Below are positions 1-32,000 of a stretch of DNA of 32,000 nucleotides, piece after piece. The DNA lies in assembly GCF_014396165.1 (NCBI RefSeq), contig NZ_CP060715.1, positions 1,920,001 to 1,952,000 on the forward strand, in the 5' to 3' direction. The first letter of the stretch is position 1. Each line of letters starts with the position of its first letter. The notes under the pieces were generated by a model. It worked only from the letters and a program-made list of their open reading frames with translations. It was not told the DNA's origin and searched no databases. The stretch is from Erysipelothrix inopinata (GTDB lineage Bacteria; Bacillota_I; Bacilli_A; Erysipelotrichales; Erysipelotrichaceae). A program made the translations under genes and the position numbers.

Positions 1-452
1 TAATCATAATCTTCTTTTAAGTATTCTATAAAAGTAGCATTTGGGTCTTCAATATTAGGATTTGTTGTTAGGTAGCGAACTTCATCATTACGATCAAAAT
101 GGATATCTGAAATGTCTCGACTAAATACTGCGGTTGAGAAACCACTGTTATCACGAATGTTCGTAAAAGTTAGTCCCGTTTGCACACCATCTTCATCAAA
201 ACTTGAAATATAAATAGCAACTTCATCATTATTTAATTCAGAAACATTAATAATGTTCTCAAAAAAATGATGAGGTTCTTCAAGAAAATGCGTAGACGCT
301 CTAAATTCAACGCCGTTTAAATCACCACTTTGAATCCGTCCGAACGCGACTTCAGCAGACATTTGGTTATAATATGTATTATAGAAATCATACAAACCGT
401 TGAATGATAAGATTGACACTAAAACAGAGAAGACAATAATATATTTTCTCAT
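1..452 (-). CDS. hypothetical secreted or membrane-anchored protein, N-terminal part only (gene runs off the window start)
   Basis: Minus-strand frame is open from ATG 452-450 to the window edge, with AAAGGTG SD 5 nt upstream. The N-terminus MRKYIIVFSVLVSILSF is a hydrophobic signal/anchor. It is absent from the ORF track because no stop lies in the window. Confidence 0.55.
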   Translation of the reverse strand, partial: MRKYIIVFSVLVSILSFNGLYDFYNTYYNQMSAEVAFGRIQSGDLNGVEFRASTHFLEEPHHFFENIINVSELNNDEVAIYISSFDEDGVQTGLTFTNIRDNSGFSTAVFSRDISDIHFDRNDEVRYLTTNPNIEDPNATFIEYLKEDYD

Positions 453-756
453 AATGGCACCTTTTCTACTAAAAATAGGTGACAATCCTTACTTTATACG
501 ACCTCGACGAATACCTTGCTGGATTATCCTATTTTTGGTTAGTTGAGATGAAAGTGTACGAATTCATTTTCGTTAGTTCACTAGAGAGTAGATAAAAAAA
601 GATAAATATTCGTGCAAATTTCTAACATAGAACAAAACAACTAATAAATCTTCAAAGTGCTTTGATTAGTTGCATTATAGCACTAATTAATTAAGTCGCA
701 ACAGATATTATCGTGGAAGCCACCCTATTTTCAACTAAATTTCATCCTTTTGCTAC

Positions 757-773
757 ATCCTATGTGATAGGAT
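757..773. promoter_or_regulatory. 17-bp perfect palindrome ATCCTATgtgATAGGAT just upstream of the SD of the 796 gene (candidate operator or 5' hairpin)
   Basis: Read directly: 7-nt arms with a 3-nt spacer, ending 6 nt before AAAGGGAGG. Confidence 0.3.
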
Positions 774-795
774 TAACGAAAGGGAGGTTATTCAT

Positions 796-1476
796 ATGAA
801 AGACCGTTATGATTTTTTAGATACTTTAAATCGATACTTTAATGTGAACTTAGTTATGGGAATTTGCTCCATTATCGTATTAATAAATGTTCAAGCGCTA
901 ACTGCTGTTGCTGGTTTAGCGACTTTAGTTTGTGCTATTTTATCACTTATTTACACGTGGAGGCTGTATAAAACATCCGCTAACACTAAAATGCGTACTG
1001 TTTTTTGGCTTCAAATTTCAGCTGGAATCGTGACCTTTATCATGATGATAACAATCATGTCCATGGTAATGAATATGATTTACAGCGAATCAATGATAAC
1101 AGGATATGGGGCAAATGACTTAGATTTACTTGATCAGTTTCTTGAAGTTAACACAAACTTTTTATTAACAATTATTACATTCGGAGTCATCCTACTTGTG
1201 ATTAGAATTATTACTACAGTCATGACCTTGTCATTTTTCAAAGACGAAGTTCCAACTGAGAATACGCTTAAGATTTATCCAACCGTATTAACATTGTCGA
1301 TTGTAGCTATTGTGGTTGACTTAGCATTCTCGATATTTATGAACTCACAAGCATCTCTCAATGTTTCAAGTATCCTAAGTACGTTGATATTCCTTTACTT
1401 CCTTAATGTTTGTCGTAAAGAATATCAATTCATGCTTGATCATGAAAATGAAATGCGTTATCAAGATTTCGAATAA
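796..1476 (+). CDS. hypothetical 6-TM membrane protein, paralog 1
   Basis: ATG preceded by AAAGGGAGG. About six hydrophobic spans. Shares MKDRYxFLxTLNRYF, YTWxLY, LSFFKxE and the C-terminal YxxVCRxE with the next ORF. Confidence 0.75.
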   Translation: MKDRYDFLDTLNRYFNVNLVMGICSIIVLINVQALTAVAGLATLVCAILSLIYTWRLYKTSANTKMRTVFWLQISAGIVTFIMMITIMSMVMNMIYSESMITGYGANDLDLLDQFLEVNTNFLLTIITFGVILLVIRIITTVMTLSFFKDEVPTENTLKIYPTVLTLSIVAIVVDLAFSIFMNSQASLNVSSILSTLIFLYFLNVCRKEYQFMLDHENEMRYQDFE

Positions 1477-1496
1477 AGAGCTTCGGCTCTTTTTTA
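1476..1496 (+). terminator. rho-independent terminator
   Basis: AAGAGC-TTCG-GCTCTT hairpin followed by a T-run, immediately after the stop codon. Confidence 0.7.
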
Positions 1497-1520
1497 TTGC
1501 AAGAAAATAACTTTCAATAA

Positions 1521-1529
1521 TGATATAAT
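1521..1529 (+). promoter_or_regulatory. extended -10 element TGATATAAT for paralog 2
   Basis: TGnTATAAT match about 100 nt upstream of ATG 1637. No good -35 element seen. Confidence 0.4.
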
Positions 1530-1636
1530 ATAAGTAACAACAGAGTCCTTTTAACTCAAGGACGTTCCAACAAGAAACATTGATTTAATCATTAAGAATT
1601 CATAACTCATCATTTGAATCAAAGGAGGATGCTCAA

Positions 1637-2320
1637 ATGAAAGATCGTTATACATTTCTAGAAACTTTAAATCGTTATTTCTATGCCAACCTCATACTGG
1701 CTATCATTTCCATTCTAAATATCAGTAATTTACTTAACGGCAAAGAAGGTAATTCAGTATTAATCCTTATTTGTTCGATTTTTATTATTGTCTATACCTG
1801 GAATCTTTATGCTGTATCTGGGAATAAGAAAATGAAGTTTGTATTCTTCACTTATTTATTACTAATCGGTATTTCATTTTCTGTAACGATGTTTTTTCCA
1901 TCTCTCTTAAATGCAGCGTACCAGGACACTATAAACTCGGGGGCAACAATCGTTAATTTAGATGATCCTCAAATTTATTTCGCACTAACGGACTTTAACT
2001 CAGCAATTATCATGGTAACTCTTTCACTTCTGATTATTTATATAATTATTAATATCGCTCAGATTTATCTCTCATTATCATTTTTCAAAGAAGAAATTGA
2101 CACGACAAAAATCAAAAGTCTTTATCCTGTAATGCTAATCGTATCTATCGTCGTGATGATTACTGAAATTGTTCTCACAACAATTTACTCACCTTTAGGG
2201 GCTCTCGGTTCTTCATCAACCCTTAGTAGTATCATTTATATTTACTACCTATACGTTTGTAGACGTGAACTCAAACTCAATTCTAAAATTGATTCTTCAA
2301 CCTTGAATAATTACAATTAA
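1637..2320 (+). CDS. hypothetical 6-TM membrane protein, paralog 2
   Basis: AAAGGAGGA SD. Same length, topology and conserved motifs as 796..1476. Confidence 0.75.
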   Translation: MKDRYTFLETLNRYFYANLILAIISILNISNLLNGKEGNSVLILICSIFIIVYTWNLYAVSGNKKMKFVFFTYLLLIGISFSVTMFFPSLLNAAYQDTINSGATIVNLDDPQIYFALTDFNSAIIMVTLSLLIIYIIINIAQIYLSLSFFKEEIDTTKIKSLYPVMLIVSIVVMITEIVLTTIYSPLGALGSSSTLSSIIYIYYLYVCRRELKLNSKIDSSTLNNYN

Positions 2321-2338
2321 GAGCTTAGGCTCTTTTTT
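2319..2338 (+). terminator. rho-independent terminator (near-copy of the one at 1476)
   Basis: AAGAGC-TTAG-GCTCTT hairpin plus a T-run. Confidence 0.7.
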
Positions 2339-2340
2339 AA

Positions 2341-2370
2341 TTGAGTTGGTTCTCTTTTTTTTGGTATAAT
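2341..2370 (+). promoter_or_regulatory. sigma-A type promoter for the TetR gene
   Basis: TTGAGT, then an 18-nt spacer, then TATAAT, with a TG extended -10 (TGGTATAAT). Confidence 0.5.
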
Positions 2371-2390
2371 AAGACTAATGAGGTGACACA

Positions 2391-2933
2391 ATGTCTGCAA
2401 CCATTATTACGAAGAAAACGATTGCGAAGTCGTTCAAGAATATTATGATGACAACGCCGATACAACAAATATCAATACGCCAAATCATGGATGACGCAAA
2501 CATTAGACGCCAAACTTTTTATGACCATTTTTATGATAAATACCAATTAACAACATGGATCTATGAACAAGACTTTAAAGAGTATATTCAAGATTATATC
2601 AACTATGATCCCGTTGATAAAATTATGGTTCGTTTCTTGAACTATCTAAAGGACAATCATACATTCTATCAAAATGCTTTATCCTACCATGATCAAAATG
2701 CATTCGAAGAAACTATGCGTAATCATTTCTTTGAACTCTCGAAGGAAATATTGATGATAGAATTCAAAAAAAATAATACCACTGTAAGCCAAGATGAATT
2801 CCATGCGCTTGCGCACTTCATCTCTTTTGCTTTAGTTGGTATTATTATTGATTGGATTGACCAAGATTGTGACCAAGATGTTGATTCATTGGTTACCGAA
2901 ATTATGATTTGTATTGAGCGAATGAGCCGTTAA
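2391..2933 (+). CDS. TetR-family regulator of the DhaS (dihydroxyacetone kinase regulator) type
   Basis: GAGGTGA SD. N-terminal HTH with ISIRQIMDDANIRRQTFYDHFYDKYQLTTWIY, the IxRxTFYxHFxDKYxLxxW signature typical of DhaS-like TetR proteins. Confidence 0.75.
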   Translation: MSATIITKKTIAKSFKNIMMTTPIQQISIRQIMDDANIRRQTFYDHFYDKYQLTTWIYEQDFKEYIQDYINYDPVDKIMVRFLNYLKDNHTFYQNALSYHDQNAFEETMRNHFFELSKEILMIEFKKNNTTVSQDEFHALAHFISFALVGIIIDWIDQDCDQDVDSLVTEIMICIERMSR

Positions 2934-3923
2934 TTACCATGACGGAGCATTCGTTTTTTGATTCAAGTACTCAAGCCACATAGAATCTCTAAGCGGCAAG
3001 CAAGAAACCGAAACACCTTTCATATCCATACTTGTCATGAGGCTTCCCACTTTCACAAATGAACACTCAATGTTGTCTAATTCAATGAGTTGCATTAAAT
3101 CATGATAGAAAATAAGTAATTCCATTTCTGGGGTTCCACCTAACCCATTCACTAAGATGGCAATCTGATCCCCTTTTTTCACATCACATTGTGATTTTAA
3201 TTTATTCCAAATTTCATTAGCAAGTTCTGCTGAACCCCTGAAGTCTTCAATGCGATAACCTGATTCGCCATGGATTCCCATTCCGTAAGAAACATGACCA
3301 AACTCCAAATCAAACATAGGTGTTGCTTTGCCTGGTAATGTTCCTGATGAGAGTGCAACACCCAACGTATTAAGTTCCGATAGAGCACTTTCAGCAATCA
3401 CTTTTAATTCATCCAATGATTTTCCTGCTTGAGCTGCGGCACCTATTATTTTATGAATAAACAGTGTACCTGCAACACCACGTCGTCTCTTTTTAAAGGA
3501 AGAGTCTTCAACAGAGCAATCGTCATTCACAATAATTGAGTCGACTTTGATACCTTTTTGACGCGCCATATCAATGCCAAGGTTAAAAGAAGTAACATCT
3601 TCAATAAAATTTTTAACAATAACAAAGACACCTTTTCCTTCATCAGCAGCACAAATCATTTGATACACTTCATCAGGTGTAGGCGGTACAAAGACTGCGC
3701 CCATCGCACATGCTTTTAACATACCTGCTCCGACATAACCAATGTGTGCTGGTTCATGGCCGCTACCCCCACCACTTACCACAGCAACGCTATCATACTG
3801 CTCTTTCGAGACGAAGACACCCGTATCTTCGATACGGAAGATAGCATCATGATAAAGTGATGCGAATGCTGAAAATAAATCATTTTCTACAGAATTAGGA
3901 TTATTGATTAATTTCGTCATCAT
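2934..3923 (-). CDS. dhaK: DhaK-family protein: dihydroxyacetone kinase Dha-binding subunit, or its regulatory paralogue DhaQ
   Basis: Motifs GGGSGHEP and GMGIHGESG; about 330 aa. AAAGGAGA SD (the second ATG at 3920 has better spacing). No dhaL or dhaM in the window. Confidence 0.85.
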   Translation of the reverse strand: MMTKLINNPNSVENDLFSAFASLYHDAIFRIEDTGVFVSKEQYDSVAVVSGGGSGHEPAHIGYVGAGMLKACAMGAVFVPPTPDEVYQMICAADEGKGVFVIVKNFIEDVTSFNLGIDMARQKGIKVDSIIVNDDCSVEDSSFKKRRRGVAGTLFIHKIIGAAAQAGKSLDELKVIAESALSELNTLGVALSSGTLPGKATPMFDLEFGHVSYGMGIHGESGYRIEDFRGSAELANEIWNKLKSQCDVKKGDQIAILVNGLGGTPEMELLIFYHDLMQLIELDNIECSFVKVGSLMTSMDMKGVSVSCLPLRDSMWLEYLNQKTNAPSW

Positions 3924-4017
3924 AAATCTCCTTTAACCTATTTTAACACTAAATCTTAATTTGGGGTATGTTAAAGGTGAACCTTAACAAAATAAAAAGA
4001 AACAACGCGGGTGCACG

Positions 4018-4590
4018 TCATTTCTTCTCAGCAATATAGGGTTCTGTTGTTTGATCAATCCATTCATTGAAACTATTGAGAATTTTCGCAAAAAATTGCA
4101 TGGTATCTTCTTTAAAGTCGCCATTCTCATCAACATATTGATAGATACGACCAATATACACTTCAGGTTGAGCCATGACATAACAATTCATAGAAGTTAA
4201 GATTTGTCTCAAATGATGATTTGCTCCAAAACCTCCCAAACTTCCTGGTGAAACAGAAATAATGAGTGCAGGCTTATGTGACCATTCACTATTTCCAAAA
4301 GGCACAGATGCTGCATCAATAGCGTTTTTAAGGACAGCTGGAATTGACCGATTGTGCTCAGGCGTTATAAAGATATAAGCATCCTTTTCCGTTACTTTTT
4401 CCCTGAATACTTGATAAGAAACGGGAAGATTTTCAATATCTTCATCATATTCTTGGTTATACATTTCTAATTGTGATATATCCATAAGCTCATATTCACG
4501 AGAGTCATCCAGCTCCATAAACGCTTTCGCTACCTTCAAACTCCACGAATCCTTACGAAGACTCCCTACTAAAATTCCTACTTTTTTCAT
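4018..4590 (-). CDS. NAD(P)H-dependent FMN reductase family oxidoreductase
   Basis: MKKVGILVGSLRKDS and ITPEHNRSIPAVLKNAID motifs. AGGAGAAAA SD lies only 11 nt after the upstream stop. Confidence 0.8.
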   Translation of the reverse strand: MKKVGILVGSLRKDSWSLKVAKAFMELDDSREYELMDISQLEMYNQEYDEDIENLPVSYQVFREKVTEKDAYIFITPEHNRSIPAVLKNAIDAASVPFGNSEWSHKPALIISVSPGSLGGFGANHHLRQILTSMNCYVMAQPEVYIGRIYQYVDENGDFKEDTMQFFAKILNSFNEWIDQTTEPYIAEKK

Positions 4591-4601
4591 TTCGTTTTCT
4601 C

Positions 4602-6509
4602 CTATTGGTTGAATATCGATTCTAAGTTTTTTGAAACAGTTTCCATTAACAACATGGGTAAACGTTCCAATTCTTCACCAACATGAACCCCTCTCATATT
4701 TTTAACATCATCGTTGAAAATTGTATCAAATACCTTGATGTCATTGTCACTGTTATGCCCTATTTGAAAGGCATAGACTTCAACATATTGATTGAGAAGT
4801 CCTTCTAATGCTTGCTTTGTCGTACCTGGAAAACTGGATGCACCATCCGTAATCTCAAAAACCATTTTAATTTTTCGACCTGATTTCATAGCATTAATAT
4901 CACTTCGTTCTAATCCATTTAATATTTCACGAAGACACTTACCATCATCTGTAGTACCATACTGACCATCGATACGTGTAATTGATTGAATCAATTCACT
5001 GCGATCTTGCTTCTTGTTATGAGAGTCATTATCCTTAATTTGTTTAAAGTCTGTCCCAAACAACCATGTCGATGTTTGTATCGACAAAGTCTGGTTTAAT
5101 TTTTGAGCATTTTGTTTGAGATACAGGTCAAAATCTTCTAATGAAAGAAGTGTCATAGCCATCGCCTTACGCGCCGCATCAATCTTCTCAGCATCCATTG
5201 ATCCTGAATTATCAACTAAGAAGATGATTTCAATTTCTTGAGGAAGTTTCTTTGTACTTGACTCAAGCTCATACCTTGAAAATATGGGTAAGTTCTTATA
5301 ATTATGAAGTTGTTGTGCTTCATAAAACTGCGCATAATTAAATACTAAATCGTTAACATTCAACTTCCCTTTATTTTGCATGGTCTTTTTAACACTTTGT
5401 TCTTGTTTTGCATTTCCGACAAGTTTTGCCCAAAAAGACTTCATTTGTTGTCGTTGTTTCGATACTGCATTTTCGTAATAGTGGAAGAGCTCCATTTCTT
5501 CGGCATTAATACCAAAATCGGAAAACCCTTCATTTTTATTGATAGAATCTTGATACATTTGTTGATTTTTTATTTCTTCTTGCATCATGTCGTCTATAAT
5601 TTTTTCTTGATCTTCTTGAGACGATTCAACACTATCCTCACTTGATTCTTGTTTGTCATCTAAGAGCTCGTATTCTCCTTCTGACATTTCCCCTTCTTCC
5701 TCTTGTGTCATCATATGGTCAATTTCATAGCACCAAAGTTTTTTATATTCAGGATAAATGATATTTCGGATAAAATCATCTTTAACATCAAGATTTGCAT
5801 CCATAACAATAAACTTTTTAAATTGACGTTTCACAACGACATGAAGCGACTCGCCAAGTAATTGCAATTTAATGAGTGCTTCATCAAAACTGTATTCACC
5901 TTCATAATTTTCATTAATTTCATAAATCATAAAGGATCTAATAAATTCTTGTTGGGCAGGAAGCAAAGAAGTTTTTGCATATTCATAGCCATTTTTTCCA
6001 AGATAAGCGTTTATTGAATTCATTACTTCTGAATCTTGGTACACGGGGCACTTCTCCAAGACTGTGAGATAAGCAAGATACTGATCGAGAATAAATAAAA
6101 AATCTTTCATCTCATTTCTTACGTAATAACTTAGTTTTTGATTCGTATAATTAGGATTGCCTTTAAGTTTTTTTGACAGAAGATAGACAATTTGATTCAT
6201 TTCTTTTTGCCAAGAATTAAGACGTTTTGCGTACAGTTCTGTTTCTGATTGCCATTTTGAGTAATGGGCTAATTCATAGTAGACATGCCACATGACTTCA
6301 TGTTCATTCCAATCATTGTAAAGAAATTGTTCAAGGGGAATCACAACTTGTTTATGTTTTACATCCACTTTAATTTTTTCTAATTGAGGATCACTAACAT
6401 AATGGAGGCCTGAATCCTGTGTGTATGTCACAAGATTTCGTACTTCACGATTTAAAAACATGTCAAAGTTTTGTGTTGCTTGCTCAATTAAAACCGCTTC
6501 TTTTTCCAT
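4602..6509 (-). CDS. VWA (MIDAS) domain protein with a long N-terminal region and a D/E-rich tract (NorD/CbbO-like partner of an AAA_5 ATPase)
   Basis: C-terminal IIFLVDNSGSMD (DxSxS MIDAS motif at 5199-5213). Acidic tract QEEEGEMSEGEYELLDDKQESSEDSVESSQEDQEK. GGAGGAA SD directly after the upstream stop. Confidence 0.8.
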   Translation of the reverse strand: MEKEAVLIEQATQNFDMFLNREVRNLVTYTQDSGLHYVSDPQLEKIKVDVKHKQVVIPLEQFLYNDWNEHEVMWHVYYELAHYSKWQSETELYAKRLNSWQKEMNQIVYLLSKKLKGNPNYTNQKLSYYVRNEMKDFLFILDQYLAYLTVLEKCPVYQDSEVMNSINAYLGKNGYEYAKTSLLPAQQEFIRSFMIYEINENYEGEYSFDEALIKLQLLGESLHVVVKRQFKKFIVMDANLDVKDDFIRNIIYPEYKKLWCYEIDHMMTQEEEGEMSEGEYELLDDKQESSEDSVESSQEDQEKIIDDMMQEEIKNQQMYQDSINKNEGFSDFGINAEEMELFHYYENAVSKQRQQMKSFWAKLVGNAKQEQSVKKTMQNKGKLNVNDLVFNYAQFYEAQQLHNYKNLPIFSRYELESSTKKLPQEIEIIFLVDNSGSMDAEKIDAARKAMAMTLLSLEDFDLYLKQNAQKLNQTLSIQTSTWLFGTDFKQIKDNDSHNKKQDRSELIQSITRIDGQYGTTDDGKCLREILNGLERSDINAMKSGRKIKMVFEITDGASSFPGTTKQALEGLLNQYVEVYAFQIGHNSDNDIKVFDTIFNDDVKNMRGVHVGEELERLPMLLMETVSKNLESIFNQ

Positions 6510-6520
6510 AAAGTTCCTCC

Positions 6521-6856
6521 TTACTTATATAAATCAATGGCAAATAACGATTGATAATCTCTGAGCTTATTGATGCTCACAGCCTGCCAAATACCGTCAA
6601 GATTTTGGACGATAAATCCATCTTTCCATTGTGTTCCTAACACGATATCGGTTGTTAAATGAATCCAGGGATTTAATGTCCATTCATCAAAGAATCGTTC
6701 AAGTAAATACGTTTCCCCTTCATCATTTAATATAAGTGCCTCATCGCGATTCGCCACAACCGAGTATAAATGACCAGTCATACTGTCAATTTTTCGACTT
6801 TCAAATGTATCTAAACTAATAATGACGCACTGTCCCGAATCTCCTAATGCAATCAA
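6521..6856 (-). CDS. C-terminal fragment of a frameshift-interrupted beta-propeller-like repeat protein
   Basis: The track ORF starts at a TTG, but this frame is open without a start codon up to 7036. The extension reads ...SAITCDDSYVYIGTQDGSILVYSIKD..., continuous with the upstream ORF after a -1 shift. Confidence 0.6.
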   Translation of the reverse strand: MIALGDSGQCVIISLDTFESRKIDSMTGHLYSVVANRDEALILNDEGETYLLERFFDEWTLNPWIHLTTDIVLGTQWKDGFIVQNLDGIWQAVSINKLRDYQSLFAIDLYK

Positions 6857-6972
6857 GTGATTCTCATCGAGTAATTTGAGACTTGTAATTGATGATTCAA
6901 ATACCCCTACTTGATGATTAAGTTCAAAGGAATCTTTAATCGAATAGACAAGAATTGATCCATCTTGTGTAC

Positions 6973-7629
6973 CTATATAGACATATGAATCATCACATGT
7001 AATTGCAGACCATCGATCCGATACATCATACCCACTTCATATACATCATTCGATCCACGAAGTGCAACACATAGATTTAAGTCATTGAGATACACAACAT
7101 GATGAGATGACATGAAAATGATATCTTGACCCCAATCTACAACCTCACTAGACGCAATATTTACGGATTCAGTTTCGATGACCTTAATGTTTTCATTCGT
7201 GATAATTTCAAAATGAAGGCATTCGGATTGGTTTGTATAACACTCTAATTCATGATCATGAGCCATCATTCCAATTATCTTCCCTTCGTAAAAAGGAAGA
7301 TTCATGTTTTCAAGAACTAAGCCATTGACTTTATATATCTTCAAGGCACCACTTAGATATAAAGCCCCAAAATGTGTATCATCGATAAGCGATACCTGTT
7401 TTACCATATCCAAGCTCTCTTCTTCATCCATGACGCGAAAATTTGTTGTTTCAAAGTTAGTTTTCTTCCGAAAATCATCTTTGACTTGAAAATAAGGTAA
7501 CAGTTCGAGCATTATCTGGTGTTGTTGGAGTTTAAGTTCTAAAAGTTCCTGTTCCGAAAGAGTATCCAATTGAATGTGTTCAAGTTGGTCTTGATATTCT
7601 TTCATTAACTCTGAAGGGTTAAGTTTCAA
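6973..7629 (-). CDS. N-terminal fragment of the same frameshift-interrupted beta-propeller-like repeat protein
   Basis: TTG start overlaps the upstream TGA (AATTGAAA). About 40-aa strand-rich repeats follow a helical N-terminus. It ends in an out-of-frame tail MMYRIDGLQLHVMIHMSI. Confidence 0.6.
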   Translation of the reverse strand: MKLNPSELMKEYQDQLEHIQLDTLSEQELLELKLQQHQIMLELLPYFQVKDDFRKKTNFETTNFRVMDEEESLDMVKQVSLIDDTHFGALYLSGALKIYKVNGLVLENMNLPFYEGKIIGMMAHDHELECYTNQSECLHFEIITNENIKVIETESVNIASSEVVDWGQDIIFMSSHHVVYLNDLNLCVALRGSNDVYEVGMMYRIDGLQLHVMIHMSI

Positions 7630-9152
7630 TTGTCATCACCAGTTTCTTTAAGATAGTCAATCAAGAAACTCGTGTATTCTAAATTCTCTATTTCCTGATT
7701 CATATTCTGAATATCGGAGAGTTTTAGCGTTTCAATATGAGCTGCTTCATCACCAATTGTTTGTCTTAACTGTAATGGAACGGATTTATGTCGTGGTTTT
7801 TGACCGTAAAGAAGACCAATAATATCATAACTGCAGTATGTAGTAAGCGGTCCTCTAACGTAATCACTATCGTTGCTACGTATTTCTTCATAGTTCGTGA
7901 TACCTTCACCGACTTCTTTACTTCTGACAGACCATCCTTCTCGCTCTGAAAAGAATCCATAGCGGACTGCTTGAGACAAGATATAGTTCTGATCATCAGC
8001 ATTGGTTATGGAACTGATAAAGCCATCCCACAATGCCATAGTCAAACTCTTTTCTTCACCACAATTCCAGTTCTCTAGTACATGGATAATATTTCGAATT
8101 GAGAGTACTGCTTCACGAAGTTCAACAGTTGATTTACCATCAGCTTCAAATTCGCTAATTTTACCCATGAATACATTTTGTGTAAGACGACTTAACTGTG
8201 CAAATCGATATAATTCTTTCAAGGATTCCGGTCCATTAGGGAGTTGAATTGCACCTTCACGGTTGGCAAGAGTCGAAAGAATGACACGATAAAGTTCATT
8301 GTTAGTGTCATCAACATTGATATTTAAATCACCGACTAAATCTTGTGGTACGTAGTTATATTCAATCGTCACAAAACGAGATTGGAAGGCAGGATTTAAT
8401 TGATTTGTTCCTTCATATTGAACCATTTGAGTAGAAAGGTTTCCTGTACCGATGAAAGCAAATCCTTTCGCAATCTTAACAGGACCAATCCCCGTAATAT
8501 AGGCAGTTTGTCCTGCGTGACGTTGTAATAAGTCATTCAAGGCAATTAAGTTTTGCATCGCAATGGTATTTAGCTCATCAACAATAACAGGACGTCCTTG
8601 TCGTAATGCAATCAATATTTCTCGTTCTATTTTTTGAATGGTTGTACCAAAAGAGTTATTTTTAGCAATCAGTAAATCCGAAAAACTCTTCCATATTTGA
8701 ACCTTTAACTGAAGCTGTTCTTCTGGTTTTAAACCTACAATTTCATGTTCGTGATGTTGTAACCAATTTAAATAATCATCAACCATCGTATTCAAATACG
8801 ATTCAAAAGAATCACTTGAAAAGTTTTGTTCTAAGCTCAATGTCTTCTCCACAAACATATCTTCATAAGTTAAGTTATGAGAACCCGAAATAAAGAGTGG
8901 TTGTAAGGATTCAATTTCTTCTTCAGACCCCACTTCATAAATATGCTCGTAGTATGCTTTCCACTTCTCGTTCAGACGTTTAAACGCACATTTCGCATCA
9001 TCTTCACTTGCATTTTTATGCTCTTGAAACCATGCCTCAAGATCGTCTGCAAGATGATCATTGATTTTATTTTGAATGGTAAAGTCTACGGCAGATTCAA
9101 TCGCAATTTGTGTCTTTCCACTACCAAGATGTCCGACAAGATATACGGGCAC
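7626..9152 (-). CDS. AAA_5/MoxR-class ATPase, ATPase-containing fragment of a frame-interrupted gene
   Basis: Walker A GHLGSGKT (9111-9134), Walker B VIVDELN, sensor-1 IGTGN, NPAFQSRF, and a lid region with LREAVLSIRN. The track start is only a GTG inside the G-run where the frame changes. Confidence 0.8.
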   Translation of the reverse strand: MPVYLVGHLGSGKTQIAIESAVDFTIQNKINDHLADDLEAWFQEHKNASEDDAKCAFKRLNEKWKAYYEHIYEVGSEEEIESLQPLFISGSHNLTYEDMFVEKTLSLEQNFSSDSFESYLNTMVDDYLNWLQHHEHEIVGLKPEEQLQLKVQIWKSFSDLLIAKNNSFGTTIQKIEREILIALRQGRPVIVDELNTIAMQNLIALNDLLQRHAGQTAYITGIGPVKIAKGFAFIGTGNLSTQMVQYEGTNQLNPAFQSRFVTIEYNYVPQDLVGDLNINVDDTNNELYRVILSTLANREGAIQLPNGPESLKELYRFAQLSRLTQNVFMGKISEFEADGKSTVELREAVLSIRNIIHVLENWNCGEEKSLTMALWDGFISSITNADDQNYILSQAVRYGFFSEREGWSVRSKEVGEGITNYEEIRSNDSDYVRGPLTTYCSYDIIGLLYGQKPRHKSVPLQLRQTIGDEAAHIETLKLSDIQNMNQEIENLEYTSFLIDYLKETGDDN

Positions 9153-9709
9153 CCCAAATTCAGAGAATCAATAATCTTATGTTTCGTTTTTTGGACATAA
9201 GGTACAGCTACCAATCTTTGGTTTGCTTGCGACTCAATATCTTCCAGCCATTGACGTGAATAATAGAATTGCCATGCTTCTGGTGATTTTGAAATGATAT
9301 CTTTAATTTCTTGAGTATATGATGCGATTTGATCAACACGTAATCGTGTCGCATCAGTACTACGCATCGAAGCATTTCTTGACGGATCAAAATGATTTCG
9401 TTCCCAACTTAAGAAAAACTTTTGGTAAGCAATATCATTTTCTAGTGTTTCAATACGATCTTTTTGTGCATCAAATTCTTGGTTTAGATACGATTTGTAT
9501 TGAGGATAGAGTTTATGAAATTGTGGTTGCGATTGTTCTTGCGAATCAAACATACGAAACGTTGAGAAAAATGATTGGTCTTCACTGATATCGAGTCGTG
9601 TTTCACGCTCAATATTTTGACGTGCAACCAATCTCATATCTTCGATAAAATCAGCATCAAGGCTCTCTAGTGTCGTGATGTTTTCAATTTCTTTTTTGTT
9701 TTGAATCAT
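9086..9709 (-). CDS. N-terminal domain fragment of the same AAA_5 ATPase gene
   Basis: ATG 9709 has AAGGAGAG SD 8 nt upstream. The frame ends ...KIIDSLNLG, then 21 out-of-frame residues. Joined by a -1 shift it reads ...IIDSLNLG-VPVYLVGHLGSGKT, the normal strand-to-P-loop context. Confidence 0.7.
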   Translation of the reverse strand: MIQNKKEIENITTLESLDADFIEDMRLVARQNIERETRLDISEDQSFFSTFRMFDSQEQSQPQFHKLYPQYKSYLNQEFDAQKDRIETLENDIAYQKFFLSWERNHFDPSRNASMRSTDATRLRVDQIASYTQEIKDIISKSPEAWQFYYSRQWLEDIESQANQRLVAVPYVQKTKHKIIDSLNLGCPYILSDILVVERHKLRLNLP

Positions 9710-9725
9710 TTTTTTATCTCTCCTT

Positions 9726-9766
9726 AAAAAAAGTAATAGGACCCCGTTGACTTGGGATCCTATCAC
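9726..9766 (-). terminator. strong rho-independent terminator after ohyA
   Basis: 13-bp stem GTGATAGGATCCC/GGGGTCCTATTAC with two G-U wobbles, an 8-nt loop, then U7. The U-tract abuts the SD of the next gene. Confidence 0.8.
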
Positions 9767-9779
9767 AGGCAGATACGAA

Positions 9780-11573
9780 TTAGATTATTTTGTATTCTTT
9801 GAGTAATACTTCAACATCTGTATCTTTGATTTGTTTCATTAATTTACGACGAACAAGTGGAGGTAAGCTAATGTCTGGTTTTTCACCATCTAACAAGCTA
9901 ACACCTGCATAGAGTAAGTAACGAATATCATAACGTGAGTTATAAACTTCAGGAACACCTTTTTCAACACCTGTAAGAACGTATACAGCTTCCATAGCAG
10001 TACGTCCTGAGTATTCGATTGTAAATACAGTGTCACGTCCTGGATCGTCAAGTGTTTCTGCGAATTGTCCTAAGAATGCAAAGTTTACACCGTTTGATGG
10101 CACTACAAGAGGACGGTCACCGTCTTCACGAGGCATAAATTGTGATGTAATGTAAGGCATCATAACTGGAATAGCTGTACATGATTCTGCAAGTTCTTCG
10201 ATTTCATCGACAGGAACCCCAATGTGGTATAACCATTCTTTTGTGATTTCTTTACCTGTACAATCACGCATTGGTTTCTTGATATAATCTCCATCAACAT
10301 CTGAGAAGAGACCGTATACCCAAACAACAACATCTTTTTCTGGTTGACCATAATATTGTTCTTGACGGTTGATTGTCCAGCTCATTAACCATGATGAGTC
10401 AGCAGCTGATACGATACCACCTGTAACTGTTTTACCAGTATATGGAGAACGTTTTGTGATTTTTTCAATGTATTCTGGAACACGTTCATCATGACATGTT
10501 ACAGTACATGATTCCCAACTTGATTTTTCAGGATCACCACAGAATTTTTGTGGACGTCCGAATTCATCGGATTGTTTAGCAATGTTTTCCCAAAGTGTCC
10601 AACATCCCTTAGCTTCTTTAATGAATGGTGCTGGAGTATTATCATCACCGTATGCTGAACCTTCAGTCATGGAACCATTTGTAATGAATACTAAGTCATT
10701 TTCTGTAAGGTCGATTGAAATATCATTACCTTGTTTGTCTTTTGCGACAATCTTCTTAGCTACTTTTTTAGTAGGTGTAATATCAAATTCAACGTTATCT
10801 ACTGTAACACCATATTTGAATTGTGCACCGTTGTCTTTAAGGTATTTAACCATTGGTAAAACAAATGATGTGAATTGATCATGTCTTGAGAATTGAAGTG
10901 CTGATAAATCAGGAAGTCCATCAACGTGGTGAATGAAACGATTTAAGTATAGTTTCATTTCAAGAGCACTGTGCCAGTTTTCAAAGGCAAACATTGTTCT
11001 CCAGTATAACCAGAAGTCACTATTTAGAAGTTCATCTGAGAAGATATCTTCAATTGTTTTATCTTCAAGTGATTCATCACTCATTGCAACGAAGGAAGCA
11101 AGTTCTTTAGCTGCTTTTTGACCTAAGTTAAATTTACCGTTGTCATAGCGTTCACCTTGGTTTTTTGTAACACGGCAATTGCTAAAGTTTGGATCATCGT
11201 AGTTTGTATAATAGAAGTGATCTAACACTGACATGCTAGGATCTTCTGTTGAAGGTAAAGAACTGAAAAGGCTCCAAAGCACTTCAAAGTGGTGTCCCAT
11301 TTCACGTCCACCACGTGCAACGTAACCAGCGTTTTCACGAACGGCACCATCAAGTGAACCACCAGGTATATCAAGTTGTTCTAAGAATGTAATTTTACTT
11401 CCATCCATTTTCGCATCTCTAATTAAGAAACACGCTGCTGATAAAGCACCAATACCTGTACCGATAAGATAAGCTTGTTTATCTTCGATTCCTTCTGGCT
11501 TACGACTGTTTACAAGAGCATGGTATGAACCATTTGTAAGTGTAAGTCTTGGATCTTTTGTTTTTAATTCCAT
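9780..11573 (-). CDS. ohyA: oleate hydratase (MCRA family, FAD-dependent fatty-acid hydratase)
   Basis: NSRKPEGIEDKQAYLIGTGIGALSAACFLIRDAKMDGSKITFLEQLDIPGGSLDG matches the N-terminal FAD-binding region typical of MCRA/OhyA; about 597 aa. I chose ATG 11573 (GAAGGAAA SD) over the longer SD-less track start at 11615. Confidence 0.9.
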   Translation of the reverse strand: MELKTKDPRLTLTNGSYHALVNSRKPEGIEDKQAYLIGTGIGALSAACFLIRDAKMDGSKITFLEQLDIPGGSLDGAVRENAGYVARGGREMGHHFEVLWSLFSSLPSTEDPSMSVLDHFYYTNYDDPNFSNCRVTKNQGERYDNGKFNLGQKAAKELASFVAMSDESLEDKTIEDIFSDELLNSDFWLYWRTMFAFENWHSALEMKLYLNRFIHHVDGLPDLSALQFSRHDQFTSFVLPMVKYLKDNGAQFKYGVTVDNVEFDITPTKKVAKKIVAKDKQGNDISIDLTENDLVFITNGSMTEGSAYGDDNTPAPFIKEAKGCWTLWENIAKQSDEFGRPQKFCGDPEKSSWESCTVTCHDERVPEYIEKITKRSPYTGKTVTGGIVSAADSSWLMSWTINRQEQYYGQPEKDVVVWVYGLFSDVDGDYIKKPMRDCTGKEITKEWLYHIGVPVDEIEELAESCTAIPVMMPYITSQFMPREDGDRPLVVPSNGVNFAFLGQFAETLDDPGRDTVFTIEYSGRTAMEAVYVLTGVEKGVPEVYNSRYDIRYLLYAGVSLLDGEKPDISLPPLVRRKLMKQIKDTDVEVLLKEYKII

Positions 11574-11644
11574 TAAAAATTTCCTTCTTTCTTTTTCAAC
11601 GTTAGGAAACATCAAGCATCGATGATCAGTGCGCGCTGCACTTG

Positions 11645-11674
11645 ATGTCTCTAACCTTTACAAGACACATTATA
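11645..11674 (-). promoter_or_regulatory. candidate ohyA promoter -10 (TATAAT, 11669-11674) overlapping an inverted repeat ATGTGTCT-N10-AGAGACAT (candidate operator)
   Basis: Read on the minus strand: GCATATAATGTGTCTTGTAAAGGTTAGAGACAT. Arm match is 7 of 8. Confidence 0.3.
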
Positions 11675-11700
11675 TGCTCATTAAAAAAGAAGTCATTATA

Positions 11701-11740
11701 CAATAAAAACCCCATGTCCGATTTTTAGACACAGGGTTTG
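11701..11740 (-). terminator. rho-independent terminator of the degV-tetR operon
   Basis: AAACCCTGTGTC / GACATGGGGTTT stem (12 bp including 2 wobbles) followed by TTTTATT, 43 nt after the TetR stop. Confidence 0.7.
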
Positions 11741-11782
11741 AATTGTATAAATATTTGACACTTTGACCTTCGTGCCTAAAAA

Positions 11783-12361
11783 CTATAGTGATGCTTCACT
11801 TCGTTTCAAAGAGTTTTGAATGTTACCATCAAAGAGGTAACCAATACGATCAACGATTTCTTCAGGCTCTTCTTTCATGCCTGTTTCAATCCAACGAATA
11901 ACCATCGCTGTTAGTGCACACTGATAAAATGATGCAATCAATGAGCGATCACTTTCTAACGTATTCATCGCTTCATCTTCCGCAGCCTTATCAACATAAC
12001 GTTGCATCACACTTCCCGAAACTTTATAAATATAGTCAATCAATTCTTCTTGTTGCATTGAGTCATACACATGATAAATTGCGGTTTTATTATCAATTGC
12101 GAACCGAGCCGCATGAATAAAACTTTCTTCCCAAGAGAGAGTATCATTGTATTCTTCAATAACTCGTTCTAATTCAGTTTGAAATATCTCTGACAATAAT
12201 TCGTAGATGTCACTATAATAATAGTAAAATGCATTTCTATTAATATCACATGCGAGTGCAAGATCTTTAACCGTAATCTTCTTTAAAGGTCTCTCATTCA
12301 ACATTTTAATAAAAGCATCGTGTATTAATTGCTTTGTATATTGTTGTACCAATATAACCAA
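11783..12361 (-). CDS. TetR-family regulator, DhaS-like subtype
   Basis: ITVKDLALACDINRNAFYYYYSDIYELLSEIF is the same signature as the 2391 gene. The start is uncertain: TTG 12361 directly abuts the GAAAGG SD, while TTG 12352 has better spacing. Confidence 0.8.
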   Translation of the reverse strand: MVILVQQYTKQLIHDAFIKMLNERPLKKITVKDLALACDINRNAFYYYYSDIYELLSEIFQTELERVIEEYNDTLSWEESFIHAARFAIDNKTAIYHVYDSMQQEELIDYIYKVSGSVMQRYVDKAAEDEAMNTLESDRSLIASFYQCALTAMVIRWIETGMKEEPEEIVDRIGYLFDGNIQNSLKRSEASL

Positions 12362-12367
12362 CCTTTC

Positions 12368-13255
12368 TTAATCGATTCGCTCGTCTCCCCAGAAAAAGAG
12401 TGCAATTGTTCCCGGACCAGTGTGGCTTCCAATAGTCGTTCCAATTGAATTAATTTTAACAGGACCATCAAGATTTGGGAATTTCTCTTCAATTAATGTT
12501 GCAAGTGTTTGCGCTTCATCATAGAATGCTGATTGCGAAATAAAACATTTGCCACGATAATCAACGCCTTCTTGTGCATGATTTGTCATTTCTTCCAACA
12601 TCTTTCGTTCTACCTTCTTACGACCACGAACTTTATATTGAGGCGTTAATTGTCCCTTTGAGTTCATATTAAGTACCGGAATAATGTTTAAAGATGTCGC
12701 AATTGTTGCTTGTGTTTTTGTAATCCGTCCACCCTTAACATAGAATGACAGGTCCGTTGAGAAGAACCAGTGGTGCATCTTAAGTCTGTTGTCAGATGCC
12801 CATTGGTAAAGTGCTTCCAGTTCCATACCCTCATTTTTAAGATTTGCTAAAGTATCCATGAATAGACCATAACCCGATGAAGCACCTAAAGAATCCACTA
12901 AGAAAATTTTACGTTCAGGAAATTCTTCAAGTAGCAGTTCTCGTGCTATTTCAGCAGAATTAAAAACTCCTGAAAGGCCACTAGATAGACTAACATGAAG
13001 AATATCTTGACCTTTTTCTAAGAAAGGTCTGAAGTAATTCTCAAATTCTCCAGGACTTACTTGTGATGTTTGTGTTTCTGAACCTTCGGATAATCGTTTG
13101 TAAAATTCATCAAACGGCATACTCTGTCCTAAATCATCAACATACTCAACACCGTCAAGTGTATAGTGGAAATAGACTACATTGATATCTTTTTCCTTAA
13201 AGTAAGGTGCATCCAAATCCGCTGTTGAACAACAACTTAGTATATAATCGCTCAT
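12368..13255 (-). CDS. DegV family (FakB-like) fatty-acid-binding protein
   Basis: N-terminal STADL, C-terminal IGSHTGPGTIALFF; about 295 aa. AAGGAGA SD. Confidence 0.9.
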   Translation of the reverse strand: MSDYILSCCSTADLDAPYFKEKDINVVYFHYTLDGVEYVDDLGQSMPFDEFYKRLSEGSETQTSQVSPGEFENYFRPFLEKGQDILHVSLSSGLSGVFNSAEIARELLLEEFPERKIFLVDSLGASSGYGLFMDTLANLKNEGMELEALYQWASDNRLKMHHWFFSTDLSFYVKGGRITKTQATIATSLNIIPVLNMNSKGQLTPQYKVRGRKKVERKMLEEMTNHAQEGVDYRGKCFISQSAFYDEAQTLATLIEEKFPNLDGPVKINSIGTTIGSHTGPGTIALFFWGDERID

Positions 13256-13540
13256 ACTTTATCTCCTTATTTTCATATAATATACCTATTTTTCAACTCA
13301 AAAACGAAAGCAGTGACGTCAATGCAATGGCTATTGACTCCTTTCCCCACGAATCAATTTCCACTCCATCATAGATTTTCAAAATACAATATCTCAGATT
13401 TGAGAAACTACTTTACAAAATTTATATCGAAATAATAGATAATACCATTATAGCACGAAAAATGTTGATAACAATTAGGCTTGAACTTATTAACGAATTA
13501 TGCTTTAGTTAAATGTATTAGAAAGTACGGTGTATTATTA

Positions 13541-14119
13541 ATGTTTATTAAAAATGTTTTAGAAATTTGTGGCCTGTTTATGTTCACAGTTTCTGCTTTA
13601 ATGTATTTATTTAAAACTAAACCGATTGATTGGTTCAAGATTGCAAAGGTTGCTTCTGGTATTCCTATTATGCTTATACCAAGGTTTTTAGATCCATGGT
13701 GGTCACAAACATTCTCAGCACTTACAACCTCTGGGTATTACCTCTTCATTTTTGCTTCTGTTTGGGGTGGTGAAGTAATTGGTGCCTATGGGCGATGGAA
13801 GCATTTTGATTCTTACCTCCATTTTGGAAGCGGAATTCTCTTTGCTATGATGGCTTGGGAACTTCTTTCGATTCCATCTGTACAAATCCCTGTTGCACTT
13901 ACTGCAGTACTATCTTTCGCGATTGTCATGGCAATTGGATCAGTCTGGGAAATATACGAGTTCACTGTTGACCATTTCTTCGACCTTAACATGCAACGAT
14001 ATCGTGATTTCGAAGGCAATCAATTCATCGGTCAAGTCGCGCTTTACGATACGATGAAAGATATTATATGCAATGGCTCTGGAGCCCTACTCGGAGTGAT
14101 TATAAAACTACTAGTATAA
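13541..14119 (+). CDS. integral membrane protein (possibly DUF2238/YjdF-like)
   Basis: Several TM spans and a WEIYEFTVDHFFD...YDTMKDIICNGSGALLG tail. ATG 13541 is preferred over the TTG at 13481; the start is uncertain. Confidence 0.55.
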   Translation: MFIKNVLEICGLFMFTVSALMYLFKTKPIDWFKIAKVASGIPIMLIPRFLDPWWSQTFSALTTSGYYLFIFASVWGGEVIGAYGRWKHFDSYLHFGSGILFAMMAWELLSIPSVQIPVALTAVLSFAIVMAIGSVWEIYEFTVDHFFDLNMQRYRDFEGNQFIGQVALYDTMKDIICNGSGALLGVIIKLLV

Positions 14120-14150
14120 AAAAATCGGCTGATTCAATCAGTCGATTTTA
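14118..14150. terminator. bidirectional terminator between convergent genes
   Basis: A-run, then TCGGCTGAT-tca-ATCAGTCGA hairpin, then T-run. Confidence 0.65.
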
Positions 14151-14552
14151 CATTCTATCTTCTAAATCTTTCATTCCAAAACTTAAAGGCATGAGCTCCG
14201 CAATCGTTGTCGTCATTTCCTCTTTCTTATTTGAAAGATAAATGGGCGTATCCGACTCCAAGAGTTCTGATAAAACTTGGCGGCAAATTCCACAAGGACC
14301 CGCCAACAGTTGGCCATCCGTCACAATTGCAATACCCGCAATATCCTTTTGACGATAACCATGAGAATAACAAGCAAAAATAGCACTTCGTTCACCGCAG
14401 TTTGTTGCTCCATAGGATGCGTTTTCTACATTAGCTCCGATAAAGTATTGACCATCATGTGTTAATACGCATGATCCTACGCGATAATTTGAATAAGGCA
14501 CATATGCATTATTCATTGCTTCAAAAGCTTTTTCTAATAGTGTTTCTTTCAT
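14148..14552 (-). CDS. cdd: cytidine deaminase
   Basis: CGERSA and PCGICRQ zinc-binding motifs; 134 aa. Confidence 0.9.
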   Translation of the reverse strand: MKETLLEKAFEAMNNAYVPYSNYRVGSCVLTHDGQYFIGANVENASYGATNCGERSAIFACYSHGYRQKDIAGIAIVTDGQLLAGPCGICRQVLSELLESDTPIYLSNKKEEMTTTIAELMPLSFGMKDLEDRM

Positions 14553-14649
14553 ATTAGTTCCTCTCTTAGGTCTACATATTATAGCATCATATAGCGTATC
14601 TTAACATCTTTTTATGCCATTAGGCGTTATAATAAAAGGGGTGATATTT

Positions 14650-15270
14650 ATGAGTCAAAAACAAATCAATGAAATTCTGAATAAAATAGAAATGGATCAG
14701 GAAAATTCACAATTTAAAGCTATGGGTTGGAAACCCATTGTTTCTGTACATCCCAATGCCAAGATTTTAATTATTGGGCAAGCACCAGGTTTGAAAACCC
14801 AGAATATTGGGAGTGTATTTCATGACCAAAGTGGGGATCGCTTACGTGAATGGTTGGGTGTCACTGAAGCACAGTTCTATGATCCAGCACTATTTGCGAT
14901 TTTACCCATGGATTTCTACTTTCCTGGAAAAGGTAAATCAGGTGATTTGCCACCGCGAAAGAATTTCGCAACAAAGTGGCATCCACTCCTTTTGGAACAG
15001 ATGCCACATATCAAACTTACCATTTTGATTGGATCTTACGCCCAAAATTACTATCTCAAAAATCGATGTGAGAGAAATCTAACCGAAACAGTTCGTAATT
15101 TTAAGGCTTATTTGCCTCAATATTTCACGATTGTACATCCTTCACCTCTTAATAGACGATGGATGGCCAAAAATCCATGGTACGAAACAGATGTCCTCCC
15201 AATCCTTAAGCAGAGTGTTAAGGCTATACTAGAATCTGATAGCCCCCTTGTTGAAGTTTCTTCTCAATAA
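14650..15270 (+). CDS. uracil-DNA glycosylase superfamily protein
   Basis: IIGQAPG (motif A-like) and HPSPLN (motif B-like). ATG 14650 with AAAGGGGTGA SD is preferred over the track start at 14614. Confidence 0.7.
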   Translation: MSQKQINEILNKIEMDQENSQFKAMGWKPIVSVHPNAKILIIGQAPGLKTQNIGSVFHDQSGDRLREWLGVTEAQFYDPALFAILPMDFYFPGKGKSGDLPPRKNFATKWHPLLLEQMPHIKLTILIGSYAQNYYLKNRCERNLTETVRNFKAYLPQYFTIVHPSPLNRRWMAKNPWYETDVLPILKQSVKAILESDSPLVEVSSQ

Positions 15271-16417
15271 TTGAAGCTGTATCAACACTGGGTGCCTCAT
15301 ATGCAATTTTCGCAATACAATAGTTAATCTTCATATTAGAATGGAAACGATCGTGTTCAACATTGACGATGTTTCCTTTTTCATTTGCAATGATTTCAAT
15401 TATTTCATGCAAGGAACCCGAACGATCTGGAATTTCCACTTTGAACTTAACCAATCGACGTTGTTGGAATAAGGCTCTACTTACTACTTTATTAAGAAGT
15501 TCTATATCGATGTTTCCCCCTGAAAGCACACAAGCGATACGCTTATGCTCAGGAAGTTTATCAAATTTAATTGCCGCAAAAGCTGTCGCTCCTGCTCCTT
15601 CCACAATCATTTTATTCTTTTCCATGATATGTAGAATCGATTCAGATATTTCATAATCGGAAACTGTGATAATATCGTCGACATATTGTTGGGTCATCAT
15701 AAAATTACGAGAACCTGGTTCTTTTACTGCAATCCCATCAGCAATTGTTTCGACATCACTTAAACATTGAATATCTTGGTTCTGTAATGAAGCATGCATG
15801 GAGGCTGCTCCTTCTGCTTCCACACCATACACCTTGCAATGGGGCATTAAGGTCTTGATAACGTAGGCTATACCACTTATCAAACCCCCACCACCAACAG
15901 GTACGACGACTGCATCAAAATCTTTAATTTGTTCAATCATTTCCAATGCCACTGTTGCTTGTCCAGCGATAATATCATCATCATTGAAGGGCGGAACTCC
16001 TACTAATTCGTGGACATCCTTATATGCCTTAGCAACTCGTTTGGCATCATCAAAACAACCTGGAACAAGCTTCACATTTGCACCCATAGCTCTTGTAGCA
16101 GCAATTTTAGATGCTGAGCCACATTCCGGTATAAAAATGGTTGCTTTAATACCAAGGTTTTTTGCTGCATGTGCTACACCTTGTGCATGATTCCCGGCTG
16201 ACCAGGCAATCACACCACGATCTTTTTCTTCTTGCGATAATTGACTTAAGAAGTAGGTTGCACCTCTTAATTTAAATGATCCAGTTTTTTGAAGATTTTC
16301 ACATTTTAGAAATACTTCAACATCTTCTGAGAGACCTTCAGCCTTTACGACTGGTGTCTTAGTCACAATATCTTGTAATACATCATTGGCATCAAATACT
16401 TTATCGATATCTATCAT
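15224..16417 (-). CDS. ilvA: threonine ammonia-lyase (threonine dehydratase) with a C-terminal ACT-like domain
   Basis: PLP lysine motif SFKLRGA and glycine loop GGGGLISG; 397 aa. GAGGGAG SD. Confidence 0.9.
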   Translation of the reverse strand: MIDIDKVFDANDVLQDIVTKTPVVKAEGLSEDVEVFLKCENLQKTGSFKLRGATYFLSQLSQEEKDRGVIAWSAGNHAQGVAHAAKNLGIKATIFIPECGSASKIAATRAMGANVKLVPGCFDDAKRVAKAYKDVHELVGVPPFNDDDIIAGQATVALEMIEQIKDFDAVVVPVGGGGLISGIAYVIKTLMPHCKVYGVEAEGAASMHASLQNQDIQCLSDVETIADGIAVKEPGSRNFMMTQQYVDDIITVSDYEISESILHIMEKNKMIVEGAGATAFAAIKFDKLPEHKRIACVLSGGNIDIELLNKVVSRALFQQRRLVKFKVEIPDRSGSLHEIIEIIANEKGNIVNVEHDRFHSNMKINYCIAKIAYEAPSVDTASIIEKKLQQGGYQILV

Positions 16418-16431
16418 AATAACTCCCTCAT

Positions 16432-16445
16432 TGTAAACGCTAACA
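16432..16445. promoter_or_regulatory. candidate CcpA cre site TGTAAACGCTAACA in the ilvA 5' leader
   Basis: Matches every constrained position of TGWAANCGNTNWCA. It lies between a TATAAT (16467-16472, minus strand) and the SD. Confidence 0.4.
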
Positions 16446-16519
16446 TTTATACTCTTATTATATCGTGATATCTGTAGTTATGATAGATTAGAAACGACTT
16501 ACGACACTTTAACATAATT

Positions 16520-16544
16520 AAAGGCACATCAGAGATGTACCTTT
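16520..16544 (-). terminator. possible terminator hairpin after the acetyltransferase gene
   Basis: AAAGGTACATC-tct-GATGTGCCTTT hairpin on the minus strand. The trailing U-tract is weak. Confidence 0.35.
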
Positions 16545-16552
16545 TAGAGTTC

Positions 16553-17203
16553 TTACTTTATTATTTTGTGATAATACTCATATAATGCATCAACATCCCC
16601 ACTCGATATGAGTGGCAATGCTTTCTCTATTTCAGTTCGTGGCCAACAGTACCACTTCATTTCTAACAGTTTTAACGTTTCAGCGTCTGTAAACCGTTGT
16701 TTAATAAACTTGGCGGGATTGCCTCCTACAAGTGTATAGGGTTCAACATCCTTAGTAACGACACTTCCCGAAGCAATAATTGCGCCATCGCCAATGGTGA
16801 TTCCAGGTAGAATCATGGCATCCATCCCTATCCAAACATCGTGACCAATTCGCGTATTACCCTTTGTTTGGTAAGATTCTTGAATTGTTTCAGCAAACGG
16901 ATATAATGAGATCCAATCTGTTCGGTGGTTATGATTACCGCCCATTAGAATAACAGCACCACTTGCAATCGCTACATAATTACCAATAATCAAACGATCT
17001 AGCTGCCATCCATTCTGTTCAATAGGATTAAATAGGGATTGCGACAGAGCATCACCCCACATGAATCTTACGCATCCATCTTCAAAACTCTTGTGACTAT
17101 AGTATCCTGAATAATAGGAGTACTCTCCTACCTCAATGAGTGGATTTCTTACAATATCTTTTAAATACTTCGGTTGAGACCAATGTTTATAATTTTCATT
17201 CAT
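16553..17203 (-). CDS. xenobiotic O-acetyltransferase (hexapeptide-repeat XAT family; CatB-type chloramphenicol or Vat-type streptogramin A acetyltransferase)
   Basis: [11 protein letters not shown]..., [10 protein letters not shown], hexapeptide run [31 protein letters not shown], and [22 protein letters not shown]; 216 aa. Confidence 0.85.
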
Positions 17204-17212
17204 TTTTAAAAC

Positions 17213-17249
17213 CTCTCTTCTATAAAATTATGTTTTGGCTAGAAGAGAG
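17213..17249 (-). promoter_or_regulatory. SD-sequestering hairpin (translational attenuator) upstream of the acetyltransferase
   Basis: Perfect 10-bp stem CTCTCTTCTA / TAGAAGAGAG with a 17-nt loop. The right arm contains the AGAGAGG SD of the XAT gene. The left arm covers the last three codons and the stop of the leader ORF. Confidence 0.6.
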
Positions 17250-17295
17250 CACCTGCGGTTGCTACATTTTTGAACTGTTTTAAATAACGGATCAT
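17239..17295 (-). CDS. 18-codon leader peptide MIRYLKQFKNVATAGALF
   Basis: ATG has a GAGGTG SD 5 nt upstream. It lies downstream of a consensus promoter, and its TAG stop sits inside the hairpin's left arm. Confidence 0.5.
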   Translation of the reverse strand: MIRYLKQFKNVATAGALF

Positions 17296-17321
17296 AACGT
17301 CACCTCGTTTTTCACTACACT

Positions 17322-17350
17322 ATTATTCATAAAACTGGCGCAGTTGTCAA
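17322..17350 (-). promoter_or_regulatory. sigma-A promoter for the leader and XAT genes
   Basis: Consensus TTGACA (17345-17350), an exact 17-nt spacer, then AATAAT (17322-17327). Confidence 0.6.
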
Positions 17351-17362
17351 ATCAATGACTTC

Positions 17363-17851
17363 TTAATACCCTAAATCTCTCGTAATTTTATTGATAATTG
17401 ATTCAAGATTGGCATCATCATATATGAGGAATTCATTCTGTAAATTTAAGACATCATTCTCAACCCACCATGCTTTTAATTCTTGCATACCAAACTCATC
17501 AGTTTGTTTCAGAAGATGTCGTTTGTAAGTTGTATCAAAAGAAACATCAAAATAGAAATAGTAGCATTCAACATCTAATGTCTCAAGATCTAATAAGAAA
17601 TCTCTATATTTGGATGAGGTCAGGATTCCTTCAAGAATTATGACCTCATAACGATTGATACCAAAGGAAATAATTTGTTTCATGAGTGGTATTGAATTAT
17701 TATTTACGGTGTCTTTAACATTTAATATATCTCGACGAATGACATCTTGAGATACGATCATCGTCGAAACATTTAATCTATCTCGTAGTGCATGAGCAAC
17801 CGTTGTTTTACCACATCCACTGTTACCTCTTAATATAACTAGTTTTGTCAT
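17363..17851 (-). CDS. small P-loop kinase / AAA_33-like NTPase
   Basis: Walker A GNSGCGKTT near the N-terminus; about 162 aa. ATG 17851 with AAAGGAAAA SD; the track start at 17866 is a TTG. Confidence 0.65.
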   Translation of the reverse strand: MTKLVILRGNSGCGKTTVAHALRDRLNVSTMIVSQDVIRRDILNVKDTVNNNSIPLMKQIISFGINRYEVIILEGILTSSKYRDFLLDLETLDVECYYFYFDVSFDTTYKRHLLKQTDEFGMQELKAWWVENDVLNLQNEFLIYDDANLESIINKITRDLGY

Positions 17852-17867
17852 TATTTTTCCTTTCAAT

Positions 17868-17896
17868 CAAAAAAGGAACTTCACTAGAAGTTCCTA
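17868..17896 (-). terminator. rho-independent terminator after relA
   Basis: AGGAACTTC-tagt-GAAGTTCCT perfect 9-bp stem overlapping the stop codon, followed by T6. Confidence 0.8.
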
Positions 17897-20089
17897 TAAA
17901 ATAACACGACTTACTCGTATCACGCTGTCCACTTTTCTTAAATTCGCAATTAAATTTCTCAGATGTTCAGCATCTTTGACGACAACGCGCATGGTTGTTG
18001 TAACATGAACTTTATCATCATTTACTTCCGAATTTACAGCATTTAATTTAACTTTAAGTTGCGACACTACAGTTACAAGATCCGTAAGCAAGAAGCTCCG
18101 GTCCGTTGATAGTAATGTCAATACAGCTTCATAGCTTCCACTATCAAAGTCTGTATCCCAGTGGACATCAATTAGGCGACTCTTTTCGTTCGCAATATTA
18201 GGGCAGTCACGTCGATGAACTTTAACACCGCTCCCCTTTGTAACATAACCTACGATGTCATCTCCATAAACGGGATTACAACATTGGCTCAGGCTTATCA
18301 TCATGGAGTCGATTCCAGAAACCTTAACACCGATATCACTGCGTGATTTTGATTCTTGATTCCTTTGGAATACTTTCTCAAATTTAGCTTGATCTTCAAT
18401 TGGCGTACGATTAGTATCGAGTTTTTCAAAGAGTGCTGGAATTGATAATGACTTGCTTGCGATAGCAAACATGAGATCATCGGTAGAATTGACTGAAAAT
18501 TGATTTAGAACTGACTCAAATCGTTTGCTACTGCGTAATTCTTTTTCATCAATATTACGACGTTTACATTCTTCTTTAAAGGTTGCTTCCCCTTTAGTAA
18601 TCATATGCTCACGATCGTCTTGTTCTTTTTTAATCATGAAGGAACGAATTTTATTACGGGCATGAGCTGTTTTCACAACCTTAAGCCAGTCTTCACTTGG
18701 AGTTGATTGTTTGTTCGTTCGAATCTGAACGACATCCCCTGTTTTAAGCTTCGTATTCAAGGGAACTAGGGTTCCATTTACAATGGCTCCAACAGTTTGA
18801 TGCCCCACCTCTGTATGAATACGATAGGCAAAATCAATGGGTGTTGCCCCATTAGGTAAATCAATAACACGTCCCTTAGGAGTCATGACGTAAACATTCG
18901 CTTCAAAGATATCTTTTTGAAGCAAATTCATATAATTTTCAGCATCCGAATCAATGTCTTCTGTAATCATATTGAAATCACGAAGCCATGAGAGTCGATC
19001 TTCAATCTCTTTTTGATACGTTTCTTGATTTCTATTTTGACCTTCTTTATAACGCCAGTGAGCAGCAACTCCTCGTTCAGCAATTTCGTCCATTTTATAA
19101 GTACGAATTTGAACTTCAAAAATCATACCATCTTCACCTACTATTGTAGTATGGAGTGATTGGTACATATTCATTTTTGGCATCGCAATATAATCTTTGA
19201 GTCGTCCAGGGATTGGGCGATAGTTTGCATGAATATGTCCTAAGATTTCATAACAGTTCTGTTCTGTTTCAGTAATAATTCTGATTGCTAACAAGTCAAG
19301 AATTTCGTCGAATCGCTTATGTTTGGTCGTCATCTTCTTATAAATTGAATATAAGTGCTTTGAACGACCAAAAATATTAAACTTAATATTATTTTCCATT
19401 AAGAGATTCGCGAAGTTCTCAATCATAATTGAAACTTGAGCATCTCTTTCAGCTTTACGAGAATCAACCATACGCGCAATTTCGTAGTACTTATCGCGAT
19501 GGAGATAAGAGAAACTGATATCTTCGAGTTCATTTTTAATTTCTCCAAGTCCAAGTCTATGGGCAATCGGAGCATAAACATCAAGTGTCTCTGCTGCAAT
19601 TTTTTGTTGTTTTTCAGGACTTTGATATTGGAGTGTTCTCATATTATGTAGACGGTCAACCAATTTAATGAAGATAACTCGAACATCTTTTGCCATCGCA
19701 ATAAAAATCTTACGGTGATTGGCAGCGAGATATTCTTTTTCATCTTTAAATTCAATATTACCAATCTTGGTAACACTCTCAACGAGCTCTGCTATTTCTG
19801 GAGTAAATGCTTTAGCAAGTTCATCCTTTGTGACATCGCAATCTTCAATGACATCATGTAATAAACCTGCAGCAATCGTAGTTGGAGACATTCTTAAATT
19901 AGCAAGGATATAACCAACATGAAGAATATGAATAATATAGGGTTCACCGCTTTTACGGTACTGACCGTCATGTTTTTCTTCAGCATAGTAATAAGCTCTC
20001 GTGATTAAATCAAGGTTTTCAGGCAATGAAATATATTCTTTACACTCATTTAAAACCTTATTAAAATCGATATCTTTCTCATTTTTCAT
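17894..20089 (-). CDS. relA: bifunctional (p)ppGpp synthetase/hydrolase (RelA/SpoT homolog, Rel)
   Basis: HD motif HDVIEDC, synthetase motif RLKDYIAMPKMNMYQSLHT, plus TGS and ACT regions; 731 aa. Confidence 0.95.
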   Translation of the reverse strand: MKNEKDIDFNKVLNECKEYISLPENLDLITRAYYYAEEKHDGQYRKSGEPYIIHILHVGYILANLRMSPTTIAAGLLHDVIEDCDVTKDELAKAFTPEIAELVESVTKIGNIEFKDEKEYLAANHRKIFIAMAKDVRVIFIKLVDRLHNMRTLQYQSPEKQQKIAAETLDVYAPIAHRLGLGEIKNELEDISFSYLHRDKYYEIARMVDSRKAERDAQVSIMIENFANLLMENNIKFNIFGRSKHLYSIYKKMTTKHKRFDEILDLLAIRIITETEQNCYEILGHIHANYRPIPGRLKDYIAMPKMNMYQSLHTTIVGEDGMIFEVQIRTYKMDEIAERGVAAHWRYKEGQNRNQETYQKEIEDRLSWLRDFNMITEDIDSDAENYMNLLQKDIFEANVYVMTPKGRVIDLPNGATPIDFAYRIHTEVGHQTVGAIVNGTLVPLNTKLKTGDVVQIRTNKQSTPSEDWLKVVKTAHARNKIRSFMIKKEQDDREHMITKGEATFKEECKRRNIDEKELRSSKRFESVLNQFSVNSTDDLMFAIASKSLSIPALFEKLDTNRTPIEDQAKFEKVFQRNQESKSRSDIGVKVSGIDSMMISLSQCCNPVYGDDIVGYVTKGSGVKVHRRDCPNIANEKSRLIDVHWDTDFDSGSYEAVLTLLSTDRSFLLTDLVTVVSQLKVKLNAVNSEVNDDKVHVTTTMRVVVKDAEHLRNLIANLRKVDSVIRVSRVIL

Positions 20090-20113
20090 ATGACGACCTC
20101 CCTATCTTATTTT

Positions 20114-20142
20114 GGAAAAAAACGAAGACGTGCTTCGTTTTA
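20114..20142 (-). terminator. intra-cluster terminator/attenuator after apt
   Basis: AACGAAG-cacgt-CTTCGTT hairpin followed by T7. Confidence 0.55.
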
Positions 20143-20652
20143 ATATTGCATAATTGTGTAGATTTCAGTATCCGTTAATTTGTCACGACCATTTAAGTCG
20201 AGGAGTTCAATTAAGAATCCACATCCGACTACTTCTCCACCTAACTCTTTTACTAAAGAGACAGCTGCTTCGATCGTACCTCCTGTAGCGAGTAAGTCAT
20301 CAATGATGAGAACTTTCTGTCCAGGTTTGATGCCATCTTTATGCATGTGAAGTTCATTTGATCCATATTCCAAATCATAAGAATAAGAAATAGTTTCACG
20401 AGGTAATTTCCCAGGTTTACGTACTGGAATAAATCCAATCTTTAATTCATTAGCGACTGGACATCCGAAGATAAATCCTCGGGATTCCGGTCCCACAATT
20501 ACTTCCGCTCCGACTTTCTTTGCAAATTCAACAAAGAGTCTTGTTGCTTCAGCAAATGCTTCACCGTTTGCCATTAGGGGCGTAATATCTCTAAATAACA
20601 CGCCTTCTTTTGGAAAATCCTCAATAGATGCAATATAATTTTTTAAGTCCAT
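20140..20652 (-). CDS. apt: adenine phosphoribosyltransferase
   Basis: PRPP motif [13 protein letters not shown]. Start taken at MDLKNYI (GGAGGAAACT SD), 7 codons inside the track ORF. Confidence 0.95.
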
Positions 20653-20682
20653 AGTTTCCTCCAAAGTACACAAATCATTATA

Positions 20683-22320
20683 TCATAAATTATTCTTTTT
20701 CCTACTGCGTTTAATATAAATAAATGTTGAGATACCACCCATTGCAATAATTGTGACAAGCAGTCCAATAATCAATGATTTATCATTGGTTCGTGATATA
20801 CGACTGAACGTAATAATATAGTCATTGGAATCGACATTAAAACTAAGGCTATTAGAACTATCGGTTACAATTTCTTGGTTTGTATCAATGAGTTTATTTT
20901 CTTTTTCATCGTATTTATATAAGAAGTGCATGGTAGACAGGTTGGATTCTAGCAGTTCAGCGTCGACGATAACTCCAATTTCTTGTTTAATTGGTTGAAA
21001 TTGAAGACGATAACTCTTACCTCCTACTTTAGGATAAATCTTTGAACTATCTTTAATTTCAGTTAGCGAGTATTTGAGATTCAAATCAGATTTGAGTGGT
21101 TCTTTAATAACAAAACCTACTTGGGGTCTATTTGCACTGTTGATAAGACGCAAGGTTAAAGAATCATACTCAATGCCCTCTAACGTATCTTGAGTTAATG
21201 TTATTGAATCAATGCCATTCATATTTTCTTTCAACAATGCTTCTTCAATAACAATCACTATTTCTGATTCTTTATTTTCACTCACAAATTCTTGAATTGC
21301 CTCTTTTGGAAATTCAAAAGCATACTTCTTACCTTTTTTGTAATCATATTCTTTGGCTGAGAGTACCAATTGGTTTTCATTTGTCTGTTCTACTTCTAAT
21401 GGAATAACGCTGGCTCCGGTATCTGTTTTCTTAGGAATAACATTGACTTTAAGTTCGGTCACAATTCTGCCGATATTTGCTTTAACAGTTGTCGTTCCAA
21501 GTTTGAGTCCGACAAGTTCTTGGTCTTCAATTTCTAGAATAGTAGGATCTTCCACAACTAAAGTTGGCTTAATTTTTGAAGATGTATCATAAGGTACATA
21601 AATTAGTTCGGGAATTTCAATTTTTTCGCCGACAGACACTTCAATTTCTTCAGGATTAAACTTAATTTCGCGAAGGGGCACTGTAACGATAACTTTTACA
21701 GTAGTTTTATTTCCAGTTATTGTTGCGGAAATCGTCGTTTCTCCGATGGATAGTCCCTTAATTTTTCCATTCTCTACAGTCGCCACAGAGGGTTTTGATG
21801 AGTTCCATATGATATTCGACTCACTCAAAGAACTGTTCGATAATGAGTAGTTTAGTGTTGTTTCACTACCACGCACAATGTATACTTCTTGATCCGCAAA
21901 TACAACACTACCCTTCGCTGCTGTCACGGTTACATCAACGGTTTTCTCGATAGTCTTTCCATTTGCTTCTAACACTAATACTACTTGGGTGCTTCCTGCT
22001 TTCACTGCAGTTATAATCCCTTTATTTGAGACTGTCGCAATCGATTCATCCTTACTTGTGAAAGAAAGTTTGTACTCCCCTTCATAGTTTACTTTATAAG
22101 CAATCGTTTCATTTTGACCTTCTGTTAACTGGTAACTTGTTTTGTTAATGGTTAAAGCATTTTCATCCAATTCAACGGGATTATTAGTTGGTGTTTCAAC
22201 ATTAGAAACTTGAGGTTTCAATTCATTTGAGGGACGTTTGTAATCCTCAACATGAACGAGTGATGAGCCTGTTGAAAACAACAAACTGTTTACGATAAGA
22301 CTGACTAAGATTGTTTTCAT
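20683..22320 (-). CDS. surface protein with repeated bacterial Ig-like (Big_2) domains, an N-terminal signal peptide and a C-terminal TM anchor
   Basis: Signal MKTILVSLIVNSLLF. Big_2-like units (...SIATVSNKGIITAVKAGSTQVVL..., ...SVATVENGKIKGLSIGETTISATI...). C-terminal LIIGLLVTIIAMGGISTFIYIKRSRKK. Confidence 0.75.
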   Translation of the reverse strand: MKTILVSLIVNSLLFSTGSSLVHVEDYKRPSNELKPQVSNVETPTNNPVELDENALTINKTSYQLTEGQNETIAYKVNYEGEYKLSFTSKDESIATVSNKGIITAVKAGSTQVVLVLEANGKTIEKTVDVTVTAAKGSVVFADQEVYIVRGSETTLNYSLSNSSLSESNIIWNSSKPSVATVENGKIKGLSIGETTISATITGNKTTVKVIVTVPLREIKFNPEEIEVSVGEKIEIPELIYVPYDTSSKIKPTLVVEDPTILEIEDQELVGLKLGTTTVKANIGRIVTELKVNVIPKKTDTGASVIPLEVEQTNENQLVLSAKEYDYKKGKKYAFEFPKEAIQEFVSENKESEIVIVIEEALLKENMNGIDSITLTQDTLEGIEYDSLTLRLINSANRPQVGFVIKEPLKSDLNLKYSLTEIKDSSKIYPKVGGKSYRLQFQPIKQEIGVIVDAELLESNLSTMHFLYKYDEKENKLIDTNQEIVTDSSNSLSFNVDSNDYIITFSRISRTNDKSLIIGLLVTIIAMGGISTFIYIKRSRKKNNL

Positions 22321-22349
22321 AGCGCCCTCCTTTTTATTATCATATCATA

Positions 22350-23888
22350 CTACGAATTAATTTCTTCAACAAATAGTACTGTCTTATTAGATTCTAAATC
22401 TAAAGAACCCACCAATGATTTGATACCATTTAGTTGGTAACGATCATAGCGTTGGGTGAAGAATACGGCTTCATCAAGCACATAATTATCAAAAATAAAC
22501 TTGAACCCATAACCATTTAAATTAGTAACGCGATAATCAGCAGGTATATCCAGTTGAATCATCGGAAGTTTAAATCCTTCACCGTAAGGTTCAAAAGATT
22601 TGAGGTTATGAATGGCAGACTGAGTAATCCATGCAGGATCAATAGGAATAATTGATTGATTCGTATCTGTTTTTTCATCCAGTGCATCAAATGTATTCTG
22701 AATATCACTTACGAAAGAAGCATAGTATTCCTTTCGCACTGTCATTCCGTATGCAAAGTCATGACCACCCATTCCATCAAAGTATTTAGGATCTAAAGAC
22801 TCAAATAAAACTTGAAGGGATGTCGTCATGGAACGAGCACTTCCCTTATAGTAGGTATCATACTCCGCCAATACAACTGTTGGTTTAAGTGTTTTTTGCG
22901 CAATATGATTGGCTACGATTCCCACGAGTCCTTCATGGAAATTCTCATGCGCAATAATATTAACAGACTGTTTAGAATCTACTTGCGATAATGCAAGTGT
23001 CTGTTGTTGCTTACTATACTTCTTCCGGTATTCATTAAGACTGATTAATTGCTTAGAGTAAGATGTAATTAGCTCATGATCTTGCGATGTCATATAAGTA
23101 ACCACTGTGTTCACGTTTGATTTATCACTCATGCGTCCCACGGTATTGATCTTAGGAATGACTTGAAATGAAAGTAATTTCGCTGTGTATTCGGTTGAAC
23201 GTGTACGCTTTACCAATTGATCAAAATGTTCAAATTGATTGCGATTTAATGCATCAAGTCCTTTAATAACAATTTCTCGGTTTTTACCCCAAAGTGGCAT
23301 TACATCCGCAATGGTTGCTGTTGCTGCCATCGCTGCCATATAATCGTCTGCATAACCCATAGTCTCTGCTAAGCAGTAGATAAGACCTGTAGCACACATG
23401 GTTGCTTCATAAGGACCACAGACATCGGGATGCAAGAATGCACCAACTCTAACCGGTTCATCAATAATATGGTGATCAATAACCGCAACATTCATTCCTA
23501 GTTCATAAGCATAATCTATTTCTTTCTGAGCTTTTACACCATTATCTATAATGAGTAAATCGCGATAACCTTTGTCATACGCTTTTTGAATGGTTTCAAT
23601 TTTGACACCATAGCCTTCTTCAATACGGTTTGGAATATAAAAACCAACATCAAGATTTAATTTACGAGCGAGTAAGACGGCAAGTGATGTCGACATCACA
23701 CCATCACAGTCATAATCACCACAAATCATAAGCTGGGTTGCATGGTCAAAGAAACGAATGCAATCAGTGATTGCTGCATTTTCAACAAGACGATTTTCAG
23801 GGTGTTCAAGTTCATGCCACTGCTCGGGTGTAAGATTCATACTTTCCAGGAGGGTTTGTGTGAGGATATCCATTTCATTTTTTTCCAT
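22350..23888 (-). CDS. recJ: single-stranded-DNA-specific exonuclease RecJ (short DHH/DHHA1 form)
   Basis: DYDCDGV and VIDHH motifs. The recJ-apt-relA neighbourhood is conserved. Confidence 0.85.
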   Translation of the reverse strand: MEKNEMDILTQTLLESMNLTPEQWHELEHPENRLVENAAITDCIRFFDHATQLMICGDYDCDGVMSTSLAVLLARKLNLDVGFYIPNRIEEGYGVKIETIQKAYDKGYRDLLIIDNGVKAQKEIDYAYELGMNVAVIDHHIIDEPVRVGAFLHPDVCGPYEATMCATGLIYCLAETMGYADDYMAAMAATATIADVMPLWGKNREIVIKGLDALNRNQFEHFDQLVKRTRSTEYTAKLLSFQVIPKINTVGRMSDKSNVNTVVTYMTSQDHELITSYSKQLISLNEYRKKYSKQQQTLALSQVDSKQSVNIIAHENFHEGLVGIVANHIAQKTLKPTVVLAEYDTYYKGSARSMTTSLQVLFESLDPKYFDGMGGHDFAYGMTVRKEYYASFVSDIQNTFDALDEKTDTNQSIIPIDPAWITQSAIHNLKSFEPYGEGFKLPMIQLDIPADYRVTNLNGYGFKFIFDNYVLDEAVFFTQRYDRYQLNGIKSLVGSLDLESNKTVLFVEEINS

Positions 23889-25581
23889 ACTTTAAAGCCA
23901 ACTTTCTGATAAACATAGAGAGAAAATAAATCAATAACAGTGCAAAATAAGCACTAAACAATAATATAAATATTAAGAAGAGACTTCTATTTGATAATTC
24001 ATTAGGAACCATCATCATGATAGGTACACCCATGATTAAGAACATAGTTAAACTCAGTGATAACGAGTCTAAGAAGTCACGTTTGAAGAGTTCTGGATCT
24101 TGTACTGAAATAATTCGTTTATAGGAACTATAGTAACTAAATTCAATAAACGGAATTGATGCTGCAGTGAAGAGCGTGTCATAGCCATCAGAAATATTAA
24201 AAATATGTTTGAATATGTAAAATAATCCAAGGGTTAAAAATGAAAGTGCGGGAATAAACAAAGTATCGCGCAAATCATAATTCAGTCCGACAAAGAGCCA
24301 GGAAACACTAATAAATATTAAAACAATATTTATTAGTTCAGGTGTCGACACAGCACGTTCCCCACGATCAACATGGTAAAATGCTGTTTTCAAATTTAAT
24401 TCTGTACTTATTTTTGTAACCACAAAGTCCATTGAATTCAACGGAATCTCTTGATCAAACTGAATCCAAATATCATGGTCATTACTGTGTTCACTATTTA
24501 CTTGAAAATCATACAAACCAATACGGTGTAACAAAGCTTGCGCTTCCAAGTATTCTGGCGTTTCACAGTTCTCGATTATTAGATAATTGCCATGTTTTAC
24601 TTCTCCGAGGTTTCGTGTTCGATCATGGGTGTAATAAAAAACACCACTCACCATCACAAGGACGAAGAATACAATGACGACGGCATCAAATCGTCTTTTT
24701 CGAAAGCGTTCCAAGTTAGTTTGAGTACGCATCTTAAATGTCAACAATCCTTCATAATCTGTGAGACTTGCGAAAAACGGAATCATCACTAAATTATAAA
24801 CTGTTGCATTGAAGAAACTGATACTTGCAAATGCAATAAGGTAGTAGGCAGCACTTTTCAAACCATAATCACCGTAGGCAGAGCAAAGAATTGCGAGAAT
24901 ACCAAAAAAAGACATATAAATTAGTGAATTGCGCCAGTATTTCTTTTGGAAGTTCTTCTCTGTGGCTACCACTTGTCGTATTGAATTTCCAGAATAATCA
25001 CTGAGATATACTTGTTTTTGATAGACAAGCATCATATACGAGATAAGCATTGCATACCAGATTGAACGTGTAAATGCATAACCCAGCCATCGCGTAAAGT
25101 ACAAACTTAGTAATACAGACGATACGACATTTAAAGAAACAATGAGACCAAAAAATTTATAACGATACGATAAATACACAATCGTTATAAAAAGAAATAA
25201 AGTCATATACAGACTTAAAAATTGTTCAATATTTGCACGTTTAATTTCCGAACCAAAAGTTGCTTCATGAAGCAGATTTAGATCGGGAATTGACGTATTT
25301 AAATTTTCATAGAAAGTTTTTTCGTCATCCAAGCCACCTAAAACAACAAGATAAGTTGTCTCATCGATATTTTCAACAGAACTCTCAATTCCATTGCGTG
25401 CTTGTACATCAAAAAAATATCGTAATTCTTTTTCTTTACTGGTTTGTAGAATCAACTTCGTACTGTAATCAAAATCATTTCCAGTTTTGATTGAATCATA
25501 AGACAATATTCCAATCAGTAAAGAAATTACGAAAGCAGATACTAAAATCAAAAAAATGTTAAGTTTTGATTTTTGTGTCAT
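23875..25581 (-). CDS. 12-TM RND-superfamily membrane protein, divergent minimal SecDF-like
   Basis: Topology is 1+5 / 1+5 TM with two extracytoplasmic loops of about 95 aa. A YRYKFFGL...-type segment follows TM2. It occupies the slot that secDF holds in the Bacillus comN-secDF-recJ-apt-relA arrangement. Confidence 0.5.
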   Translation of the reverse strand: MTQKSKLNIFLILVSAFVISLLIGILSYDSIKTGNDFDYSTKLILQTSKEKELRYFFDVQARNGIESSVENIDETTYLVVLGGLDDEKTFYENLNTSIPDLNLLHEATFGSEIKRANIEQFLSLYMTLFLFITIVYLSYRYKFFGLIVSLNVVSSVLLSLYFTRWLGYAFTRSIWYAMLISYMMLVYQKQVYLSDYSGNSIRQVVATEKNFQKKYWRNSLIYMSFFGILAILCSAYGDYGLKSAAYYLIAFASISFFNATVYNLVMIPFFASLTDYEGLLTFKMRTQTNLERFRKRRFDAVVIVFFVLVMVSGVFYYTHDRTRNLGEVKHGNYLIIENCETPEYLEAQALLHRIGLYDFQVNSEHSNDHDIWIQFDQEIPLNSMDFVVTKISTELNLKTAFYHVDRGERAVSTPELINIVLIFISVSWLFVGLNYDLRDTLFIPALSFLTLGLFYIFKHIFNISDGYDTLFTAASIPFIEFSYYSSYKRIISVQDPELFKRDFLDSLSLSLTMFLIMGVPIMMMVPNELSNRSLFLIFILLFSAYFALLLIYFLSMFIRKLALKYGKK

Positions 25582-25866
25582 TTAGAGCTCCTCATCCTCA
25601 AGCATTGGCAAAAAATCCTCTAAACTGTATCGGTATCCATCAATTTTAGATTCAGTGGCTAACCAGCGAACTATTGTTTCATCGGACACTCTAAATACAT
25701 CACTTGCGATTTCATTTAGATGCACCGGTTGACCATTTTTCCAAATAAAATCACGGTACATGCGAACAAGATCATCAAAGAGAATTCCCTTCAATCCATT
25801 ATTATGAAGTTGGCGAAGTCTTAGTGTTATTAGTAAATTTAGTTGTTGCGAATCCAAGTTCTCCAC
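25582..25866 (-). CDS. small cytoplasmic protein, possibly a ComN-type post-transcriptional regulator
   Basis: 94 aa. Its stop directly abuts the ATG of the SecDF-like gene, which is the position of comN (yrzD) in Bacillus. Sequence similarity is not verifiable here, and the GTG/TTG start is uncertain. Confidence 0.35.
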   Translation of the reverse strand: MENLDSQQLNLLITLRLRQLHNNGLKGILFDDLVRMYRDFIWKNGQPVHLNEIASDVFRVSDETIVRWLATESKIDGYRYSLEDFLPMLEDEEL

Positions 25867-25900
25867 CTCATTCCATCTCTCCTATCATACACGATTTCAT

Positions 25901-25931
25901 ACAAATAAAAAACTCTCATTGAAGAGTTTTT
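25901..25931 (-). terminator. AU-rich terminator hairpin overlapping the murD stop
   Basis: AAAAACTCT-tcaatg-AGAGTTTTT hairpin followed by TATTTG. Confidence 0.45.
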
Positions 25932-27196
25932 ATTGTTTCTTTGAATATATTACCACGTTCTTCGAAATTATCAAATTGATCATAGGAAGCACACGCTGGT
26001 GACAAGACGACAACATCACCACTTACAGCATCATTTGATGCAAGATTTATTGCTTCAATCATCGTTTCCACGATAATTGCCTCAGGCCAAATTTCTTTTA
26101 ATTGTAAGGCGCTATCGCCAAATAAATATATTTTTTTTAATTTTGGTGTATAAGGTTTTAACAAATCAAATGAGATATGTTTATCATAACCCCCAGCCAA
26201 TAATAGAATCGGTTTATCAAAAGCTTTCAGACAAACTTCTGTAGATTCAGGATTTGTTGCTTTTGAATCATTATAGTATCGTACCCCTCGAAGTTCTCTA
26301 ACAAACTCGATACGATGCTCTACACCAACGAATGAGTAGAGAACCGTTTGTATCTGGTTTAGTGTGACACCTGCCTCCAATGCAAGAATGCAGGCAAACA
26401 TGGCGTTCATGATATTGTGATCACCCACAATTTTCAATTCGTCAATGTCAAATAAAACAGAGCCTTTGTATATTACTTGTTTTCCTTGGCGATAAACATC
26501 TGCTTCAGTATTATCGAGGGAGATATTAATACATGGTCCTTCAAAATTCTTTGTTAGTCTCATAATATTCTTATCATCAAAGTTTCTCACAAACAATCCA
26601 ACACGAGGAAGAATCTTACATTTTGCGAGATAGTAATCATCAACTTCTTCATAGCGATCCATGTGATCTGGACTGAGGTTGAGAAGCGCATATACTTTAG
26701 GTGAGAATGTCGGTGTTCCTTCCATTTGGAAAGCTGAGATTTCTAATGCGACATCACATTTCTCATTTCCTATTTCATACACACGTTGACTTAAAGCGTA
26801 TCCAACATTACCAGCAAGCATGGCACTATCTGATTTCTCTTTTAACATTTCATAGAGTAAGGTCGTTGTTGTCGTCTTACCATTTGTTCCTGAAATAGCA
26901 TAGTAATCATAGCTTGATGAAAACATGGATGCAATTTCGATTTCATTAAGAACCGTGTCAAATTGCGATACAAGCGGGTGGTCATTGGGTATTCCCGGAT
27001 TTTTCACAACTACGTCGTAAGCGTCGACAAGGGACATGTCCTTATCGTCTAACAATACTTTGATACCTAATGCTTCAATTTCGCTTCTCTCGGAAAAGTC
27101 AGAATTGGTGGCAAGTGTGACATCATAGCCCTGTTGATTTAATAAGCGCGCACAACCTAAACCCGATCGTGCGCCGCCAATTATTAATGCCTTCAT
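25916..27196 (-). CDS. murD: UDP-N-acetylmuramoyl-L-alanine--D-glutamate ligase
   Basis: GGARSG N-terminus and GTNGKTTTTT P-loop. ATGA overlap with mraY. Confidence 0.95.
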   Translation of the reverse strand: MKALIIGGARSGLGCARLLNQQGYDVTLATNSDFSERSEIEALGIKVLLDDKDMSLVDAYDVVVKNPGIPNDHPLVSQFDTVLNEIEIASMFSSSYDYYAISGTNGKTTTTTLLYEMLKEKSDSAMLAGNVGYALSQRVYEIGNEKCDVALEISAFQMEGTPTFSPKVYALLNLSPDHMDRYEEVDDYYLAKCKILPRVGLFVRNFDDKNIMRLTKNFEGPCINISLDNTEADVYRQGKQVIYKGSVLFDIDELKIVGDHNIMNAMFACILALEAGVTLNQIQTVLYSFVGVEHRIEFVRELRGVRYYNDSKATNPESTEVCLKAFDKPILLLAGGYDKHISFDLLKPYTPKLKKIYLFGDSALQLKEIWPEAIIVETMIEAINLASNDAVSGDVVVLSPACASYDQFDNFEERGNIFKETIKTLQ

Positions 27197-28155
27197 GATA
27201 ATGCGTTAAGGGCAAATCCAATAACCATAAAAATGAGCCCTAAAATATAGAAGAAGTTCACAACATCTTTTTCTTTCCATCCACTCAGTGTAAAGCTATA
27301 GTGAATCGGTGTATAACGGAATACACGTTTATGACGCAATTTCCATGATGTTCGTTGAATAATAACACAGAGTGTTTCGAATACAAATACACCCCCTACA
27401 ACAACAAGGAGAATTTCTTTGTGTAGTAGAATTGCGATTGAACCAAGGACGGCACCTAATGATAAGGAACCAACGTCACCCATGATAATTTGAGCGGGTT
27501 TACGGTTATAAACAAGGTAAGCAATCAATGATCCGATAATTGTAAGAATGAACATAAACATACCGTAGTTACCATCTGCAAATGCAAAGTAAGCAAATGG
27601 AACAAATGCTATTAATGCTGTACCGCCTGCAAGACCATCCATACCATCTGTAAGATTTACTGCATTGGATGTTCCAGAAAGTACTAACATAACGAATGGT
27701 AGATATAGAAGTCCGATATCCCATGGTTTATCAACAAAAGGAATGACAATTGTATTATCGCCTCCAATTGCTTGATAGATAACATAGAATACAACTGCTA
27801 ATACTAATTGTGATAAGAATTTAGCACGTGGAGAGATTCCATCGTTTTTCCCTTCTTTCACAATTTTATAATCATCAACAAAACCAATTAAAGCATAAGC
27901 GAAGTAAATAAATAAGAGAAGAAACAATTCTGCATTCATCTTAAATCCATTAAAAATTATCGCAACAAGAATAGGTACGAGTACAAAGATTACCCCTCCA
28001 AAAGTTGGTGTTTTCTTTTTATTTTTAAACTCTTCGAGAGCATACTCACTAATTTGCTGTTTTACATCCATTTTTTGTAATGCTTTAATAAATTTTGGAT
28101 AGACCACAAGGGCTACCACAAAAGATACAAACATTGCTACGATACCGATTACCAT
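27193..28155 (-). CDS. mraY: phospho-N-acetylmuramoyl-pentapeptide transferase
   Basis: VDDYKIV and NLTDGMDGLA motifs; polytopic; 320 aa. Confidence 0.95.
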   Translation of the reverse strand: MVIGIVAMFVSFVVALVVYPKFIKALQKMDVKQQISEYALEEFKNKKKTPTFGGVIFVLVPILVAIIFNGFKMNAELFLLLFIYFAYALIGFVDDYKIVKEGKNDGISPRAKFLSQLVLAVVFYVIYQAIGGDNTIVIPFVDKPWDIGLLYLPFVMLVLSGTSNAVNLTDGMDGLAGGTALIAFVPFAYFAFADGNYGMFMFILTIIGSLIAYLVYNRKPAQIIMGDVGSLSLGAVLGSIAILLHKEILLVVVGGVFVFETLCVIIQRTSWKLRHKRVFRYTPIHYSFTLSGWKEKDVVNFFYILGLIFMVIGFALNALS

Positions 28156-28200
28156 ATTACCTTCTCCTTATTTCATTTCAGTTTCTTATTATACCAAATA

Positions 28201-30360
28201 TCACCTTAAATTAACACTGATGACTTGATCTTTAGTAATCACACTTCCTGCTGGAATGGATTGATCTTTTACAAATCCTGAACCACTCATTTCAACTTGA
28301 ATTCCCGTTATAGCCCAGAAGTTTGTCATTTCTTTTCGCGACCAGCCTGTAAAGTCTGGTACGGTTATCGATTCTCCATTTGTTAATAAGAGAATACGCT
28401 CATTACTTATAACCTGCTGTTTAGAGGACGGAACTTGACTAATTACAGTATTTCCTTGACCAATAACCACAGGTTGGTAACCTTTTTCTTTTAAATTATT
28501 TGTTGCGCTTTCTACATCATAGTTCACAACATTCATAACATAATCCGTTTTTATTTGCTCAACATCACCACCACCGACTTGTGTGTACTTGTCAGTAGCA
28601 ACTACTTTCTTCACAATATCTTTAACATAAACAGCCGATGCATCAATACTATGTCCCATTTTTGCTTCATAAGCTGTATAAACAATGTATTTTGGATTAT
28701 CGTGAGGGAATCCAACTACCGATGAAAAAATATAGTCTGTAGGAGAATAAATACCATTCTCAACTTTTTGTGCAGTCCCTGTTTTAGCAATGACTTCTGT
28801 CTCTTCGACTTCAAAACGCATTGCTGATCCTCCAGGAGCAACAACATCACGCATTAAATCTCTCATTTTTTTGGAAGTAGAGTCTTTGAATATTTTCCCA
28901 ATTTTCTCAGTTTTCCCCTCGTATTGAACTTGTCCAGTTTGAGGATCTGAGATTGACTCCACAACATAAGGTTTTACCATTGTTCCATCAGTCATGATAG
29001 ACGTATAAGCTTGAGCCATTTGTAACATGGTTACCGTTGATCCCTGACCAAATCCATCTGTTATTAACTCAAGAGGTCTTTCCGGTACTTCCACCCCTTC
29101 ACTTTCAGGAACTAAATCTGTACCGACAACTTTATGGAATCCCAGTTTATGTTTGTACTCTTTAAATTTAAGTGGATCTAAATGACTTGTTAATAACTCT
29201 GAGATCATAACGTTCGAACTTTGGACATAACCATAATTATAGGAAATATCTCCGTAGTTTATGTTTTGAGCATTGGTAATCGTATGAATCGATCCAGTAG
29301 GCGAAGGAAGACGTACCCCTTTACCATCTTTAACCCCTACATAGAAAGGTCCAGAATAGAATGATTGTTCATCTGGCCATACACCCTCTTCAATTGCAGC
29401 GGCAACCGTGAAGGTTTTCATAGTAGAACCCGGCTCATACGTTGATTGTGACACATAGTTTAAGTATTCACTGATATCAAGAACATTTGGATCAAATGAT
29501 GGCGCTTGGCCCCATCCCAAAATTTTCCCTGTATCTGCTTCTACAACAATACCCCAAGCTTTTTCTGCACGAACTTTTGGATCTTCCAACATTCCATGTA
29601 ATGCTTGCGACAATGCATCTTGAATCGAACGATCAAGTGTTAACTTAATATCCGAGCCATTCTTAGGTTCTTCTCGAATCACTTGTTTATCATCGATGAA
29701 GTAACCACCCGCAGTTTTAGGGAATGTTTCACTACCGTTTTTACCAAGTAAATAGTTATCATAATAAGCTTCAATCCCAATTTGACCTTTAATATTTCGA
29801 ACATTTTCAGACTCATCATATTTTGCGAATCCAATAAGTTCTGAAGCAAATTCATTATTAGGATAGATTCTCGCAATAATCGGCGTGAATCCAAGACCGG
29901 GTAATTTTGTTTCTTCAAGAGCAGCCTTTTGATCAGCTGTAATATACTTCCCTTTTTGACCAAATTCCACTTGAAGTGACGTCGAATTTAATTGAGCCAT
30001 AACATCGGCACGATCAATTCCCACTATTTCAGATATTGCATCGGCGGTCGCTTCTTTATCAACTACGTGTGCTGGTGTTTTATCTCCATTAAAACGCGTT
30101 GTATCTAATTTTGCATCAAGTGTATAGGTTGTGACATCTTGAGCAATAATATTTCCATTTCTATCTTTAATTTTTCCACGTTCCGCATGAATCGGACGTA
30201 ATACAATACTAACCCCTTCAGTAACCTTTTTAATGTTTTGTCCAGAGTTAAAATGATGACCAAATATCGTCATTACAAAAACATTGACACCTACTGTTAG
30301 AAACAGAAGTGCCATAATGATTGAAAGCATTAATACTTTAAAATTTGCACTGCGTCTCAA
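28201..30360 (-). CDS. class B penicillin-binding protein (PBP2B/FtsI-type) with two C-terminal PASTA domains
   Basis: STMK, SSN and KTGT motifs, an N-terminal TM, and two PASTA-like repeats at the C-terminus. TTG start. Confidence 0.9.
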   Translation of the reverse strand: MRRSANFKVLMLSIIMALLFLTVGVNVFVMTIFGHHFNSGQNIKKVTEGVSIVLRPIHAERGKIKDRNGNIIAQDVTTYTLDAKLDTTRFNGDKTPAHVVDKEATADAISEIVGIDRADVMAQLNSTSLQVEFGQKGKYITADQKAALEETKLPGLGFTPIIARIYPNNEFASELIGFAKYDESENVRNIKGQIGIEAYYDNYLLGKNGSETFPKTAGGYFIDDKQVIREEPKNGSDIKLTLDRSIQDALSQALHGMLEDPKVRAEKAWGIVVEADTGKILGWGQAPSFDPNVLDISEYLNYVSQSTYEPGSTMKTFTVAAAIEEGVWPDEQSFYSGPFYVGVKDGKGVRLPSPTGSIHTITNAQNINYGDISYNYGYVQSSNVMISELLTSHLDPLKFKEYKHKLGFHKVVGTDLVPESEGVEVPERPLELITDGFGQGSTVTMLQMAQAYTSIMTDGTMVKPYVVESISDPQTGQVQYEGKTEKIGKIFKDSTSKKMRDLMRDVVAPGGSAMRFEVEETEVIAKTGTAQKVENGIYSPTDYIFSSVVGFPHDNPKYIVYTAYEAKMGHSIDASAVYVKDIVKKVVATDKYTQVGGGDVEQIKTDYVMNVVNYDVESATNNLKEKGYQPVVIGQGNTVISQVPSSKQQVISNERILLLTNGESITVPDFTGWSRKEMTNFWAITGIQVEMSGSGFVKDQSIPAGSVITKDQVISVNLR

Positions 30361-30362
30361 AA

Positions 30363-30689
30363 CTACTCACCCTTTTCTGGCGTTGTAGTTGCCTCTCCTT
30401 GAACTTTAAACGTATTTTGTTGTTCTTTAAGTCCAGCGTCTTGTGCTGTTTGGGAAATTCGTGCGAAATCTGTTAATTTTTGAATTTCAGTTGTTAATTT
30501 CTCATTATCTTCATTGACCGATGCCATCTCTTGTTTAGCCTTTTGTACTTCAATAGTTATTTTGGCATTTTGAGTTTTAACCACGGTTTGCGTAATGAAA
30601 GAAGCAAGAATGGCAATCGTAAAAACGAATCCAATCATACCACTCCAACGTATTGTTCTTTTCTTTTTCTTTACGACATGCTTTGCCAT
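30363..30689 (-). CDS. ftsL: cell division protein FtsL
   Basis: 108 aa: basic N-terminus, a single TM, then a coiled coil. Lies between rsmH and the PBP gene. Confidence 0.7.
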   Translation of the reverse strand: MAKHVVKKKKRTIRWSGMIGFVFTIAILASFITQTVVKTQNAKITIEVQKAKQEMASVNEDNEKLTTEIQKLTDFARISQTAQDAGLKEQQNTFKVQGEATTTPEKGE

Positions 30690-30690
30690 A

Positions 30691-31602
30691 TTACTTCACC
30701 CTTTCTATACACCTTAGTATTGCGCTGTGTGCTCGATTGTTATCTTCGAGTTCCTCAATACTTGGTTTTATCCCCTTTTTAATTAATTGATAATTGACAC
30801 TATCTTCAACAATGACTGGAATTCTCGGATTTACTTTCGGAGGTTTTCCATAAGTGTTAAAGATATTTTTAACCATGCGATCTTCGAGTGAGTGGAATGT
30901 AATTACCACTACACGACCCTTTGGCTTAATACTGTGTATTGCTTGATTAATTGCATCTCTTGCTTCTCCAAACTCATCATTAACTTCAATGCGGAGTGCT
31001 TGGAATACCTTTTTAGCAGGATGCCCTTTTTTAAGTTCCTTTGAAGGATACGATTTTTTAATAATATCTACGAGATCAAATGTTGTCTCAACAGGTCTTG
31101 CCTTTATAATTTCTGAAGCAATACGCTTAGCGTAACGCTCCTCTGCGTTGTCTTTAAAGATTCTGACTAACTCATCCTCTTCATATTCATTCACAATCAC
31201 ATAAGCACTTAAAGCTTGACTCTGATCCATTCTCATATCTAATTTGCTATCAAAACGATAACTGAAGCCGCGAGCAGCATCATCAAACTGTGGTGATGAG
31301 ACACCTAAATCAAAGAGTACTCCATCGACTTCATCGATTCCCATCTGATCTAATGTTTGTCTAAGATCTGTATAGCTACTATGAACCAAAGTTACTTTAT
31401 CTTGATATGCTTCAAGTCTTTGAGTTCCTCTCACAATGGCATCCGCGTCTTTGTCAAAACAAATAAGCTTCCCTGTTGTAAGTCGTTTGCAGATTTCCAA
31501 GCTATGACCACCTGCTCCCAAAGTAGCGTCAATATAGACACCCTCAGGATTAATATTTAGTAAGTCCAACGACTCATTTAACATGACTGATATATGTTTC
31601 AT
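30691..31602 (-). CDS. rsmH: 16S rRNA (cytosine1402-N4)-methyltransferase
   Basis: HISVMLNESLDLL...IDATLGAGGHS SAM motif; 303 aa. Confidence 0.95.
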   Translation of the reverse strand: MKHISVMLNESLDLLNINPEGVYIDATLGAGGHSLEICKRLTTGKLICFDKDADAIVRGTQRLEAYQDKVTLVHSSYTDLRQTLDQMGIDEVDGVLFDLGVSSPQFDDAARGFSYRFDSKLDMRMDQSQALSAYVIVNEYEEDELVRIFKDNAEERYAKRIASEIIKARPVETTFDLVDIIKKSYPSKELKKGHPAKKVFQALRIEVNDEFGEARDAINQAIHSIKPKGRVVVITFHSLEDRMVKNIFNTYGKPPKVNPRIPVIVEDSVNYQLIKKGIKPSIEELEDNNRAHSAILRCIERVK

Positions 31603-32000
31603 TCAAAAAACTCCGTTAGCGATTCCGCGATTTCTTCAAAATTTTCGCTTGCTGTTTCATAATAAGCATCCCAACGTTCTTTATCCCAAATTTCAACATG
31701 ATCACTAACTCCAACGAGAACACAATTTTTAGTTAAGTGAGCTTCTTGTGTTAGATGAGAAGGAATACGAATTCTTCCTTGGCTATCCATTTCACACTCT
31801 GCTGCTTTTGACATAATCATATGGGTATACATTCTTGCTTCACGTTTGGTTGAAGGCAGTTTCTTTAAGTTTTCGTAAACTTGTTGCCACTGTTCCATAG
31901 TGTAAATTGCAAGACAGCCATCAAGCCATCTGGTAACAATCATCACTTCTCCCAGTTCATCACGAAACTTAGCTGGTACAATGATGCGACCTTTTGTATC
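31599..32000 (-). CDS. mraZ: transcriptional regulator MraZ (N-terminus beyond the window end)
   Basis: The frame stays open to the window edge and reads DTKGRIIVPAKFRDELG... upstream of the track ORF, followed by the second DSQGRIRIPSHL repeat. Confidence 0.9.
   Translation of the reverse strand, partial: DTKGRIIVPAKFRDELGEVMIVTRWLDGCLAIYTMEQWQQVYENLKKLPSTKREARMYTHMIMSKAAECEMDSQGRIRIPSHLTQEAHLTKNCVLVGVSDHVEIWDKERWDAYYETASENFEEIAESLTEFFE

Follow-up and report, generated by a model that had tools for sequence, protein, structure and literature searches.

In the NorQ/NorD system, a MoxR ATPase of the CGN type and a VWA protein insert the non-haem iron FeB into nitric oxide reductase. In the Rubisco activase CbbQ/CbbO, a MoxR ring and a large VWA/MIDAS adaptor reactivate an abundant enzyme encoded just upstream, and in RavA/ViaA and YehL-YehM-YehP-YehQ of E. 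coli the gene of a MoxR-type ATPase lies beside that of a VWA protein, yehLMPQ being a multi-gene cassette of unknown function. The vWA-MoxR ternary conflict systems, proposed from comparative genomics, have a third component of the VMAP, iSTAND or FtsH type and variable effector domains; their propeller subtype, occurring in Bacteroidetes, Planctomycetes and Proteobacteria, carries the propeller C-terminally on the vWA protein, shares a GXXXTAKS P-loop with the FtsH subtype and has a membrane-anchored variable third component (PMC7159879). Midasin (Rea1/Mdn1) is a single chain with six AAA modules of the AAA_5 class and a D/E-rich linker leading into its MIDAS domain, which binds the UBL domain of WD-repeat substrates (PMC8837202) such as Rsa4 and Ytm1.

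The window analysed here is the whole of a 32,000-nt stretch of Erysipelothrix inopinata DNA. A first-pass annotation had recognised in it four minus-strand genes, for an ATPase (A), a beta-propeller-like protein (B), a VWA protein (C) and an FMN reductase (D), and all four were found where it had placed them (Table 1). It could assign them to no characterised family, and profile searches indeed place none of A, B and C in one; the literature searched contained no paper connecting ohyA, the oleate hydratase gene upstream of A, with MoxR or VWA proteins. A-B-C is a previously undescribed module at the oleate hydratase locus of anaerobic and host-associated Firmicutes.

Table 1. Features of the module and its flanks, in coordinates of the window
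Feature	Position	Strand	Remarks
DegV/FakB-like fatty-acid-binding protein	12368..13255	-	context, outside the conserved module
tetR, TetR-family regulator (TetR_N + TetR_C_8, DhaS-like)	11783..12361	-	first gene of the conserved module
Terminator-like hairpin, tetR-ohyA spacer	11707..11739	-	13-bp stem, then T-rich tail
ohyA, FAD-dependent oleate hydratase (MCRA family)	9780..11573	-	597 aa from ATG start
Intrinsic-terminator-like hairpin, 70-nt ohyA-A spacer	9733..9766	-	13-bp stem, 6 G-C pairs, then TTTTTTT
Gene A, expanded MoxR/AAA_5-type ATPase	7626..9709	-	694 aa; broken by 1-nt deletion
Walker A of A, GHLGSGKT	9111-9134	-	G, L, G, S, G, K, T invariant in 40 homologues
Walker B of A, VIVDELN	8568-8588	-	D378, E379 invariant in 40 homologues
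Sensor 1 of A, IGTGN	8439-8453	-	N424 invariant in 40 homologues
Arginine-finger region of A, NPAFQSRF	8373-8396	-	R445 invariant in 40 homologues
Gene B, WD40-like propeller protein	6521..7629	-	369 aa; broken by 1-nt deletion
Gene C, VWA/MIDAS protein	4602..6509	-	635 aa; intact here
Acidic D/E-rich linker of C	5574-5705	-	present throughout the C family
MIDAS DNSGS of C	5199-5213	-	
MIDAS T-D-D of C (GTTDD)	4944-4958	-	
MIDAS T-D-G of C (ITDGAS)	4836-4853	-	
Gene D, NAD(P)H-dependent FMN reductase	4018..4590	-	Erysipelothrix-specific operon addition; Pfam FMN_red 123 bits
Terminator-like hairpin closing the A-B-C-D unit	3993..4030	-	

Gene order and conserved neighbours

Synteny was compared across 80 species genomes found to carry A, in which 79 loci extend upstream and 75 include enough DNA downstream for C. 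The gene immediately 5' of A, on the same strand, is that of oleate hydratase in all 79 (identity 69-99%, and 87% at most outside Erysipelothrix); C follows downstream in 75 of 75, and B stands between A and C in 73. A tetR orthologue (43-72% identity) occurs upstream of ohyA in 61 of 80, on the same strand in 59. When all ORFs of the 80 loci were clustered, only five families, tetR, ohyA, A, B and C, proved to be conserved, the outer flanks being variable. The link to ohyA still holds for A homologues as low as 45% in identity, and it extends to a Sphaerochaetaceae genome.

The ohyA product scores 861.7 bits with the NCBIfam oleate hydratase equivalog NF010584 (cut-off 567), and its matches amongst solved structures include S. 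aureus OhyA 7kav (704 bits) and 4ia5 (673 bits). The tetR product reaches 77 bits with the NCBIfam DhaS-type TetR family, below its cut-off. The next gene upstream encodes a DegV protein by NCBIfam (223.6 bits; FakB1 97 bits, below its cut-off), and just 4 of the 80 loci have a DegV gene in the neighbourhood.

These comparisons redraw the cassette that had first been proposed, namely four genes A-B-C-D, a claim to be abandoned if the four were not co-conserved. A-B-C is strictly co-conserved, whereas D, rightly recognised as an FMN reductase, follows C only in the Erysipelothrix loci (L001, L003, L008) and is absent from the other 79 of 80 species loci, so that the four-gene claim fails; the real conserved partner, overlooked in that proposal, is oleate hydratase, encoded just upstream together with a TetR regulator.

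At the junctions the earlier reading was accurate. The stop codon of A and the TTG start of B share four nucleotides (TTGA, 7626-7629), an overlap kept in most loci, and both the B-C gap (GGAGGAACTTT) and the C-D gap (GAGAAAACGAA) measure 11 nt, each with a Shine-Dalgarno sequence at or just 3' of the preceding stop codon; that of D overlaps the stop codon of C. In most of 55 aligned ohyA-A spacers, a hairpin like AAAATCCCGA..TCGGGATTTT was seen by eye after the ohyA stop codon, and 36 of 71 such spacers satisfy a strict stem-plus-T-tail rule. Clostridia and Tissierellia have a conserved 36-nt palindrome in the tetR-ohyA spacer as well as a conserved -10-like element ahead of A. Given the terminator-like hairpin after ohyA and the -10-like element before A, A-B-C may form a transcription unit separate from ohyA.

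Folds, motifs and resemblance to described systems

The AlphaFold model of A (pLDDT 77, pTM 0.75) consists of an N-terminal helical domain (residues 1-185), an AAA+ core in which two helical inserts separate Walker A from Walker B, a lid and a C-terminal helical domain. All four motifs listed in the first-pass annotation were located and are invariant or nearly so in 40 homologues, and together (Walker A, Walker B, sensor-1 Asn and Arg finger) they make up the motif set of MoxR/AAA_5 ATPases, the helix-2-insert clade. Pfam AAA_5, with its cut-off of 22 bits, gave 21.6 bits for the fragment from the window and 20.1 bits for P0001; every one of the 40 homologues reached E <= 0.1 (best value 2.7e-7). 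Because of the inserts, only the C-terminal half of the profile aligns. Foldseek searches of the PDB with the model gave NorQ (9qh4, E 2e-5) as the top hit, followed by CbbQ (5c3c, 6l1q), dynein AAA modules and McrB; the 19 matches at E <= 0.001 comprise 16 NorQ chains, two of CbbQ and one of McrB, the dynein modules coming next. Two strongly conserved loops are modelled with low confidence, as expected for pore loops. Judged from its sequence and model, A is a divergent AAA_5/MoxR-type ATPase, as had been proposed, and is predicted to be catalytically competent.

B is modelled with good confidence (pLDDT 87.6, pTM 0.85, 29 strands) as an N-terminal helical hairpin followed by a seven-bladed WD40-like beta-propeller, in agreement with the earlier reading of its strand-rich units. 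Its best Foldseek match is Tex1 (7v2w_H, E 1.3e-11, TM 0.62), followed by beta-TrCP, WDR91, G-beta and WDR61, the seven-bladed WD40 proteins Tex1, beta-TrCP, G-beta and WDR61 lying between E 1e-11 and 1e-9. At the sequence level, Pfam WD40 repeats gave no match on the window fragments at E <= 1, and the B profile matched WD40 chains weakly (E 0.003-0.1). The family is very small, with 62 cluster representatives in 1.84 billion proteins, which fits a single dedicated role. In two lineages (L049, protein P0070, and L080) A and B are a single polypeptide, with B at the C-terminal end; these fusions and the conserved A/B overlap argue for a 1:1 physical complex.

C, which shares the operon with ATPase A, comprises an N-terminal region of about 265 residues, the acidic linker, a helical segment and a C-terminal VWA domain. 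The description of C as a D/E-linker and VWA protein with an intact MIDAS is borne out by Pfam VWA (39.7 bits, cut-off 23.8; 23 of 23 homologues match) and by a complete MIDAS in which D432, S434, S436, T519 and D554 are invariant. Residues 1-265 matched no solved structure or Pfam family. None of A, B and C has a membrane-spanning segment.

Amongst the described systems NorQ/NorD comes closest. NorQ is the best structural match of the AAA+ core of A (TM 0.56-0.60 normalised to NorQ), C has the same order of N-terminal region, linker and C-terminal VWA domain as NorD (PMC13036017), the genes in both cases adjoin that of the client or candidate client enzyme, and some lineages manage without the chaperone (PMC12067857), as do OhyA loci lacking A-B-C. 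Nevertheless sequence identity of A to NorQ is about 11%, and A, with 694 residues against about 260, has an additional 185-aa N-terminal helical domain, the two inserts and a C-terminal domain. A-B-C also has a third, apparently obligatory subunit, the WD40 protein, its candidate client, a flavoenzyme that is soluble or peripheral, has no metal centre to be loaded, and the C profile, when searched against PDB sequences, gave only chance-level VWA matches with NorD not among them. Similarly, CbbQ shares the AAA+ fold and CbbQ/CbbO the concept of a ring and adaptor encoded next to the enzyme served, but it lacks a propeller subunit, shows no detectable sequence relationship to A-B-C and differs in client and organisms. 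Membership of A, B and C in the RavA/ViaA or Yeh subfamilies, which share the pairing of ATPase and VWA genes, was rejected, as only the P-loop or the MIDAS aligns (hhalign probability 2-6%); outside the MIDAS, hhalign found no homology of C to YehP and ViaA (probability 6%).

The parallel with midasin holds for the parts, namely an ATPase of the AAA_5 class, a D/E-rich linker ahead of the MIDAS and a WD-repeat protein, but does not extend to family likeness. A has one AAA module, and B bears a helical hairpin in place of a UBL domain and appears to be a subunit and not a substrate, so that the resemblance is a loose analogy only. The model built on it, a split midasin-like machine with FMN reductase D as client or effector, draws on the acidic linker of C and on the tight C-D junction; it is largely refuted by the confinement of D to one of 80 species loci, and with midasin's MIDAS binding UBL domains and A being a single module nearest NorQ and CbbQ rather than six in tandem, we regard it as highly improbable.

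A further reading is that A-B-C is a vWA-MoxR ternary conflict system hitch-hiking on a mobile tetR-ohyA cassette. It would account for the three-part layout of MoxR, vWA and third protein, for which propeller-containing examples are on record (PMC7159879), and is in keeping with a module that has clearly moved between distant taxa, is often disrupted and in one locus (L174) sits among defence-type genes. The traits of the described propeller systems are nevertheless all absent: their propeller domain, of about four blades, follows the vWA domain (Kaur, Burroughs, Iyer & Aravind 2020), whereas the VWA domain ends C, and the seven-bladed B is a protein of its own, coupled or fused to ATPase A; the P-loop of A is a normal GSGKT; the module has neither a membrane-anchored variable component nor an effector domain; and it occurs in Firmicutes, linked to a metabolic enzyme. 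The suggested check for defence islands likewise gave no sign of one, as PADLOC returned no match, no copies were found on plasmids or phages, and the outer flanks vary around constant neighbours, ohyA and tetR, which is not the pattern of a changing defence island. A defence role is therefore unlikely.

Relation of A-B-C to oleate hydratase

Since A-B-C always lies directly after ohyA, it is probably a helper machine for oleate hydratase, an enzyme that detoxifies fatty acids. In its full form the reading we favour, that of a dispensable MoxR/VWA/WD40 remodelling machine serving OhyA or its pathway specifically, is given about an even chance. OhyA is a plausible client considering that its C-terminus binds membranes with nanomolar affinity (PMC10847778) and that reduced FAD raises its kcat by a factor of 6-7 (PMC4552966).

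Reasoning from NorQ/NorD and CbbQ/CbbO, we propose that A forms an ATP-hydrolysing hexameric ring, with one B per A placed on its C-terminal face through the N-terminal helices of B and the WD40 propeller serving as a docking platform. C would be the adaptor, its VWA/MIDAS domain engaging the pore loops of the ring and an acidic ligand, while its N-terminal domain would hold the client and the acidic linker transmit force. Gene context makes OhyA, FAD-dependent and peripheral on the membrane, the most likely client; the machine might load or exchange FAD, free the enzyme from a trapped state, or remove OhyA from the membrane or take the membrane-bound form apart, and so keep the enzyme active during detoxification of unsaturated fatty acids. 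D was earlier cast as a client or effector, a role not supported by its restriction to Erysipelothrix, where the operon would have gained a flavin reductase; such a recruitment is in keeping with the several-fold gain in OhyA activity when FAD is reduced.

The machine would be an accessory and not a requirement, and OhyA does not need A-B-C. Six metagenome loci encode TetR and an OhyA that shares 88-92% identity with those linked to the module, yet A-B-C is absent from at least the next 7.9 kb downstream. Work on S. aureus OhyA has treated the enzyme by itself and makes no mention of an AAA+ or VWA partner at its locus (PMC11669549).

The same observations lend some weight to a different client within the same response, unsaturated fatty acid stress, with adjacency to ohyA arising only from shared regulation or inheritance. 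Membrane or lipid-handling proteins, proteins handling the hydroxy-fatty-acid product, or fatty-acid-damaged proteins would be candidates. Such a separation agrees with the hairpin that ends ohyA and the possible promoter of A-B-C, with the closely similar OhyAs that occur without the module, and with OhyA of other bacteria being active without such a partner (PMC4552966; PMC11669549). We hold it to be a serious but less probable explanation: clustering revealed no other co-conserved gene to encode a client, A, B and C lack membrane-spanning segments, and ohyA keeps the same place and orientation beside A-B-C in all 79 loci, however different the genomes, which is more than shared regulation alone would require.

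State of the module in E. inopinata

On comparison with contig L168, a 98.75%-identical sequence with intact A (694 aa) and B (361/369 aa), both genes were found to carry a frameshift in the window. One G is missing from A at about 9155 (GGGGG to GGGG) and one from B at about 7029 (GGGTGATGATG to GGGTATGATG). The first-pass annotation had repaired the frame of B, correctly, as though B alone were affected, which it is not; the lengths it gave, about 186 aa for the N-terminal domain of A and 369 aa for B, agree with the repaired genes. A, B or C is disrupted in about 10% of loci, the E. inopinata window included.

Because A and B are frameshifted, the A-B-C machine is probably inactive in E. 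inopinata. On balance we lean towards the module being a decaying remnant here, with A and B true pseudogenes and ohyA, tetR, C and D still full-length. A-B, 3.2 kb long, has two independent 1-nt deletions, whereas each of the remaining 28 ORFs of 100 aa or more in the 32-kb window is intact; given exactly two random errors, the chance of both falling in A-B is about 0.01. The second deletion lies outside any homopolymer run, other genomes also carry disrupted copies, and lineages without A-B-C show the module to be dispensable. Against this, the deletion in A affects a G5 run, where sequencing errors classically occur, and the strain is represented by a single assembly. Decay concerns the state of the module in this strain and not its function, and is compatible with a machine serving OhyA. 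The annotated 210-aa protein H9L01_09375 is an exact match to the broken B fragment.

Association of A-B-C with oleate hydratase

The genes for a MoxR/AAA_5-type ATPase (A), a WD40-like propeller (B) and a VWA/MIDAS protein (C) were found to share one gene neighbourhood across species. On scanning with protein A, taking one genome per species, 80 loci were obtained from Tissierellia, Clostridia, Peptoniphilaceae, Lachnospiraceae, Vagococcus, Erysipelothrix and one Sphaerochaetaceae. Immediately 5' of A, and on its strand, every locus that reaches that far (79/79) has the gene for oleate hydratase (ohyA); C lies downstream in all 75 with enough DNA, and in 73 B stands between the two. A TetR_C_8-type regulator gene (tetR) precedes ohyA in 61 of the 80 loci. 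Clustering of all ORFs from these loci gave no further conserved family, and the outer flanks vary. In loci from outside Erysipelothrix, identity to the window protein is much higher for OhyA (69-87 %) than for A (45-63 %), C (32-47 %) or B (~20-31 %).

The four minus-strand genes read by the first-pass annotation are present in the window (see table). That annotation had considered the FMN reductase D to be part of a four-gene unit, as a possible client or effector; D was found in Erysipelothrix only and, not being co-conserved, is essentially excluded from this role.

Features of the module in the window and in the loci compared
Feature	Locus	Coordinates	Strand	Remarks
DhaQ-like gene and second TetR_C_8 gene	window	2391-3923		immediately downstream of cassette
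D	window	4018-4590	minus	Pfam FMN_red, 123 bits
C	window	4602-6509	minus	635 aa; Pfam VWA 39.7 bits (cut-off 23.8)
B	window	6521-7629	minus	overlaps A
Conserved motif of B with E303	window	~6700-6725		LLEENFxxW
Frameshift in B	window	~7029		one G missing, GGGTGATGATG to GGGTATGATG
A	window	7626-9709	minus	upstream end of A-B-C
Frameshift in A	window	~9155		one G missing, G5 to G4
Terminator-like hairpin	window	9733-9766		directly 3' of ohyA stop codon
ohyA	window	9780-11573	minus	NCBIfam equivalog 862 bits; S. aureus OhyA (7kav) 704 bits
Hairpin in place of AAACTGCGGTGTTCGAAnTTCGAACACCGCAGTTT	window	11707-11739		differs from AAACTGCGGTGTTCGAAnTTCGAACACCGCAGTTT
A-B fusion	L049	6616-9966		P0070, 1110 aa
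A-B fusion	L080	~5405-8552
Defence-type genes flanking module	L174	1-1641; 14849-16520		Anaerococcus provencensis
Split/truncated C	L047, L067, L070, L074
Split/truncated A	L072, L085, L086
Split/truncated B	L083
Split/truncated ohyA	L066

The link between OhyA and the module has its limits. When OhyA was searched against metagenome contigs, the module was present at five loci. At six metagenome loci (among L088 and L090-L095), TetR accompanies an OhyA that shares 88-92 % identity with module-linked OhyAs, and A, B and C are all missing from at least the next 7.9 kb downstream; A-B-C is therefore not obligatory for this OhyA clade. At L090 an ABC exporter pair follows ohyA in place of A-B-C. 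With more distant OhyAs in the metagenome scan (57-67 % identity) the module was never present.

In most loci (spacers of L009-L087) the ohyA stop codon is directly followed by the hairpin AAAATCCCGA-loop-TCGGGATTTTAATTTAT or by an equivalent specific to the lineage. Between the hairpin and A, ~35 nt ahead of the Shine-Dalgarno sequence of A, Clostridia and Tissierellia have a conserved -10-like element, TTGATATATTGGTAATATAATAGA, which contains the palindrome ATATT-N3-AATAT and could be an internal promoter or operator for A-B-C. Taken together, hairpin and element suggest that A-B-C may be transcribed separately or, by read-through, at a lower level. The tetR-ohyA spacers of the same groups (L009-L054) carry a conserved 36-nt perfect palindrome, AAACTGCGGTGTTCGAAnTTCGAACACCGCAGTTT, which may serve to terminate tetR transcription or to bind a regulator.

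A complete tetR-ohyA-A-B-C set was observed on the 3.29-Mb chromosome of a Sphaerochaetaceae MAG (L061), where OhyA is 78 % identical to the Erysipelothrix protein; the whole module in a spirochaete points to its transfer across phyla. Plasmid and phage collections contained no homologue of protein A, and the cassette DNA had no match among plasmids. At the A. provencensis locus, the module is flanked by genes for Abi_2, SLFN_AlbA_2, HEPN_Apea and an anti-Pycsar-like lactamase_B, which are not seen in the other loci.

Folds and motifs of the three proteins

The motifs GHLGSGKT, VIVDELN, IGTGN, NPAFQSRF and DNSGS, noted in the first-pass annotation, were all found and are kept across homologues. 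A is not covered by any NCBIfam model and its AAA_5 scores are borderline, yet AAA_5 is matched by all of 40 homologues. An AlphaFold model of A was built from 40 homologues (pLDDT 77, pTM 0.75). In it, residues 1-185 form a helical N-terminal domain; the AAA+ core that comes next carries two helical inserts, located between Walker A and Walker B, and is followed by a lid and by a helical domain at the C-terminus. In segments 277-301 and 427-441, strong conservation coincides with low model confidence, as would be expected of pore loops. In a Foldseek search of the PDB the best match was NorQ (E 2e-5); CbbQ, dynein AAA modules and McrB ranked next. The profile of A gave nothing usable among PDB sequences, and its N-terminal domain gave a chance-level match to FliS. 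With hhalign, A and C aligned to E. coli YehL, RavA, YehP and ViaA at the motifs, and no further relationship was detected.

B has neither a Pfam match nor an NCBIfam model, and a PDB sequence profile search gave weak WD40 matches at most. Its AlphaFold model (pLDDT 87.6, pTM 0.85) comprises 29 strands preceded by a helical hairpin at the N-terminus, and the best Foldseek matches are seven-bladed WD40 proteins, namely Tex1, beta-TrCP, WDR91, G-beta and WDR61 (E 1e-11 to 1e-9). With 62 representatives (E <= 0.001) in a set of 1.84 billion clustered proteins, this is a very small family; its more divergent relatives P0156, P0162 and P0164 are on contigs too short to reach an upstream ohyA. The 4-nt overlap of A and B is kept in most loci, and two lineages (one Tissierellaceae MAG, one Clostridiales MAG) encode A and B as a single fused polypeptide. 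The sole invariant residue across 36 members of the B family is a glutamate (E303 in the homologue P0121), situated in the sixth or seventh blade. Since MIDAS domains bind an acidic side chain, E303 is, speculatively, a candidate ligand for the MIDAS domain of C.

C comprises a ~265-aa N-terminal domain, an acidic linker common to the whole family and, at the C-terminus, a VWA domain whose MIDAS residues are invariant. Its profile gave chance-level VWA matches and nothing usable among PDB sequences. A zincin-like HExxH in the N-terminal domain (WHVYYELAHY) was considered and rejected, as the family consensus, WHIYYELALY, has no second histidine. After these profile and structure searches there is at present no family assignment for A, for B or for the N-terminal part of C, in agreement with the first-pass annotation, which could not place the cassette in any characterised family. 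The proposed likeness to a split midasin holds in part: an acidic linker precedes the MIDAS domain of C, but the MIDAS domain of midasin binds UBL domains (PMC8837202), and this target is absent from B.

A possible OhyA-directed machine

MoxR/VWA pairs are widespread. In the established scheme, a hexameric AAA+ ring and a VWA/MIDAS adaptor, encoded beside their client, remodel that client, as in CbbQ/CbbO with Rubisco. The known clients are few: Rubisco, nitric oxide reductase, methanol/CO dehydrogenases, LdcI, respiratory complexes and chelatases. The parts of A-B-C fit this scheme as seen in CbbQ/CbbO and in NorQ/NorD, which acts with nitric oxide reductase (PMC13036017). From the observed synteny, folds and motifs, and by analogy with these systems, we infer a complex, a client and an activity: A-B-C may well be an accessory remodelling machine directed at OhyA, which the position of the genes leaves as the sole candidate client. 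A would be the motor, B a propeller platform on the C-terminal side of A in a 1:1 ratio with it, and C the MIDAS adaptor, force being passed through the acidic linker. The main rival, that the machine serves another client which belongs to the same response to fatty-acid stress, we regard as rather unlikely.

That A-B-C is instead a conflict or defence system is improbable, because the propeller-type vWA-MoxR systems described so far differ from it in every defining feature (PMC7159879) and because its neighbours are constant. The PADLOC defence models had no match for A, B, C, D or OhyA.

OhyA is a flavoenzyme that reaches its substrates by C-terminal membrane binding with nanomolar affinity (PMC10847778). 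Its kcat rises 6-7-fold with reduced FAD (PMC4552966), a plausible reason for Erysipelothrix to have added the flavin reductase D to the operon. As a tentative extension of the OhyA-directed reading, A-B-C is possibly an ATP-driven 'activase', the first to serve a flavin-dependent lipid-modifying enzyme: a MoxR ring crowned by six bacterial WD40 propellers and a MIDAS adaptor would recycle OhyA, for example by extraction from the membrane or by resetting the FAD site. If this is true, MoxR/VWA chaperones would gain a class of client and a type of subunit that are both new to them, and there would be a handle for more active oleate hydratases in the lipid detoxification of pathogens and in biocatalysis. 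Through a strictly conserved link to oleate hydratase, the list of clients would gain one without a metal centre to load, and the WD40 subunit would be a new, obligatory component. OhyA is an industrial biocatalyst and, as a virulence factor, neutralises host antimicrobial fatty acids, the latter being documented in PMC10847778; if a dedicated helper does exist, it could account for the way in which OhyA stays active in vivo, and co-expressing it might improve the enzyme.

Searches of a literature library gave no paper joining oleate hydratase with MoxR, VWA or AAA+ partners, and the genomic-context section of a recent paper on OhyA evolution does not mention such neighbours (PMC11669549). Named homologues are labelled 'hypothetical protein' or, generically, AAA domain, P-loop NTPase or MoxR-like ATPase. 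We rate A-B-C as a putative MoxR/VWA chaperone system whose WD40 subunit and candidate client are both new.

State of the cassette in Erysipelothrix inopinata

The junctions are as first described, with A and B overlapping at TTGA and two 11-nt gaps bearing Shine-Dalgarno sequences. Alignment with an Erysipelothrix MAG (L008, 87.5 % DNA identity) and a contig 98.75 % identical to the window (L168) revealed frameshifts that break both A and B; the two relatives each encode A (694 aa) and B (361/369 aa) intact. H9L01_09375, a protein annotated in E. inopinata, is identical to the broken B fragment, with the out-of-frame tail included. No further gene in the window looks split, the 28 other ORFs being intact, and as both frameshifts fall within A-B the machine is probably inactive in this genome. 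At the G5 run in A, an assembly error in place of a true frameshift is conceivable.

Among the species genomes, ~10 % likewise have split or truncated module genes, and several of these genomes are from isolates (Anaerococcus, Peptoniphilus); the cause could be either recurrent decay or assembly errors.

The DhaQ-like Dak1 protein encoded next to the cassette scores 382 bits, just below the DhaQ cut-off. Its gene adjoins a divergent second TetR_C_8 (DhaS-like) regulator and the pair, which is kept in Erysipelothrix MAGs, is a separate dihydroxyacetone-kinase regulatory pair.

Follow-up and report, generated by a model that had tools for sequence, protein, structure and literature searches.

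A conserved leader peptide and a hairpin over the ribosome-binding site as a probable translational attenuator of a CatB-related acetyltransferase gene in Erysipelothrix and other Firmicutes

In Erysipelothrix inopinata, a gene for a CatB-related hexapeptide acetyltransferase is preceded by a short leader open reading frame (ORF) and a hairpin that takes in most of its Shine-Dalgarno (SD) sequence, an arrangement that is probably a ribosome-mediated translational attenuator, with a phenicol favoured as the inducer. The gene lies on the minus strand of the window, which is the whole 32,000-nucleotide stretch of DNA that was analysed (contig NZ_CP060715.1, positions 1,920,001 to 1,952,000), and the coordinates used here are those of the window. 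A reading made from the bare sequence had proposed a promoter, an SD sequence, an 18-codon ORF and a 10-bp stem over the acetyltransferase SD, and all of these elements were confirmed on the minus strand, at the following positions:

17345..17350, minus strand: -35 hexamer TTGACA of the leader/acetyltransferase promoter, read from the sequence
17322..17327, minus strand: -10 hexamer AATAAT, separated from the -35 hexamer by a 17-nt spacer, read from the sequence
17301..17306, minus strand: SD sequence GAGGTG of the leader ORF, with the ATG (17295-17293) 5 nt further on
17239..17295, minus strand: leader ORF of 18 codons plus TAG (17241-17239), MIRYLKQFKNVATAGALF, with homologous ORFs in relatives
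17257..17271, minus strand: leader codons 9-13 (K-N-V-A-T), the most conserved core and the presumed arrest site, from conservation
17240..17249, minus strand: hairpin 5' arm CTCTCTTCTA, from the second base of codon 16 through codon 18 into the leader stop codon
17223..17239, minus strand: hairpin loop of 17 nt, from the fold and the inverted-repeat listing
17213..17222, minus strand: hairpin 3' arm TAGAAGAGAG, covering most of the acetyltransferase SD
17212..17218, minus strand: acetyltransferase SD AGAGAGG, of which AGAGAG lies inside the 3' arm; GAGG stands 8 nt before the ATG (17203-17201)
16553..17203, minus strand: 216-aa hexapeptide xenobiotic acetyltransferase, CatB-related and 'type C' CAT-like, from profile and structure comparisons
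16520..16544, minus strand: terminator-like hairpin closing the transcription unit, from a terminator scan

The TTGACA/AATAAT pair agrees with the consensus at 11 of 12 positions and is the top promoter-like site within 16300-17900. Homologous loci have TTGAC-type promoters of their own in the same relative placement, and the leader ATG in relatives is likewise preceded by SD-like sequences. Transcription from the promoter at 17350-17322 would yield one mRNA that carries the 18-codon leader ORF and then the acetyltransferase gene. In the free mRNA, the off state, the acetyltransferase SD would be paired, in the 10-bp hairpin, with the last part of the leader ORF, and the enzyme would be poorly translated. 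In the on state, a ribosome on the leader would come to a halt while codon 12 or 13 (..K-N-V-A-T) occupies its P site, most likely through the combined action of an antibiotic bound at the peptidyl-transferase centre and the conserved nascent peptide M-x-R-R-L-K-x-[FL]-K-N-V-A-[T/V]. The front edge of the arrested ribosome would stand at the base of the hairpin, 10 nt past codon 13, where the G/C-containing bottom pairs would melt; the A/U-rich remainder would then open and leave the SD free for a second ribosome. Because codon 13 in the P site puts the start of the stem at about +10, such a ribosome would reach the basal pairs only, which counts against the model. In a crude occupancy model of the window, the probability that the SD region is unpaired goes from 0.02 in the free mRNA to 0.35-0.52 when a ribosome at codons 12-14 covers +15 nt. 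Modelled accessibility also increases in most loci, a noisy result that was given little weight, as the SD window is anchored differently from locus to locus.

The two arms, CTCTCTTCTA and TAGAAGAGAG, form a perfect 10-bp inverted repeat, and both the MFE and the centroid fold contain the hairpin. Among the 25 longest of the 29 pairs listed for the 32-kb window, only three (I4, I9 and I22) have separate arms that match perfectly over 10 nt or more; pair I22 is the hairpin over the acetyltransferase SD. Between codon 13 and the ATG the sequence folds more stably than its dinucleotide shuffles, both in the window (z = -2.4) and across 18 homologous loci (mean z = -3.3), significance being confined to this hairpin stretch, since the 131-nt leader as a whole is not significantly stable (z = -0.65). 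An Rfam covariance-model scan of 15000-19000 at E <= 1 gave no match over 17200-17350. The same scan returned a greA-leader match outside the leader region, which is put down to chance. The decisive support for more than a chance hairpin is comparative.

A protein-based sample comprised 18 homologous loci of 58-96% identity from more than 10 Firmicute genera, namely Erysipelothrix (four loci), Vagococcus, Paenibacillus, Enterococcus, Clostridium, Metabacillus, Carnobacterium and Peptostreptococcus, together with Bacillus plasmids, Melissococcus, Gottschalkia and Brevibacillus. All 18 have a leader ORF whose codons 9-11 encode [KR]-N-V and, beyond it, a hairpin that adjoins the SD or extends into it. 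A DNA pattern for the leader, used on metagenomes, retrieved 42 stretches, of which 31 combine the leader with the same acetyltransferase family and eight represent a single unrelated 38-aa phage ORF; none of the 42 lies upstream of any other resistance gene. Conservation of the leader among these matches is partly circular because the search pattern fixes part of it, and the pattern covered the leader only, the hairpin and the downstream gene lying outside it. Of the matches to the pattern on viral contigs, two are due to chance and one is a genuine copy, provirus-like and from Paenibacillus. Altogether the homologous leader ORFs come from 53 loci and encode 27 distinct peptides. The sequence-only reading had suggested looking upstream of homologous genes for the leader, the hairpin and compensatory changes in the stem. 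This was done, and leader and hairpin are conserved in every Firmicute homologue examined, spacing included, with compensatory changes in the stems.

The sequence of the stem varies by lineage while its pairing is kept, and both sides have changed in six of the 11 pairs, a number of double-sided changes that none of 500 shuffles matched. Paired cells make up 90.6% of the stem alignment, as against 32-51% when the partners are slid. The mean duplex energy is -13.1 kcal/mol for arms from the same locus and -7.0 kcal/mol for swapped arms, and the best partner of every lineage's 5' arm is the 3' arm of that lineage. RNAalifold predicted no structure on the MAFFT alignment, because five divergent rows are misaligned there; the pairs were counted on a hand-specified structure with the misaligned rows scored as broken, which makes the counts conservative. 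The loops of relatives measure 7 to 19 nt. The distance between peptide and stem is far more constrained: counted from the first base of codon 9, the 5' arm starts after 22 nt in the window, a value shared by 32 of 38 distinct relatives, and after 20-23 nt in 37 of 38 distinct sequences, so that the offset from codon 13 to the stem is about 10 nt whatever the length of the leader. The 3' arm takes in SD bases in the window and at loci L047, L052 and L058. In the largest sequence group it stops directly before GAGG without covering it, an arrangement that counts against the model.

The leader itself is conserved over codons 1-13 as M-x-R-R-L-K-x-[FL]-K-N-V-A-[T/V]. Among the 27 distinct peptides, N10 and V11 are invariant and K/R9 and T/V/I13 are conserved, while position 12 is Ala in 24, Ile in two and Ser in one. 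V11 is encoded by all four Val codons and A12 by all four Ala codons, and this synonymous variation, coupled with the invariance of N10 and V11, shows that selection acts at the level of the peptide. Residues past codon 13 are variable; codon 14 is Gly in three of the 27. Nor is the position of the stop conserved, which falls at codon 14 (L052, L063), 15 (L064, L071, L086, L091, L093), 18, 19 or 23, and the leaders that end at codon 14 or 15 keep both the hairpin and the codon 9-13 core. It follows that the tail AGALF is probably dispensable and that residues 1-13 are the part under selection. As the tail is variable, or absent from the short leaders, arrest is likely to occur at codon 12 or 13, at the foot of the stem and not inside it. 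The earlier suggestion that the ribosome stalls in the Ala/Thr-rich end of the leader is therefore retained for the K-N-V-A-T/V core and abandoned for the AGALF tail. The family appears to be undescribed and unannotated: a search across roughly 8 million papers did not find the peptide sequences in this context, and the attenuator element carries no annotation in the public records inspected, for example that of B. mycoides KBAB4 pBWB401.

The product of the regulated gene contains a Hexapep domain, and NCBI names its homologues 'CatB-related O-acetyltransferase'. It scores 222 bits against the NCBIfam CatB profile (NF000490; curated cut-off 350) and 154 bits against Vat (NF000311; curated cut-off 300), and because the CatB score is below the cut-off, the substrate of the enzyme is only putative. 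Its best solved relative is 5UX9, a type C chloramphenicol acetyltransferase (CAT) from Aliivibrio fischeri (198 bits), with 1XAT at 192 bits, both of them proven CATs; overall, structure matches run at 183-198 bits for CATs and at about 121 bits for Vat. Type C CATs are defined by an insertion that sets them apart from type B, and a 13-residue segment that is missing from 1XAT aligns with 5UX9; the protein has this insertion in common with the latter, as well as the hexapeptide fold. The His in ..GNHNHR.. aligns with that in ..GNQGHR.. of 1XAT, and we take it to be catalytic, after His79 of the hexapeptide acetyltransferase family. By these comparisons the enzyme is nearest to the type C CAT of Aliivibrio and best classed, provisionally, as CatB/type C-like; of the label 'CatB/Vat-type' given to it at the outset, the first half is thus kept and the second dropped.

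The classic arrest peptides, MVKTD, MKKSE and MSTSKNAD, have 5-8 residues, as against the 13 conserved residues of this leader, and hold Asp or Glu in the P site where the present family would hold Thr, Val or Ala. The pattern of the classic chloramphenicol leaders (Lys at -3, Ala/Ser/Thr at -1, Asp/Glu at 0) is matched here only by the Ala or Ser at -1, there being no acidic P-site residue, and the predicted arrest site lies further from the stem. Translation attenuation by a drug-stalled leader ribosome controls the catA genes (cat-86, pC194/pUB112 cat) and cmlA (PMC8876359, PMC5331189), which share with the present locus a short leader ORF with its own SD, a single SD-occluding stem-loop and a leader that overlaps or nears the 5' arm. 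They differ in the gene controlled, which here encodes a hexapeptide acetyltransferase and there a classical CatA or an efflux pump. The layout had been thought unusual for genes of the hexapeptide type, a view that does not survive, since translation attenuation has been reported for the chloramphenicol-inducible catB of A. tumefaciens (Rogers, Rahman, Hill, & Lovett, 2002, J Bacteriol 184:4296, as cited in PMC5331189), likewise a hexapeptide-type CAT gene. Inasmuch as catA, cmlA and, according to that citation, A. tumefaciens catB all use it, the principle of attenuation is not new and is left unchanged by this leader family. The A. tumefaciens enzyme is of type B and from a different phylum. 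A search of the plasmid collection for the Agrobacterium catB locus, using an approximate protein query, gave nothing closer than relatives of about 76% identity, and three alpha-proteobacterial catB loci were taken as stand-ins. These have MK[SA]AD.. uORFs 110-160 nt upstream, inside G+C-rich structures, with sequences unrelated to the Firmicute leader.

Two alternatives would dispense with drug-induced stalling or with SD masking. Under drug-independent translational coupling, routine translation and termination on the leader would unfold the hairpin and set a constitutive level of expression. At most loci the leader stop does lie inside or just before the 5' arm, so that no ribosome could terminate there without opening some of the stem, and at L052 and L063 the terminating ribosome would occupy the exact site of the proposed stalled one. 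However, coupling would work with any peptide, whereas here 13 residues are kept across more than 10 genera while their codons change synonymously, and the stem stays at a constant distance from codon 13 although the position of the stop varies. We consider coupling very unlikely. Still less credible, to the point of being negligible, is that the hairpin is an intrinsic terminator acting by transcription attenuation: although GUUUU follows the stem in the window, relatives have GAGGAA.. without a U-run at this point, and a conserved alternative antiterminator pairing is absent. The hairpin has a long loop of 17 nt and was not called in the terminator scan, and these features, together with the want of a conserved U-tract, led to rejection of an intrinsic-terminator attenuator.

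Within the preferred reading, ribosome-mediated translational attenuation, a phenicol (chloramphenicol or another) is a plausible and mildly favoured inducer. The same architecture and mechanism could instead respond to a streptogramin A, lincosamide, pleuromutilin or oxazolidinone-like drug, or to a tunnel binder, for example a macrolide, and the drug might then correspond to a substrate of the acetyltransferase other than chloramphenicol; such a non-phenicol inducer we regard as improbable. We know of no macrolide-modifying activity among hexapeptide xenobiotic acetyltransferases, which speaks against a macrolide in particular. Chloramphenicol acts preferentially with Ala, then Ser or Thr, at -1, is potentiated by Lys at -3 and has almost no effect with Gly in the A site (PMC11832420). 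The Ala or Ser at position 12 of 25 of the 27 leaders fits this rule, and the enzyme is clearly closer to CatB and the type C CATs than to Vat. On the other hand, the leaders with Gly at codon 14 (three of 27) or Ile at position 12 (two of 27) fall outside the rule, and count against the preferred reading. The enzyme falls under the curated CatB cut-off, and the leader greatly exceeds the classic chloramphenicol leaders, including the five-residue MK[SA]AD of alpha-proteobacterial catB, in length and is also better conserved; a simple -1 Ala rule leaves its long, conserved, basic N-terminal part unexplained. The [KR]-N-V core also recalls the macrolide-responsive leader ErmBL, residue 8 of which is N, so that R7-(N8)-V9-D10-K11 resembles [KR]9-N10-V11-A12-[TV]13. 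ErmBL arrests ribosomes at codon 10 with erythromycin; R7-K11 are critical and the C-terminal part is dispensable for induction (PMC8274638), as the tail of the Firmicute leader would be. The likeness amounts to three residues and may be coincidence, and ErmBL differs from the Firmicute leader in being macrolide-induced, in regulating an rRNA methyltransferase, in its unrelated N-terminal part and in its codon-10 arrest.

A more far-reaching reading, which we put forward tentatively, is that the 13-residue leader is an unrecognised arrest peptide with a specificity broader than, or different from, the Ala -1 rule, built on an ErmBL-like [KR]-N-V core, and that at least four unrelated sensors were independently acquired by hexapeptide CAT genes across phyla. 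These could be KNVA in Firmicutes, PLLxQPR[IV] in Vibrionaceae, RPRLPQ..LVWIY in Aeromonas and MK[SA]AD in alpha-proteobacteria. If so, inducibility would be the rule for chromosomal type B/C CATs and not the exception. In Bacillus, Paenibacillus, Enterococcus, Vagococcus, Melissococcus, Erysipelothrix and clostridia, the 'CatB-related' acetyltransferases probably stay silent before induction, which bears on how phenotypic resistance screens and resistome predictions are read. The leader would offer a naturally conserved, longer arrest peptide in which to follow how nascent-chain context beyond -1 and -3 affects the action of peptidyl-transferase-centre inhibitors. The Vibrionaceae relatives are only about 46-52% identical to the acetyltransferase, and their genes are preceded by a different conserved uORF, ..PLLxQPR[IV]...

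The region upstream of the acetyltransferase gene is organised like the translational attenuators of cat-86 and cmlA, which rely on a single hairpin. The promoter, Shine–Dalgarno (SD) sequence, leader open reading frame and 10-bp stem at the acetyltransferase SD, all noted in the sequence-only reading, are present on the minus strand, where they are arranged as follows.

Elements of the leader region and acetyltransferase gene
17350–17345, minus: −35 element TTGACA (direct sequence reading)
17327–17322, minus: −10 element AATAAT, after a 17-nt spacer
17306–17301, minus: leader SD, GAGGTG (direct reading)
17295 (ATG) to 17241–17239 (TAG), minus: leader ORF MIRYLKQFKNVATAGALF (direct reading)
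17249–17240 and 17222–17213, minus: hairpin arms CTCTCTTCTA and TAGAAGAGAG (inverted-repeat search, pair I22)
17218–17212, minus: acetyltransferase SD, AGAGAGG (direct reading)
17203 (ATG), minus: acetyltransferase ORF, 216 aa (ORF reading)
16544–16520, minus: terminator-like hairpin 3′ of the acetyltransferase gene (terminator scan)

The promoter matches 11 of 12 consensus positions and is the top promoter-like site within 16300–17900. The hairpin is a perfect 10-bp inverted repeat with a 17-nt loop, and RNAfold recovers it in the MFE structure as well as in the centroid; taken as a whole, the 131-nt leader does not exceed its shuffles in stability (z = −0.65). Few stems in the window are perfect, this long and built from separate arms: there are three among the 25 longest of the 29 inverted-repeat pairs listed for the 32 kb.

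The encoded protein contains hexapeptide repeats (Pfam) and, because it scores below the NCBIfam cut-offs for both CatB (222 bits, cut-off 350) and Vat (154 bits, cut-off 300), is best described as a ‘CatB-related O-acetyltransferase’, the NCBI name that its homologues carry. The original assignment to a CatB/Vat type therefore holds for its chloramphenicol acetyltransferase (CAT)-like part and fails for Vat: the solved structures that score highest are CATs (5UX9, 198 bits; 1XAT, 192 bits; CatB8, 190 bits), and Vat structures reach about 121 bits. 5UX9, from Aliivibrio fischeri, is a type C CAT, and this type differs from type B in carrying an insertion (PMC8096840); the window protein shows a matching stretch of about 13 residues, which lies opposite a gap when it is aligned with 1XAT.

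Homologous loci were collected by protein alone (one genome scan, twelve exact-protein look-ups and a plasmid tblastn), giving a set unbiased as to the leader that comprises 18 Firmicute loci of 58–96% protein identity: four from Erysipelothrix, the window included, three from Bacillus plasmids or chromids, two from Brevibacillus, and others from Vagococcus, Paenibacillus, Enterococcus, Clostridium, Metabacillus, Carnobacterium, Peptostreptococcus, Melissococcus and Gottschalkia. The leader and stem conservation and covariation that the sequence-only reading had proposed to look for upstream of such genes were both found, all 18 loci having a uORF that follows an SD and encodes [KR]-N-V at codons 9–11 and, downstream of it, a hairpin ending at or inside the acetyltransferase SD. 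In an Erysipelothrix metagenome-assembled genome (L001) the protein is 92% identical to that of the window and the leader differs only by A14G. The motif is absent from 22 proteobacterial loci (46–52% identity) and from more distant Firmicute and Negativicute xenobiotic acetyltransferase (XAT) loci of about 40% identity.

Metagenome contigs were scanned with a DNA pattern from leader codons 1–13 only, which is unbiased as to gene and hairpin. This returned 42 stretches, 31 of which combine the leader with the CatB-related acetyltransferase family (one cut by a contig end, one a deletion derivative); in none of the 42 does the leader precede another resistance gene class. Eight are copies of one unrelated 38-aa phage ORF, one lies within a long ORF and one is unclear. 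The same pattern gave one true copy and two chance matches in viral contigs, bringing the totals to 53 loci, 39 distinct leader-to-ATG sequences and 27 distinct peptides. The 38-aa ORF, MKRSLREIKNVFMSILRDIKKEIDSGEQPGETVIDTMF (L066, L079, L087, L089, L092, L096, L097, L103 and L106), is carried by one viral contig and by several metagenome contigs, from the human gut and elsewhere; it was judged an unrelated chance match because no acetyltransferase lies downstream. In the deletion derivative, L083, the leader region is fused with a truncated acetyltransferase gene.

Residues at each leader position (counts out of 27 distinct peptides; metagenome leaders were chosen by a pattern fixing parts of codons 1–13, a bias from which the 18 protein-anchored loci are free)
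1: M
2: mostly V or I
3: R 24, K 3
4: R 24
5: L 26
6: K or R, 26
7: variable
8: F, L, I or M
9: K 25, R 2
10: N 27
11: V 27
12: A 24, I 2, S 1
13: T 13, V 12, I 2
14 onward: variable

The conserved residues use varied synonymous codons (all four for Val11, all four for Ala12 and four Leu codons for Leu8), which shows that selection acts on the leader as a peptide and hence that the ORF is translated. The sequence-only reading had stressed the tail of the leader (AGALF). That tail is not the functional part, since residues after position 13 vary or are missing while the hairpin persists: codon 13 is the last in the leaders of Clostridium (L052) and Gottschalkia (L063), and codon 14 in those of several Brevibacillus-like loci (L064, L071, L086, L091 and L093; MVRRLKRFKNVATA followed by a stop), where the early end is a frameshift relative to L065 and the RNA hairpin is kept.

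The hairpin holds its distance from the peptide core wherever the leader stops. Counted from the first base of codon 9, its 5′ arm starts 22 nt downstream (+10 from codon 13) in 32 of 38 distinct sequences, and 20–23 nt downstream in 37 of them. The arms themselves differ between groups.

Stem arms (5′/3′)
Main Bacillus, Paenibacillus and Enterococcus group: GCTTCTAAGT/ACTTAGAAGC
Window: CTCTCTTCTA/TAGAAGAGAG
L046: CGTTTCTAGATTT/AAATTTAGAAACG
L047: CTTTTTTCTTT/AAAGAAAAGAG
L052: CCTAAGTT/AATTTAGG
L058: TTTCAAAATA/TATTTTGAAA
L063: TTCTAAATAATTTT/AAAATTATTTAGAA

In a MAFFT alignment with an 11-pair helix specified by hand, 90.6% of cells pair, compared with 32–51% when partners are slid by 1–3 columns; this count is conservative because five misaligned rows were scored as broken. 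Both sides have changed in six of the 11 pairs, which none of 500 shuffles reaches. Each 5′ arm pairs better with its own 3′ arm (mean −13.1 kcal/mol) than with swapped arms (−7.0 kcal/mol), and every one of the 18 protein-anchored sequences folds more stably than its shuffles do (mean z = −3.3). A terminator was considered and rejected, there being no U-tract after the stem in the relatives, where loops are 7–19 nt. Collectively these results establish a co-transcribed, translated leader under peptide selection, a covarying SD hairpin and a fixed core-to-stem distance.

In such an arrangement a drug-bound ribosome would arrest when leader codon 12 or 13 occupies the P site, and its leading edge would melt the base of the stem, where most of the few G-C pairs lie; the rest of the stem, rich in A/U, would then open and make the acetyltransferase SD available. 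A crude ribosome-occupancy model of the window raises the unpaired probability of the SD region from 0.02 to 0.35–0.52. A phenicol is favoured as the inducer because the enzyme is CAT-like, because the same logic has been reported for cat-86, cmlA and Agrobacterium tumefaciens catB (PMC8876359; PMC5331189), and because Ala or Ser at position 12 in 25 of 27 leaders matches the chloramphenicol rule, under which arrest is strongest with Ala at −1, weaker with Ser or Thr, and potentiated by Lys at −3 (PMC11832420). The main rival, that another ribosome-targeting drug is the inducer, is retained because three of the 27 leaders carry Gly at position 14, a residue that defeats chloramphenicol when in the A site (PMC11832420), two carry Ile12, and the long conserved basic N-terminal part falls outside the −1 rule. 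The [KR]-N-V core also recalls ErmBL, in which R7–K11 are critical and erythromycin causes arrest at codon 10 (PMC8274638).

The attenuation principle is textbook. Its novelty for type-B (hexapeptide) acetyltransferases had been overstated, since translation attenuation was already extended to a hexapeptide CAT, A. tumefaciens catB (Rogers et al., 2002, as cited in PMC5331189). The apparent novelty lies in this leader family and in how widely it is spread: an Rfam scan of the region gave no family for leader or hairpin, the inspected records leave the element without annotation, and a literature search with most subscription journals outside its coverage found neither the leader peptide in this context nor a link between such a leader and XAT genes.

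Other hexapeptide CAT clades have conserved uORFs of their own, which suggests that leader-peptide control may be common in chromosomal type B and C CATs and have arisen more than once. CAT genes of Vibrio, Photobacterium, Aliivibrio and Psychromonas have a uORF of the form ..PLL[LKN]QPR[IV].. (e.g., MKLIPLLKQPRIH followed by a stop) and those of Aeromonas have M.RPRLPQ.LGCS.LCVPR.LVWIY followed by a stop; together these account for 21 of 22 gamma-proteobacterial type-C-like loci, lie 100–215 nt upstream of the cat start (L003–L023) and probably form a separate attenuator family. Two of these loci, L006 and L018, have GTTCCGTGGC in common, a sequence able to base-pair with the region of the start codon. 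Three alpha-proteobacterial type B catB genes on plasmids or chromids (L111, L112 and L113) have uORFs 110–160 nt upstream of the start, namely MKSADCTI, MKAAPSTTCIALSRA and MKAADRTTGIALPRF, each followed by a stop (MKSAD.., MKAAD.. and MKAAP.. types). The two MK[SA]AD uORFs, MKSAD and MKAAD, place Lys at −3, Ala at −1 and Asp at 0, the classic setting for chloramphenicol arrest; they are embedded in G+C-rich structures and presumably represent the Agrobacterium catB attenuator type.

Several further features were seen in the window.

Neighbouring features
17363–17866, minus: P-loop kinase-like protein, 167 aa (NCBIfam PRK06762 family, AAA_33)
17874–17895, minus: terminator-like hairpin and U-run, directly 3′ of the relA/spoT-type gene
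17894–20089, minus: relA/spoT-type gene
24307–24337: perfect 13-bp stem
25156–25191: perfect 11-bp stem
25538–25579: 16-nt stem
24342, 24428 and 25246: palindromes

The kinase-like gene lies directly upstream of the leader promoter, with no terminator between the two, and its product faintly resembles Gar/GrdA gentamicin-resistance ATP-binding proteins (E = 3.6e-4). In L001 a deletion has left only the last ~15 codons of this gene, and the terminator at 17874–17895 is also present. The stems and palindromes form an inverted-repeat cluster at 24300–25600.
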